Part shown: in pieces, positions 1 through 12,551 of the stretch
Position numbering within the stretch: the stretch's first letter is position 1
How the letters are laid out: every line of letters starts with the position of its first letter
Virus record (IMG/VR): IMGVR_UViG_2703719355_000002
Location: 1 to 12,551 of that record
Reading direction: 5' to 3' (one strand)
Length of the DNA: 12,551 nucleotides
Source of the DNA: a virus
Taxonomy: Duplodnaviria; Heunggongvirae; Uroviricota; Caudoviricetes
Notes under the pieces: generated by a model
What the model was told of the DNA's origin: nothing
Database searches by the model: none
The model's input: the letters and a program-made list of their open reading frames with translations, nothing else
Translations under genes and position numbers: made by a program

Positions 1-184
1 GCATGATGTCTTTTCCGGTGTGTCCGTGACATACAGTCCATACACCAACGATATCTTTGTATGGTATGTAGCTGACACCTTCCAGACCATCGTTACCACT
101 TGGGCCAGTGATTAACACAGATGCTATAGCAATAGCCCCGCCACTTATCGCCGCTATTACGCTATTTCGTAGTGCCGGTGACAT
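1..184 (-). CDS. Phage endolysin, SAR-lysozyme type, N-terminal part only; ATG at 184..182, CDS runs off the left edge of the window
   Basis: Minus-strand translation from the ATG at 184 gives [61 protein letters not shown], which closely matches my recollection of the DLP12 lysozyme RrrD / phage 21 R N-terminus (Gly/Ala-rich signal-anchor-release segment followed by a T4-lysozyme-like catalytic region). Start overlaps the holin 3' end in another frame. Missing from the ORF track because it is truncated. Confidence 0.8.
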
Positions 185-365
185 TGCCATTCAATCTGTC
201 CTCGCGCTCTTTGCGCTTGTAGTACCAGTTGATGCCAAATGTGCCGACAGTACAAAGAATACCAATGATGACAGCCCAGTCATTCAGGGAGAGAATGCCA
301 CCCATCGCAGTCAGTCCTCCGAAGCTGTAACTGAACCATTCTCTGATTTTGTCCATACGGTACAT
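162..365 (-). CDS. Holin with dual-start motif (MYRMDK: Met1 and Met4 separated by Arg), likely pinholin partner of the SAR endolysin
   Basis: 67 aa with hydrophobic segments ([28 protein letters not shown]) and a charged C-terminal tail ([11 protein letters not shown]); sits immediately upstream of and overlapping the endolysin, downstream of the Q-like gene. Resembles lambdoid S-type holins (S21/EssD style) by architecture. Confidence 0.8.
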
Positions 366-776
366 GCTCTACCCCTTCATTGAGGGGATTTGCTCTATTT
401 ATTAGGAATAAGGTCGATTACTGATAGAACAAATCCAGGCTACTGTGTTTAGTAATCAGATTTGTTCGTGACCGATATGCACGGGCAAAACGGCAGGAGG
501 TTGTTAGCGCAGCCTCTTGCCACCTGCTTTCACGAAGGTCATGTGTAGAAGGCCGCAGCGTAACTATCACTGATGAATTCAGGATAGCCAGTGGCTACGG
601 CTCAGTTTGGGTTGTGCTGTTGCTGGGCGGCGATGACGCCTGTACGCATTTGGTGATCCGGTTCTGCTTCCGGCATTCGCTTAATTCAGCACAACGGAAA
701 GAGCACTTATGGCTCGCATCGCGGGAAAAAGCCCACGGTAGAGAGTCGAACTCTACAAATGCTCTTACCTGTTGTG

Positions 777-809
777 CAAACAAAAAAGCCCCGACGTTTA
801 TGCCGAGGC
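777..809 (-). terminator. Rho-independent terminator on the minus strand (tR'-like, ends a short late-leader transcript)
   Basis: Minus strand reads GCCUCGGC-AUAAAC-GUCGGGGC (8-bp stem with two G.U pairs) followed by UUUUUUGUUUG. Located about 160 bp downstream of the Q-like stop and about 400 bp upstream of the holin, like lambda tR'. Confidence 0.6.
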
Positions 810-915
810 TCTTACCTAATCTAGCCAGTATGTCGACCCTAAATATTATCGGCAACCGGGGAAATCAGGATTTCAATTTCGCTGCTCAGTTCGCTTTTGC
901 TCCGAGCATATACGA

Positions 916-944
916 AAAATACCACTTTCATTTCTCGGAAGCAA
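916..944 (-). promoter_or_regulatory. Candidate late promoter PR'-like (-35 TTGCTT at 944..939, 17-bp spacer, -10 TATTTT at 921..916)
   Basis: Hexamers read by eye on the minus strand between the Q-like stop (968) and the terminator at 777..809; position matches lambda PR'/qut. No experimental or computational scoring done. Confidence 0.3.
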
Positions 945-967
945 CGCATTTACAAAATTATTTCAGT

Positions 968-1582
968 TCAGGCCGCTATCAATGGAAATTCTTTCTCCAA
1001 TTCTCGTTTCATTGCATAAAACATTTCTGACTCCAGCACTTTCTCACACCACACCACTCGCTTACGACAATATTGAATATCAGCACCTGTTATATAAGAA
1101 ATCATCCTGGCTATATCTTGCGTGCAATTGCGATTGCAATATCGCTTAATAGCTACATCGCGGACGGGGCTTTCACGGTGAAAAGTCTTGACCATCACAC
1201 GTTCAACGAAAGCCGCATCATCTGATTCTTTGGCGAGAGTGATGATGTGGCTAAACGATGATTGAGGAATGACCAGTTCGCGAGCTTTCTTGTATAGCAC
1301 ATCTCCGCGCAGCCCATCTTCTTCGTACAGGCGCATGACGACAGACTCTATCTGCTTAGCCTTGTCATCGCTCCACTGACTGCGAATCATCAGACGACCG
1401 ATAACGTTAATTGCACCACCTGGAGAGCAATCTCCGGCATTAACCTTGCCCCATACCTGTAACATGTAATGAACCCATGCTTTCTGGCTAGAGTTGATGG
1501 TTTTCTTCGGGTGTCTCCATACGCGGCGAAAGTGCGCGTCATTAATGAAGTTAACCATGCTGAATACTGGAGTTAACCGCAT
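968..1582 (-). CDS. Putative late-gene antiterminator Q-like protein (204 aa from the ATG at 1582..1580)
   Basis: ORF-track ORF 968..1612; I place the start at internal Met11 (ATG 1582..1580) because it has a GGGAGG RBS 5 nt upstream and a TGATG overlap with the preceding small ORF stop. Assigned as Q by position (after rusA/nin genes, before late leader, terminator and lysis genes). I do not recognise the sequence as lambda Q or DLP12 QuuD, so the functional call is positional. Confidence 0.5.
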   Translation of the reverse strand: MRLTPVFSMVNFINDAHFRRVWRHPKKTINSSQKAWVHYMLQVWGKVNAGDCSPGGAINVIGRLMIRSQWSDDKAKQIESVVMRLYEEDGLRGDVLYKKARELVIPQSSFSHIITLAKESDDAAFVERVMVKTFHRESPVRDVAIKRYCNRNCTQDIARMISYITGADIQYCRKRVVWCEKVLESEMFYAMKRELEKEFPLIAA

Positions 1583-1725
1583 CAGACCTCCCATCCTTTG
1601 CAATGACACCACACTTCAAACATTCGTTTCACAACCTCACGGCAGTAGAAACCGCCAGTATCGCGGGTAAGATCGTAGCGATTGCCATAACGCTGGCGCA
1701 TATATCGTTCGAATGCTTTGTTCAT
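1582..1725 (-). CDS. Small hypothetical protein, 47 aa (MNKAFERYMRQRYGNRYDLTRDTGGFYCREVVKRMFEVWCHCKGWEV), possible Cys/His metal-binding
   Basis: Hand-translated; ATG 1725..1723 overlaps the rusA stop as ATGA and its TGA overlaps the Q-like ATG (TGATG). Fills the rusA-Q gap exactly; position corresponds to ylcG in DLP12. Below the ORF-track length cutoff. Confidence 0.5.
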   Translation of the reverse strand: MNKAFERYMRQRYGNRYDLTRDTGGFYCREVVKRMFEVWCHCKGWEV

Positions 1726-2084
1726 ACGTTCTCCAGTTCGGTGATTTTTATTCCAAGCCTTCCGCCTGGTACTTTCACACCACGAATTACGCGAATGTCA
1801 TCGAATTGCTCGTCGTCTTCCGCAAATCCGGCGTGGATAAGGGAGTCGAGTAAACCTTTCAGGATGTTATCGAGGTCGCGGCGGCGGGAGTCTGGAACGT
1901 CTGCGATGACTTTGATGCGGAGTCGTGATTTTGTGAAAATATCTAACTTGAGTTGGTGGATGATTTGCTGAACGTCTTTTCGGTATTTCTGGCCTTTATC
2001 GCTGATGTAGTATTGGCTTCCCCGTCTTCGCCAGTAGGTATTCAACGACGGCGGGTATGGAAGCACAAACTGATATTCGTTCAT
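1722..2084 (-). CDS. rusA: Holliday-junction resolvase RusA (crossover junction endodeoxyribonuclease)
   Basis: 120 aa; PPS.N.YY...., PD.RRRDLDN and GGRL motifs align with my recollection of E. coli RusA (MNTYSITLPWPPSNNRYY...PDRRRRDLDNLQKA...KGGRLELTITE). ATGA overlap with the upstream ybcO-like gene. Confidence 0.9.
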   Translation of the reverse strand: MNEYQFVLPYPPSLNTYWRRRGSQYYISDKGQKYRKDVQQIIHQLKLDIFTKSRLRIKVIADVPDSRRRDLDNILKGLLDSLIHAGFAEDDEQFDDIRVIRGVKVPGGRLGIKITELENV

Positions 2085-2371
2085 GACTTAATCTTCCCCT
2101 CCTTCAGCAGTATCGCCTGCGTCCTGATCACGCCTTCGAGGTGGTAAAGTCTGGCGTCTTTGTTGTCGAGAATCCTTGTGCGTCGGTCGATCTCCGCGTG
2201 GCAGTCACTACAAGCCCATGCGCCGATCAGGTCGTCAGGCTTCATCCCCGTTCCACAAATTCCAGCCATCCGGTAATGTGCCAGAACTGTAGTTTCAGGA
2301 TTGCCATTGCATACGCCGTAAATACGTACCTGGCATTCTCTGCCGCGCGCTTCTTTGCGTAGGTTAGCCAT
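2081..2371 (-). CDS. ybcO: YbcO-like DUF1364 protein (putative zinc-binding nuclease of nin regions)
   Basis: 96 aa; MANLRKEARGRECQVRIYGVCNGNPETTVLAHYR...CSDCHAEIDRRT matches my recollection of DLP12 YbcO (MADLRKAARGRECQVRIPGVCNGNPETSVLAH...CSACHDEIDRRT). GAGGGAAGG RBS; ATGGCTAA overlap with the upstream ORF stop. Confidence 0.8.
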   Translation of the reverse strand: MANLRKEARGRECQVRIYGVCNGNPETTVLAHYRMAGICGTGMKPDDLIGAWACSDCHAEIDRRTRILDNKDARLYHLEGVIRTQAILLKEGKIKS

Positions 2372-2576
2372 TTACCTTCCCTCGCAATTGAAGAATTGAC
2401 TGAAGGTCTTTTTTAATAAATATGCGAGTGCGAATTGAGCAGTAGTTTTCCTTCATTCTGGCGTAGTAATAGTCCTTTCTTTGCTTAAGTTTGTTGGCAT
2501 CCGCTGTCATCCAGTCTTTTACAGCAAACTTAATTAGCCAGCGGTGGCAGAGATACCATTTCAGGTAATCACTCAT
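2364..2576 (-). CDS. Hypothetical nin-region protein, 70 aa
   Basis: ORF in the same co-directional chain, start overlaps the ninF stop (ATGAGTGA). No family recognised. Confidence 0.45.
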   Translation of the reverse strand: MSDYLKWYLCHRWLIKFAVKDWMTADANKLKQRKDYYYARMKENYCSIRTRIFIKKDLQSILQLRGKVNG

Positions 2577-2739
2577 CGTCTTCTTCCTCGTACATTGAGC
2601 TATTCGGATCGCTCATCAGTTCTGCGCAGCAGTGCTCACACACGTGAACTTCCAGCACATGCAGCTTCTGACCGCAGTTAGCGCACGTTAAAGCTCGCTC
2701 GACGCTTTCTTGTTCGTAACTTCGATTTGGGTCAATCAC
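2569..2739 (-). CDS. ninF: NinF-like protein (start placed at GTG 2739..2737; alternative ATG at 2781 would give 70 aa)
   Basis: C-terminal [38 protein letters not shown]...EEEDD matches my recollection of lambda NinF. The GTG start has a GAGGA RBS 7 nt upstream and a GTGA overlap with the ninE stop; the ATG at 2781 would overlap ninE by 46 nt. Confidence 0.6.
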
Positions 2740-2918
2740 CTTGTATTCCTCGCACGATGTCTTAGCCACCGGATATCCCACAGGTGAGCCGTGTAGTTGA
2801 AGGTTTTTACGTCAGATTCTTTCGGGATTGGCTTGCGTTTATTTCTGTAGCGTTTCGTTGGAAGGTATTTGCAGTTTTCGCAGATTATGTCGGTGATACT
2901 TCGTCGCTGTCGCCTCAT
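2736..2918 (-). CDS. ninE: NinE-like protein (60 aa from internal ATG 2918..2916)
   Basis: [60 protein letters not shown] matches my recollection of lambda NinE almost residue for residue. ATGA overlap with the dam stop. The longer ORF-track version (start 3008) lies inside dam and is rejected. Confidence 0.75.
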
Positions 2919-3445
2919 GCCGCCCTCCTGACGCCATGCCCGATTGCCATCAATGCCGCTTTGGATACGGTAGTAAACATCCGTCGAGGACTGATGAACG
3001 GTCGCCAAATCAGCAGCATGGAGCCTTTGCTGTTTCCCTTCTTCTCCAGCCCTGTCGATGGTTCGATAAAATTAATCCGTCCATCAGTGATGATGCGAAC
3101 TTCGTCGACACTCTCCAGAGCCTTGCTGAACCATCCGACTGACATATCCTCTGGCACAAGCATCACTACCGTCTGTCGCTGTTGTATGCACTGCTCAGCG
3201 GTTTTTTCCACCCACGGCCTGATATTGCTGTACGGTGGGTTATTCCAGATTGCACCGTGGCTTATCCACTCAGAATTGAGCGCGTCGTCGACCTCAGTTA
3301 GCCAGTGAGCGCACAGAGCGTTTTTGTCGCTCGCAGCTGAATCCAGCCAGAATCCAAACTCAATATCCAGTGCATCAAAAAGCCAAAGCGGCGTTTGCCA
3401 GCAGTCTCTAACTTCTTTTGGTGTTTCTGATTTATGCTTAATCAT
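2915..3445 (-). CDS. Phage DNA N6-adenine methyltransferase (phage Dam family)
   Basis: 176 aa with the NPPY catalytic motif ([10 protein letters not shown]) and the N-terminal [12 protein letters not shown]...FGF..DSAAS signature typical of phage Dam-type MTases in nin regions. GAGGG RBS; ATGA overlap with the HNH gene stop. Confidence 0.85.
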
Positions 3446-3969
3446 TCAACCCTCGCATATTGTCCGTGATATTTGTTGATAGCCTCACTGGCAACCAAAC
3501 CAGCAAGCTCAAGATCTTCATAGAACCCAAAATGCAACCGGCCAAAATCTGTGCGCACTTGAACGGCCCATTTATTTTTTTGCTTGTTCCATAAAACATT
3601 TTTTATTCCAGAACGGCTATTGCACTTAGTTTTCTGATTTCGGCTGTTTGCTATCCGGCTTGCCTCCCTAAGATTTTTTGGGGAATTGTCCAGCCTGTTT
3701 CCGTTAATATGGTCAATATTTTTCAATGGCATTCTTTTGTTGTGCAGCGCAAAAACAACTACGTGAACAAACATCTGAATGCCTGCAAAACACACCTGTC
3801 TATACCCAGATCCATTTATCGATGTTTTAATTTCATCTCCGGCCCGGTGGCTGTGGTTGGGGTGTTTTAGCGAGTCCTTTTTGTATCTGACTGTATCTCC
3901 GTCTAAATACAGATAATCCTCAATAAGCCGATACCTATCTGACGCTGGCGTATTTGATTTGATAGTCAT
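3442..3969 (-). CDS. HNH homing endonuclease (HNH plus AP2-like DNA-binding C-terminus), 175 aa from ATG 3969..3967
   Basis: His-Asn-His motif region HVVVFALHNKRMPLKNIDHINGNRLDNSPKNLREASRIANSRN; C-terminal KNVLWNKQKNKWAVQV...HFGFYEDLELA resembles AP2-domain tails of phage HNH endonucleases. ATGA overlap with the preceding HNH gene; GGGGAGA RBS. Confidence 0.8.
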   Translation of the reverse strand: MTIKSNTPASDRYRLIEDYLYLDGDTVRYKKDSLKHPNHSHRAGDEIKTSINGSGYRQVCFAGIQMFVHVVVFALHNKRMPLKNIDHINGNRLDNSPKNLREASRIANSRNQKTKCNSRSGIKNVLWNKQKNKWAVQVRTDFGRLHFGFYEDLELAGLVASEAINKYHGQYARVE

Positions 3970-4568
3970 GCAGCACTGTCTCCCCATCTCGCTTTCATTG
4001 TTTCATTTGCAAATCGCCAGAATCTTCCTTTGTGATATGAGCTTTCGCCATTACAGCAACGACTAATTGACGAACTATCAAATCCTTCTCTGACAGCATC
4101 CATAGCTGCTTCATAATAAACCTCCTCCCCAGTTTTCATGTCAGTAGAAATAACGGCTTTACTGGCAGGGTGATCACCACTAAATTTACCTAGCGATATA
4201 GGTATTCTTCCATTTTGTTTATATCCGTGCTTTGAGTTTTCAGAATGAGATACCCATTCAAGGTTTTCAGCCCTATTGTCATCTCTTTGCCCATTTTTGT
4301 GATTAACTACCAAGCCATCACAGAACCCTGTACAGAATGCTTTCGCAACTATCCTGTGGGCGCTGTATTTCTTACCGTATACCTTTATTTGAAGATATCC
4401 TGTCGACTTGCACTTGAATGGTTTTACGCTAGTGCCATTAATTATTTTCTTATATGGCCTCTGTCTGGTTGATGTTACTGTAATTTCCCTCGCAATAGAC
4501 CTGAAATTTCCTTTATTGCTAACCTGATAAAATGGAATTCCTTCGATATCTACCCAAACCTCAATCAT
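3966..4568 (-). CDS. HNH homing endonuclease (NUMOD4-like N-terminus plus HNH), 200 aa
   Basis: N-terminal EVWVDIEGIPFYQVSNKGNFRS (NUMOD4-like), HRIVAKAF and VNHKNGQRDDNRAENLEWVSHSEN (HNH motif). GGAGGAATT RBS; start overlaps the ninB stop. Confidence 0.8.
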   Translation of the reverse strand: MIEVWVDIEGIPFYQVSNKGNFRSIAREITVTSTRQRPYKKIINGTSVKPFKCKSTGYLQIKVYGKKYSAHRIVAKAFCTGFCDGLVVNHKNGQRDDNRAENLEWVSHSENSKHGYKQNGRIPISLGKFSGDHPASKAVISTDMKTGEEVYYEAAMDAVREGFDSSSISRCCNGESSYHKGRFWRFANETMKARWGDSAA

Positions 4569-4977
4569 AATTCCTCCATTCGCTAAGATGAATTGAGTTC
4601 ATGGCACAATATGCTTCTATGTAGTCCATTATTTCGGATATTTTTTTTACAGATAGAGTCGCCGTACTCTCTCTGATGTTTATTAGCTCACCTTCTAACC
4701 CTGATATAATCTCAGGGTGCTGGTTGGTTGCAATCTGCCAACCAGAAACGAATAACCCCTTCCAAAACTCAATATTTCTTGCTTTTCCATGATATGTAGC
4801 CTTCTTACTTATTTCAGATAGCATCGCGTGAAGGCGTGCATTTTGCCGAATGCTGCGGTTGCGTTCCTGAATGGTTACTACGATTGGTTTGGTTGGGTCT
4901 GGAAGGATTTGCTGTACTGCGTGAATAGCGTTTTGCTGATGTGCCGGAGATCGAATTTCAAAGGTTAGCTTTTTCAT
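4561..4977 (-). CDS. ninB: NinB (Orf-family recombination mediator), 138 aa from ATG 4977..4975
   Basis: MKKLTFEIRSPAHQQNAIHAVQQILPDPTKPIVVTIQERNRS matches my recollection of the lambda NinB N-terminus; the C-terminal half diverges but keeps a similar pattern. GGGAGAGGGAAG RBS. The ORF-track start at 4995 is judged too far upstream. Confidence 0.85.
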   Translation of the reverse strand: MKKLTFEIRSPAHQQNAIHAVQQILPDPTKPIVVTIQERNRSIRQNARLHAMLSEISKKATYHGKARNIEFWKGLFVSGWQIATNQHPEIISGLEGELINIRESTATLSVKKISEIMDYIEAYCAMNSIHLSEWRNYD

Positions 4978-5054
4978 GACTTCCCTCTCCCCCAAATAAA
5001 AAGGCCTGCGATTACCAGCAGGCCTGTTACAAGCTCAGTGATGTAGATGGTCAT
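4974..5054 (-). CDS. Candidate 26-aa hydrophobic micro-protein (MTIYITELVTGLLVIAGLFIWGRGKS)
   Basis: Hand-translated; ATG overlaps the upstream gene stop (ATGA) and its TGA overlaps the ninB ATG (ATGA), so it fills the intergenic gap exactly. Single predicted TM segment. The same DNA also folds as a hairpin followed by a T-run on the minus strand, so it could instead be a terminator. Confidence 0.3.
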   Translation of the reverse strand: MTIYITELVTGLLVIAGLFIWGRGKS

Positions 5055-5320
5055 TGCTTCATCTCCCTTTCCATTTCATCAATGTCAACGTCATCAGGAA
5101 GATGGGAGCAATACGCCGCTATACCATGATGATTTATCTCATACCCTTTGAACGTTACCATCTGGTGCGTAATCTCAACTTCGTTCAGGAATCCGTCATC
5201 GCATAACTGCCTGGCTATTTTCGATTTGGTCTGGATTATTGGTAGTGCCTGTTCTTTCAAAGCGCATGATATTTGTGCATCCCATGCCTTTTCGAGAATG
5301 GCTAATTGTTTTTTATTCAT
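5051..5320 (-). CDS. Hypothetical protein, 89 aa (position of lambda ren, not recognisably Ren)
   Basis: GGAG RBS 6 nt upstream; start ATG abuts the primase-helicase stop (TAA at 5321..5323). Acidic C-terminus (DDVDIDEMEREMKQ). No family recognised. Confidence 0.6.
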   Translation of the reverse strand: MNKKQLAILEKAWDAQISCALKEQALPIIQTKSKIARQLCDDGFLNEVEITHQMVTFKGYEINHHGIAAYCSHLPDDVDIDEMEREMKQ

Positions 5321-7201
5321 TTAATACTCCGTCACGTTTTCCTGTCGCCACGCCTCGTCATATTCCGATTTCGGCATATTGGCGATGTAGCTATATGGCG
5401 ATCCTGATTCAAGTTGCAGGAACTGGTGCGATTGCTCGTCAAGGAACAACGGGACACCACCTTCCCAACCTTCGCCGTTACGTTGTTTTTCAAGCATCAA
5501 AACAGATGCCGGAGATGCCAGTAGCTGTTCGTCCTTCTCTGACATCTTTTCACCACTCTGAACTCTCTGTAACGCTCTCTCGCGAGCCTTGTTACGCCAG
5601 ATGATGAAAAGGTTGTCTGTCAGGTCTGTTATCGCTCCAGAGCCTTTTACGTCCATTTTCCCGGTTGGTTTTTCTTCGCTGTCTCCTTTTCGCGAGTGAG
5701 TAACGAGAATGACGTGGGAGTTTGTTTTGTTTTTGAAGTCGCAAATCGAGTCAACAAAAGCCTTCTGCCCGTTATAGTCATCGTCGCCTATGCCACATTT
5801 CATCAGGCTGTCGATGATGAATAACTGGATCCCGTATCGGCGGCGAGCGTAGTCGAATATTTCGATCAGCCTGTCGGCTTTCGCCGTTCCGGTCAGGCCA
5901 AACACCCAAAGTCTTTCGTCATAAAATTTAAATGCAGAGTCAATTTCCAGCACTGGCGGCATCTTGCAGCACGTCGCCTGACGGGTAAGGCGCTTAAGGA
6001 GAATACCAGGCTTCAGCTCAAGTGACGCGATGCACGTCTTCACTCCCTGACGCATTGCCTCAAGTGCCATATGCCCGACAACCTCCGTTTTTCCGTGACC
6101 GTTCACACCATTGACCAGCGTCAACTCTGCCTCACGGAACTGGAATTTATCTGCCAGAGATTCCCACGGTGGATTAAACAGATACTGCTGCTTGCCGTAG
6201 AAAGCGTTGATAGTGTCCTGGTAAAACTCTCGCGCACTGTAGAGTTCTTCAGGATCGAAGTAGGATGCCGTGCCGATGTACTGCCAGATTTCATCCTCGG
6301 TAACACCGTTCATCAGGCATTCGTTGATGTCTTTGTACGGCAGAGTAACAAGACGGCAACGATGTTCACCGAGTCGGCTTGCGATTTCCCTTGCGGCTTC
6401 ACGACCAACATCATCAACGTCCATCGAGATGAATATTTCCTCAAACCTGTCGAGGTTGTGGTACTCAAACTCAATCCACTGTTGCTTAGCGCCTTTCCCT
6501 CCACCAAACGGCACGGATAACGCCGAGATGCCGTATTGCGCATAGCTCATACAATCAATTTCGCCTTCGCAAAGTACAACCGCCCTCACGCCAGCGTCCA
6601 GAGCCTGCCATCCGAACAGACAAGGTTCGCAATCACCTTCTGCCATAATGACTTTCTTCCCGTCCGGGCGCTCAGTGCTGATTCGCTTGACCTGCAACAA
6701 CTCACCATCGCGTTTGTACGGAAGCACCAGTGCATCAAGTTCTCGTTCTCCATTCCACACCTTGCCGCTGACAACCTCGTAGCGCTTTACGACTTCTGGC
6801 GATATGCCACGCGATTGCAGGTACTCAAGATGGGATTCTGTTCTGGTAACGTAGCGGGCGATTTTCTTGCGGTCAGGTCTGGAGAATTTCTTCTCACGTT
6901 TGGCATCGAAATGGTGATCGTCATCCTTGATACCGAGAAATGCTTTCGCTTCCTGCATAGCCTGATGCAGGTTAATTCCACGACATGCCATCCACAAATC
7001 AAGCATGTCACCGCCGTCTCCCTCAGCGAAATCAGCCCATTTTTTCTTGCCGCTAAGGTTGACCTTAAGGCTGTTTCCCTTGTCACCGTTGACGTTACCG
7101 GCAACCCACTCATGCCCCTCTTTCTTGCCGTTTGGCAACAGGTGCGGAGCCACCCTGTCAACCTGCGCCCAAAGCAGGTCGCTGAGTTCACTTGGCCTCA
7201 T
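5321..7201 (-). CDS. Bifunctional DNA primase-helicase (Toprim primase domain plus DnaB/RecA-like helicase domain)
   Basis: 626 aa. Toprim signature: VVLCEGEIDCMSYAQYG ... ISMDVDDVGREAA. Helicase: Walker A GVNGHGKT, Walker B-like LFIIDSLMKC, ILVTHSRKG. GAGGGA RBS. Sits in the lambda P position downstream of the initiator. Confidence 0.9.
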   Translation of the reverse strand: MRPSELSDLLWAQVDRVAPHLLPNGKKEGHEWVAGNVNGDKGNSLKVNLSGKKKWADFAEGDGGDMLDLWMACRGINLHQAMQEAKAFLGIKDDDHHFDAKREKKFSRPDRKKIARYVTRTESHLEYLQSRGISPEVVKRYEVVSGKVWNGERELDALVLPYKRDGELLQVKRISTERPDGKKVIMAEGDCEPCLFGWQALDAGVRAVVLCEGEIDCMSYAQYGISALSVPFGGGKGAKQQWIEFEYHNLDRFEEIFISMDVDDVGREAAREIASRLGEHRCRLVTLPYKDINECLMNGVTEDEIWQYIGTASYFDPEELYSAREFYQDTINAFYGKQQYLFNPPWESLADKFQFREAELTLVNGVNGHGKTEVVGHMALEAMRQGVKTCIASLELKPGILLKRLTRQATCCKMPPVLEIDSAFKFYDERLWVFGLTGTAKADRLIEIFDYARRRYGIQLFIIDSLMKCGIGDDDYNGQKAFVDSICDFKNKTNSHVILVTHSRKGDSEEKPTGKMDVKGSGAITDLTDNLFIIWRNKARERALQRVQSGEKMSEKDEQLLASPASVLMLEKQRNGEGWEGGVPLFLDEQSHQFLQLESGSPYSYIANMPKSEYDEAWRQENVTEY

Positions 7202-7305
7202 GATTCCCTCAGATTGAGATTTTTAAACCAGAAATCGACAAACGAAATACTTAACCAGCCGTGGTTATAACCAGCGACCAGTAGCGATTTGATTTTTGAT
7301 TTCAT
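7198..7305 (-). CDS. Candidate 35-aa micro-ORF (MKSKIKSLLVAGYNHGWLSISFVDFWFKNLNLRES)
   Basis: Hand-translated; AGGTGA RBS 4 nt upstream, stop TGA overlaps the primase-helicase ATG (ATGA). Fills the initiator-primase gap. Confidence 0.3.
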   Translation of the reverse strand: MKSKIKSLLVAGYNHGWLSISFVDFWFKNLNLRES

Positions 7306-7308
7306 GGT

Positions 7309-8085
7309 TCACCTGTCGAAAAACACGTAGCCAGTTTTCGATACGGTGATTGCGGATGATGGTTTGGATTGTGGTTGAATAGTTTCTGGCTTCTCGTCGT
7401 TCCAGCGCTGACCGTTCAGGTAGCTCGATGGTAACAACCTGTCGAATCCGAACTGCTTACCATTCCTGCATGCGATGTCTTCTGCCAGCATCGTGGCAAA
7501 CTCGCTTGCCGTACCCCTGGTAGTTTTACGCCATTCCCTGAACTGTGTTCTGAATGCTGAAGCTGCGTTTTTCTTCCCGGCTTTCCGCATGCCTGCACAC
7601 CAGAATATTTCCTCGAACGCCTTGTCGGTTTCTTCGTGACGGTCAGGAGTTTTTTCACACTCTGTTCGGACATGTTCGAACATAATGTTTTTAGGTTCAT
7701 TGACTGGTTCAAAAGAGTGATAGGTTCTGGGGGCAGCTCCTGCCCCACCCCCTAGGGCAGCTCCTGCCCCACCCCGGGCAGCTCCTGCCCCACCTGATTC
7801 TGGTTGGATTTGTTGTGCATTATCCAGCGTCAGATAAAAAACGTTTGACTGGTTAAGCTCTCCTTTTCTTCTGAGTTCCCTTTTCAAAAGCCCCATCTCT
7901 TCCAGTGCCCTAATGTGATTTTTTACTGTCGATCTGCTCACCTCACACTGGTCAGCGACATGTTGATATGAAGGCCAGCATTCGCCATTATCATTGGCGT
8001 TATCGGCAAGTTTAATCAGAACCAGTTTTCTCAGTGGGTTGCCAACCTTTATATTCATGGCCTTAGCCATAAGATTCATGCTCAT
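7309..8085 (-). CDS. Replication initiator (O-like): N-terminal HTH DNA-binding domain, Gly/Ala linker, C-terminal DnaT-like domain
   Basis: 258 aa. N-terminal LRKLVLIKLADNANDNGECWPSYQHVADQCEVSRSTVKNHIRALEEMGLL is a typical phage replication-protein HTH; central GGAGAARGGAGAALGGGAGAAP linker; the C-terminal domain resembles DnaT-like replication proteins (lower confidence). GGAGAA RBS. Located between cII and the primase-helicase. Confidence 0.8.
   Translation of the reverse strand: MSMNLMAKAMNIKVGNPLRKLVLIKLADNANDNGECWPSYQHVADQCEVSRSTVKNHIRALEEMGLLKRELRRKGELNQSNVFYLTLDNAQQIQPESGGAGAARGGAGAALGGGAGAAPRTYHSFEPVNEPKNIMFEHVRTECEKTPDRHEETDKAFEEIFWCAGMRKAGKKNAASAFRTQFREWRKTTRGTASEFATMLAEDIACRNGKQFGFDRLLPSSYLNGQRWNDEKPETIQPQSKPSSAITVSKTGYVFFDR
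7729..7794. repeat. Three tandem copies of the palindrome GGGCAG-CTC-CTGCCC (period 24/21 bp) inside the initiator gene: candidate origin iterons
   Basis: Seen directly: ggggcagctcctgcccc at 7730..7746, gggcagctcctgccc at 7755..7769 and 7776..7790. They encode the in-frame Gly/Ala linker. Analogous to ori-lambda iterons inside the O gene. Confidence 0.6.
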
Positions 8086-8225
8086 TTTGACTTCTCCGAA
8101 GTTTTGTACCTGTTAAGTATTTCTCTCAGTGGCACAGCTATTGCTGGATTAACCCCTTGATAAAACTGGTCACGTAGCACATCTTTTCGGTGATTAACGC
8201 GTTTATTTTCCTGCGTTTTTCGCAT
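8082..8225 (-). CDS. Small basic hypothetical protein, 47 aa (MRKTQENKRVNHRKDVLRDQFYQGVNPAIAVPLREILNRYKTSEKSK)
   Basis: Internal start of ORF-track ORF 8082..8393; ATG 8225..8223 has a GAGGT RBS (GAGGTAATTATATG) and lies just after the cII stop; its stop overlaps the initiator ATG (ATGA). The upstream part of the track ORF overlaps cII in another frame and is rejected. Confidence 0.4.
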   Translation of the reverse strand: MRKTQENKRVNHRKDVLRDQFYQGVNPAIAVPLREILNRYKTSEKSK

Positions 8226-8247
8226 ATAATTACCTCGCTGGATGTTG

Positions 8248-8547
8248 TTAAAATTCCATTTGTATTTGATCAGAACGCTCGGTCTTGCACACCGGGCGTT
8301 TTTTCTTTGTGATTTCATCAAGCGCATACTTAAAAGCCCTGCTAATCGGACTGATGTCTGATGCCATTCCGAAAGCACACAAGACTGAAGCAATAAATCT
8401 CCAGTCCGTTCTGCTTATCTTCGATTCATGACAGCCAATCATCTTTGCCAGACCGCGCTGGGTAAGCGTTGACAGGTTGATGAGTAAATCTGTTTCTGCG
8501 CGATCAACGTCGCGCTGTGATAGTTTGCTGTAACTTGTTTGTTCCAT
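8248..8547 (-). CDS. cII: CII-like transcriptional activator (lysogeny establishment)
   Basis: 99 aa; HTH region plus a C-terminus KKKRPVCKTERSDQIQMEF that matches my recollection of lambda CII (...KKRPAATERSEQIQMEF). Position between cro and the replication genes. Confidence 0.85.
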   Translation of the reverse strand: MEQTSYSKLSQRDVDRAETDLLINLSTLTQRGLAKMIGCHESKISRTDWRFIASVLCAFGMASDISPISRAFKYALDEITKKKRPVCKTERSDQIQMEF

Positions 8548-8557
8548 TTCTTATGAT
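8525..8557 (+). promoter_or_regulatory. PRE-like CII-dependent promoter: TTGC-N6-TTGT (8525..8538) with -10 TATGAT (8552..8557)
   Basis: Plus-strand TTGCtgtaacTTGT lies inside cII codons 4-8 on the opposite strand, the same arrangement as lambda PRE (TTGC-N6-TTGC in cII codons 3-7); TATGAT sits 13 nt further on, matching lambda spacing. Would drive antisense-cro/cI transcription. Confidence 0.5.
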
Positions 8558-8599
8558 TTCCAATAGTGAATATTACGCATCTGTTGATGCGTTTTTTGT

Positions 8600-8637
8600 G
8601 GGGACGAATCATCCCCGACCTGATTGTTTAAAGAGCG
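8600..8637 (-). promoter_or_regulatory. nutR-like site: boxA CGCTCTTTAAACA (8637..8625, minus) and boxB hairpin GGGGAUGAUUCGUCCCC (8616..8600, minus)
   Basis: boxA closely matches the boxA consensus as I recall it (CGCTCTTA / rrn GCTCTTTAACAA). The boxB hairpin (5-bp stem GGGGA/UCCCC, 7-nt loop) is identical to the one at 10819..10835 on the plus strand. Located just downstream of cro, as in lambda. Confidence 0.6.
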
Positions 8638-8644
8638 GTGTTAC

Positions 8645-8869
8645 TTATGCTGCCTGATTCGGTTTTGGAAACAGGTGTGGCAAATCGGGGCGAATTTCAT
8701 AAGCCTTGATCTGCCCTCCAGTGGCGTTAACGATGGCGGTAACTTTCTCTGGAGAGACCAACCCGCCTTTCAGCCATTTGTGTACTGCTGGCTGCGTTAC
8801 ACCACACTTGTCGGCAAGGCGCTTTTGGCTACCGACAATTTTCAAGGCTCGTTGAATTACTAAATTCAT
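8645..8869 (-). CDS. cro: Cro-like repressor (HTH), 74 aa from ATG 8869..8867
   Basis: HTH QKRLADKCGVTQPAVHKWLKG; divergent from cI across the operator region; AGAGGT RBS 6 nt upstream of the chosen ATG. The ORF-track start at 8890 has no RBS and would place the start inside the promoter. Confidence 0.8.
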   Translation of the reverse strand: MNLVIQRALKIVGSQKRLADKCGVTQPAVHKWLKGGLVSPEKVTAIVNATGGQIKAYEIRPDLPHLFPKPNQAA

Positions 8870-8902
8870 GAGCATACCTCTTGTGGTCATTACTTATAAC
8901 CA

Positions 8903-8931
8903 AAGATAACTCAAGTTATAAAAAATAGCAA
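8903..8931 (-). promoter_or_regulatory. PR-like promoter (-35 TTGCTA at 8931..8926, 17-bp spacer, -10 TATCTT at 8908..8903)
   Basis: Read on the minus strand; the -10 and spacer are overlapped by the operator at 8906..8919 and the -35 abuts the operator at 8931..8944. Predicted start about 25 nt upstream of the cro ATG. Confidence 0.5.
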
Positions 8932-8968
8932 TAACCTTTGTTATTTTACTTTGGATAACCGTAGTTAT
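8906..8968. promoter_or_regulatory. OR operator array: three 14-bp palindromes ATAAC-N4-GTTAT at 8906..8919, 8931..8944 and 8955..8968
   Basis: ATAACTCAAGTTAT, ATAACCTTTGTTAT, ATAACCGTAGTTAT; centres spaced 25 and 24 bp, in the cro-cI intergenic region. The same consensus recurs at the proposed OL (10710..10748). Confidence 0.65.
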
Positions 8969-8971
8969 AGA
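8966..8971 (+). promoter_or_regulatory. Candidate PRM -10 (TATAGA), which would make cI mRNA leaderless
   Basis: TATAGA lies 9 nt upstream of the cI ATG at 8981, inside/adjacent to the third operator; no good -35, as expected for an activated PRM. Weak by-eye call. Confidence 0.25.
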
Positions 8972-8980
8972 TTTGTGGGT

Positions 8981-9688
8981 ATGAAAACATTCGCAGAAAG
9001 ACTAAATGCAGCCATGAGCTCAGCAGGTGTGTCGCAATCACAGCTTGCTGACATGGTTGGAATATCTCAGCCAGCCATACAGAAGATGTCATCCGGTAAA
9101 ACAAACGGATCTCGCAAGATGGTTGAATTAGCCAATGCTTTAAAAGTACGCCCTGAATGGCTTAGCTCTGGTATTGGTGAAATGAGGGATGGTACACATG
9201 AAGAACCATCCAATGTCCGTGAATCATCTTTAAAAGCTGTGGTATGGGAAGATATTAAAAGAAACGATGACGAGTTTGTCGCGTTGCCTCTTCTTAACGT
9301 TTCGCTTTCAGCTGGAAGCGGTAGCTGCGAGCTAGAGGAATCATCAGAGTTCTCTTTGGTTTTCAGAAAGTACTATCTGAAAAAGATGGGGGTATCTGAA
9401 AGATCAGCCAAGCTAGTTAGGGTTGTAGGGCAAAGCATGGAACCAACGCTTCACGACGGAGATGTTGTTGGCGTTAACACACAAGATACCACAATCAGAG
9501 ATGGTAAAACCTACGCTATTTGCCAGTCTGATTTGTTACGAGTAAAAACATTAATCGCCACCCCAACATCGGTGATAATCAGATCAATAAATCGCGAAGA
9601 GTACCCAGATGAAGTAATGGATAGAGATGAATTTAATAAAACCGTAAGGATTATTGGCAGAGTATTCTGGTCGTCTCATAGTTGGTAA
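8981..9688 (+). CDS. cI: CI-type prophage repressor (N-terminal HTH, C-terminal LexA/S24 autopeptidase domain), 235 aa from ATG 8981
   Basis: HTH QSQLADMVGISQPAIQKMSSG; Ala-Gly cleavage site in SLSAGSG; catalytic Ser in GQSMEPT and Lys in LRVKTLI. The TTG start at 8951 proposed by the ORF track overlaps the third operator, so ATG 8981 is preferred. Confidence 0.9.
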   Translation: MKTFAERLNAAMSSAGVSQSQLADMVGISQPAIQKMSSGKTNGSRKMVELANALKVRPEWLSSGIGEMRDGTHEEPSNVRESSLKAVVWEDIKRNDDEFVALPLLNVSLSAGSGSCELEESSEFSLVFRKYYLKKMGVSERSAKLVRVVGQSMEPTLHDGDVVGVNTQDTTIRDGKTYAICQSDLLRVKTLIATPTSVIIRSINREEYPDEVMDRDEFNKTVRIIGRVFWSSHSW

Positions 9689-9723
9689 CCAGTGGCCTGA
9701 AGAGACGTTTGGATAACACGTAA

Positions 9724-10161
9724 ATGATTAAAGAACGTATTTCTTATATCATTCCGATTGCGATGGATGAAGGCAACCCAGTAACTCCGGTTCTTATCTA
9801 TGAAATGGATAAAGACTCCCATGAAGTGGATCTATCATTTGGCGCTTTTTTTATCGGCCTTAAGGCTACAAAAAAATATTCCATAGGCATTGAGGTTTTC
9901 AATGCTCAAGAAATACCGATACCAATTGACACAAAACTGTACTCCAACCATAAGTTTTTTACGGTAGCAGAAGCCAACGATGGAGAAACCATCGTATCAA
10001 CTTCTATGAGAATTAACTTCCCAAGGGTGAAAATTATCAAGCCTGGGATATTCGAAGTTAGAGCATCACTGGTTAATCCTGATAAAGGCGAAGTAATTGA
10101 TGTAAAAAGTTCGTTTTTTGACGTGAAGATAACAGGATCAGTTCGCGATGAGTTTAGATAA
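9724..10161 (+). CDS. Hypothetical protein, 145 aa, first gene of the cI-linked cargo cassette (rexA position)
   Basis: ORF begins 36 bp after the cI stop, same strand; AT-rich; no motif I recognise. Its 3' end overlaps the next ORF by 14 bp. Confidence 0.6.
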   Translation: MIKERISYIIPIAMDEGNPVTPVLIYEMDKDSHEVDLSFGAFFIGLKATKKYSIGIEVFNAQEIPIPIDTKLYSNHKFFTVAEANDGETIVSTSMRINFPRVKIIKPGIFEVRASLVNPDKGEVIDVKSSFFDVKITGSVRDEFR

Positions 10162-10519
10162 CAAGGTTGCTCAGCTTCGTCCAAATCAAAACATATCTCG
10201 CCCAATTGGACACTATTCAACTGATGATGCATACTCACGGCATGGTGGAGGAAACGGCGGAGGTAACATGCTTGAGGCTAGAGTTGCAAAGCTAGAGTCT
10301 GATGTTGAATACATCAAGCGCGATATCGCTGAGGTAAAGTCAGATATAAAATCTGTAGATTCTCGTCTGTCAGGTATTGAGACAAGCATTAACTCAGCAA
10401 AAACCACCATCAAGGCATCTGCGGTCGTTGTCAGTTTCGTGTTCGCATTTTGCGCCTACATTTTTGGAAGTTATGTTTCCAAAATCCTTGATGCCTTAAA
10501 CGGACTCGTTCTTAAGTAA
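10148..10519 (+). CDS. Hypothetical membrane-anchored coiled-coil protein, 123 aa (possibly 83 aa from Met41), second gene of the cassette (rexB position)
   Basis: Gly-rich N-terminus (SRHGGGNGGGN), heptad-like coiled coil (LEARVAKLESDVEYIKRDIAEVKSDIKSVDSRLSGIETSIN), single C-terminal TM helix (ASAVVVSFVFAFCAYIFGSYV). Architecture resembles XhlA-like small membrane proteins. The alternative start at 10268 has a GGAGGT RBS. Confidence 0.6.
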   Translation: MSLDNKVAQLRPNQNISRPIGHYSTDDAYSRHGGGNGGGNMLEARVAKLESDVEYIKRDIAEVKSDIKSVDSRLSGIETSINSAKTTIKASAVVVSFVFAFCAYIFGSYVSKILDALNGLVLK

Positions 10520-10524
10520 CACAC

Positions 10525-10553
10525 AACCCGGCCACCGAGCCGGGTTTTCTTTG
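10525..10553 (+). terminator. Rho-independent terminator ending the cI/cargo transcript
   Basis: AACCCGGC-caccga-GCCGGGTT (8-bp stem) followed by TTTTCTTT, 6 bp after the cassette stop codon. Confidence 0.75.
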
Positions 10554-10709
10554 CCTCACGTTCGCCCTCCCATATTTAATAGCCGCAAATGTGGTAAACC
10601 GCGAACCAACTCACCAGCAATACCCCCTCCAACTACAGACCAATCTGCAACATTTACAAAAATAAAATACCTTTGCTATCCATCACTTATAACTTATTTA
10701 CCACAAAAT

Positions 10710-10751
10710 ATAAACTAAGTTATTGACCATACCCATAACCTAAGTTATCTT
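10710..10751 (+). promoter_or_regulatory. OL/PL-like: operators ATAAACTAAGTTAT (10710..10723) and ATAACCTAAGTTAT (10735..10748), with -35 TTGACC (10723..10728) and -10 TATCTT (10746..10751)
   Basis: Same palindrome consensus and 25-bp spacing as OR; same -10 hexamer as PR; 17-bp spacer; rightward orientation toward nutL and the N-like ORF. Confidence 0.55.
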
Positions 10752-10796
10752 TAAGCCATCAGCAGGACGCAGGAAGCCAAACGGAACAGATTGGCA

Positions 10797-10835
10797 GGCT
10801 CTTTAACATTGATGGAATGGGGATGATTCGTCCCC
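10797..10835 (+). promoter_or_regulatory. nutL-like site: boxA GGCTCTTTAACATT (10797..10810) and boxB GGGGATGATTCGTCCCC (10819..10835)
   Basis: boxB is identical to the nutR copy and boxA is near-identical; both are oriented in the direction of early transcription, about 45 nt downstream of the predicted PL start. Confidence 0.6.
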
Positions 10836-10990
10836 ACCAAAGAGAGGTTGGCTTTGGGATTTGATGAATGCGCAGGTCGATGCGCTACCACTTAGCGGTG
10901 AGCACCTGCATTTTGGGCAGGATGGATAGCCGCAATAAGGGGATCGACACATGACATCAAATCACCAAAGTCAATCATCGGAGGTATCCA

Positions 10991-11197
10991 GTGAAAGCAA
11001 GAGGGATTCGCAAACTCGAACGCGCTCGTAAGCACAAAGAGGCGACAGCAAAACGTAAAAATATTGACCGTGTTTCAATGGTGGTTTCGCTAGCAGGAGC
11101 GAATAGGAAGAAGGTTGAATGTGGTTCGTGCTGCCTGCCAAACGTAGCTCTTTACGCGGCAGGCTACCGGAAATCAAAACAACTGACAGCGAGGTAA
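10991..11197 (+). CDS. Candidate N-like antitermination protein, 68 aa, GTG start, Arg/Lys-rich N-terminus
   Basis: First ORF downstream of PL/nutL; GAGGT RBS 5 nt before the GTG; N-terminus MKARGIRKLERARKHKEATAKRKN resembles arginine-rich motifs of N proteins. Shorter than lambda N (107 aa) and without recognisable sequence identity, so the call is positional. Confidence 0.45.
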   Translation: MKARGIRKLERARKHKEATAKRKNIDRVSMVVSLAGANRKKVECGSCCLPNVALYAAGYRKSKQLTAR

Positions 11198-11199
11198 TT

Positions 11200-11493
11200 A
11201 TGGATATTTCATGTATTGAACAATTACTAATTGAGAAAACGAAAGAAATGCTTGATGTATTGGACATAAAAATATCTGAGTTAAAAGATACACCCGCGAC
11301 ACAACTTATTCTCGAACGTAGTCGAAATAAATTCTTAGAGTTAAGCCCTGACGTTCAAAATATAGCATCTAAACTGCTGGCTACATTGATTGAGAGGAAT
11401 GCATTGTTATCGATGTCATCAGATGAACGAAAAAAACTGGCGAACGAAGATGCTGCAACCATCCGCCAGGCATTCGAAATTTTGTTTTCTTAA
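11200..11493 (+). CDS. Hypothetical protein, 97 aa (start at internal ATG 11200 of track ORF 11119..11493)
   Basis: GAGGT RBS 4 nt upstream; ATG lies 2 nt after the N-like stop. Predicted helical; no family recognised. Confidence 0.55.
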   Translation: MDISCIEQLLIEKTKEMLDVLDIKISELKDTPATQLILERSRNKFLELSPDVQNIASKLLATLIERNALLSMSSDERKKLANEDAATIRQAFEILFS

Positions 11494-11658
11494 TTACTTA
11501 CTGTTTATTCTGATAATCTCATCAAGAATTTTTTCATAAACAACTGTGATTGGCTTTCCGTCAATGCCAGGGGCAAGATTACCGGCTCTGATAAGCTCAA
11601 CAATAATCTGTTGAGCGGCTTCGTGTGGGTTGGTTTTAGGATTAACAATATCTGTCAT
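11494..11658 (-). CDS. Small hypothetical protein, 54 aa (MTDIVNPKTNPHEAAQQIIVELIRAGNLAPGIDGKPITVVYEKILDEIIRINSK), antisense to the PL operon
   Basis: Internal start of track ORF 11494..11814, with AAGAAGGG 7 nt upstream; the longer N-terminal extension runs through the direct repeats and looks non-coding. Confidence 0.4.
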   Translation of the reverse strand: MTDIVNPKTNPHEAAQQIIVELIRAGNLAPGIDGKPITVVYEKILDEIIRINSK

Positions 11659-11672
11659 AACAAAGCCCTTCT

Positions 11673-11719
11673 TTTGACTGTGGAAACAACAGTCTACCCA
11701 TTTCCTTTGACTGTGGAAA
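11673..11719. repeat. Direct repeat: two copies of TTTGACTGTGGAAA (11673..11686, 11706..11719), 33 bp apart
   Basis: Seen directly; located immediately upstream of the minus-strand 54-aa ORF start, so a candidate regulator binding site or promoter element. Confidence 0.5.
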
Positions 11720-11869
11720 GTGAAGGAACCACCGAGCCTGATGTGGTTAAAAGACAGGCATACTAATAAACACTGCACTGTGTATTCATTCCAACGAGTG
11801 AATACACGGAGCAATGTCGCTCGTAACTAAACAGGAGCCGACTTGTTCTGATTATTGGAAATCTTCTTT

Positions 11870-11897
11870 GCCCTCCAGTGTGAGGGCGATTTTTTTC
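11870..11897 (+). terminator. Rho-independent terminator within the PL operon (tL-like)
   Basis: GCCCTC-cagtgt-GAGGGC followed by GATTTTTTTCTG on the plus strand; 18 bp upstream of the next ORF. The reverse complement has no T-run, so it is unidirectional. Confidence 0.65.
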
Positions 11898-11914
11898 TGT
11901 GAGGATATGAACAG

Positions 11915-12283
11915 ATGTCAAACATCAAAAAATACATCATTGATTACGACTGGAAAGCATCAATAGAAATTGAAATCGACCATGACTTAATGACAGAGGA
12001 AAAACTTCACCAGATTAATAATTTCTGGTCAGACTCTGAATACCGACTCAATAAACACGGCTCTGTATTAAATGCTGTATTAATCATGCTGGCGCAACAT
12101 GCTCTGCTTATAGCAATTTCAAGCGACTTAAATGCATATGGTGTTGTGTGTGAGTTCGACTGGAATGATGGAAATGGTCAGGAAGGATGGCCTCCAATGG
12201 ATGGTAGCGAAGGAATAAGAATTACCGATATCGATACATCAGGAATATTTGATCCAGATGATATGACTATCAAAGCCGCCTGA
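11915..12283 (+). CDS. Ea10-like protein (by position upstream of cIII), 122 aa, acidic C-terminal half
   Basis: ORF-track ORF; occupies the lambda ea10 position. The name is positional and from memory of the lambda gene order; I cannot verify the sequence. Confidence 0.55.
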   Translation: MSNIKKYIIDYDWKASIEIEIDHDLMTEEKLHQINNFWSDSEYRLNKHGSVLNAVLIMLAQHALLIAISSDLNAYGVVCEFDWNDGNGQEGWPPMDGSEGIRITDIDTSGIFDPDDMTIKAA

Positions 12284-12355
12284 GCGCGGCGTTACCGCAT
12301 ACCAATAACGCTTCACTCGAGGCGTTTTTCGTTATGTATAAATAAGGAGCACACC

Positions 12356-12496
12356 ATGCAATATGCCATTGCAGGGTGGCCTGTTGCTGGCTGCCCTTCC
12401 GAATCTTTACTTGAGCGAATCACACGTAAATTACGTGACGGATGGAAACGCCTTATCGACATACTTAATCAGCCAGGAGTTCCAAAAAATGGATAA
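12356..12496 (+). CDS. cIII: CIII (FtsH/HflB inhibitor that stabilises CII), 46 aa
   Basis: Hand-translated: MQYAIAGWPVAGCPSESLLERITRKLRDGWKRLIDILNQPGVPKNG, matching my recollection of lambda CIII residues 1-46 including the conserved amphipathic helix; AAGGAG RBS 7 nt upstream. Stops 8 codons short of lambda's 54 aa. Confidence 0.8.
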   Translation: MQYAIAGWPVAGCPSESLLERITRKLRDGWKRLIDILNQPGVPKNG

Positions 12497-12551
12497 AACA
12501 CTTATGGCTATCCAGACTAAATTCACTATCGCCACTTTTATTGGCGATGAA
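12489..12551 (+). CDS. kil: Kil-like host-killing/cell-division inhibitor, 5' part only (runs off the right edge)
   Basis: MDKTLMAIQTKFTIATFIGDE matches my recollection of the lambda Kil N-terminus (MDQTLMAIQTKFTIATFIGDE...). AGGAG RBS 9 nt upstream; ATG overlaps the cIII 3' end. Confidence 0.65.
   Translation, partial: MDKTLMAIQTKFTIATFIGDE

Follow-up and report, generated by a model that had tools for sequence, protein, structure and literature searches.

Two adjacent HNH endonuclease genes at the ninB-dam junction of a lambdoid prophage as probable independent homing insertions

Two genes encoding HNH endonucleases, HNH1 and HNH2, are found in tandem between ninB and a phage dam methyltransferase gene in the 12,551-nucleotide stretch of viral DNA analysed here (IMG/VR record IMGVR_UViG_2703719355_000002, hereafter the window). 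We propose, with a probability of about 0.8, that they are separate free-standing homing genes of the I-HmuI/HNH_3 type, each tied to a different host gene. HNH1 and HNH2 would be neighbours because their host genes ninB and dam abut in the lambdoid nin operon, and the abutting of the two target genes would likewise account for the rare tandem. A preliminary description of the window had left the choice between two independent homing insertions and a functional nuclease-methyltransferase unit. The former is strongly supported by the single occurrences of each gene, by empty alleles and by exact boundaries, and these sequence patterns are consistent with homing itself. The latter is disfavoured by HNH1 relatives that lack dam, by a dam gene that is mostly solitary, and by at least four losses of HNH2.

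Layout of the locus and boundaries of the insertions

The order of the genes on the minus strand is ninB (4977-4561), HNH1 (4568-3966), HNH2 (3969-3442) and dam (3445-2915), with both ORFs of the tandem present at 3442-4568 as first described. ninB is a variant allele encoding a NinB protein of 138 aa (Pfam PF05772, E 1.2e-40), and dam encodes a phage N6-adenine DNA methyltransferase (PF05869, E 2e-64) with an intact NPPY motif. Between them, HNH1 is a free-standing endonuclease gene for an I-HmuI-like protein of 200 aa with NUMOD4 and HNH_3 domains, and HNH2 is a free-standing endonuclease gene for a protein of 175 aa that combines HNH_3 with an AP2 fold. The true start of HNH2 is the ATG at 3969, corresponding to Met7 in the mechanical ORF that starts at 3987. 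The genes had been said to be joined by ATGA overlaps. This is correct for HNH1/HNH2 (3969-3966) and for HNH2/dam (3445-3442), whereas the ninB stop and the HNH1 start, as read from the sequence, overlap by 8 nt, ATGATTGA (4568-4561), rather than by ATGA. The HNH1 start has a GGAGG Shine-Dalgarno sequence within ninB, and dam has its own GAGGG Shine-Dalgarno sequence within the 3' end of HNH2.

An intrinsic-terminator-like hairpin (5002-5025, minus strand) lies upstream of ninB at the position of lambda tR2. Promoter-like sites in 2800-5400 were no more frequent than in shuffled sequence, and those between the hairpin and dam did not exceed chance; the early-right transcript is therefore the probable source of expression for both nuclease genes. 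Both genes reside in the nin region, with the replication genes on one side and Q on the other. The terminase-associated class of phage HNH proteins (cos cleavage) was considered and rejected, since the genes are located there and not adjacent to terminase or cos.

Alignment of the junction with empty and single-HEG alleles gave base-exact breakpoints for both insertions. In a protein comparison, codons 1-42 of the window ninB are identical to lambda-type ninB. Codons 43-138 belong to a divergent homologue with about 25% aa identity to lambda-type ninB over that part, and this divergent 3' part is always accompanied by HNH1 (77/77 E. coli genomes). Relative to the lambda-type ninB allele, the HNH1 cassette (3997-4851, minus strand) comprises the divergent ninB codons 43-138 and HNH1 codons 1-190. 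A DNA alignment of the window with L004, an allele carrying HNH2 only, shows 100% identity down to position 4852, loss of identity from 4851 to 3997, and its return at 3996. The last 10 codons of HNH1 (KARWGDSAA*) are the former 3' end of lambda-type ninB, and in the HNH1-only allele L001 the HNH1 tail agrees with the 3' end of the L004 ninB in 30/30 nt. The 53 nt at 3944-3996 (minus strand) survive from the ancestral ninB-3'/dam-5' junction and could be aligned with the empty alleles of 933W and mEp213 as well as with the single-HEG alleles. This segment contains the former ninB tail, the ATGA overlap, the Shine-Dalgarno sequence of the old dam and the initial 26 nt of that gene, and now serves as the end of HNH1 and the start of HNH2.

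The uninterrupted dam gene begins with what are now the first 9 codons of HNH2 (MTIKSNTPA). Compared to the empty allele, the HNH2 insertion (3407-3943, minus strand) consists of 537 nt (179 codons, in frame) in place of 10 nt (ACACGACAAG). The element has brought with it 13 codons (3407-3445, minus strand) as a new 5' end of dam in place of MTIKSNTPAHDK, and this replacement resembles the dam 5' end (MIKHKSQTPIESR) found beside a 78%-identical HNH2 relative in L021. From codon 14 on, the dam gene of the window is of the same type as the dam that occurs alone in 933W-like phages. Neither terminal inverted repeats nor target duplications were found at 3407/3943 or at 3997/4851, and a transposon origin of either element was rejected on that ground.

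The replacement dam 5' end is retained, with dam intact, in four alleles that have lost HNH2 (L027 to L030). The gene was removed by a deletion at GAGGG microhomology in L027, by an ATGA-to-ATGA deletion in L028, by a deletion at CTATCAA microhomology in L029, and through IS100 truncation in L030. By sequence comparison the losses of HNH2 are independent, at least four in number. Footprint alleles of this kind are carried by strains E308, TW10590 and E2.

Catalytic and DNA-binding features of the two proteins

HNH1 matches Pfam NUMOD4 with 51.1 bits (cut-off 23.4), in agreement with the NUMOD4-like N-terminus noticed at the outset on one of the two proteins, and HNH_3 with 45.0 bits (cut-off 24.8). 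I-HmuI is its best solved relative by sequence (E 5e-14, residues 55-186). The match to the I-HmuI NUMOD-like model is sub-threshold (19.2 vs 27), and nonetheless the alignment to I-HmuI reaches residue 186. H90, N98, N102 and N111 of HNH1 align with H75, N83, N87 and N96 of I-HmuI. Asp74 of I-HmuI is a metal ligand; Asn89 occupies this position in HNH1, as Asn does in 18/20 aligned members of the subfamily. Because the substitution is conserved across the HNH1 subfamily, it is probably tolerated. HNH1 also matches the PADLOC homing-endonuclease model (E 3e-26) and is under purifying selection, with a pN of 0.14 vs a pS of 0.79.

HNH2 matches Pfam HNH_3 with 42.6 bits (cut-off 24.8). Comparison of HNH2 with solved structures by sequence gave no meaningful match, and fold comparison was needed. 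Although Pfam detects no AP2 domain on HNH2 itself, the AP2-like C-terminus ascribed to it earlier is supported by three observations. PF00847 (AP2) is matched by 12/20 of its homologues, the AlphaFold model (pLDDT 86.8) contains a three-strand-plus-helix module at residues 125-171, and Foldseek retrieves plant AP2 domains (7et5, probability 1.00, rmsd 1.8 Å over 51 columns). The best PDB fold match in Foldseek is I-HmuI with a probability of 0.99 and a weak E-value (0.004), as is generally the case for the E-values of this comparison. Residues D86, H87, N95, N99 and N108 are invariant across the HNH2 alignment, and the gene is under purifying selection (dN/dS 0.09).

The beta-beta-alpha-metal motif, with a general-base His and conserved Asn, is therefore seen in HNH1 and HNH2 alike, and the absence of HNH catalytic residues that the preliminary description had allowed for is found in neither. 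Each protein carries an accessory DNA-binding module, NUMOD4 on HNH1 and the AP2 fold on HNH2, and a homing-endonuclease model is the only one that PADLOC returned for the two of them. The intact catalytic residues, the purifying selection, the relatedness to I-HmuI and the PADLOC match for HNH1 are evidence that the proteins are functional.

Distribution of the junction alleles and alternative explanations

The ninB-dam junction is uninterrupted in 1524 of 5426 E. coli genomes, including the empty alleles of 933W and mEp213 type. Such empty alleles form the large majority among junction alleles: HNH1, by an HNH1-specific search of the 5426 genomes, is present in 77 (1.4%), and HNH2 in 36 (0.7%). 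The fixed site is polymorphic for presence and absence of each element, and the pair is far from being conserved at this position with no empty alleles, a situation that had been named as arguing against recent mobility. HNH1 is found alone at the junction in L001 and L003, HNH2 alone in L004 to L006, and the tandem in none of the 5426 E. coli genomes. The tandem was seen only in the contig of the window, in a read assembly identical to it (100%) and in a single metagenome scaffold with 99.5% identity, which amount to two independent cases. The two other tandem contigs were recovered by exact-protein look-up alone; an exact-pattern scan designed to span HNH2, the junction and HNH1 gave none in the genome, viral and metagenome contig sets. 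The earlier remark that such genes usually occur singly agrees with the rarity of the tandem and with the finding of each nuclease on its own elsewhere. It is noted that Shiga-toxin phages commonly carry HNH1, and that in strain 23CRST013 HNH1 and HNH2 are located in different prophages.

HNH2 is known solely from prophages and metagenomes, and no copy was found in the phage database, the sensitive blastn mode included. Immediately downstream of HNH2 and of its 78%-identical relative there is always a dam gene, in a linkage that spans two very different dam lineages, and the gene upstream varies (three NinB types, DUF1367). The constant position beside dam fits both a role of dam as the homing site and a need of HNH2 for dam. 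Relatives of HNH1 with 59-77% identity follow ninB or a ninB-like gene with the same 8-nt overlap and are followed by NinD, NinE or an unknown ORF. HNH1 and its relatives occur after ninB with no downstream dam in SEN22, L022, L023 and L024, in Salmonella and Klebsiella prophages. The HNH1 clade is thus tied to the same host gene end across Escherichia, Salmonella and Klebsiella.

In the homing explanation that we favour, HNH1 travels with the divergent 3' two-thirds of ninB and reads out via the last 10 lambda-type ninB codons. HNH2 sits in the first codons of dam and has taken over its former ribosome-binding site, its start codon and 9 codons, and dam receives 13 replacement codons at its 5' end together with a Shine-Dalgarno sequence. 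Transcription of both genes would be part of the early-right operon, and their translation would be coupled to that of the gene upstream, as the observed overlaps and Shine-Dalgarno sequences suggest. Each enzyme is expected, from its homology to I-HmuI, to recognise the cognate nuclease-less allele via its NUMOD4/HTH or AP2 module and to nick or cut close to the insertion point, with the target sites predicted from the insertion boundaries. Recombinational repair would then copy the nuclease gene along with adjacent donor sequence. Movement of the donor flank with the nuclease is observed, namely a dam 5' end of the L021-lineage type with HNH2 and the divergent ninB codons 43-138 with HNH1. 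Filled alleles would be protected by the splitting of the target and the replacement of its flank, and the old junction sequence is in fact split by the insertions in these alleles. Later decay by microhomology deletion or IS insertion leads to nuclease-free alleles with a replacement dam end, which are observed. The tandem itself may have arisen when an HNH1-bearing phage (L003-like) gained HNH2, or the reverse, by homing or by plain recombination.

The two enzymes could in addition have been co-opted for phage competition, cutting the ninB/dam alleles of co-resident or superinfecting lambdoid phages and thereby excluding rivals or favouring their own flanking markers. This is compatible with the homing explanation. 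Homing endonucleases have precedents in phage competition, marking exchange boundaries (PMC11620839, PMC10448857, PMC2790892), and E. coli often harbours several lambdoid prophages with differing junction alleles, strain 23CRST013 being an example. However, the sequence holds no feature that separates competition from plain homing, and the repeated loss of HNH2 speaks against a strong benefit. We consider such co-option unlikely.

Lambdoid nin regions are highly mosaic, and ordinary mosaic recombination among lambdoid phages could give the same allele patterns. With a shared junction of 53 nt and long homology in the flanks, simple recombination would suffice to form the tandem, and frameshifted and truncated copies are present in public data. 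Both elements are rare despite abundant empty sites, and an efficient homing element might be commoner. The two genes could on these grounds be inert passengers, distributed by ordinary homologous or illegitimate recombination, with neither nuclease now spreading itself. However, both genes are under strong purifying selection, and their catalytic residues are invariant over homologues of 45-98% identity. Furthermore, each clade keeps the same host gene end, across genera for HNH1 and across dam lineages for HNH2, and a donor-type dam flank has moved with HNH2. The linkage, the purifying selection and the moved dam flank are what one would expect from active homing genes and not from neutral cargo, and an inert state of both nucleases appears distinctly improbable.

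A functional unit of the restriction-modification or anti-restriction kind, in which unmethylated DNA of competitors or of the host is attacked by one HNH nuclease or by both and Dam methylation protects the phage's own DNA, would fit the translationally coupled position of HNH2 and its relative directly upstream of dam and the single overlapping string of HNH1, HNH2 and dam, but it is highly improbable, as this dam stands alone in most prophages (junction uninterrupted in 1524 genomes vs 36 with HNH2), HNH1 relatives are found without any dam, dam stayed intact through four losses of HNH2, both nucleases fall in the I-HmuI-like long-target homing class and not in a restriction-enzyme family, the best PADLOC models for Dam are of the orphan methyltransferase, and GATC is not conserved round the predicted target, being present in lambda-type junctions and absent from the 933W type and the window. 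Protection of the target at Dam sites was rejected on this reading of the alignment. A type II restriction-modification system was also rejected: the obligatory co-occurrence of its parts is contradicted by the HNH1 relatives that lack dam and by the survival of dam after loss of HNH2, and the PADLOC matches resemble a homing endonuclease plus an orphan methyltransferase instead of a defence system.

Comparison with known systems and implications

HNH1 and HNH2 represent no new category, free-standing phage HNH homing endonucleases being well known. The alignment of HNH1 to I-HmuI and I-HmuII of Bacillus phages SPO1 and SP82 (PDB 1U3E; HNH_3, NUMOD) covers the catalytic H, N, N and the C-terminal DNA-binding region. 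Like I-HmuI, both proteins are small and monomer-sized, with an HNH core and modular DNA-binding domains. However, I-HmuI is encoded in a group I intron, whereas the HNH1 and HNH2 genes are free-standing, and HNH1 differs further by its extra N-terminal NUMOD4 module and by the Asn at the position of Asp74. I-HmuI is a nicking enzyme. More remotely, HNH1 and HNH2 might both be nickases of this kind, their adjacent sites at the junction cooperating in a double-strand break.

HNH-AP2 proteins are described as an established class of homing endonucleases (Magnani et al. 2004, as cited in PMC10448857). Such enzymes of phages, cyanobacteria and protists, among them the 'IPA-HNH' of ICP1 phages (PMC10448857), have the same N-terminal HNH and C-terminal AP2-fold arrangement as HNH2, and HNH2, like IPA-HNH, is located at an exchange boundary between the sequences of related phages. 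In contrast, the AP2 domain of HNH2 has diverged beyond the reach of the Pfam model, and HNH2 is found in a lambdoid prophage as an insertion in the first codons of a methyltransferase gene.

The mob/seg genes of T4-like phages, such as mobE between nrdA and nrdB (PMC2790892, PMC2988022), are also intron-less and occupy positions between conserved genes or at their ends. They share presence/absence polymorphism, co-conversion of flanking markers and reliance on the surrounding operon for expression. Unlike them, HNH1 and HNH2 are in-frame fusions of the nuclease ORF with end codons displaced from the host genes, and the element supplies a substitute gene end, by which translational coupling along ninB-dam is kept. 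The mobility of mobE has been demonstrated experimentally, whereas that of HNH1 and HNH2 is proposed from sequence. An HNH homing element is also associated with a phage methyltransferase in the ShiLan-type insertion of an actinophage DNA methylase, which is left apparently functional (PMC11855218). The ShiLan HNH gene occupies another frame within the methylase ORF, while HNH2 is a separate upstream ORF that displaces just the first 12 dam codons and replaces them. A limited literature search found no report of nucleases at the ninB-dam junction of lambdoid/Stx phages, a result that does not prove absence.

A single 53-nt junction is thus represented in public genomes by empty, HNH1-only, HNH2-only and double alleles and by decayed 'footprint' alleles, all with base-exact boundaries. 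It shows how a selfish nuclease gene can lodge in the ends of two translationally coupled genes with neither gene broken, and how elements of this kind give rise to the sharp mosaic boundaries that characterise lambdoid phages, Shiga-toxin phages included. It also corrects the tempting view of a nuclease beside a methyltransferase as a restriction-like module. The homing cycle in temperate phages has, to our knowledge, been little studied, and the alleles described here are concrete substrates for its tests.

We tentatively suggest, as a possible though doubtful generalisation, a rule of terminal-codon capture for HNH genes of the nin operon. Insertion would take place a few codons inside a host gene end, the start or stop codon and the coupling would be taken over, a diverged substitute end would be brought in, and loss of the nuclease would leave an allele resistant to re-invasion. 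Further HNH_3 genes of the nin region that are candidates for such capture lie at L004 4510-5121, L013 2466-3077, L015 873-1301 and 6776-7300, L018 904-1395 and L023 5417-5986. If general, terminal-codon capture would explain many of the sharp mosaic boundaries at lambdoid gene ends, and the empty, filled and footprint alleles would form a natural series for the cycle of invasion, decay and resistance.

Gene context and features of the two nucleases

The window is the complete contig CYGN01000091.1 (12,551 bp) of assembly GCA_001286505.1 and spans the part of a lambdoid prophage that holds the immunity, replication and nin genes. On the minus strand, a Toprim/DnaB-like primase-helicase gene (7201-5321) is followed by an 89-aa ORF without a credible Pfam family that abuts the primase stop (5320-5051), a terminator-like hairpin (5025-5002), ninB (4977-4561), HNH1 (4568-3966, 200 aa), HNH2 (3969-3442, 175 aa) and dam (3445-2915). 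Past dam, on the same strand, lie in order ninE, ninF, a 70-aa ORF (2364-2576) whose sole Pfam match, GNAT_C, is below the cut-off, ybcO, rusA and a Q-like gene, the 214-aa ORF at the position of the late antiterminator Q (968-1612) having no credible Pfam family.

Several other features of the window were recorded. The replication-initiator gene (8085-7309, minus strand; HTH_36 replication protein) contains 2.9 tandem copies of a 21-nt repeat at 7731-7794, encoding a GGAGAA-rich peptide. The protein has 258 aa in the window versus 265 aa in the metagenome copy L011, and the DNAs differ by one indel, from which we infer that the repeat copy number varies between the two; the repeat may serve as a linker prone to slippage or belong to an origin. 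Downstream of the cI-like repressor (8951-9688), and on the same plus strand, are two overlapping ORFs. The ORF at 9724-10161 has no family match; the other, at 10148-10519, has a hydrophobic stretch at its C-terminus and matches XhlA weakly, below the cut-off, over residues 42-96. Judged by where they lie, the two may be accessory genes expressed in lysogeny, rex-like or for superinfection exclusion. Left of the immunity genes, at 11915-12283 on the plus strand, is a gene for a protein of family DUF2528 (E 3e-46).

Both nucleases score above the Pfam cut-off for HNH_3, and HNH1 also above that for NUMOD4, in agreement with the preliminary description of two HNH genes, one of them with NUMOD4, between ninB and dam. 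RefSeq annotation already names these elements NUMOD4/HNH endonucleases. Residues 55-186 of HNH1 align to the solved homing endonuclease I-HmuI (E 5e-14). The HNH2 start codon is the ATG at 3969 and not the earliest in-frame one, at 3987. The AP2-like C-terminal domain previously ascribed to HNH2 gave no Pfam match when HNH2 itself was searched; it is supported by a PF00847 match in 12 of 20 homologues, by a three-strand-plus-helix module at residues 125-171 of the AlphaFold model (pLDDT 86.8), and by Foldseek, which paired the model with plant AP2 domains at a probability of 1.00 (rmsd 1.8 Å) and with I-HmuI at 0.99. Alignments locate the catalytic residues in both proteins, with Asn89 of HNH1 occupying the place of the I-HmuI metal ligand Asp74, as Asn does in 18 of 20 aligned subfamily members. 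Comparison of HNH1 with a 77%-identical relative (pN 0.14, pS 0.79) and of HNH2 with a 78%-identical relative (dN/dS 0.09) indicates purifying selection on both ORFs. The reported ATGA overlaps are present at HNH1/HNH2 and HNH2/dam, but ninB and HNH1 overlap by the 8 nt ATGATTGA.

Frameshifted or truncated versions occur in public protein data (P0122, P0125 and P0126 for HNH2; P0004 and P0006 for HNH1). Some of the breaks coincide with short homopolymer runs, and these copies may represent real decay or, for some, sequencing errors.

Insertion boundaries and neighbouring genes

Alignment with relatives lacking one or both HNH genes, an approach put forward in the preliminary description, defined exact boundaries. 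Empty alleles exist in phages 933W and mEp213, where ninB directly adjoins dam via an ATGA overlap. Compared to prophage locus L004, which has a lambda-type ninB, the window shows full identity as far as 4852 and once more from 3996 onwards, with unrelated sequence at 4851-3997. The cassette brought in with HNH1 therefore consists of divergent ninB codons 43-138 (~25% amino acid identity to lambda NinB over that part) plus HNH1 codons 1-190. The last 10 HNH1 codons (KARWGDSAA and stop) derive from the 3' end of the old ninB, with 30/30 nt matching in the HNH1-only locus L001. Relative to empty or HNH1-only alleles, 537 nt (3943-3407, 179 codons) stand in place of 10 nt (ACACGACAAG). The first 26 nt of HNH2 (MTIKSNTPA) come from the beginning of the uninterrupted dam, and the dam gene behind HNH2 has 13 other codons at its 5' end, with a Shine-Dalgarno sequence (GAGGG) ahead of them inside the HNH2 3' end. 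From these breakpoints, a 53-nt remnant of the ancestral junction (3996-3944) persists between HNH1 and HNH2, and each nuclease ORF is a chimera, joined in frame to the displaced terminus of a host gene. The insertion boundaries lack both inverted repeats and target duplications, which fits recombination-based insertion and not transposition.

In all cases a dam gene lies immediately 3' of HNH2 and of P0123, its closest relative at 78% identity. The upstream gene differs, being a 146-aa or 148-aa NinB type, a 141-aa weakly NinB-like ORF or DUF1367. At comparison locus L021, this relative of HNH2 stands ahead of a highly divergent Dam of 188 aa beginning MIKHKSQTPIESRDCW, a close match to the replacement dam end of the window. 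Most simply, the replacement codons would be donor flank moved along with the nuclease gene, as co-conversion in homing predicts. Relatives of HNH1 in Salmonella phage SEN22, two read assemblies and a Klebsiella prophage have a ninB or ninB-like gene upstream with the same 8-nt overlap, and NinD, an uncharacterised ORF or NinE downstream, not dam. A 54%-identical Pseudomonas relative also lies within a nin-like region, its upstream gene being without assignment.

Related prophages carry more HNH_3 genes, including some that also encode AP2 or NUMOD4 (L004 4510-5121; L002 4008-4619; L013 2466-3077; L015 873-1301 and 6776-7300; L018 904-1395; L023 5417-5986; L026 5139-5594). Their sites (cII/O, O/primase, primase/ninB, ybcO/rusA and after rusA) lie in the early-right operon, which seems to be a hot spot for HNH_3 elements.

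Junction alleles and loss of HNH2

Public genomes show every state of the junction: empty, HNH1-only, HNH2-only and both. The suggestion of two independent insertions is upheld by the finding of each nuclease alone at the junction elsewhere, each with a different neighbour gene. An uninterrupted junction was found in 1524 of 5426 complete E. coli genomes (76-nt probe across the junction, coverage of at least 80%). HNH1 alone is seen in L001, in L003 and in Stx-converting phages, and HNH1 and the divergent ninB 3' part occur together in 77/77 E. coli genomes carrying them. HNH2 alone is present in 36 E. coli genomes (for example, loci L004 to L006 and L013 to L020) and in none of the phage collection. 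For the tandem, no complete E. coli genome covered at least 80% of window 2700-5400, and pattern scans of three large collections (genome, viral and metagenome contigs) gave no match. Exact-protein look-up located the tandem in the window's contig, in one 100%-identical read assembly, probably from the same isolate, and in one metagenome scaffold (99.5% identity to the window, 21-nt indel).

The replacement dam 5' end is present in 42 E. coli genomes versus 36 with HNH2; four of the extra loci were inspected (L027 to L030). In E308, HNH2 is gone via GAGGG microhomology and NinB finishes in the last two HNH2 codons (...RVE). The deletion in TW10590 spans one ATGA overlap to the other, an internal deletion via CTATCAA in E2 left a 14-codon mini-ORF, and HNH2 of strain 503440 is truncated by IS100. 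These nuclease-free footprint alleles (L027 1558-2004; L028 1558-2004; L029 1558-1600; L030 1558-1900) keep the HNH2-derived dam 5' end. Dam is intact in all four, and HNH2 is therefore dispensable for dam. The decay alleles match the pattern of invasion, decay and loss that the Goddard and Burt model reportedly describes for homing endonuclease genes.

Proposed mechanism and relation to known systems

The overlaps and Shine-Dalgarno sequences, allele series, co-travelling flanks and decayed alleles, all observed directly, can be placed in the following scheme. Since no promoter excess was found in the nuclease region, HNH1 and HNH2 would be transcribed from the early-right operon. By homology to I-HmuI, each enzyme would recognise and nick or cut the empty allele, and repair would then copy the element into the cut allele. 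Filled and footprint alleles would be protected because the target is split or replaced, and we predict that footprint alleles resist re-invasion. Most simply, the tandem would have arisen through HNH2 acquisition by an L003-like HNH1 phage, because the junction remnant of the window bears L003-type polymorphisms. Homing and ordinary recombination within shared flanks would yield the same product. Occasions for the two elements to meet exist, since E. coli 23CRST013 (NZ_AP045773.1) holds HNH2 and HNH1 in separate prophages at ~1.20 Mb and ~2.03 Mb, a natural setting where the tandem could be generated.

A putative role in phage-phage competition, for which there are precedents (PMC11620839, PMC10448857), would be compatible with homing. 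Purely passive mosaicism, with no nuclease-driven spread, is a less likely alternative that fits poorly with purifying selection on both nucleases and with the faithfulness of each nuclease clade to one host-gene end across genera. The restriction-like nuclease-methylase unit raised in the preliminary description is contradicted by the distribution data, by PADLOC, which puts the nucleases in its homing-endonuclease model and Dam best in orphan methyltransferases, and by an inferred target without a conserved GATC.

The closest known systems include I-HmuI-type HNH endonucleases, HNH-AP2 homing endonucleases (Magnani et al. 2004, as cited in PMC10448857), the free-standing mob and seg genes of T4-like phages (PMC2790892, PMC2988022) and the ShiLan HNH insertion within an actinophage methylase (PMC11855218). 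The literature searched gave no account of nucleases of this kind lying between ninB and dam. Judged by their family-defining sequence features and population-level signatures of mobility, HNH1 and HNH2 probably belong to the known class of HNH homing endonucleases, to which they add useful details: in-frame capture of host-gene termini, a supplied substitute dam end and a complete allele series.

Follow-up and report, generated by a model that had tools for sequence, protein, structure and literature searches.

We report a candidate replication origin that lies within the initiator gene of a prophage. In a 12,551-nucleotide stretch of tailed-phage DNA (IMG/VR record IMGVR_UViG_2703719355_000002; hereafter the window, meaning the whole of this stretch), three GC-rich repeats in the middle of the initiator ORF are most likely the initiator's own binding sites, and most likely make up a previously undescribed, lambda-style origin for one replication type of Stx phages. 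The dosage of Shiga-toxin genes is driven by the replication that Stx prophages undergo once induced. The Eru replication types of these phages now serve to grade enterohaemorrhagic E. coli by virulence, and their origins and initiators are uncharacterised (PMC8044961, PMC8951638).

The initiator joins an HTH_36 domain to a shared C-terminal module

The initiator gene lies on the minus strand, downstream of cII and upstream of a primase-helicase gene, and matched PHROG 'replication initiation protein / O-like' families. In phi24B, Stx2a_F403 and Min27, its 98.6% identical counterpart is annotated O. The features of this region are as follows.

7309-8085, minus strand: initiator ('O-like') gene, 258 aa (ORF and translation, Pfam, PHROG families)
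7813-8085, minus strand: N-terminal winged-helix DNA-binding domain, aa 1-91 (Pfam match; nine-homolog alignment)
Within 7813-8085, minus strand: recognition helix of the N-domain, around ...SRSTVKNHIRAL...
7730-7796: putative iteron array of three dyad-symmetric units, encoding a Gly/Ala linker (repeat finding; position as in the epsilon34/Sf101 iterons)
7309-7692, minus strand: C-terminal module of the initiator (about 95% nucleotide identity to the lambda-O-type initiators of epsilon34, Sf101, mEp043, g341c and SEN22)
5321-7201, minus strand: primase-helicase, 626 aa, with Toprim_2 and a DnaB-like/AAA_25 domain (Pfam; PHROG 239 'DNA primase/helicase', E = 3e-171)

Domain matches and alignments indicate that the initiator is built of two modules, an HTH_36 N-terminal DNA-binding domain and a C-terminal module common to other phages. 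Pfam placed HTH_36 (PF13730) at residues 17-67 (E = 7e-14), in agreement with the N-terminal helix-turn-helix domain proposed in a first-pass annotation of this DNA, and we aligned the N-domain across nine divergent homologs. The protein carries both PF13730 and the signature MSM..KVGN..RKLVL.KLADNA.D.G.CWPS of a group of HTH_36-type phage initiators that includes SfV orf39, ST64B sb42, ZF40 gp14 and phi24B O (PHROGs 4617/270/8540). A Pfam search of the initiator gave no match to PF04492 (Phage_rep_O), and hhalign comparison of the HTH_36 N-domain alignment with lambda-O-type N-termini returned a probability of 0.4%. We dropped the idea of kinship between the two kinds of N-domain on this profile-profile value, and the earlier claim that the initiator belongs to a different family from lambda O holds. 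The best match in a sequence search of the PDB had E = 0.25. The AlphaFold2 model predicted from this one sequence was unusable, with a mean pLDDT of 35.5, and is uninformative on domain boundaries and linker disorder.

The C-terminal module comprises aa 132-258, and the initiator has a shared tail, PSSAITVSKTGYVFFDR. The same 1881-bp Toprim/DnaB-like gene lies downstream of the initiator in epsilon34, Sf101, mEp043, g341c and SEN22. The primase-helicase that it encodes is presumably the replisome component loaded at the origin.

Three dyad-symmetric repeats follow the HTH_36 domain

The array consists of three direct copies of GGGCAGCTCCTGCCCCACC(CC/TG), at 7731-7751, 7755-7775 and 7776-7796. 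Their 15-nt cores, GGGCAG-CTC-CTGCCC, lie at 7731-7745, 7755-7769 and 7776-7790 (gene nt 296-355 of 777), straight after the HTH_36 domain and with start-to-start spacings of 24 and 21 bp. This confirms the three copies and the 24/21-bp periodicity described in the first-pass annotation, whose limits for the array, 7729-7794, were right within 2 nt. Each unit is also, as had been claimed, a perfect inverted repeat, in which a 3-nt spacer separates two arms (GGGCAG/CTGCCC) of 6 bp, or of 7 bp in the copy at 7730-7746. The units are 75% GC, and Tandem Repeats Finder scored the array at 103, top among the window's four arrays. With up to 3 mismatches allowed, 0.15 matches to the core were expected by chance; 6 strand-matches were observed, a number reached by 0 of 200 shuffles. 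The core motif occurs nowhere else in the 12.5-kb window. A search for promoters and terminators in 7100-9000 did not rise above chance, with 3 promoter-like sites against 2.5 expected, and we therefore claim no origin-associated promoter.

Across the repeats the minus-strand ORF reads ...PESGGAGAARGGAGAALGGGAGAAPRT..., and its translation agrees with the array peptide given previously, GGAGAA-R-GGAGAA-L-GGGAGAA. The dyad is partly a by-product of this coding, because the codons for Gly (GGN) are complementary to those for Ala (GCN). Exact enumeration of all synonymous codings of GGAGAA plus R, L or P showed that Gly/Ala coding alone yields a palindrome whose arms reach 6 bp or more at a probability of 0.05-0.15. 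As the three copies are duplicates of one another and the dyad is partly a product of the codons, the palindrome in the window alone is weak evidence.

The units co-vary with the recognition helix across relatives

We examined relatives of the HTH_36 N-domain, from 12 divergent homologs in phages (N-terminal identity 33-74%) and from 80 loci of IMG/VR; the distinct relatives number 69. Near-palindromic units were found at gene nt ~245-400 in all of these relatives, usually 3-7 of them at a spacing of 21-25 bp; the array of Pseudomonas MD8 also has 17-nt steps. A comparison of repeats among homologs had been suggested earlier, and in it a unit was never missing at this position. Within a family of units, spacings of 22, 23 and 25 nt place one motif in several reading frames: TATGCCA occurs in frames 0,2,0,0, as does TGGGGCA in two loci (L050 and L057). 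Other relatives carry inverted units (GGGGCAGCTCCTGCCC versus GGGGCAGGAGCTGCCC, GTGAATCTCCTGCAC versus GTGCAGGAGATTCAC and GGTCATGAGCTGCCC versus GGGCAGGAGCTGACC). Because frames and orientations differ, so do the encoded peptides, and it is therefore the DNA that is conserved rather than the peptide. The peptides encoded by the relatives' units are unrelated (PMPSDGT, PVPPKST, SDKMSP, SAGDS...). The left half-site is the only well-conserved part of the unit in many relatives.

The class of the unit tracked the class of the recognition helix with zero exceptions among the 69 distinct loci, in the following pairs.

Helix RSTVK.H[IV]R: unit TGGGGC[AG]
Helix CS[KR][ST]AVRNHIDA: unit TATGCCA..TGGCA
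Helix CSKSAVKAHITA: unit CTGTGCC..GCACAG
Helix S[KR]RSVM.HI: unit GTGCA..TTCAC
Helix DKRTAMRHISH: unit GTGACA-AAA-TGTCAC

Units are identical within one genome, and their number varies from 1 to 9 among near-identical genes. Among natural variants, Stx2_16002 has 1 unit, EH2086 has 2, phi24B has 3 and EH2085 has 7. Intact initiator ORFs with a single unit were found in L021, L022 and L028 (243 aa) and in the complete Stx2a phage record Stx2_16002. The N-domain, the units and a 39-nt block beside them (described below) move as one module: SI5 and S137 have the same left module joined to another C-domain, and the break is at 7692/7693. This module is present in 129 of 5426 complete E. coli genomes, and the same layout occurs in SfV, ST64B, ZF40 and many Vibrio, Klebsiella and Pseudomonas phages.

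Chimeric genes carry lambda-type iterons at the position of the units

The C-terminal 385 nt of epsilon34 gp50 and Sf101 O are ~95% identical to the window's initiator, and both phages have the same 1881-bp primase-helicase gene. Their N-termini are PF04492 Phage_rep_O domains (E = 1e-35 and 1e-37, respectively). Homology with the window begins at AAAAACATTATG (7681-7692), so that the module junction falls at 7692/7693. In the exact slot of the GGGCAG units, epsilon34 and Sf101 carry lambda-type iterons, ATCCCTCAAAATGAGGGA..., spaced at 20/24/23. The origin role of lambda-type iterons is established (PMC7466680, PMC3349717). The epsilon34 record annotates its iteron stretch as a putative origin, the only such annotation that we found. 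In lambda itself (NC_001416), iterons with the same 20/24/23 spacing lie at gene nt 349-433 of 900 and are followed by 40 nt of 77.5% AT and, after the AT-rich region, by the dyad GTCAGAG-N14-CTCTGAC. The window has the same order of iterons, low-GC stretch and dyad, which upholds the likeness to ori-lambda noted in the first-pass annotation. Its reading of an origin inside the initiator gene is likewise supported by comparison, through the shared slot in epsilon34 and Sf101 and the units in all examined relatives. Together, these comparisons make it probable that the three GGGCAG-N3-CTGCCC units are iterons, bound by dimers of the HTH_36 N-domain, and that they form the core of the prophage origin.

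A conserved 11-mer block and a low-GC stretch adjoin the array

Beyond the array, in the direction of transcription, we found a conserved block, a low-GC stretch and a dyad; a further copy of the block's 11-mer lies on the array's other side.

7693-7731, minus strand: family-wide conserved DNA block, sense strand CCCAGAACCTATCACTCTTTTGAACCAGTCAATGAACCT, putative unwinding/loading element
7680-7719: lowest-GC 40-mer in the ORF (GC 0.325), core of the 'moderately AT-rich' 7660-7728, candidate unwinding region
7663-7682: near-palindrome TGTTCGGACATGTTCGAACA (plus strand), just past the AT-rich stretch
7846-7856, minus strand: extra 11-mer copy TTAACCAGTCA, 1 mismatch, in the wing-coding region

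A moderately AT-rich stretch at about 7660-7728 had been proposed as following the repeats. It does contain the lowest-GC 40-mer of the ORF, and GC drops from 0.80 (7740-7779) to 0.325 (7680-7719), but its AT content, 62%, is only modestly above the 54.7% of the whole window and lies below the 74% of the corresponding stretch of epsilon34 and the 77.5% of that of lambda. Its least stable 40-mer reaches only the 3.6th percentile of the window by helix stability, and several less stable regions are present in the window. We dropped a 'strongly AT-rich unwinding element' as a supporting argument because the helix-stability profile does not single the stretch out. At the site of the near-palindrome, alignment showed that epsilon34 and Sf101 keep a hairpin, GTCCGAA-AGCG-TTCGGAC, with one compensatory change from T-A to C-G.

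Between the iterons and the AT-rich stretch lies a block of direct repeats of the 11-mer (A/T)GAACCAGTCA, at 7718-7728 (2 mismatches), 7701-7711 (exact) and 7689-7699 (half copy). The first-pass annotation had passed over this block. Its 13 codons are 94% identical at amino-acid-identical sites, compared with 40% in the N-domain, where the best 13-codon window reaches at most 52%. The 11-mer copies are read in two frames because they lie 17 nt apart, and in Vibrio phage 236O40-1 the first copy is in another frame. In every lineage, the array is immediately followed by the block and the low-GC stretch. A blastn search with the block stretch found matches in 139 phage records, from Vibrio to Escherichia; among the 40 phage records listed, none has an origin annotated under the match. 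We rejected recent recombination as the sole cause of the 94% codon identity, because the 39-nt island has diverged or unrelated flanks across Vibrio, Pseudomonas, Aeromonas and enterobacterial phages and because its two copies sit in different frames. The extra 11-mer on the array's other side recurs at the same place in the gene (nt 231) in 7 of the 14 loci that were sampled from the lineage with GGGGCAG iterons.

Discussion

We infer initiator binding, unwinding, helicase recruitment and origin firing at the array. By analogy with ori-lambda, rightward early transcription from pR would lead to expression of the initiator, dimers of which would then fill the three sites. These would lie on one face of the helix, as the 21/24-bp phasing is close to two helical turns. 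The nucleoprotein complex would destabilise the adjoining 11-mer block and low-GC stretch (~7660-7730), and once the DNA is open, the C-terminal module of the initiator would load the phage's Toprim/DnaB-like primase-helicase (5321-7201) onto it. The iterons encode a Gly/Ala peptide that would serve as a tolerant interdomain linker, and the array could therefore gain or lose units (from 1 to 9 or more) with survival of the protein.

Several observations count against an origin at the array. The post-iteron stretch is not the window's least stable DNA, the window's first 11-mer is degenerate, and intact single-unit genes exist, whereas lambda needs at least two iterons according to the work cited in PMC7466680 (Dodson 1986; Wickner & McKenney 1987). 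Simple replication slippage would also yield identical units in 1 to 9 copies, the dyad is expected from the peptide alone with a probability of 0.05-0.15, and only its left half-site is well conserved in many relatives. The slippage pattern, the intact single-unit genes and the palindrome probability computed from the peptide alone would also suit a tandem repeat that is prone to slippage, codes for a flexible linker of Gly and Ala and has no DNA-level function, its dyad being a codon by-product. We regard this explanation as quite improbable: in relatives the motif occurs in other frames, inverted and with unrelated peptides, yet its position, spacing and dyad are kept; it follows the recognition helix without exception; and lambda-type iterons fill the same slot in chimeric genes.

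Another explanation grants that the N-domain binds the units and assigns this binding to autoregulation, a transcriptional roadblock or titration/handcuffing, with the origin elsewhere, for example near the primase-helicase gene. The comparative data indeed show co-evolution of protein and site rather than origin firing, and the existence of single-unit variants and the moderate AT content of the adjoining stretch, with less stable regions elsewhere in the window, also fit. Against it, the 12.5-kb window spans the whole early-right replication module and holds no other iteron-like array, the same C-terminal module and primase-helicase pair is served by lambda-type iterons at this position in epsilon34 and Sf101, and a conserved, non-coding-like 11-mer block with a low-GC stretch comes right after the array in all lineages; we consider it unlikely. 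The palindromes might instead act in RNA, as three stable hairpins in the early-right mRNA with an effect on translation, on the folding of domains or on the stability of the transcript. The fold of the strand is better than that of shuffled sequences (z = -3.2), and a GGGCGG...CTGCCC variant (L035, L036, L053-L055) would keep its pairing as a sense-RNA G-U wobble. However, many relatives have units (GGGGCAGGAGATAACCC, GGGCAGGAGCTGACC) that cannot pair, yet retain their phasing and left half-site; inverted units, and dyads whose spacers are 9-11 nt long, suit a dimeric DNA-binding protein better; Rfam has no RNA family in the region; and the co-variation with the helix is left unexplained. Action through RNA thus seems very improbable.

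Returning to the array as an origin, we also put forward a broader proposal, to which we lean somewhat less than to its opposite: HTH_36-type initiators, from Vibrio, Aeromonas and Pseudomonas to Stx phages, may share a common, undescribed tripartite in-gene origin with a universal 11-mer signal. Its parts would be lineage-specific dyad iterons that co-evolve with the helix, invariant (A/T)GAACCAGTCA 11-mers in the same orientation and a short AT-rich stretch. The 11-mer block would be conserved whatever the iteron specificity, host genus or helicase partner, and would act as a universal unwinding/loading signal. Either a conserved host factor would recognise it or the initiator would do so through a conserved surface, possibly with the block in single-stranded form.

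For the Eru5/phi24B type, these results provide a concrete candidate origin, composed of the three sites at 7731-7790, the 11-mer block and the low-GC stretch. The number of units may influence replication efficiency. More generally, a hypervariable 'linker repeat' in a protein may be a cis-acting DNA element, and in this family nature supplies initiators and iterons of matched specificity with which to study how origin recognition evolves.

Comparison with known systems

Iteron plasmid origins (such as those of F, R6K, RK2, pSC101 and P1) combine a winged-helix Rep protein with direct repeats of ~17-22 bp in helical phase and an adjacent unwinding element that contains short direct repeats. 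Plasmid iterons are usually intergenic, outside the rep ORF, and handcuffing is central to copy-number control. The window resembles these origins in its winged-helix initiator, its phased units and the short direct repeats of its adjacent putative unwinding element, and differs in that its array is embedded in the initiator ORF. In the Bacillus phage SPP1, oriL lies in gene 38, so that the sites of the origin-binding protein are inside its own gene; SPP1 is a Gram-positive phage with a different protein family and a different site architecture.

Gene 18 of P22 and of phage L, like the window's gene, encodes an initiator with its own distinct repeats in the coding region. These are distantly related or unrelated lambdoid initiators whose internal repeats have been interpreted as the origin; phage L has six imprecise 11-bp repeats of TGTCCAACGGA, and the partner of the gene 18 initiators is a DnaB-type helicase, gp12 (PMC8022706). 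The gene 18 repeats differ from the window's units in sequence and length. The Eru5 replication region (representative Stx2a_F403) shares with the window the near-identical initiator, an HTH_36 protein, and a primase-type gene. In the window, the Toprim/DnaB-like gene is downstream of the initiator, cro and cII additionally lie between cI and the initiator, and the primase-helicase (626 aa) is without the intein of phi24B's 968-aa version. No stx gene is present within the window, which matches the Eru5 type in its replication genes. The HTH_36 protein and the primase of Eru5 have been noted in Eru typing, a gene-content scheme that reports neither origin nor repeats and that states of Eru phage replication proteins that there is 'so far no knowledge' (PMC8951638). 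We found no description in the literature of these repeats, of a phi24B origin or iterons, or of HTH_36 iterons.

Another parallel is ori-lambda in gene O (lambda, 933W, P27; epsilon34 gp50, Sf101 O). As with the putative iterons of the window, dyad iterons spaced ~20-24 bp apart (lambda 20/24/23, window 21/24) lie mid-ORF between the parts coding for the N- and C-domains, and iterons, low-GC stretch and dyad follow one another in the direction of transcription. In epsilon34 and Sf101, lambda-type N-domains are fused to the very C-terminal module of the window's initiator. In contrast to ori-lambda, the window's N-domain is HTH_36 rather than Phage_rep_O, with no profile similarity between them; its iterons are GC-rich, unrelated in sequence and three in number instead of four to six; the post-iteron stretch has 62% AT against 74-78%; the conserved 11-mer block is absent from lambda-type origins; and the partner is a phage primase-helicase, whereas lambda uses P and host DnaB. 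With putative sites within the ORF, dyads about two turns apart and co-variation with the helix, the window appears, at the level of sequence, to match the lambdoid layout of an origin inside the initiator gene.

A repeat array inside the initiator gene

The window covers the immunity and early-right region of a lambdoid prophage, with NinB, HNH endonuclease and methylase genes beyond the primase-helicase gene.

Immunity and replication genes of the window
8951-9688 (+), cI-like repressor gene, Peptidase_S24 and HTH_3 domains
8248-8547 (-), cII, Phage_CII match (E = 1e-33)
7309-8085 (-), initiator ORF, 258 aa, Pfam HTH_36
5321-7201 (-), primase-helicase, 626 aa, Toprim and DnaB-like

The first-pass annotation had described three palindromic repeats with 24/21-bp periodicity in the initiator gene, encoding a Gly/Ala linker after the N-terminal HTH. 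The array was recovered as described: GGGCAGCTCCTGCCC occurs three times at spacings of 24 and 21 bp (7731-7745, 7755-7769 and 7776-7790), the 21-nt units share 90-100% mutual identity and span gene nt 296-355 of 777, and their coding strand reads GGAGAA-R-GGAGAA-L-GGGAGAA immediately past the Pfam HTH_36 domain. The three are copies of one another and form the window's best-scoring tandem array, and their motif is unique in the window (0.15 matches expected at ≤3 mismatches; none of 200 shuffles reached the observed count). The inverted symmetry of each unit was also seen, but a dyad with arms of ≥6 bp is expected from the peptide alone with a probability of 0.05-0.15 (exact enumeration of synonymous codings); the peptide sets four of the six arm pairs, because Gly (GGN) and Ala (GCN) codons complement each other. 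The moderately AT-rich stretch said to follow the array (7660-7728) has 62% AT vs 54.7% window-wide, with GC falling from 0.80 to 0.325 within 60 bp, but ranks only at the 3.6th percentile of nearest-neighbour stability. Whether the array is a DNA element or a linker repeat has to be decided by comparison with other genes, as the window by itself does not tell the two apart.

The initiator shares 98.6% identity with the gene that carries the annotation 'O' in the Stx2 phages phi24B, Stx2a_F403/F451 and Min27. This phi24B/Stx2a_F403/Min27-like initiator corresponds to replication type 'Eru5' of the Stx phages, on whose replication proteins nothing is known according to the Eru typing paper (PMC8951638). 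The 968-aa 'P' of phi24B (984-3890 of its sampled locus, L001) and the window's 626-aa protein are one and the same Toprim/DnaB-like primase-helicase, except that 'P' has an intein (Hom_end_hint and LAGLIDADG_3 domains, ~residues 379-634) that the window copy lacks. At 3442-3987 (-), 3966-4568 (-) and 2915-3445 (-), the nin-region equivalent holds two neighbouring HNH-endonuclease-family ORFs and a DNA methyltransferase ORF. Rfam Lambda_thermo (cIII thermoregulator element) matches 12343-12401 (+) (88.5 bits, E = 6e-21), which indicates a cIII-type gene start at the window's far end. At 8272-8302 (+), antisense to the cII 3' end, there is a strong hairpin of terminator type with a T-run, in the place expected of an oop-like antisense RNA's terminator; a scan gave no convincing promoter for such an RNA. 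The mechanical ORF at 8082-8393 (-) has a PHROG match limited to its last 47 codons (phrog_1913); the label 'tail protein' is probably a misnomer, and the true gene is probably a short ~47-aa ORF between cII and the initiator, like epsilon34 gp49 and its equivalent in Sf101.

Unit sequence follows the recognition helix

For the HTH_36 initiator family, the sample comprised twelve divergent phage homologs with 33-74% N-domain identity (Klebsiella ST15-VIM1phi2.1, Pectobacterium ZF40, SfV, Aeromonas AsXd-1 and 4_D05, Pseudomonas PseuP_222 and MD8, three Vibrio phages, mEp013 and S137) and 80 IMG/VR loci; 69 distinct loci were analysed. All 69 carry near-palindromic units at the equivalent gene position (nt ~245-400), mostly three to seven at spacings of 21-25 bp (MD8 has 17-nt steps besides). 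Spacings of 22, 23 and 25 nt shift one motif between reading frames: TATGCCA occurs in frames 0,2,0,0, as does TGGGGCA in L050 and L057, two relatives of the window lineage. Some units are also inverted in relatives (GGGGCAGCTCCTGCCC beside GGGGCAGGAGCTGCCC; GTGAATCTCCTGCAC vs GTGCAGGAGATTCAC; GGTCATGAGCTGCCC vs GGGCAGGAGCTGACC), where they encode unrelated peptides, and unit sequence tracks the recognition helix with no exception.

Recognition helices and their units
RSTVK.H[IV]R, unit TGGGGC[AG]
CS[KR][ST]AVRNHIDA, unit TATGCCA..TGGCA
CSKSAVKAHITA, unit CTGTGCC..GCACAG
S[KR]RSVM.HI, unit GTGCA..TTCAC
DKRTAMRHISH, unit GTGACA-AAA-TGTCAC

The last unit of AsXd-1 and PseuP_222, GTGCAG-GAG-CTGCAC, shows a symmetric two-arm change relative to the window unit. 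Frame shifts, inverted orientation and helix co-variation show that the DNA rather than the peptide is conserved. The Gly/Ala peptide that the array encodes is a tolerant linker, which is why unit number can vary from one to at least nine among near-identical genes (Stx2_16002, one; EH2086, two; phi24B, three; EH2085, seven; three to nine in the top 120 protein clusters). In one IMG/VR locus (L020, IMGVR_UViG_2537561977_000031), the initiator gene is broken inside the array after the second unit (gene nt ~335 onward), with unrelated sequence beyond and an ORF shortened to 122 aa; an insertion, or a rearrangement with its breakpoint at the repeats, may be the cause.

A conserved block adjoins the array

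Immediately following the array in nearly all family members is a near-invariant DNA block, CCCAGAACCAGTCACTCTTTTGAACCAGTCAATGAACC, that the first-pass annotation had missed. It holds two to four same-orientation copies of the 11-mer (A/T)GAACCAGTCA, spaced 17 or 12 nt. Because of the 17-nt spacing, copies fall into two reading frames (R-T-S-H and E-P-V), and Vibrio phage 236O40-1 has its first copy in yet another. Among gene pairs with <80% N-domain identity, codons at amino-acid-identical sites were identical in 94% of cases in the 13-codon block vs 40% across the N-domain, whose 13-codon windows reached ≤52%. Using the window's 191-nt origin region as query, blastn found the block in 139 phage records, 62 of them from Vibrio phages. 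Its location, with the iterons on one side and the AT-rich run on the other, and its lack of dependence on iteron specificity and helicase type suggest an unwinding or loading element.

Copies of the 11-mer in the window
7718-7728, two mismatches
7701-7711, exact
7689-7699, half copy
7846-7856, one mismatch, opposite side of the array

The exact 10-mer TTGACTGGTT (complement of AACCAGTCAA, the core of the 11-mer) lies on both array flanks, at 7700-7709 and 7845-7854, 145 bp apart. Of 14 sampled loci in the GGGGCAG-iteron lineage, 7 have its upstream copy at the matching gene position (nt 231).

DNA-binding domain and repeats are exchanged together

Over its 3' 385 nt (7309-7693), the initiator gene shares ~95% identity with the 3' portions of 'replication protein O' genes from epsilon34, g341c, Sf101, mEp043, SEN22 and others, each of which has the same 1881-bp primase-helicase gene downstream. 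The N-termini of epsilon34 and Sf101 differ from the window's, matching Pfam Phage_rep_O (E = 1e-35 and 1e-37), and on nucleotide alignment their lambda-type iterons fill exactly the GGGCAG-unit slot: four ATCCCTCAA...GAGGGA units spaced 20/24/23 in epsilon34, and GTCAC...GTGAC units in Sf101. An AT-rich run follows these iterons, and homology to the window starts at AAAAACATTATG (window 7681-7692). The epsilon34 record annotates its iteron stretch as a putative origin and gene 50 protein binding site. Both epsilon34 and Sf101 retain the near-palindrome at 7663-7682, with one compensatory pair change and different encoded amino acids. In SI5 and S137, two Salmonella phages, the HTH_36 N-domain with its units and the following 39 nt is joined to a different C-domain. 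These two types of chimera show that N-domain and repeats swap as one module, which is the pattern expected of an initiator with its cognate sites.

On the plus strand, antisense to the initiator gene, the 7663-7682 near-palindrome also scores as a weak terminator-like hairpin with a T-run. The SI5 and S137 C-domains are DnaT-like and otherwise unrelated to the window's, with the same primase-helicase gene downstream. The last ~17 initiator residues, PSSAITVSKTGYVFFDR (window 7309-7360 (-)), are common to both initiators (loci L004 and L097); this tail may be a helicase-docking peptide, or may be conserved merely as flanking DNA.

A probable prophage origin

The comparisons, together with the analogy to ori-lambda, make it quite probable that the units are iterons bound by HTH_36-domain dimers and that ~7650-7800 is the prophage origin. 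We infer initiator binding, unwinding, helicase recruitment and origin firing at the array: sites phased by two helical turns would be occupied cooperatively, as at ori-lambda, occupancy would destabilise the neighbouring block and low-GC stretch, and the exchangeable C-terminal module would recruit the phage primase-helicase. Against this reading, the AT content is modest, slippage alone would also yield identical units, and some intact initiator genes have a single unit, when lambda requires two iterons according to a statement cited in PMC7466680.

Slippage and the codon-imposed symmetry would suit a pure linker repeat, but this is contradicted by the frame shifts, inversions and helix co-variation, and we consider it improbable. 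Binding sites with a role other than origin function would accommodate those same observations and are somewhat less implausible, though still unlikely: the replication module has no other iteron-like array, and the same C-module and helicase work with lambda-type iterons at the array position. That the dyads act as RNA hairpins is very improbable, as many units in relatives are unable to pair. A single-sequence AlphaFold2 model of the initiator was uninformative (pLDDT 35.5), and a PDB sequence search, Rfam and a promoter scan returned nothing that lies within the repeat region or informs on it.

Relation to known origins

Phage lambda carries its own iterons inside its initiator gene. Further cases of this lambdoid pattern are P22, L and the Stx phages 933W and P27 (PMC8022706, PMC7466680, PMC3349717). 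In ori-lambda (NC_001416), four annotated 18-bp iterons (gene nt 349-433 of 900, spacing 20/24/23) precede 40 nt at 77.5% AT and the hyphenated dyad GTCAGAG-N14-CTCTGAC. The window has the same order of units (nt 296-355 of 777), low-GC stretch and near-palindrome TGTTCGAACATGTCCGAACA (7663-7682), in line with the likeness drawn at first pass. The first-pass claim of a different initiator family was confirmed: whereas lambda-O-type initiators belong to PF04492, the window's DNA-binding domain is HTH_36, with no PF04492 match and an hhalign probability of 0.4% against lambda-O-type N-domains. Our search of the literature and phage-record annotations found no description of window-type repeats. 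The window probably represents a further initiator-iteron pair of the lambdoid kind, and its most novel element is the family-wide 11-mer block.

Follow-up and report, generated by a model that had tools for sequence, protein, structure and literature searches.

The early regulatory region of the prophage

The window, i.e. the whole analysed stretch of 12,551 nucleotides, comes from an E. coli prophage, and it comprises a lambdoid early regulatory region with what is predicted to be a complete and ordinary lambda-style N/nut antitermination module. The order cII, nutR, cro, OR, cI, tIMM, OL/PL, nutL and N matches the annotated records of lambda, P22 and HK620. On the minus strand there are cII (8248..8547; Pfam Phage_CII, E = 1e-33) and cro (8645..8869; Pfam YdaS_toxin, HTH_3 and P22_Cro), the homologue of which is annotated by PGAP as a 74-aa transcriptional regulator. 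The OR region (8889..8968) contains three ATAAC-N4-GTTAT operators (at 8906, 8931 and 8955), recognised by repeat analysis and in the sequence, and the divergent promoters PR and PRM, with PR read by eye as TTGCTA-17-TATCTT on the minus strand. The cI repressor gene (8981..9688, plus strand; HTH plus S24 peptidase, Pfam Peptidase_S24 and HTH_3, PGAP homologues of 235 aa) belongs to an operon that is closed by an intrinsic terminator (10525..10546, plus strand) at the spot where tIMM is annotated in HK620. The OL operators and PL promoter follow (10686..10751, plus strand), with a PL-like TTGACC-17-TATCTT at 10723-10751 that is flanked by ATAAC-N4-GTTAT operators according to the repeat analysis, and the sequence 3' of PL is almost identical to the annotated pL-nutL region of HK620. 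The only Rfam match in a search in evalue mode was the cIII thermoregulator RNA (12343-12401), and no family matched at the nut sites in that search.

Intrinsic terminator-like sites separate the nut sites from the delayed-early genes in both operons. The PL operon has one past N (11868..11889, plus strand) in a tL1-like position and another just ahead of the cIII leader (12307..12326, plus strand), both called in the terminator scan, and the PR operon has one at the junction of the replication genes and ninB (5002..5025, minus strand), which is the tR2 position; the tL1-like and the tR2-positioned sites are candidate N targets. Lambda has the same gene order, nut positions and downstream terminators. 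The Rho-dependent terminator tR1 is not recognisable from sequence. Between nutR and cII, at the position of lambda tR1, there is a conserved hairpin, ACGCAUCAACAGAUGCGU (8575..8592, minus strand), the beginning of which is conserved in relatives and which on the plus strand is followed by a T-run. The fold of positions 8560-8640 (minus strand), in which this hairpin lies, has a z-score of -3.6.

Identical boxB hairpins at nutL and nutR

The 17-mer GGGGATGATTCGTCCCC is present in two exact copies in the window, at 8600-8616 on the minus strand and at 10819-10835 on the plus strand, with a chance expectation of 0.01 and a count that was reached in none of 200 shuffles, which confirms the claim of an earlier note that identical 17-nt boxB hairpins exist at nutL and nutR. 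As RNA, both copies read GGGGAUGAUUCGUCCCC. The nutR copy is followed by cII and its position is kept in all related loci, and the nutL copy, likewise a predicted hairpin, shows no change at nutL in any of the loci examined. The boxA of nutR (CGCTCTTTAA; 8628..8637, minus strand) begins 9 nt 3' of the cro stop codon, a position as in the nutR sites of lambda and P22, and the boxA of nutL (GGCTCTTTAA; 10797..10806, plus strand) and the spacer are common to the annotated HK620 nutL. The boxA 9-mer by itself is statistically ordinary when one mismatch is allowed (4 found versus 3.5 expected). Its exact core, GCTCTTTAA, occurs at 8628-8636 (minus strand) and 10798-10806 (plus strand), in both cases 11-12 nt upstream of a boxB and in the same orientation as the early transcript, as the earlier note had stated for the near-consensus boxA elements and their orientation downstream of PR and PL. 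With nutL about 45 nt downstream of the PL-like promoter and nutR just after cro, each early operon has boxA, spacer and boxB hairpin near its 5' end on the transcribed strand, and these positions match the annotated nut sites of lambda, P22 and HK620. Lambda also has a boxA, a spacer and a short G+C-rich boxB hairpin, but its boxA is GCUCUUA, whereas that of the window is the consensus rrn/P22 form GCUCUUUAA; P22 shares this consensus boxA and a similar boxA-boxB spacing (19-21 nt from the boxA start).

The optimal boxB fold in ViennaRNA has a 7-bp stem and a 3-nt loop (an N-U-U triloop; -9.7 kcal/mol), followed by a 6-bp stem with a pentaloop (-8.3 kcal/mol) and a 5-bp stem with a 7-nt loop (-6.4 kcal/mol). 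The 5-bp stem and 7-nt loop, which had been ascribed to the hairpin in the earlier note, score worse than the optimum. The variation among relatives does not choose among the three folds, because the inner positions never vary: the outermost pair differs among relatives and yet is always paired (AU 5, GC 5, GU 2, CG 1), the other six of the seven predicted pairs are constant, and the structure is hence backed by only one covarying pair. Position 8 in the loop is free (A, U, C or G), and 14 of the 17 nucleotides are invariant across loci of Escherichia, Enterobacter and Erwinia, with boxB remaining constant at both nut sites while neighbouring bases drift. A looser collection pattern, in which the four outer stem pairs were left free with the aim of finding further stem covariation, returned only the same family and a few chance matches that form no hairpin.

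A boxB of the lambda/P22 type has a 5-bp stem and a pentaloop G-N-(R/N)-A-A, which adopts a GNRA tetraloop fold by extruding one base. The loop in the window is U-G-A-U-U-C-G, or a G-N-U-U-C pentaloop if U.G closes, and it cannot form a GNRA-like pentaloop, since its last base is C rather than A and since it contains UUCG. As had been proposed, the window boxB differs from the types of lambda (GCCCUGA(A/G)AAAGGGC) and P22 (GCGCUGACAAAGCGC at nutL and CCGCCGACAACGCGG at nutR), and likewise from the HK620/H-19B type (UCCCGCCGAAAUGCGGGA in HK620), with the lambda, P22 and HK620 sequences all read from the GenBank records.

A very short N protein

The N gene (10991..11197, plus strand) has 68 codons and a GTG start, begins 155 nt past boxB and opens the PL operon, nutL being upstream of it. 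Its Shine-Dalgarno sequence, GGAGG (10980..10984, plus strand), lies 6 nt upstream of the start and is conserved in all relatives. The earlier note had regarded this ORF as the candidate N, which is borne out by the Pfam family PF25694 N_peptide (E = 2e-16; 60.7 bits over residues 13-68, with a cutoff of 27.9), by PHROG 271 'anti-termination protein N-like' (E = 6.5e-13, residues 14-67) and by an arginine-rich motif (ARM) that begins at residue 1. NCBIfam gave no match to the 68-aa N. In the free state, N proteins are disordered, and a PDB sequence search found no relative of the 68-aa N and thus no relative with a solved structure. Homologues of 68 aa form three protein clusters with 87-100% identity, from prophages with differing replication and recombination modules, and there are ten distinct nucleotide alleles, all retaining 68 intact codons; their pS reaches 0.23 and their pN/pS is 0.14-0.45. 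Because of the Pfam and PHROG matches, the ten intact alleles and the pN/pS values, the ORF is recognised from its sequence as a real N gene under selection, although the PGAP annotation is confined to its final 30 codons, which are called a pseudogene fragment ('regulator, missing N-terminus'). The window allele combines the GTG start with a Glu5-to-Gly change in the ARM that is found in only one of 122 cluster representatives, and this particular copy could be weakened by the two features.

The protein consists of two parts. Residues 1 to about 22 constitute the ARM (MKARGIRKLERARKHKEATAKRK), with 11 of the first 23 residues being K or R, and residues ~23-68 are homologous to residues ~53-100 of P22 gp24. 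The C-terminal 46 residues are clearly recognisable as P22-like (IDRV..SLAG..LPxVALYAAGxRKSKQxTAR), whereas the 13-residue leader of gp24, its ARM (GNAKTRRHERRRKLAIERD) and a linker of about 22 residues are all absent or replaced. In lambda N, which also has its ARM from residue 1, the region that corresponds to this missing linker holds the NusA-binding segment, and full activity of the 68-aa N is therefore not guaranteed. The ARM positions A3, R7, K/R8, R11 and A12 align by eye with the lambda N ARM, but there is no equivalent of lambda Trp18. With 68 aa, in comparison to 107 in lambda, 100 in P22 and 90 in HK620, this N, the form found in E. coli, is the shortest in the analysis. The N of H-19B has 127 aa, with the ARM at 12-RSRRRER-18 (PMC3526286).

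Directly upstream of the N Shine-Dalgarno sequence, a long-range stem (10846..10976, plus strand; 5' arm 10846-10867, 3' arm 10956-10976) closes a variable insert. The arm duplex has -27.4 kcal/mol and the leader fold a z-score of -4.5. The arms covary across relatives, as cognate arms pair with -14.4 kcal/mol and non-cognate arms with -5.9 kcal/mol, and none of 10000 permutations was as low. This permutation of cognate and non-cognate duplex energies was used in place of RNAalifold, which missed the long-range stem in the chimeric leader sequences because MAFFT misaligned the variable arms. Lambda likewise has a large N-leader stem, and by analogy the stem would occupy the place that the RNase III stem has in the lambda N leader.

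Linkage of the ARM to boxB

The ARM consensus MKAR(E/G)IRKLERAR(K/Q)HKE is nearly invariant in the 122 cluster representatives, and every locus with such an MKAR-type ARM has the same boxB class at nutL and nutR, with about 60 loci examined, part of which were retrieved by a boxB DNA pattern. The pairing is seen in prophages of E. coli, Enterobacter and Erwinia, where the same ARM and boxB are joined to either P22/HK620-like or lambda-like C-termini of N (the latter with ..RQKMKLGSKPLY). A natural three-way co-swap is found in the Stx1 phage SH2026Stx1 (MG986485): its cII-cro-cI immunity region including the operators is 92.7% identical to the window, but it has a P22-type boxB at both nut sites together with a P22-type ARM. 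In HK620, PL, transcript start, boxA, spacer, leader stem and the last 21 N codons are ~96% identical to the window at the DNA level, whereas the segment from boxB to the ARM (NARNRRRARRQAQRE in HK620) is replaced. In SH2026Stx1 and HK620 relatives, ARM and boxB have been exchanged together while boxA, spacer and leader were retained, and such a joint replacement is the sequence pattern that selection against mismatched pairs would be expected to leave. The co-occurrence in about 60 loci and the co-swap in SH2026Stx1 also support the ORF as the cognate N of these boxB hairpins.

The ARM-boxB pair is rare in complete E. coli genomes (10 of 5426) and common in Enterobacter prophages, there mostly with an 80-aa N. 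A scan of GTDB species representatives found only two loci, both in Erwinia, because prophages are strain-specific. Among 50,697 phage records, queries with the E. coli and Enterobacter boxB-ARM segments gave no match that covered boxB or the ARM, and neither the boxB nor the ARM sequence turned up in full-text literature searches. Erwinia phage Midgardsormr38, a tblastn lead, was discarded, as it matches only in the central region and has a different ARM and boxB (CUACCGCCGCUUGCGGUAG). Judging from these sequence comparisons, the N-boxB recognition pair is previously undescribed, though common in Enterobacter prophages.

Proposed mechanism and alternative explanations

The mechanism that we infer, comprising RNA binding, specificity, Nus dependence and antitermination itself, would begin with transcripts that receive a nut site within about 60 nt in the case of PL or just after cro in the case of PR, each with the near-consensus boxA, an 11-12-nt spacer and the boxB hairpin. 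The first PL gene would provide the 68-residue N, whose ARM at the extreme N-terminus (MKAR-IRKLERAR-HKE) is expected to bind boxB, and its C-terminal 46 residues, homologues of the C-termini of P22 gp24 and HK620 N, would engage the elongation complex and the boxA-bound Nus factors. RNA polymerase would then read through the expected Rho-dependent terminator after nutR and through the three intrinsic terminators at 5002-5025 (minus strand), 11868-11889 (plus strand) and 12307-12326 (plus strand), and thereby reach the nin region and the Q-like gene on one side and cIII on the other. The long covarying leader stem probably modulates N translation, comparable to the RNase III stem of lambda.

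It has been suggested that the hairpin implies a distinct N specificity, and the linkage of the ARM to a boxB unlike those of lambda and P22, as well as the co-swap in SH2026Stx1, argue for this. With good confidence, the ARM-boxB pair can be assigned to a specificity class of its own, apart from those of lambda, P22 and HK620/H-19B. A working N/nut module might also lack a new specificity, if the MKAR ARM were loose or cross-recognised known boxB types, and the difference in sequence would then mean nothing for function. In vitro, N peptides are able to bind boxB RNAs other than their own, so that the specificity of the pair may not be exclusive, and the ARM positions that align with lambda N would fit to this, but 14 boxB nucleotides would not be expected to stay invariant across three genera, nor ARM and boxB to be jointly replaced in an otherwise retained context, and this explanation is unlikely. 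That the ORF is what decay has left of a longer N gene, with the nut hairpins as relics in a defective prophage that has no working antitermination, may be suggested by the pseudogene annotation, by the shortness in comparison to the other N proteins and by the GTG start and unique Glu5-to-Gly change of the window allele. Yet all ten alleles are intact and under constraint, the strong Shine-Dalgarno sequence is conserved, the ARM is almost invariant, boxB persists at both nut sites while its flanks drift, the module resides in mosaic prophages with complete early operons, and the ORF scores above the Pfam gathering threshold, so that decay is very unlikely.

It is most improbable that the repeated hairpin has a role other than that of an N target, i.e. 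that it serves as an intrinsic terminator, as an RNase site or as a Rho-blocking structure, or that a Nun-like exclusion protein targets it. It is short and G+C-rich, and there are a second hairpin after nutR and a processing-type stem after nutL, but on the transcribed strand the boxB copies continue with ACCAAAGAG at nutL and ACAAAAAAC at nutR, neither being a U-tract, the terminator scan of the window called neither copy, and both stand at a fixed distance from boxA in canonical nut positions. In HK022, the N position is taken by the gene for Nun, a small boxB-binding ARM protein that terminates on the nut sites of other phages, while HK022 itself uses put RNAs. The prophage in the window, in contrast, has matching nut sites in its own PL and PR operons, where a Nun-like terminator would be self-defeating, and its N has a C-terminus homologous to those of two antiterminators, P22 gp24 and HK620 N. 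An N-like antiterminator that was recognised recently outside the lambdoid phages is Gp17 of mEp021, an ARM protein of the non-lambdoid mEpimmI phages with its own nut sites, which differs from the window in having three nut sites, an adenine-rich boxB loop, the ARM at Arg17-24 and a non-lambdoid genome (PMC11893012).

Significance

The preferred reading is that the N/nut module of the window is a functional member of a well-known type of system, with a specificity class not characterised before and an N of minimal size, as far as can be predicted, and the known picture of the N antitermination mechanism is unchanged by it. To our knowledge, only few N-boxB specificity classes have been studied (lambda, P22, phi21 and H-19B), and the class described here is naturally widespread in prophages of Enterobacter, E. 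coli and Erwinia. A further, tentative idea, which we consider possible but doubtful, is that the MKAR ARM and its boxB combine a recognition mode unseen in the lambda, P22 and phi21 complexes with a minimal natural processive antiterminator. Recognition would then rely on the non-GNRA loop, in which the U-G-N-U-U-C-G core is invariant apart from one free base, and on an invariant stem that is perhaps read directly. The 68-residue N, which could be a minimal natural antiterminator because it lacks the leader and also the linker that in lambda N holds the NusA-binding segment, possibly has altered Nus-factor requirements. N-boxB pairs serve as textbook examples of how arginine-rich peptides recognise RNA and are in wide use as tethering tags, and if the recognition is indeed distinct, the pair would be a new orthogonal peptide-RNA tethering tool. 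The 68-aa N also represents a natural deletion experiment on the parts of N that are needed, and its annotation should be corrected, because PGAP now calls the gene a pseudogene fragment.

Nut sites and boxB hairpins of the prophage

The window covers the early region of a lambdoid prophage of E. coli, and its nutL-N part is best matched by the chromosome of E. coli strain Z1323CEC0019 (99.6% identity). On the minus strand lie cro (8645-8869), cII (8248-8547), an O-like initiator gene (7309-8085) and a primase-helicase gene (5321-7201), 3' of which follow, in this order, ninB, two HNH endonuclease genes, the genes for Dam, YbcO and RusA, a Q-like gene (968-1612) and a holin gene. The Q-like product has no Pfam match and was assigned to PHROG 753 ('anti-termination protein Q-like', E = 8.5e-67). 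The plus strand carries cI (8981-9688), two ORFs at the lambda rexAB position, a terminator, OL/PL, the 68-codon ORF, further small genes and the cIII thermoregulator RNA (12343-12401, Rfam Lambda_thermo, 88.5 bits). The operators have the palindromic form ATAAC-N4-GTTAT; OR has three of them and OL two or more, and PL reads TTGACC-17-TATCTT (10723-10751, plus strand).

The earlier note had recognized identical boxB hairpins, each with a boxA ahead of it, at correctly placed nut sites, and this is borne out. The 17-mer GGGGATGATTCGTCCCC occurs exactly twice in the window, at 8600-8616 (minus strand) and 10819-10835 (plus strand), where 0.01 copies are expected by chance, and an exact boxA core (GCTCTTTAA) stands 11-12 nt upstream of each copy on the same strand. 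The nutR site starts 9 nt past the cro stop codon and nutL lies about 45 nt past the -10 element of PL, in the same places as the nut sites annotated in lambda, P22 and HK620. Also the claim that boxB is unlike the lambda and P22 types was correct, as it differs from the boxB sequences in the GenBank records of lambda (GCCCTGA(A/G)AAAGGGC), P22 (GCGCTGACAAAGCGC at nutL, CCGCCGACAACGCGG at nutR) and also HK620 (TCCCGCCGAAATGCGGGA). Since no U-tract comes after either hairpin, they are not intrinsic terminators.

The 5-bp stem with a 7-nt loop that had been described for the hairpin is not the favoured fold (-6.4 kcal/mol). The best prediction is a 7-bp stem, including a U.G and a G-C pair, with an A-U-U triloop (-9.7 kcal/mol), and a 6-bp stem with a pentaloop lies between the two (-8.3 kcal/mol). 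Over 13 distinct nut sites, the outermost pair varies (A-U in 5, G-C in 5, G.U in 2, C-G in 1) and is paired in every site, position 8 can be A, U, C or G, and the remaining 14 nucleotides are invariant. This variation supports the base of the predicted stem and covers neither the inner U.G nor the G-C pair, and the invariance of the rest points to a sequence-specific read-out. In the boxB hairpins of lambda and P22 one loop base is extruded, and the free position 8 recalls that base, although a GNRA-like fold as in lambda and P22 is impossible with the loop found here (G-N-U-U-C or U-G-N-U-U-C-G).

A compact N protein

The short ORF at 10991-11197 (plus strand), which had been regarded as N-like, is a genuine N gene. 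Its 68-aa product passes the Pfam N_peptide model with 60.7 bits (cutoff 27.9), residues 13-68 aligning to positions 45-100 of the 100 profile positions, and matches PHROG 271 ('anti-termination protein N-like'). Residues ~53-100 of P22 gp24, the N protein of P22, are homologous to residues ~23-68 of the window N (..IDRVSMVVSLAGANRKKVECGSCCLPNVALYAAGYRKSKQLTAR), and the preceding residues 1-22 (MKARGIRKLERARKHKEATAKR) stand in for the 13-residue leader, the arginine-rich motif (ARM) and the ~22-residue linker of gp24.

The PGAP annotation reads this gene differently: in two E. coli RefSeq loci (L002 and L003, both 4349-4438, corresponding to 11108-11197 of the window) only the last 30 codons are annotated, as a pseudogene ('regulator, incomplete, missing N-terminus'). 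Neither the 68-aa N nor a related 80-aa N matches any NCBIfam model. The pseudogene call is very likely wrong, because the 68-aa protein forms three protein-database clusters (87-100% identity) hosted by mosaic prophages whose replication modules are of at least four kinds and whose recombination modules are of several, because all ten distinct nucleotide alleles keep 68 intact codons at pS values up to 0.23 and pN/pS of 0.14-0.45, and because the GGAGG Shine-Dalgarno sequence is conserved. The window allele itself may be less active than the consensus, since at 10991-11005 it starts with GTG, where other lineages have ATG, and has Gly at ARM position 5, which is Glu in 121 of 122 cluster representatives.

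Linkage of the ARM and boxB

In every E. coli locus with a 68-aa N, nutL and nutR both have the exact boxB, and the flanking bases differ. The same ARM also fronts the 80-aa N, which is common among Enterobacter cloacae complex prophages; the search gave 415 cluster representatives, and in nearly all that were inspected, namely the 120 matches listed, the ARM reads MKAREIRKLERAR(Q/K)HKE. In IMG/VR contigs, the ARM, including diverged forms such as MKARELRKRLRAEAHRE, MKAREIKKLRRAKEYR and MKAREVRKLARASEHRE, always lies downstream of a nutL with GGGGAUGAUUCGUCCCC, and a matching nutR and then cII are also present; as these loci were chosen by the boxB DNA pattern, the linkage reads in the direction that this boxB class always comes with this ARM. 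The N that follows the same ARM can be P22/HK620-like (..LPxVALYAAGxRKS..TAR) or lambda-like (..NRLYYSKP..RQKMKLGSKPLY or ..RQKMRGCCIPLI). On sequence grounds, ARM and boxB are a linked module.

Two phages represent natural exchanges. The Stx1 phage SH2026Stx1 (L160, MG986485) has the cII-cro-cI-operator region in common with the window (92.7% identity), but both of its boxB hairpins, at nutL and nutR, and its ARM (GNAKTRRHERRRKLAIERD) are of P22 type (regions 1740-1870 and 4480-5110). It is a clean natural case of modular exchange within N, as its N is a hybrid in which the ARM and linker are P22-type and the C-terminus (..GRQKMKLGSKPLI) is lambda-type. HK620 shares PL, boxA, spacer, leader and the last 21 N codons with the window, whereas boxB and ARM are its own. 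In both comparisons, the swapped unit is the nutL boxB, the nutR boxB and the ARM together.

Two IMG/VR loci, L050 (1681-1870) and L130 (4814-5110, plus strand), contain two to three units of boxA plus hairpin in tandem on one strand, spaced by about 115-150 nt. The hairpins differ, one being of the window boxB class (CGGGAUGGUUCGUCCCG) and another GUCACGCCUAAUAGCGUGAU, and the units may serve as nut sites of two different N specificities.

The boxB-ARM segment, in its E. coli and Enterobacter versions, is covered by no record among 50,697 phage records and is present in 10 of 5426 complete E. coli genomes. A full-text search of the literature library gave no paper with the boxB or ARM sequence, and a PDB sequence search gave no relative. 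An N/nut system is textbook in kind; the novelty lies in the proposed specificity class and in the compact N. Binding to boxB, specificity, Nus dependence and read-through are activities that we infer for this N. The ARM and boxB would constitute a new orthogonal ARM-RNA pair, and the 68-aa protein a natural minimal N as well as a case for annotation correction.

Terminators downstream of the nut sites

Intrinsic terminator-like sites, which would make antitermination necessary, are found in both operons. In the PL operon they lie downstream of N, at 11868-11889 and 12307-12326 (plus strand), the latter preceding the cIII thermoregulator. In the PR operon, a site at 5025-5002 (minus strand) between the replication genes and ninB takes the position of lambda tR2, upstream of the Q-like gene. 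A hairpin between nutR and cII (8575-8592) has no U-tract on the PR transcript; on the plus strand TTTTTTG comes directly after it and it was called terminator-like, just downstream of the start of a would-be cII-activated PRE-type promoter (TTGC-N6-TTGT near 8525-8541, by eye). A strong, tR'-like intrinsic terminator (784-813, minus strand) stands ~155 nt downstream of the Q-like gene, before the holin gene.

The N leader

The N leader contains a 21-bp long-range duplex of 10846-10867 with 10956-10976 (-27.4 kcal/mol) that closes a variable insert. In relatives (L004, L020, L045, L053, L058, L060, L061, L106, L118 and HK620, L001) the arms differ in sequence and keep their complementarity, with a mean of -14.4 kcal/mol for cognate versus -5.9 kcal/mol for non-cognate arms, and in 10000 permutations no value this low was reached. 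In lambda, RNase III processing of the N leader stem relieves N autorepression, and by its position the stem of the window may be the counterpart. Its 3' arm ends ~4 nt ahead of the N Shine-Dalgarno sequence. CUUUGG in the leader has an alternative partner, CCAAAG, just after boxB, and alternative leader structures are suggested.

In some Enterobacter-type relatives the insert holds a tRNA gene or tRNA-like sequence, which would place the tRNA between nutL and N. ARAGORN predicted tRNA-Pro(agg) in L106 (8562-8645, plus strand) and tRNA-Ser(tga) in L034 (2758-2828, minus strand), and T-arm-like GGTTCGATTCC motifs occur in the leaders of L109, L083, L151, L077 and L022.

Accessory genes

The two ORFs at the rexAB position (9724-10161 and 10148-10519, plus strand) overlap, lie between cI and its terminator, and match PHROG 5893 and 6136, two families without a known function. 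The second ORF encodes a coiled-coil protein that ends in a hydrophobic C-terminal segment and gives weak XhlA/CorA-like matches. A convincing PADLOC match was found for neither, and the pair are candidates for an exclusion module expressed from the prophage. The HNH endonuclease genes (3442-3987 and 3966-4568, minus strand) adjoin and overlap each other as an insertion that separates ninB from the Dam methyltransferase gene in the nin region, and one of the two endonucleases contains NUMOD4.

Follow-up and report, generated by a model that had tools for sequence, protein, structure and literature searches.

The window (the whole stretch of DNA analysed here, 12,551 nucleotides) carries a CI repressor gene and a cro gene that diverge from a gap of 111 bp, and three palindromic sites lie inside this gap (cro, 8869..8645 on the minus strand; cI, 8981-9688 on the plus strand). 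On one side of this right operator (OR) are cro and cII, and on the other side are cI, two accessory ORFs and a terminator; beyond the terminator follow the left operator with its promoter (OL/PL), a nutL-like element, an N-like antiterminator ORF and cIII (Table 1). With divergent cI and cro genes and three operators, a CI with HTH and S24 domains and a candidate catalytic dyad, operators that overlap promoters, and this arrangement of OL/PL, nut, N, cII and cIII, the locus has the make-up of a lambdoid CI/Cro region. PADLOC returned no credible defence-system match for the two ORFs between cI and PL, and the cIII thermoregulator was the only Rfam match in the window. Shine-Dalgarno sequences were found for cro (AAGAGG, 7 nt upstream of the ATG at 8869) and for the N-like ORF (GGAGG, 10980-10984). 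The nutL-like element is conserved in SH2026Stx1 and PA28, and its first part, GCTCTTTAACA, is what we take to be a boxA from its resemblance to the rrn/lambdoid boxA consensus.

CI matched Pfam Peptidase_S24 (1.6e-17) and HTH_3 as well as PHROG 4, transcriptional repressor (3e-53). The nearest solved structure was the N-terminal domain of the 434 repressor: when CI was searched against PDB with phmmer, 434 repressor chains (1per/2or1/1r69) matched residues 4-67 with E values of 1e-7 to 7e-7, and no lambda repressor chain was among the matches. By analogy, Ala111-Gly112 is a candidate cleavage site, and Ser152 (in GQSM) and Lys189 form a candidate dyad. For Cro, the nearest solved structure was Xfaso 1 Cro (3bd1), and the protein belongs to the lambda/Xfaso-1 Cro lineage.

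Table 1. Coordinates of genes, promoters, operator sites and RNA elements of the switch region in the window.
Feature	Position	Strand	Description
cII homologue	8248..8547	-	downstream of cro; Pfam Phage_CII 1.2e-33
cro	8645..8869	-	74 aa; recognition helix TQPAVHKWLKG; Pfam YdaS_toxin/P22_Cro/HTH_3; PHROG 35
PR	8903..8931	-	-35 TTGCTA (8931..8926), 17-bp spacer, -10 TATCTT (8908..8903); read directly from the sequence
OR1	8906..8919	.	ATAACTCAAGTTAT; exact match; cro-proximal end overlaps PR -10
OR2	8931..8944	.	ATAACCTTTGTTAT; exact match
PRM	8945..8973	+	-35 TTTACT (8945-8950), 17-bp spacer, -10 TAGATT (8968-8973); read from the sequence
OR3	8955..8968	.	ATAACCGTAGTTAT; exact match; starts 26 bp before the cI ATG
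cI repressor	8981..9688	+	235 aa; HTH N-terminal domain, helix ISQPAIQKMSSG; S24 autopeptidase C-terminal domain
Terminator-like hairpin	10525..10546	+	ends the cI operon (cI and two accessory ORFs); upstream of OL
OL2	10710..10723	.	ATAAACTAAGTTAT; one mismatch; last base is the first base of PL -35
PL	10723..10751	+	TTGACC (10723-10728), 17-bp spacer, TATCTT (10746-10751); found by consensus scan; conserved in relatives
OL1	10735..10748	.	ATAACCTAAGTTAT; exact match; overlaps PL -10 hexamer
nutL-like element	10798..10836	+	boxA-like GCTCTTTAACA (10798-10808), then hairpin (10818-10836; fold computed)
N-like antiterminator ORF	10991..11197	+	68 aa; GTG start; Pfam N_peptide 2e-16; PHROG 271
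cIII thermoregulator RNA	12343-12401		Rfam

An earlier note on this DNA had described five palindromes with one shared consensus, three at OR and two at OL, and these sites proved to be real. Exact copies of ATAAC-N4-GTTAT occur four times in the window (OR1, OR2, OR3 and OL1) against 0.01 expected by chance, and at least four were seen in 0 of 200 shuffles. The consensus holds exactly at these four sites but not at the fifth, OL2, which has one mismatch and reads ATAAA in its left half. Each site is a 5+4+5 bp palindrome of 14 bp with its dyad axis between base pairs. Neighbouring sites in OR lie 25 and 24 bp apart from centre to centre, and the two OL sites 25 bp, in agreement with the spacing of about 25 bp given before. 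The third OR site begins at 8955, which corrects the earlier note. Scored with a weight matrix derived from relatives' sites, which include the site sequences of the window itself, the five sites reached 18.6-21.6 bits (OL1 being the highest at 21.6), while the next best match in the 12.5-kb window had 8.4 bits (95th percentile of shuffles, 14.0); thus, there are five strong sites and no others in the window, three between the divergent cro and cI genes and two upstream of the N-like gene.

The sites are interlocked with three promoters, and the overlap with -10 and -35 elements of PR, PRM and PL that had been proposed was confirmed from the sequence and by a consensus scan. OR2 has 1 bp in common with the PR -35 hexamer and directly adjoins that of PRM, and OR3 lies inside the PRM spacer and extends to the PRM -10 hexamer. 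The -10 hexamer TATCTT is indeed present at both PR and PL; in both cases its TAT forms the last three bases of the promoter-proximal operator, and PR is arranged with respect to OR1/OR2 exactly as PL is with respect to OL1/OL2. The consensus scan required 9 of 12 positions and therefore missed PR, which agrees with the sigma-70 consensus at 8 only. Transcription is predicted to start near 8896 (PR), near 10758 (PL) and at 8980/8981 (PRM), the last of which would yield a leaderless cI mRNA. Also, in all relatives examined, a TA(G/T/A)ATT hexamer is found 6-7 nt before the cI ATG, with no Shine-Dalgarno sequence there, and TTTTACT in the PRM -35 region is invariant in alignment A1 and in 26 OR segments.

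When the motif was compared with the operators of phages carrying homologous repressors, a check suggested in the earlier note, the same ATAAC-N4-GTTAT sites were found at the same positions in HK639, PA28, SH2026Stx1, Stx1a_10051 and related prophages, including those of Enterobacter and Kluyvera; DNA identity was 71-94% for SH2026Stx1, PA28, HK639 and the Enterobacter and Kluyvera prophages. The records of these phages and prophages do not annotate operators; that of HK639 marks a putative pR and a putative pL where the window has PR and PL. The HK639/PA28/SH2026Stx1 group has the same CI and Cro recognition helices as the window, and the accessory genes between cI and PL vary by phage in HK639, PA28, SH2026Stx1 and Stx1a_10051. 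HK639 is set apart by another CI C-terminal domain and by a third OL site that is nearly complete, and its antitermination works through put-type RNA and not through N. Of the 30 half-site columns in 26 distinct OR segments of relatives, 28 were invariant, compared with 3 of 12 central and 15 of 78 other columns, although these counts are not independent samples because they were drawn from related sequences, and a Fisher p-value on them cannot be taken as a true probability. The conserved columns are exactly the outer 5+5 bp of the 14-bp site, with free variation in the 4 bp at the centre and in the spacers. All half-site columns of OR1 (10/10) were invariant, and OR2 was the only OR site with a variable half-site (GTTAT to ATTAT or GTTGT). 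What was observed directly comprises the sites, where they lie with respect to promoters and genes, how they are conserved, and the families of the proteins.

The half-site word also agrees with the recognition helices. CI has the helix QPAIQK and Cro has QPAVHK, with the common pattern QPA(I/V)(Q/H)K. In the evolutionary code published for Cro proteins, Gln at H1 goes with A at +2, Ala at H3 with A at +5 and Lys at H6 with C at +6 (PMC6649833). With helix positions numbered by alignment to lambda and Xfaso 1 Cro (T as H0, followed by QPAVHK), this code predicts xAxxAC, and ATAAC taken as +2 to +6 fits all three coded positions. A 14-bp site at -25/-26 from the cI start is present in all relatives examined, including BTP1 and 4A7. 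In distant relatives whose recognition helices differ, 14-bp sites are retained at -26/-50/-75, and sites at these fixed positions were found in E. coli, Enterobacter, Kluyvera, Rahnella, Xenorhabdus, Mixta and Salmonella. Half-sites are altered where the helix is altered (ATAAC/ATACC in Rahnella and Xenorhabdus; ATA(C/G)(G/C) in BTP1 and 4A7).

Gene layout, promoter overlaps, conservation and the match to the recognition helices support the two central claims made before, that of a lambdoid genetic switch and that of a DNA word which defines an immunity type. We conclude that the five 14-bp palindromes very probably serve as operators for a lysis/lysogeny switch of the lambda type in a lambdoid prophage of E. 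coli. Binding, occupancy order, cooperativity, PRM activation and SOS induction are predicted here by analogy with lambda and 434. In a lysogen, a CI dimer would occupy each palindrome, with one QPAIQK helix per ATAAC half-site. CI at OR1 and OR2 would block PR and CI at OL1 and OL2 would block PL, while CI at OR2, adjoining the PRM -35 hexamer, would stimulate PRM to make the leaderless cI message. Since OR3 lies in the PRM spacer and reaches the -10 hexamer, its filling is proposed to shut off PRM. Upon DNA damage, CI would cut itself, probably at Ala111-Gly112, and PR and PL would fire; Cro, through QPAVHK, would bind the same sites and turn PRM down, and the N-like antiterminator would act at nutL. 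The ATAAC half-site would set the immunity type that is common to HK639, PA28 and SH2026Stx1. Cooperativity and OL-OR looping may not apply here (compare 933W).

A related scheme keeps the operators but not the lambda-like wiring: there would be no OL3-OR3 loop acting on PRM and perhaps no pairwise cooperativity, and occupancy would follow intrinsic affinity alone, as reported for 933W. We regard this scheme as possible, though rather unlikely. The 933W repressor, which has two OL sites only and binds adjacent sites non-cooperatively, provides a precedent (PMC3317979), and the window likewise has only two strong OL sites. The left half of OL2 reads ATAAA in 46 of the 48 distinct OL sequences of relatives, ATAAG in one and ATGAA in one, and therefore ATAAC in none of the 48; neither in the window nor in these relatives is OL2 ever a perfect palindrome. 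Besides, the CI C-terminal domain of the window's lineage differs from that of HK639, which keeps the near-complete third OL site. However, the spacing of adjacent sites (24-25 bp) resembles that of lambda, where cooperativity operates, OR2 alone among the OR sites degrades, as expected if it is helped cooperatively, and the C-terminal domain of the window's CI is unrelated in detail to that of 933W.

The earlier count of two OL sites is correct for strong sites, but upstream of OL2 there are conserved remains of additional sites. ATAAC at 10689-10693 and G(C/T)TAT at 10675-10679 may be weak third and fourth operators, giving more than two functional OL sites, or alternatively belong to a second promoter, upstream of PL, under repressor control. 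Both window candidates have 3-4 mismatches, neither is among the 16 best weight-matrix matches (the lowest of which has 2.4 bits), and their spacing is 21-22 bp compared with 24-25 bp elsewhere, which makes such a role unlikely in our judgement. On the other hand, TTATAAC is conserved in almost all lineages (alignment A2, 48 OL segments), TTTACAAAAATAAA is invariant further upstream, and HK639-type phages have ATAACTTATGTGAT with one mismatch at 21 bp from OL2; this conservation could, however, reflect recent common ancestry, with a mean column identity of 82% in OL. Finally, it is extremely improbable that the palindromes are chance AT-rich repeats conserved as promoter elements, or sites of another factor, and not CI/Cro sites: the region is AT-rich and three sites partly coincide with -10 or -35 hexamers, but only 0.01 exact matches are expected by chance, half-site bases outside the hexamers (e.g., the left halves of OR1 and OR3) are equally invariant, in distant relatives the half-site changes when the recognition helices of CI and Cro do, and the Cro code predicts the half-site.

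Given that the palindromes are read as CI/Cro operators, they can be compared with those of known switches. The earlier description of the operator as unlike lambda or 434 was overstated: the word differs from both, but its length and symmetry are those of 434 and its half-site is one base off from each. The 434 operator has the form ACAA-N6-TTGT. Features in common with 434 are the 14-bp operators with the dyad axis between base pairs, the three OR sites and a homologous CI N-terminal domain in which Gln is kept at position one of the helix. The half-site here, ATAA, is one base apart from ACAA (T instead of C at position 2), and C is fixed here at position 5. In contrast to 434, the CI helix is QPAIQK and not QQSIEQ, Cro is of the lambda/Xfaso 1 lineage and not 434-Cro-like, and two strong OL sites are present where 434 has three. 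434 immunity itself was rejected, as it requires ACAA...TTGT and QQSxxQ whereas the window has ATAAC and QPAIQK. Because of these differences in half-site, helix, Cro and OL, the window phage is expected to be heteroimmune with 434. Judged by sequence, the repressor/operator pair is a relative of that of 434 and not 434 immunity.

Lambda is resembled in gene order, in operator/promoter overlaps, in the predicted leaderless cI mRNA, in the S24 self-cleaving CI with its Ala-Gly site and in the Cro code residues Gln/Ala/Lys. The proposed PRM -10, TAGATT, is the same as that of lambda. The half-site ATAAC is one base apart from ATCAC of lambda. However, the sites here are 14 bp (16 bp with flanks) with no central base pair, compared with 17 bp in lambda, the CI N-terminal domain is 434-type, only two OL sites are strong and other genes occupy the position of rexAB. 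Lambda immunity, with operators of the 17-bp TATCACCGC type and a lambda-type CI N-terminal domain, was therefore rejected.

Several switches of Stx phages and prophages were also considered. The CI of 933W was reportedly found by Koudelka et al. in 2004 to be cleaved at Leu-Gly. Like the window's phage, 933W is lambdoid and belongs to the same ecological group; it has three OR sites, two OL sites only and a CI of 235 aa, and its CGAAC-type operator (G at position 2, AC at 4-5) measures 15 bp and has a central base pair (PMC3317979). In neither its N-terminal nor its C-terminal domain does the CI of 933W resemble that of the window in detail, and 933W immunity was rejected on the OR sequence and CI alignment, neither of which had detailed similarity, and on the 15-bp CGAAC-type operator. 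Also rejected were the H-19B type (different CI N-terminal domain and OR), the CP-933P PaaR2/YdaS type (18-bp GTTTAGTAA repeats) and the BAA2326 type (lambda-like, weakly symmetric operators); thus, none of the characterised switches compared (933W, H-19B, CP-933P and BAA2326) was of this type. BTP1 and 4A7 have a homologous CI N-terminal domain (53-57% identity) and 14-bp sites at -26 and -76 from the cI start that keep the outer ATA...TAT. They have the helix QPTIWR and other inner half-site bases (ATACG/ATAGC), and a different immunity specificity therefore follows.

The immunity type was present in 163 of 5426 complete E. coli genomes (about 3%), and its carriers include several Stx1-converting phages and strain H19. 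The best-matching complete E. coli genome, from a chicken isolate, covers 69% of the window at 98.6%; its OR and cI are identical and its accessory genes are different. No complete E. coli genome contains the whole window. Our literature search with six operator strings, and with ATAAC/GTTAT combined with operator and repressor, found neither a paper on these operators nor data on binding, footprints or transcripts for this immunity type; similarly, searches on HK639 found no description of its operators and searches on VT1-Sakai and immunity found nothing for this immunity type. Fattah et al. are said to have compared Stx-phage immunity regions in 2000 (in Genes Genet Syst), and the PA28/Sakai-Stx1 type may be among those covered. 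The design of the switch is that of the textbooks; what appears unstudied at the bench is only the exact operator word.

A further reading, which we offer tentatively and think doubtful when its two parts are taken jointly, is that the family is an allelic series for the HTH recognition code and has a two-site OL with a weakened OL2, similar to 933W. The CI family would be a natural series in which half-site positions 4-5 change with helix residues 3, 5 and 6; the outer ATA...TAT would remain fixed, and CI and Cro would change in step although their folds, 434-type and lambda-type, are unrelated. As for the second part, a deliberately weakened OL2 would give a loop-free, easily induced switch common to Stx1 phages.

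The finding leaves the understanding of how such switches work as it was and supplies a further CI/Cro/operator triple for the data sets from which DNA-recognition rules are derived. With the operator word known, reporter or decoy constructs can be designed. With the immunity type assigned, superinfection immunity and cross-repression among prophages are predicted, and co-resident prophages with a common repressor become predictable.

Four exact copies of the palindrome ATAAC-N4-GTTAT were present in the window (12,551 bp), against 0.01 expected by chance, and a count of four was not attained in any of 200 shuffles. A search with mismatches allowed added OL2 (ATAAACTAAGTTAT) with a single mismatch, which bears out the earlier note's description of five palindromes of one consensus, three at OR and two at OL, with centres about 25 bp apart (25 and 24 bp in OR, 25 bp in OL). 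The five sites scored 18.6–21.6 bits with a weight matrix made from the relatives' site variants and including the window's own sites; the gap was large nonetheless, with the runner-up in the window (8.4 bits) below the mean shuffle maximum of 9.6 bits. A two-mismatch site, ATAACCAAAGATAA (8896–8909), overlapped OR1 by 4 bp and covered the predicted PR start; on the minus strand its GTTAT yields TATAAG, a -10-like hexamer. The E. coli lineages (window, SH2026Stx1, PA28) had this site; HK639, Enterobacter and Kluyvera lacked it.

Features of the putative switch and surrounding early region in the window
Feature	Position	Strand	Description
OR1	8906-8919		exact match
OR2	8931-8944		exact match
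OR3	8955-8968		exact match
OL1	10735-10748		exact match
OL2	10710-10723		one mismatch
PR	-35 TTGCTA 8931..8926; -10 TATCTT 8908..8903	minus	17 spacer; read from sequence
PL	-35 TTGACC 10723-10728; -10 TATCTT 10746-10751	plus	17 spacer; promoter scan
PRM (proposed)	-35 TTTACT 8945-8950; -10 TAGATT 8968-8973	plus	17 spacer
cro	8869..8645	minus	HTH, PHROG 35; leftward from OR
cII	8547..8248	minus	Pfam Phage_CII 1e-33; leftward from OR
Replication-initiator-like HTH protein		minus	leftward of cII
Primase-helicase		minus	leftward of the initiator-like protein
cI	8981-9688	plus	HTH_3 + Peptidase_S24; rightward from OR
First ORF in rexAB position	9724-10161	plus	function-unknown PHROG 5893
Second ORF in rexAB position	10148-10519	plus	function-unknown PHROG 6136
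Terminator-like hairpin	10525-10546		after the two small ORFs
boxA-like GCTCTTTAACA	10798-10808		downstream of PL
Hairpin	10818-10836		after boxA-like element
N-like ORF	10991-11197	plus	Pfam N_peptide 2e-16
cIII thermoregulator RNA	12343-12401	plus	Rfam RF01804, Lambda_thermo; 88.5 bits

The -10 hexamer TATCTT was indeed common to PR and PL. PR fitted the sigma-70-type consensus at 8 of 12 positions and for this reason was missing from the scan list. At both promoters the promoter-proximal operator ended in the TAT of the -10, and one base of the distal operator fell in the -35. OR2 ended one base before the PRM -35, which it abuts rather than overlaps, and OR3 lay inside the PRM spacer, reaching the -10; the promoter overlaps proposed earlier held at PR, PL and PRM. 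We propose 8980/8981 as the PRM start, which coincides with the A of the cI ATG and would give a leaderless cI mRNA. The lambda cI mRNA from PRM is also leaderless. All relatives kept the 6–7 nt between hexamer and ATG and the TTTTACT block, with no Shine-Dalgarno sequence before cI.

Identity over the cro-OR-cI segment was 98% for the Stx1a-converting phage Stx1a_10051, 94% for SH2026Stx1, 78% for PA28 and a dozen O157 Stx1a phages, 76% for a Salmonella phage and 71% for HK639. The palindromes were at the same positions in all of these, and also in Enterobacter bugandensis and Kluyvera prophages that came from a genome scan with the CI N-terminal domain. Among 26 distinct OR segments with the CI helix SQPAIQK, drawn from these loci and 80 IMG/VR loci, 28/30 half-site columns were invariant, compared with 3/12 central and 15/78 other columns (Fisher p 5e-13, an index and not a probability, as the sequences are related); half-site changes were confined to the right half of OR2. 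Outer 5+5 positions that are fixed, with free centres and spacers, are characteristic of a site read by a dimer of a helix-turn-helix protein.

Both OL1 half-sites were intact in 47 of 48 distinct OL segments, the remaining one having an ATTAT right half. The OL2 left half was ATAAA in 46, ATAAG in one, ATGAA in one and ATAAC in none; this conserved "defect" may serve to adjust affinity. The two-site OL and this conserved imperfection are the grounds for a variant with 933W-like rather than lambda-like wiring, without an OL3-OR3 loop. It is the main alternative, though we think it rather improbable. An OL with just two strong sites is the sole resemblance to 933W, whose CI N-terminal domain and OR are unlike those of the window; its operators are 15 bp long and have a central base pair, with G in position 2 and AC in positions 4–5 (PMC3317979). 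Upstream of OL2 (10653–10702), all lineages carried conserved blocks: invariant TTTACAAAAATAAA (10653–10666), G(C/T)TAT (10675–10679; GCTAT in the window) after a degenerate left half, and TTATAAC (10687–10693), which contains an ATAAC half-site. Decay of former operators, a weak upstream promoter or a host-factor site may account for them. In HK639-type phages a full site with one mismatch, ATAACTTATGTGAT, corresponds to TTATAAC at a distance of 21 bp from OL2, and this near-complete form favors a lesser and still more doubtful variant, in which the remnants at 10689–10693 and 10675–10679 bind repressor weakly.

The comparison with operators of homologous repressors, proposed earlier as a check, gave the same palindromes in relatives and, in distant homologues, 14-bp sites retained roughly 26, 50 and 75 bp before the cI start, with the half-site altered where the recognition helix was altered. 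For example, Rahnella and Xenorhabdus (CI helix QP(S/A)IW(K/R)) mixed ATAAC and ATACC, Mixta (VPSIWK) had TTAAC and ATACC, and Salmonella phage BTP1 and Escherichia phage 4A7 (CI QPTIWR, Cro QPTVWR) had ATACG/ATAGC. The solved structure nearest to the CI N-terminal domain was the 434 repressor (E 1e-7, residues 4–67); SQPAIQK aligned to 434 TQQSIEQ with the first Gln conserved, a residue that reportedly (Aggarwal and colleagues, 1988) touches operator A1. Cro was not 434-like, with Xfaso 1 Cro (3bd1) and further lambda-lineage Cro proteins as its nearest solved relatives, and its recognition helix was T-QPAVHK. Thus, the recognition helices of two proteins with different folds begin alike, with QPA(I/V)(Q/H)K. 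In the published Cro "evolutionary code" (PMC6649833), A +2 goes with Gln at H1, A +5 with Ala at H3 and C +6 with Lys at H6. ATAAC taken as +2 to +6 fits at all three coded positions, with helix numbering by our own alignment, which provides an independent argument for the palindromes as cognate sites.

CI also contained Ala111-Gly112, Ser152 (in GQSM) and Lys189, by analogy with LexA and lambda CI the probable cleavage site and catalytic dyad. The N-terminal domain (operator specificity) was common to the window CI and HK639 (L001, the HK639 record, 2839–3528), and the C-terminal self-cleavage/oligomerisation domain was of a different type; 933W and H-19B showed the converse, having the C-terminal domain in common and different N-terminal domains. 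The window/HK639 pair is a plain example of repressors with shuffled domains.

The 434 operator has an ACAA half-site, a length of 14 bp and an axis between base pairs, and the lambda half-site is ATCAC. The window site equals that of 434 in length and symmetry, ATAA(C) differing from ACAA at position 2; it differs from ATCAC at one position, with the halves one base pair closer. The claim of an operator unlike lambda or 434 therefore stands for the exact word and not for the kind. Of the other characterised Stx-phage and prophage switches, H-19B differed in CI N-terminal domain and OR. The 18-bp GTTTAGTAA repeats of CP-933P PaaR2/YdaS and the weakly symmetric, lambda-like sites of BAA2326 were also unlike the window.

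Genes and signals are arranged as in a lambdoid early region. The thermoregulator match overlapped the start of a cIII-like ORF (12356–12496). The N-like ORF (68 aa; GTG start 6 nt past Shine-Dalgarno GGAGG, 10980–10984) had an Arg/Lys-rich N-terminus (KARGIRKLERARKHK) and a C-terminus resembling 933W N (…LPNVALYAAGYRKSKQLTAR). An in-frame stop lay just 5' of it (…NKGIDT*), and its equivalent in the nearest RefSeq genome is annotated as a pseudogene, "missing N-terminus"; it is either a functional short N or a remnant. The two ORFs between cI and the terminator overlapped, and the second had a weak XhlA-like coiled coil and a hydrophobic C-terminal segment. PADLOC gave no credible hit on either. 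Salmonella phages epsilon34, g341c and NM-3 carried ~77%-identical DNA, and other cassettes (e.g. a DUF3024 protein) filled this slot in prophages with the same cI/OR; the two ORFs are candidate lysogen-expressed accessory or exclusion genes. Replication relied on a single toprim/DnaB-like primase-helicase (626 aa; 5321–7201, minus) and an HTH initiator, not lambda O/P; PA28 and SH2026Stx1, of the same immunity, had O/P or O/DnaB modules instead. Two adjacent homing-endonuclease-like ORFs (3442–4568 region, minus) lay beside NinB, and related genomes label the equivalent ORFs as NUMOD4 domain-containing proteins.

Early-region layout, promoter overlaps, conservation, helix covariation and protein families all support the lambdoid genetic switch postulated in the earlier note, and the palindromes are very probably its CI/Cro operators. 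We infer binding, filling order, cooperativity, activation and induction as follows: CI on OR1/OR2 and OL1/OL2 would repress PR and PL, CI on OR2 would activate PRM and CI on OR3 repress it, and SOS-induced CI self-cleavage would leave the same sites to Cro.

Of 5426 complete E. coli genomes, 163 carried the OR and cI 5' segment (112 at ≥95% identity, 50 at ~84%, the PA28 type), and no complete genome contained the window in full; the one that came closest, from a chicken isolate, had identical OR and cI and a different cI-PL gene cassette. Stx1 reference strain H19 (NZ_AP027165.1) was among the 163, with a 97.9% identical immunity region. H19 is the source of phage H-19B, whose published cI/OR (AF034975) is of a different type, and so H19 has at least two lambdoid immunity types. 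The HK639 GenBank record annotates a "putative pR" and a "putative pL" at matching positions, without operators, and full-text literature searches returned nothing for the operator strings. In our reading, this immunity type has been sequenced many times under generic annotation, with no bench characterisation in the literature searched, and is apparently an uncharacterised example of a sort of switch that is very well known. It is of practical use mainly for typing the immunity of E. coli and Stx1 prophages, and it adds one further CI/Cro/operator triple for recognition-code work.

Follow-up and report, generated by a model that had tools for sequence, protein, structure and literature searches.

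A two-gene cassette in the rexAB position of a lambdoid prophage: a candidate virus-versus-virus defence system

Two small overlapping genes, lodged between the repressor gene cI and the OL/PL region of the virus studied here, are a good candidate for a virus-versus-virus defence system. As an object the pair has been known since 2008; what is added here is the family picture obtained from 56 distinct pairs across Enterobacterales. We see about an even chance that the cassette encodes a two-component phage-conflict module and that, as an accessory operon closed by its own terminator, it is expressed in the lysogen by read-through from the cI promoters. Positions are those of the window, the whole stretch of 12,551 nucleotides that was analysed.

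Results

Position of the cassette and its transcription signals

The features used in the argument are the following:

8906-8968, no strand: OR operators between cro and cI, three copies of ATAACN4GTTAT
8993-9688, + strand: cI-type repressor (HTH_3 and Peptidase_S24); its longest open reading frame opens at TTG 8951
9689-9723, + strand: spacer from the cI stop to gene 1, without terminator; the left slot linker is formed by the initial 24 bp, up to 9712
9724-10161, + strand: gene 1, 145 aa; predicted soluble all-beta sandwich, phrog_5893; proposed adaptor or sensor
10148-10519, + strand: gene 2, 123 aa; predicted tail-anchored coiled-coil membrane protein, phrog_6136; proposed membrane effector
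10148-10243, + strand: N-tail of gene 2 (residues 1-32), variable and predicted to be disordered, inherited together with the upstream partner gene
10244-10324, + strand: gene 2 residues 33-59, GGGNGGG linker and near-invariant RVAKLESDVEYIKRD motif
10409-10477, + strand: gene 2 residues 88-110, predicted C-terminal transmembrane helix
10525-10553, + strand: intrinsic terminator (tIMM-like), the right slot linker
10710-10751, + strand: OL operators (two copies of ATAACN4GTTAT at 10710-10748) and PL-like promoter (-35/-10-like site at 10723-10751)
10991-11197, + strand: N antiterminator (PF25694, E 2e-16)

The list of open reading frames places the two genes on the same strand with an overlap of 14 bp, between the cI stop at 9688 and the terminator, ahead of OL/PL and N. 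This is the layout that an earlier note on this DNA had described, and the coordinates of the operators, of N and of the terminator confirm its claim that the cassette sits exactly where lambda carries rexAB. The operator motif is found five times in the window, against 0.34 matches expected by chance, and a cIII thermoregulator at 12343-12401 shows that the PL operon has been oriented correctly. Since 8955-8968 is an operator, ATG 8993 is a likelier start for cI than TTG 8951.

The terminator has an 8-bp GC-rich stem at 10525-10546, followed by UUUUCUUU, and folds with a dG of -15.4 kcal/mol (z = -2.3). Both this terminator and the segment 9689-9712 are common to prophages with other cargo, and are thus the right and left linkers of the slot. 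A terminator-like site was looked for on the + strand between cI and gene 1, and none was found. Promoter-like sites number 7 in the cassette region, with 5.7 expected by chance; a weak one at 9654-9682 matches at 9 of 12 positions, such sites being no commoner here than chance allows. Transcription of the cassette can come only from the cI side, by read-through from PRM or PRE or from a promoter of its own.

The cassette had also been described as AT-rich. Its GC content is 41.3% (37.4% in gene 1 and 42.5% in gene 2), compared with 45.3% for the window: the description holds against the replication genes, at 49-51%, but the difference is modest, with cI at 43% and the PL-operon genes at 39.7%.

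Exchange within the slot

The segment 9689-10569 is found about 98% identical behind unrelated cI alleles: loci L002, L003 and L017-L034 have the same cargo and different cI genes. Conversely, locus L016 has the same cI and a different cargo between the same short linkers. By these comparisons the cassette is a swappable unit, and the earlier reading of it as cargo stands. As with a moron, conserved neighbours flank a unit that some related phages have and others lack, and the cassette has its own terminator, though the latter is common to other cargoes of the slot. The interval between cI and N is a published moron hotspot (PMC8585504, PMC7067206).

Of 5426 complete genomes of E. coli, about 16 contain the cassette; EPEC E2348/69 has it at 98.6% identity. 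The whole window as such is absent from these 5426 genomes, the best match reaching 69% coverage at 98.6% identity.

The two proteins

Both proteins match PHROG families of unknown function over their full profiles: gene 1 matches positions 1-140 of the 140 of phrog_5893 (E 8.5e-65), and gene 2 positions 1-120 of the 120 of phrog_6136 (E 6.6e-46). No family of Pfam, NCBIfam or PADLOC matches gene 1 at threshold, PADLOC-DB 2.0.0 giving no hit at all, and a profile search of PDB sequences returns no match for it. Its AlphaFold model is an all-beta sandwich with a pLDDT of 90, whose structural neighbours are only generic, Ig/CBM-like and binding-domain-like, and no enzyme signature appears. The dN/dS of gene 1 is 0.10, indicating purifying selection, and no diversifying selection appears at close range; the diversity arises through module exchange.

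The earlier note had drawn gene 2 as a glycine-rich N-terminal part, a coiled coil and a single C-terminal transmembrane helix, and both the Kyte-Doolittle profile and the AlphaFold model reproduce that drawing. The glycine-rich stretch occupies residues 33-39, the model has residues 1-40 disordered and a single helix across 41-122, and the best hydrophobic window of 19 residues is 92-110, with a score of 2.1. The a/d positions of the heptads read L,L,I,V,V,I and V,V,I,I,L,I,I. Such an Ile/Val-rich core is typical of trimers, and trimeric coiled coils are among the profile matches of the protein (Lpp, CC-Tri, the tail needle gp26). The C-module has a dN/dS of 0.04-0.08, again the mark of purifying selection.

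Searches with gene 2 against curated collections yield no family at threshold in Pfam or NCBIfam, and coiled-coil noise only among NCBIfam names, PDB sequences (profile search) and PADLOC-DB 2.0.0 of 2023 (E >= 0.007). Separately, the 276-position profile phrog_3556 matches residues 24-81 (E 3e-17), as a relative that is longer and perhaps fused might do.

A family of gene pairs

The pair is found in at least eight genera: Escherichia, Salmonella, Klebsiella, Enterobacter, Yersinia, Serratia, Pectobacterium and Proteus. A tightly coupled small open reading frame lies directly upstream of the gene-2 homologue in 55 of the 55 loci whose contig reaches that far, and in 42 cases it matches the gene-1 profile. 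The gene upstream of the pair encodes HTH_3 in 35 of 54 cases, Peptidase_S24 in 19, Phage_CI_repr in 15 and an Arc/Mnt-like protein in 5. Seen from the other side, gene-1 homologues of Klebsiella, Pectobacterium and Serratia have a repressor upstream and a protein with Gly linker, coiled coil and transmembrane helix downstream.

A repressor gene precedes the pair nearly always; in Proteus the pair is found in a tail-gene island. RexA (E 1e-87) and RexB (E 2.5e-43) are encoded some 800 bp away from it, and the four genes belong to a variable accessory island between the genes for the tail assembly chaperone and the tape measure protein. The reading of the pair as structural or lysis proteins was considered and is rejected, because no context is a lysis cassette and the sole tail-region context is this variable island with RexAB.

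What the family keeps is the core of gene 2, made of the linker and the motif at residues 33-59; these residues fall within 10240-10330, where the gene-2 family has an internal mosaic joint. On one side of the core, the upstream partners are interchangeable and of three unrelated types (a beta-sandwich, a Zn-ribbon-like protein and a protein of about 90 aa); on the other, the core is joined to at least five different transmembrane anchors. Six gene-2 variants and four alternative partners were also scanned, and none of them reaches the threshold of a family in Pfam, NCBIfam or PADLOC.

The two sides of the joint part company in both directions. Where gene 1 is 73-74% identical, the N-tail of gene 2 is 81% identical and the C-module merely 25-30%; in the reverse case, C-modules that are 82-89% identical are paired with gene 1 at 23-34%. 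Over all pairs, the co-variation of gene 1 with the N-tail is weak (Spearman 0.19) and confounded by physical linkage. That gene 1 and the N-tail are inherited together can be put down to their physical linkage on the same side of a recombination joint, and is no proof of contact.

Comparison with known systems

The closest relatives are true homologues: genes 45 and 44 of the Salmonella phage epsilon34, together with those of g341c and NM-3, occupy the same slot with the same overlap. Gene 1 is 74% identical to epsilon34 gp45 over its full length, and the N-tail of gene 2 about 81% identical to that of gp44, but gp44 has another coiled coil and transmembrane anchor, its C-module being 25% identical to that of gene 2. 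In the 2008 genome paper on epsilon34, genes 45/44 are said to follow the repressor 'like rexA and rexB', and are given no function (PMC2629481). With these homologues already described and the interval a known hotspot, the word 'novel', applied to the cassette in the earlier note, is too strong.

RexA and RexB of lambda (PF15969/PF15968) form an abortive infection system of two genes, one for a soluble and one for a membrane protein. The cassette shares this composition, the slot from cI to OL/PL, the direction of cI, the terminator at the end and the expected production in the lysogen; co-transcription with cI is probable. RexB is a four-TM protein, and RexA has about 279 aa. Gene 2, in contrast, has one C-terminal transmembrane helix and a coiled coil, gene 1 is a predicted beta sandwich of 145 aa, and the cassette differs from rexAB in gene order and size. 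Pfam and PADLOC scans match neither protein to RexA (PF15969/PDLC02339) or RexB (PF15968/PDLC02340); the same models do match the Proteus neighbours, with the E-values given above. A soluble protein and a membrane protein without resemblance to RexA/RexB had been proposed from the outset, and both the predicted architecture and the scans agree.

Stk likewise maps to the interval between repressor and PL. So does BstA, which is encoded 3' of cI in the Salmonella prophage BTP1 and acts by abortive infection; its genetic architecture is conserved across prophages of diverse Gram-negative bacteria (PMC8585504). Like the cassette, it lies downstream of the prophage repressor and presumably shares its promoter; no sequence relation between the two was found.

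Gene 2 had also been called XhlA-like by shape. XhlA and SPP1 gp24.1 (PF10779), holin partners encoded in the lysis cassettes of Bacillus phages beside a two-TM holin and an endolysin, are similarly small, with a helical or coiled-coil N-region and a single C-terminal transmembrane helix. The layout thus agrees, but the score does not follow: gene 2 reaches 21.8 bits (E 2e-4), and variants 23.9 and 19.7 bits, where the gathering cutoff is 34.7. Gene 2 also differs from XhlA by its place in an immunity region, and by three features that XhlA lacks: the Gly linker, the variable N-tail and a soluble partner of its own.

No paper was found that connects the two proteins, their accession numbers or proteins of the XhlA type with defence against phages, and the DefensePredictor supplements contain neither protein sequence. 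The papers on HepS and on 'bully phage' proved unrelated to the pair.

Discussion

A possible mechanism

The position between cI and OL/PL, with a terminator after gene 2, is the arrangement of rexAB and also that of bstA in BTP1 (PMC8585504). The shuffling of core, partners and anchors is typical of conflict systems and, together with the Proteus copy beside RexA/RexB, fits a system of sensor and effector. On the other side of the balance stand the single transmembrane helix of gene 2, the fact that XhlA-type proteins of PBSX/SPP1 are not toxic on their own (PMC6316719), the lack of a match in PADLOC or of a curated NCBIfam name, and the weak correlation of gene 1 with the N-tail.

If the cassette is a defence module, it could work as follows. 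Read-through from the cI promoters would express it in the lysogen. Gene 2 would be a tail-anchored protein of the inner membrane, whose coiled coil of about 45 residues may reach into the cytoplasm as a trimer-like stalk, tied by the flexible Gly linker to an N-terminal tail of about 30 residues. Gene 1, a small cytoplasmic beta-sandwich binding module, would dock on this tail, where it would sense some component of the infecting phage or set the specificity for it. Upon recognition, the oligomeric state of gene 2 would change and the inner membrane be compromised, either by gene 2 directly or jointly with the holin of the incoming phage, and the infection would abort.

Alternative explanations

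The pair may serve no defence at all, and act in lysogenic conversion or prophage housekeeping, that is, in host membrane physiology, induction or lysis timing. In the last of these versions, gene 2 could assist a holin in the manner of XhlA, with gene 1 as regulator. The weak XhlA likeness of gene 2 (E 2e-4; E 4.8e-5 for P0103) speaks for it, as does the name 'hemolysin XhlA family protein' that PGAP gives to some homologues. XhlA acts at the cytoplasmic membrane, which it disrupts with a second holin in PBSX/SPP1 lysis (PMC6316719). Moreover, some genes adjacent to cI act on immunity itself, such as hex of phage 434 (PMC3564112). However, the XhlA score is under the Pfam cutoff for every variant tested, and neither the window nor any surveyed context has a lysis gene beside the pair: a holin, endolysin or spanin adjoins it in 0 of 56 contexts, its neighbour being a repressor or the Proteus accessory island. 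Expression tied to a repressor is just the reverse of what late lysis calls for, and housekeeping functions do not usually exchange partners and anchors as modules. We consider a role of the cassette in such functions rather unlikely.

Alternatively, the pair could exclude superinfecting phages without abortion: a stalk with a variable head under the inner membrane would block genome entry or the function of ejection proteins, and the cell would survive, as with SieA of P22, Imm of T4 or gp15 of HK97. The predicted anchoring of gene 2 in the inner membrane, through which phage DNA has to pass, is consistent with this, and so is the prophage-expressed position of the cassette. In HK97, the exclusion moron gp15 has the same place among the tail genes as the Proteus pair, between those for the assembly chaperone and the tape measure protein. 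Nevertheless, nearly all the mass of gene 2 is predicted to be cytoplasmic, with 0-13 residues past the transmembrane helix, so that a block at the level of the periplasm or of a channel is hard to picture, and Pfam, PHROGs and PADLOC show no homology to proteins of the SieA, Imm or gp15 type. Exclusion of this kind seems to us improbable.

That the two frames are chance or decaying products of a mosaic junction, devoid of function, would sit well with the absence of curated family matches, the weak Shine-Dalgarno sequence of gene 1 and the rarity of the cassette in E. coli, but it is hardly credible given dN/dS values of 0.04-0.10, the full-length PHROG matches, the confident gene 1 model, the 96 clusters (at 50% identity) of stand-alone gene-1 homologues and a pairing kept in at least eight genera: both are real genes.

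Significance

The interval between repressor and PL of lambdoid prophages has already been the source of RexAB and BstA (PMC8585504), and the cassette is a conserved occupant of it in eight enterobacterial genera. With a length of about 0.85 kb and a well-studied carrier, EPEC E2348/69, it is directly testable. If it is a defence system, its division into sensor, docking tail with linker, and membrane anchor would show how immunity is re-targeted by recombination, and a minimal membrane effector, with one transmembrane helix and a coiled coil, would join the known repertoire.

A wider conjecture is possible, though we would lean somewhat against it: the cassette may belong to an unrecognised and widespread class of repressor-linked prophage immune modules, in which a trimer-like membrane effector with a docking tail is recombined, at a conserved joint, with unrelated cytoplasmic sensors and different anchors. 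Prophages that carry such modules would then have a plug-and-play means of changing which rival phage is aborted or excluded.

The gene pair and its immunity region

The window is the early region of a lambdoid prophage. The features that frame the cassette (9689-10553) are the following.

8645-8890, minus strand: cro
8906-8968: three operators, ATAACN4GTTAT, between cro and cI
stop at 9688, plus strand: cI-type repressor, with HTH_3 and Peptidase_S24 domains
9724-10161, plus strand: gene 1, 145 amino acids
10148-10519, plus strand: gene 2, 123 amino acids
10525-10546: 8-bp GC-rich stem of an intrinsic terminator, then UUUUCUUU (dG -15.4 kcal/mol, z -2.3)
10710-10748: two operators, ATAACN4GTTAT, overlapping a -35/-10-like site at 10723-10751
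10991-11197, plus strand: N antiterminator (PF25694, E 2e-16)
12343-12401, plus strand: lambda cIII thermoregulator RNA (Rfam RF01804, 88.5 bits), at the start of a cIII-like ORF, 12356-12496
in the window, minus strand: cII homologue, replication genes and nin-region genes

The operator motif has five matches in the window, against 0.34 expected. The operators, N and the cIII thermoregulator confirm the position between cI and OL/PL that an earlier note had read from the sequence, and the ORF coordinates and terminator fold agree with its description of two ORFs, overlapping by 14 bp, between the cI stop and a strong terminator. The longest ORF of cI begins with TTG at 8951, yet an operator copy occupies 8955-8968, so the ATG at 8993 is the more plausible start; a transcript from PRM may carry little or no leader. 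PL is directed away from the cassette and PR lies on the opposite strand: transcription is thus possible only from the cI side, by read-through from PRM or PRE or from a promoter of its own. No terminator-like site was found between cI and gene 1, and a weak promoter candidate lies at 9654-9682, such sites being no commoner here than in shuffled sequence.

Gene 1 and gene 2 are real genes, and together they form a conserved, translationally coupled pair. Gene 1 has a dN/dS of 0.10 against its homologues; in gene 2 the value is 0.04-0.08 over the C-terminal two-thirds and about 0.4 in the short N-tail. Both match PHROGs over their full length, gene 1 phrog_5893 (E 8.5e-65) and gene 2 phrog_6136 (E 6.6e-46), each annotated as of unknown function. 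The AT-richness noted earlier holds only in part: the cassette, at 41.3% GC (gene 1 37.4%, gene 2 42.5%; window 45.3%), lies below the replication genes (49-51%), yet the values for cI (43%) and for the genes of the PL operon (39.7%) are similarly low, and the compositional argument for acquired cargo is weak.

Two plus-strand ORFs of the PL operon downstream of N, AT-rich as well (39.7% GC across 11119-12283), encode a 124-aa protein without Pfam match (11119-11493) and a DUF2528 protein (11915-12283, E 2.6e-46). In the nin region, two adjoining minus-strand ORFs of 181 and 200 aa (3442-4568) are probably homing-endonuclease-like insertions, since the features they match in near-identical E. 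coli prophages include NUMOD4-domain proteins.

The two proteins

Gene 1, in which no motif had been recognised, indeed has no match in Pfam, NCBIfam or PADLOC. Its AlphaFold2 model, built on a 70-sequence alignment, is an eight-stranded all-beta sandwich (mean pLDDT 89.8, pTM 0.84) for which Foldseek against viral models returns uncharacterised phage proteins only. Neither a signal peptide nor a hydrophobic segment is present; the protein has the look of a soluble binding module, not of an enzyme. A homology search finds close relatives in 20 clusters, a profile search widens these to 72, and an HMM search run exhaustively over 1.84 billion representatives gives 96, nearly all stand-alone proteins of 130-153 aa.

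For gene 2, sequence features and the monomer model uphold the predicted architecture of a Gly-rich N-terminal part, a coiled coil and a single C-terminal TM helix. Residues 1-40 are disordered, with a GGGNGGG stretch at 33-39, and a single long helix spans 41-122. The heptad repeat is clean, with Leu, Ile or Val at a and d positions alike, a profile that matches the trimeric coiled coils of Lpp, designed CC-Tri peptides and the P22 tail needle; the best hydrophobic window is 92-110 (Kyte-Doolittle 2.1). The likeness to XhlA once proposed stands as one of shape, and "hemolysin XhlA family protein" is the PGAP name of some homologues, but the Pfam score, 21.8 bits, does not reach the family's cutoff of 34.7, and the genomic context differs. 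Relatives of gene 2 fall in 107 clusters; where named, these and the close relatives of gene 1 are Enterobacterales throughout. Residues 24-81 also match positions 155-211 of the 276-position profile phrog_3556 (E 3e-17), which hints at longer relatives, possibly natural fusions of a sensor-like domain to linker and coiled coil.

A family of exchangeable parts

An IMG/VR scan followed by scripted ORF and HMM analysis, which widens the survey of the slot proposed in the earlier note, yields 56 distinct pairs. Of 54 genes upstream of the pair, 35 have an HTH_3 domain, 19 Peptidase_S24, 15 Phage_CI_repr and five an Arc/Mnt-like ribbon-helix-helix. Divergent gene-2 homologues of Enterobacter, Klebsiella and Yersinia follow a repressor and an ORF of about 140 aa, with start and stop codons that overlap or adjoin; these ORFs are distantly related to gene 1 (for the Klebsiella one, 30% identity and E 4e-10). 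From the gene-1 side, homologues in Klebsiella, Pectobacterium and Serratia lie immediately 3' of the repressor and precede a protein whose variable N-tail is followed by a Gly linker, a coiled coil and a C-terminal TM helix.

The family consists of exchangeable parts around a conserved core. That core, a Gly-rich linker followed by a heptad start of type RVAKLE(S/A)D, is kept in all 55 gene 2 proteins open to motif analysis (RVEKLE in epsilon34), the full RVAKLESDVEYIKRD motif being found in window-type and Proteus-type proteins. The roughly 30 residues before the linker are variable, and beyond the motif no fewer than five unrelated types of coiled coil and TM anchor can be told apart. In 42/56 pairs the gene-1 beta-sandwich profile recognises the upstream partner. 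Alternative partners are a Cys-rich, Zn-ribbon-like protein of 112-132 aa with two CxxC pairs (loci L039, L054-56, L076, L092, L095), matching no Pfam or PADLOC family at threshold; a protein of about 90 aa with a conserved CVDAYSDSFGYSSFG motif (L050, L081, L089, L090); and, in L086, a 144-aa protein undetected by the gene-1 profile.

Cys-rich partner ORFs: L039:3509-3892, L054:3541-3939, L076:3574-3936, L092:3616-3954, L095:3601-3942
About 90-aa partner ORFs: L050:3585-3857, L081:3564-3839, L089:3572-3856

Upstream of the latter is a short ORF of 78-85 aa in L050, L081 and L089, Arc-like in L050, the sole one checked individually; in L090 it is a 98-aa ORF without Pfam match.

Exchange occurs within gene 2 itself. 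Compared with the window, L001 and L058 share 73-74% identity in gene 1 and 81% in the N-tail, but only 25-30% in the C-module (coiled coil and TM anchor); L036, L037 and L046 share 82-89% in the C-module and only 23-34% in gene 1. DNA homology between loci begins or ends at 10240-10330, the linker-plus-motif region, which is thus an internal recombination joint.

A travelling unit in a known slot

The cassette travels as a unit: copies of 9689-10569 that are about 98% identical occur in some 16 of the 5426 complete E. coli genomes, EPEC E2348/69 included, and in 18 contigs of IMG/VR, and the repressor alleles in front of them are unrelated. In the E. coli prophage L016, cI is 94% identical to that of the window up to 9712 and homology resumes at 10521, the terminator; the slot holds 120-aa and 42-aa hypothetical proteins (2835-3341). 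Another, L015, carries a 303-aa P63C-domain protein (2539-3450). The short stretch after cI and the terminator thus flank a cargo slot as its linkers, both being shared by prophages with other cargo. The cI-N interval is a known hotspot of mosaic diversity, holding rexAB in lambda and bstA in BTP1 (PMC8585504, PMC7067206), a description traced to Degnan et al. 2007 as cited by those papers.

Proteus is the clear exception to repressor linkage: here the pair sits in a variable island flanked by the genes for the tail assembly chaperone and the tape measure.

Proteus prophage accessory islands: L010:2562-5309, L012:789-5309

One island version has true RexA (E 1e-87) and RexB (E 2.5e-43), with the pair some 800 bp further downstream, and also holds unknown 177-aa and 289-aa genes; in another, RexAB gives way to a gene resembling S24 repressors, a protein with an ORF6N domain (weak match to PADLOC PDC-S05) and other unknowns.

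As an object the pair was known before, so that the label of a novel module goes too far: Salmonella phages epsilon34, g341c and NM-3 have homologues at the same genomic place, with gene 1 74% identical over its full length and the gene-2 match limited to residues 1-65. The epsilon34 genome paper of 2008 (PMC2629481) had likened its two genes to rexA and rexB by their position. The pair is an uncharacterised occupant of a known hotspot. Its true relatives, epsilon34 gp45/gp44 and PHROGs 5893 and 6136, are all annotated without function, and the literature covered, Brenes & Laub 2025 not among it, yielded no functional work on the pair after the epsilon34 description.

Possible function

We give an even chance to the cassette being a sensor/adaptor and membrane-effector defence module, on the grounds of a conserved membrane module with unrelated soluble partners, repressor linkage, presence/absence polymorphism and RexAB proximity, a combination that is usually the pattern of prophage defence cargo. 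The cassette would be made in the lysogen; gene 2 would be tail-anchored, with its bulk in the cytoplasm as a trimer-like stalk; gene 1, or an alternative partner, would bind its N-tail, although linkage alone can explain the co-inheritance of gene 1 and N-tail; and the pair would act against other phages. Lambda RexAB is the closest analogue by function and position, but has no homology to the cassette.

A role outside defence, in lysogenic conversion, induction control or lysis control, strikes us as unlikely. If defence it is, the module would more probably act by compromising the membrane, as in abortive infection; the main mechanistic alternative, an obstacle to genome entry, seems quite improbable. 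In a variant, the pair might cause premature lysis by cooperating with the holin of the invader: XhlA-type proteins kill only with a second holin (PMC6316719).

By kind, we rate the cassette as repressor-linked prophage accessory or defence cargo, and it is the modular architecture of its family that appears to be the unreported part.

Follow-up and report, generated by a model that had tools for sequence, protein, structure and literature searches.

The segment between 11494 and 11776 of the window (the whole stretch of 12,551 nucleotides of viral DNA that was analysed) is probably a sieB-type accessory-gene cassette, which carries a new cargo and would be controlled in the same way as sieB and sas of phage P22. 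With still higher confidence, its 54-aa minus-strand ORF, called Y in the following, can be regarded as a real gene that is located in the sieB slot under a PsieB-type promoter, with a sas-type RNA overlapping this promoter. Y is probably a new lysogen-expressed accessory gene. It is accompanied by a second small gene, X, which is encoded in the PL direction.

The window, whose plus strand is oriented in the direction of PL, represents the immunity and early-left region of a lambdoid prophage, and its gene order is N, X, Y (on the minus strand), ea10, and cIII. The C-terminal part of the N antiterminator, identified by the Pfam N_peptide family, ends at 11197 of the plus strand. The ORF of the 97-aa partner gene X begins 3 nt past the N stop and occupies 11200-11493 of the plus strand (stop codon 11491-11493). 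Y is encoded by 11494-11658 of the minus strand (ATG 11658-11656, TAA 11496-11494; 54 aa, MTDIVNPKTNPHEAAQQIIVELIRAGNLAPGIDGKPITVVYEKILDEIIRINSK), and the stop codons of the two convergent genes abut. A Shine-Dalgarno-like GAAGGG can be read at 11666-11671 of the minus strand, 7 nt before the ATG of Y, which is the position of the SD in all cassette variants. The ea10/DUF2528 gene, assigned by a family match, follows at 11915-12283 (plus strand), and the distance from the X stop to the ea10 start is 421 bp. This is the gap of about 420 bp between plus-strand genes into which the 54-aa ORF had already been placed correctly by a preliminary description of this DNA. An intact lambda cIII thermoregulator RNA element (Rfam RF01804, 88.5 bits) is located at 12343-12401 of the plus strand, where cIII is also found. 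The ORF of N itself (10991-11197, plus strand) comprises 68 aa from its first start, a GTG, compared to 90-127 aa in the relatives, and only its C-terminal 30-45 residues match the N proteins of these relatives. It may belong to a different N type or be N-terminally disrupted. In relatives of this prophage (L009, 1883-2974; L010, 5608-6325) we also observed an IS605-type TnpB (OrfB_IS605/Cas12f-like) within the PL operon and a HicAB pair between the repressor and N.

In megablast comparisons the homology to other phage genomes is lost exactly across 11480-11725 and resumes at 11726, and the counterpart of 11480-11725 in the matching phages is sieB, encoded on the strand opposite to PL. In lambda, sieB (34482-35036, plus strand) abuts N (35037-35438, minus strand), with ral and ea10 located beyond. 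The RefSeq annotation of P22 lists the sieB promoter at 29690-29720, the RNA start at 29727, and sieB/esc at 29758/29830-30336, antisense to PL. Because the homology break holds sieB in other phages and the maps of both lambda and P22 agree, Y is assigned to the sieB slot of these phages, antisense to PL and between N and ral/ea10. The full Y region is present in six of the 5426 complete E. coli genomes, and the core that flanks it in 957.

Upstream of Y, two identical 14-bp direct repeats spaced by 33 bp had been noted before, and these are indeed the only two exact copies of TTTGACTGTGGAAA, located at 11673-11686 and 11706-11719 (33 bp from start to start). The repeat extends to 18 nt if one mismatch is accepted. 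Allowing up to two mismatches, the window contains two matches compared to 0.14 expected, and two matches were obtained in none of 200 shuffles. The proximal copy (11673-11686), which reads TTTCCACAGTCAAA on the minus strand, covers approximately -2 to +12 of the predicted transcript as aligned to the P22 sieB RNA start at 29727. It would thus form the 5' end of the Y mRNA, with the predicted transcription start, transferred from P22, near 11684. The distal copy (11706-11719, minus strand) spans -35 to -22, and its first six bases, TTTCCA (11719-11714), constitute the -35 hexamer. This hexamer is separated by 17 bp from the predicted -10 TAGACT (11691-11696, minus strand), which aligns with the TAAACT of P22 sieB.

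An alignment of the minus strand upstream of Y with the regions upstream of sieB in P22 and lambda revealed that they are homologous with equal spacing, and the 35-bp core TGCCTGTCTTTTAACCACATCAGGCTCGGTGGTTC is identical in lambda and differs by one base in P22. The -10 of nine cassette variants reads TAAACT, TAAAAT, TAGACT, CAGACT, TAGCCT, TATATT, or TAATCT. A2 and T6 are invariant and T1 is found in eight of the nine, which is the signature of a functional -10; the middle positions vary. A consensus scan of both strands of the region did not detect any sigma-70 promoter with at least 9 of 12 matches, and the Y promoter, having 8 of 12, falls below this threshold. Because there is no consensus match, the assignment of the Y promoter is based on homology, with the position of PsieB taken from the P22 RefSeq annotation. 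By this homology Y is preceded by a predicted, weak sigma-70 promoter of the PsieB type. The P22 promoter itself is said to have been mapped by RNase protection and to be killed by a -10 mutation (work ascribed to Ranade and Poteete in 1993). On the minus strand, the scan of the region identified no terminator-like site after Y.

All variants of the cassette have the repeat at -35 and at +1, and three flavours can be distinguished, ACCCCTACAG in P22 and lambda, TTTCCACAGTCAAA in the window, and TCCCCAACA as the third. The two copies change in concert across the flavours, which argues for a functional link between them. The second copy may serve as an additional RNA seed that pairs with the 5' end of the mRNA, may be bound by a protein, or may have both roles. 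Several other meanings of the repeat region were considered and rejected. A LexA box would have the wrong spacing, a DnaA box matches TTWTNCACA in eight of nine positions but in this repeat flavour alone, and a NarL heptamer is found in the sieB flavour alone. Neither a sigma-54 promoter nor a second tandem promoter nor an upstream mini-ORF is conserved across the cassette flavours, and for a divergent promoter whose -35 would be the TTGACT of the proximal repeat there is no acceptable -10.

The opposite strand of the same region corresponds to sas. The sas antisense RNA of P22 has 127 nt and is found in infected cells only (2026 RNA-seq study of P22 infection, PMC13397905, Table 2). Its 5' end is located two bases outside the complement of the sieB start codon. 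The RNA then crosses the anti-SD, the complements of both repeats, and the invariant core, and its 3' end is reached 16 nt after the core. The plus strand of the window aligns along the whole P22 sas between 11650 and 11785, and the ends of P22 sas place the limits of the sas-like antisense RNA region at 11654-11776 (plus strand). Its 5' part is complementary to the start codon, the SD, and the 5' UTR of Y, and its 3' part includes the second repeat copy and a predicted pseudoknot (see below). By this alignment, a predicted sas-type antisense RNA gene on the PL strand covers the start site of Y. That the repeats are also located inside such an RNA had not been foreseen in the preliminary description. 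A promoter for the sas-like RNA is not evident in the window by the consensus scan, and the RNA may therefore require read-through from PL as well as processing. The sas-like region does not belong to any Rfam family, and a sub-threshold match to RyhB (E 0.86) was judged to be due to chance. RNA folding is striking neither for the leader (z -0.03) nor for the plus strand (z -1.9), with a method that is blind to pseudoknots. Two further elements were observed nearby on the plus strand, an imperfect inverted repeat of 22 nt at 11770-11817, just beyond the sas-like region, and a terminator-like hairpin GCCCTCCAGTGTGAGGGC with a T-run at 11868-11897, directly 5' of ea10. Both are also present in the ral-ea10 interval of lambda.

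Interleaved inverted repeats and covariation predict an H-type pseudoknot in the invariant core (11727-11759, plus strand). The first helix, S1, is formed by AACCAC (11727-11732) and GTGGTT (11743-11748), the second, S2, by GCCTG (11736-11740) and CAGGC (11755-11759), and the loops in the window are CGA, AT, and AAAAGA. The core is found at 29652-29686 in P22, at 34396-34430 in lambda, and also in the 26 species genomes described below (L143-L168). S1 is present in the variants AACCAC/GUGGUU, CCACG/CGUGG, CCAUG/CAUGG, UCACG/CGUGA, ACCCGC/GCGGGU, and CCCAC/GUGGG, and S2 in the variants GCCUG/CAGGC, GCCGGG/CCCGGC, and GCUGGG/CCCAGC. Across 21 distinct sequences, 85.8% of the cells are paired compared to 22-39% if the partners are slid. 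Helix 2 is paired to 98%, six pairs show changes on both sides, and the covariation score of 0.211, compared to 0.144 for shuffles, was reached in none of 500. Four Photorhabdus-type rows of this alignment were out of register and pair fully once corrected. With the register corrected, G-U pairs appear six times and A-C pairs never, which favours a structure on the PL strand. It is this strand from which sas is known to be transcribed, whereas the sieB mRNA begins downstream of the core. The loop lengths on the PL strand (L1 of 0-3 nt, an A-rich L3 of 5-8 nt) would fit a classical H-type pseudoknot, while the loop order on the opposite strand would be sterically poor. The data support the view that the core of the PL-sense RNA is a putative H-type pseudoknot, which has been kept by compensatory changes across at least 15 genera, although two mutually exclusive hairpins could possibly be formed instead. 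The core constitutes the 3' domain of the sas RNA and does not belong to any Rfam family.

Scanning IMG/VR with the core revealed that the cassette precedes lambda-type, P22-type, and third-type SieB, a 164-aa coiled-coil/zinc-ribbon protein in two to three variants, an 84-aa ORF (Z), and Y, and that in some phages it is not followed by any ORF. E. coli PEC41 and F5505 share the repeat region of the window without any difference up to the SD, after which a different gene (Z) is encoded, and a Salmonella Lederbergvirus has the cassette with a cargo ORF of 93 aa. When one genome per species was scanned with the two repeat 12-mers alone, 26 Enterobacterales species were identified, including Proteus, Providencia, Yersinia, Photorhabdus, Xenorhabdus, Serratia, Pantoea, Erwinia, Rahnella, Klebsiella, and Enterobacter. 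Each of these has the order repeat, -10, repeat, AGGAA, and ATG followed by a small gene, and these genes represent many unrelated families. Across the Enterobacterales, at least eight unrelated small genes are located behind the cassette. Since the same cassette fronts SieB variants and unrelated small genes, the repeats belong to the cassette and not to Y. Promoter and antisense RNA are a portable cassette shared by unrelated cargo, and its conservation whatever the cargo would be explained by its double role, as one strand has a PsieB-type promoter and the other encodes a sas-type RNA. The preliminary description had proposed that the repeats are a dedicated regulator site or promoter. The repeats are indeed part of the predicted promoter, at -35 and +1, but they are not dedicated to the Y ORF, because they are also found with other cargo in E. 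coli, Salmonella, Proteus, Yersinia, Photorhabdus, Pantoea, and others, which that description had itself counted as contrary evidence.

The promoter/sas cassette is a cargo hotspot in the 26 species genomes and in four further loci (L142, L101, L136, and L120). One of the cargo families comprises 92-96 aa with the motif VRVEL..DYE.LH and has a weak, sub-threshold match to GhoS (E 0.013). Others are a 68-74-aa zinc-ribbon family, a 67-69-aa family with ESVAYDLALALA, and a family of 155-164 aa with coiled-coil and zinc-ribbon. Five loci (L102, L025, L037, L022, and L077) have kept the core and the distal repeat together with a good -10 (TAAAAT), and in place of the proximal repeat and the cargo they have a CCCCCT...AGGGGG hairpin as well as the 3' end of a PL-sense gene of 120 aa. 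This looks like a cassette without cargo. In the literature searched, there appears to be no description of the breadth of the cassette, the diversity of its cargo, or its RNA structure.

If the cassette is controlled like sieB/sas of P22, the weak PsieB-like sigma-70 promoter on the minus strand would drive Y from the start near 11684, and the same stretch of about 120 bp would encode, on the plus strand, the sas homologue that covers the start codon, the SD, and the leader of Y. In P22, sas pairs with the sieB leader and blocks the translation of SieB, and Esc continues. By analogy, Y would be made in the lysogen, in which PL is repressed. When PL fires, either at induction or during infection by a cassette-bearing phage, Y would be shut off by read-through and by the sas-like RNA, whose duplex with the Y mRNA would extend over the entire 5' UTR, the SD, and the AUG, and X would be made immediately after N. 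The chances seem about even to us that Y is expressed in the lysogen and that, at induction or upon infection by a cassette-bearing phage, it is silenced by read-through together with antisense RNA derived from PL. The Esc part of the P22 mechanism cannot apply, because Y is unrelated to SieB and does not have an internal start. As to the roles of the two proteins, it is only a tentative suggestion that X antagonises Y early in the lytic cycle, Y itself being an effector of exclusion or of an abortive-infection-like response. In other words, our best guess would be that Y is an exclusion or host-modulating factor expressed in the lysogen, and that X counteracts it in the lytic cycle. With similar reserve it could be imagined that the lambdoid prophages of enterobacteria use the cassette of about 120 bp as a general and portable self/non-self switch, with Y as a small exclusion or Abi effector and X as its antagonist. 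Any small effector behind the cassette SD would then be made in the lysogen and would only be silenced by a phage that transcribes the same cassette from PL. The distal repeat would in this case act as a second RNA seed complementary to the 5' end of the cargo mRNA, which would explain why both copies change in concert.

X and Y co-occur in convergent orientation in all 11 contexts that were fetched, and in these contexts the immunity region, the N type, and the downstream genes vary. Exchange has taken place at two junctions, one at the Y SD and the other between the N stop and the X start. X therefore moves together with the cargo, and Y and X would travel as a two-gene unit. The dN/dS of X is 0.09-0.66. 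Word-based searches with X found near-identical proteins alone, and BLASTP gave no alignment of X with the partner in L138, but a shuffle-controlled local alignment is significant, the distant X homologues scoring 73 compared to 26 +/- 4.7 and 72 compared to 33 +/- 6 for the shuffles. Relatives of X adjoin the Y homologue P0006 as well as Z and the 93-aa cargo. X does not match any Pfam, NCBIfam, or PADLOC family. Because the two genes always co-occur and are exchanged as a unit in a slot that belongs to the abortive-infection gene sieB, and because the pairing persists at 61% identity of Y and about 40% identity of X in L138-L141, they might represent a two-protein toxin/antidote or abortive-infection pair, in which Y, produced in the lysogen, harms the incoming phage or the infected cell, and X, as the first product of the pair from PL, protects the phage like Esc does. 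However, X-family partners also accompany the unrelated 84-aa and 93-96-aa cargo, which would be odd for a specific antidote. In addition, neither X nor Y matches PADLOC or a toxin family, and the Y model is a soluble helical hairpin of 54 aa without informative fold match. Such a pair is conceivable but rather doubtful.

The repeats could alternatively be operators that bracket the -10 and are bound by a dedicated DNA-binding regulator, for which X would be the candidate, switching Y off once PL is on. A spacing of 33 bp corresponds to about three helical turns, the copies flank the -10 and vary together in the three cassette flavours, and the 12-mer is conserved across genera. X has weak PHROG matches to HTH and CII-like families (E 0.035-0.09), and in a first sample X-like ORFs were found in 25 of 25 loci of the window's repeat flavour and in none of the other flavours. 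However, in the independent sample of 26 genomes, which had been collected with the repeats alone, an X-like partner is present in only about 10, and the rest have unrelated partners or none. Identical repeats accompany X proteins that are only about 30% identical, and the cassettes of the sieB flavour do not have any partner gene. X was modelled by AlphaFold2 with low confidence (pLDDT 60), too poorly for a structure search, and the location of both repeats inside the sas RNA offers a different reason for their conservation. Given the proportion of about 10 in 26 genomes and the sieB cassettes without partner, X is tied to some cargo and is not a universal reader of the repeats. Operators of this kind are thus improbable, and the sieB/sas-like control by promoter and antisense RNA is the reading that we prefer.

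The Y protein is found in identical form on 171 contigs. The homology and structure searches that had been recommended for the 54-aa ORF were successful with respect to a homologue and a family, but neither the homology nor the fold indicated a function. A word-based protein search found near-identical proteins alone, and tblastn against the phage collection gave chance matches only (E >= 5). An exhaustive HMMER search retrieved one true homologue, P0006 (58 aa, 59-61% identical); three large eukaryotic repeat proteins were rejected as artefacts because their scores are inflated by a PGxDGK-like motif. In other prophages P0006 occupies this slot and converges with a partner of 58 aa, and it is preceded by cTTCCACAGcCAAA and aTTCCACAGTCAAA, 33 bp apart, and the -10 TAGCCT. 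Between the Y and P0006 genes 58 of 162 aligned nucleotides differ, and a dN of 0.29 with saturated dS indicates purifying selection on Y. ORF length, SD, and ATG of P0006 are kept at the canonical cassette position, and Y-like N-terminal homologues are found behind the same cassette in Yersinia and Izhakiella. The sole family match of Y is to PHROG 27767 (E 1e-9), whose function is not annotated, and significant matches were obtained neither in Pfam (E up to 1), NCBIfam, and PADLOC nor in the PDB sequence search and Foldseek (PDB, BFVD). The AlphaFold2 model of Y (pLDDT 83) is a two-helix hairpin with helices at 11-24 and 37-53, for which Foldseek gave no meaningful structural neighbour in PDB and BFVD. 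Y does not contain any internal Met and hence no in-frame internal start. Although some relatives keep promoter and core without an ORF behind, the L008 allele of Y does not show purifying selection (dN/dS 1.27 from 11 differences), and a frameshifted Y copy exists (P0004), it is very unlikely that the Y ORF is untranslated and that the locus is a promoter/sas remnant of a sieB replacement in which the RNAs alone matter, given the protein identity to P0006 at this nucleotide divergence, the retained ORF length, SD, and ATG, the homologues in Yersinia and Izhakiella, and the PHROG match.

The L008 allele, which is located on a Logan contig (SRR9067158), has the -10 CAGACT with a T-to-C change at the first position. 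It contains a sharply bounded block of about 13% divergence that corresponds to approximately 11560-11830 of the window and includes the promoter, the repeats, which are degraded, and the first two-thirds of Y. X beside this block is almost identical, a pattern that points to recombination with an allele that evolves rapidly or is decaying. The frameshifted P0004, found in one NCBI genome, has 50 aa and shares the first 15 residues alone with Y.

In general, the sieB slot is an expression platform and not the home of one gene alone, and behind its conserved cassette at least ten unrelated small cargo genes are found in prophages from Escherichia to Proteus, Yersinia, Photorhabdus, and Erwinia. 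The core together with the repeats is a simple sequence handle for harvesting lysogen-expressed prophage genes, a class that is rich in exclusion and defence, and the cassette supplies a concrete and testable regulatory logic for such genes. The sas RNA, known for 30 years, gains a conserved structured domain that can be tested, and Y and X constitute a co-inherited, uncharacterised gene pair that is worth a phenotype screen.

The locus shares with sieB/esc/sas of P22 and lambda the slot antisense to PL between N and ral/ea10, the homologous promoter region including the position of the -10, the repeats at -35 and +1, and the 35-nt core, and the whole sas-like region can be aligned. However, the cargo is different. 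Genuine SieB cargo proteins match PF14163 at 2.5e-22, but Y does not contain this domain, has 54 aa instead of about 190 aa, and lacks a transmembrane segment as well as an in-frame internal start for Esc. In addition, the repeat flavour of the window (TTTCCACAGTCAAA) differs from that of sieB (ACCCCTACAG), and the extra PL-sense gene X is encoded between N and the cargo. With the cis-antisense RNAs of the pairs OOP/cII, aQ/Q, and sar/ant the sas-like RNA has in common that it is short, is encoded on the strand opposite to its target, and overlaps the site at which translation of this target begins, but it differs from these in its second anti-leader copy and its covariation-supported pseudoknot, and in not belonging to an Rfam family. 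Among the known toxin, antitoxin, and anti-phage defence families of PADLOC, Pfam, and NCBIfam there is none to which X or Y could be assigned. Morons are autonomously expressed accessory genes of lambdoid prophages, a concept of Hendrix and colleagues. Like these, Y is small, runs opposite to its operon, has its own predicted promoter, and shows a patchy distribution with sharp mosaic junctions. In contrast to these, a flanking terminator was not found at Y, and the promoter is not private but part of a shared, conserved cassette that also encodes an antisense RNA. The earlier proposal of a PL-convergent moron with its own expression, comparable to lambda sieB/esc, is nevertheless supported by the location of Y in the sieB slot and by the homology of its upstream region to P22 PsieB. 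The Y locus is of an ordinary kind, a moron in a known moron slot, and it is the cargo pair that is new.
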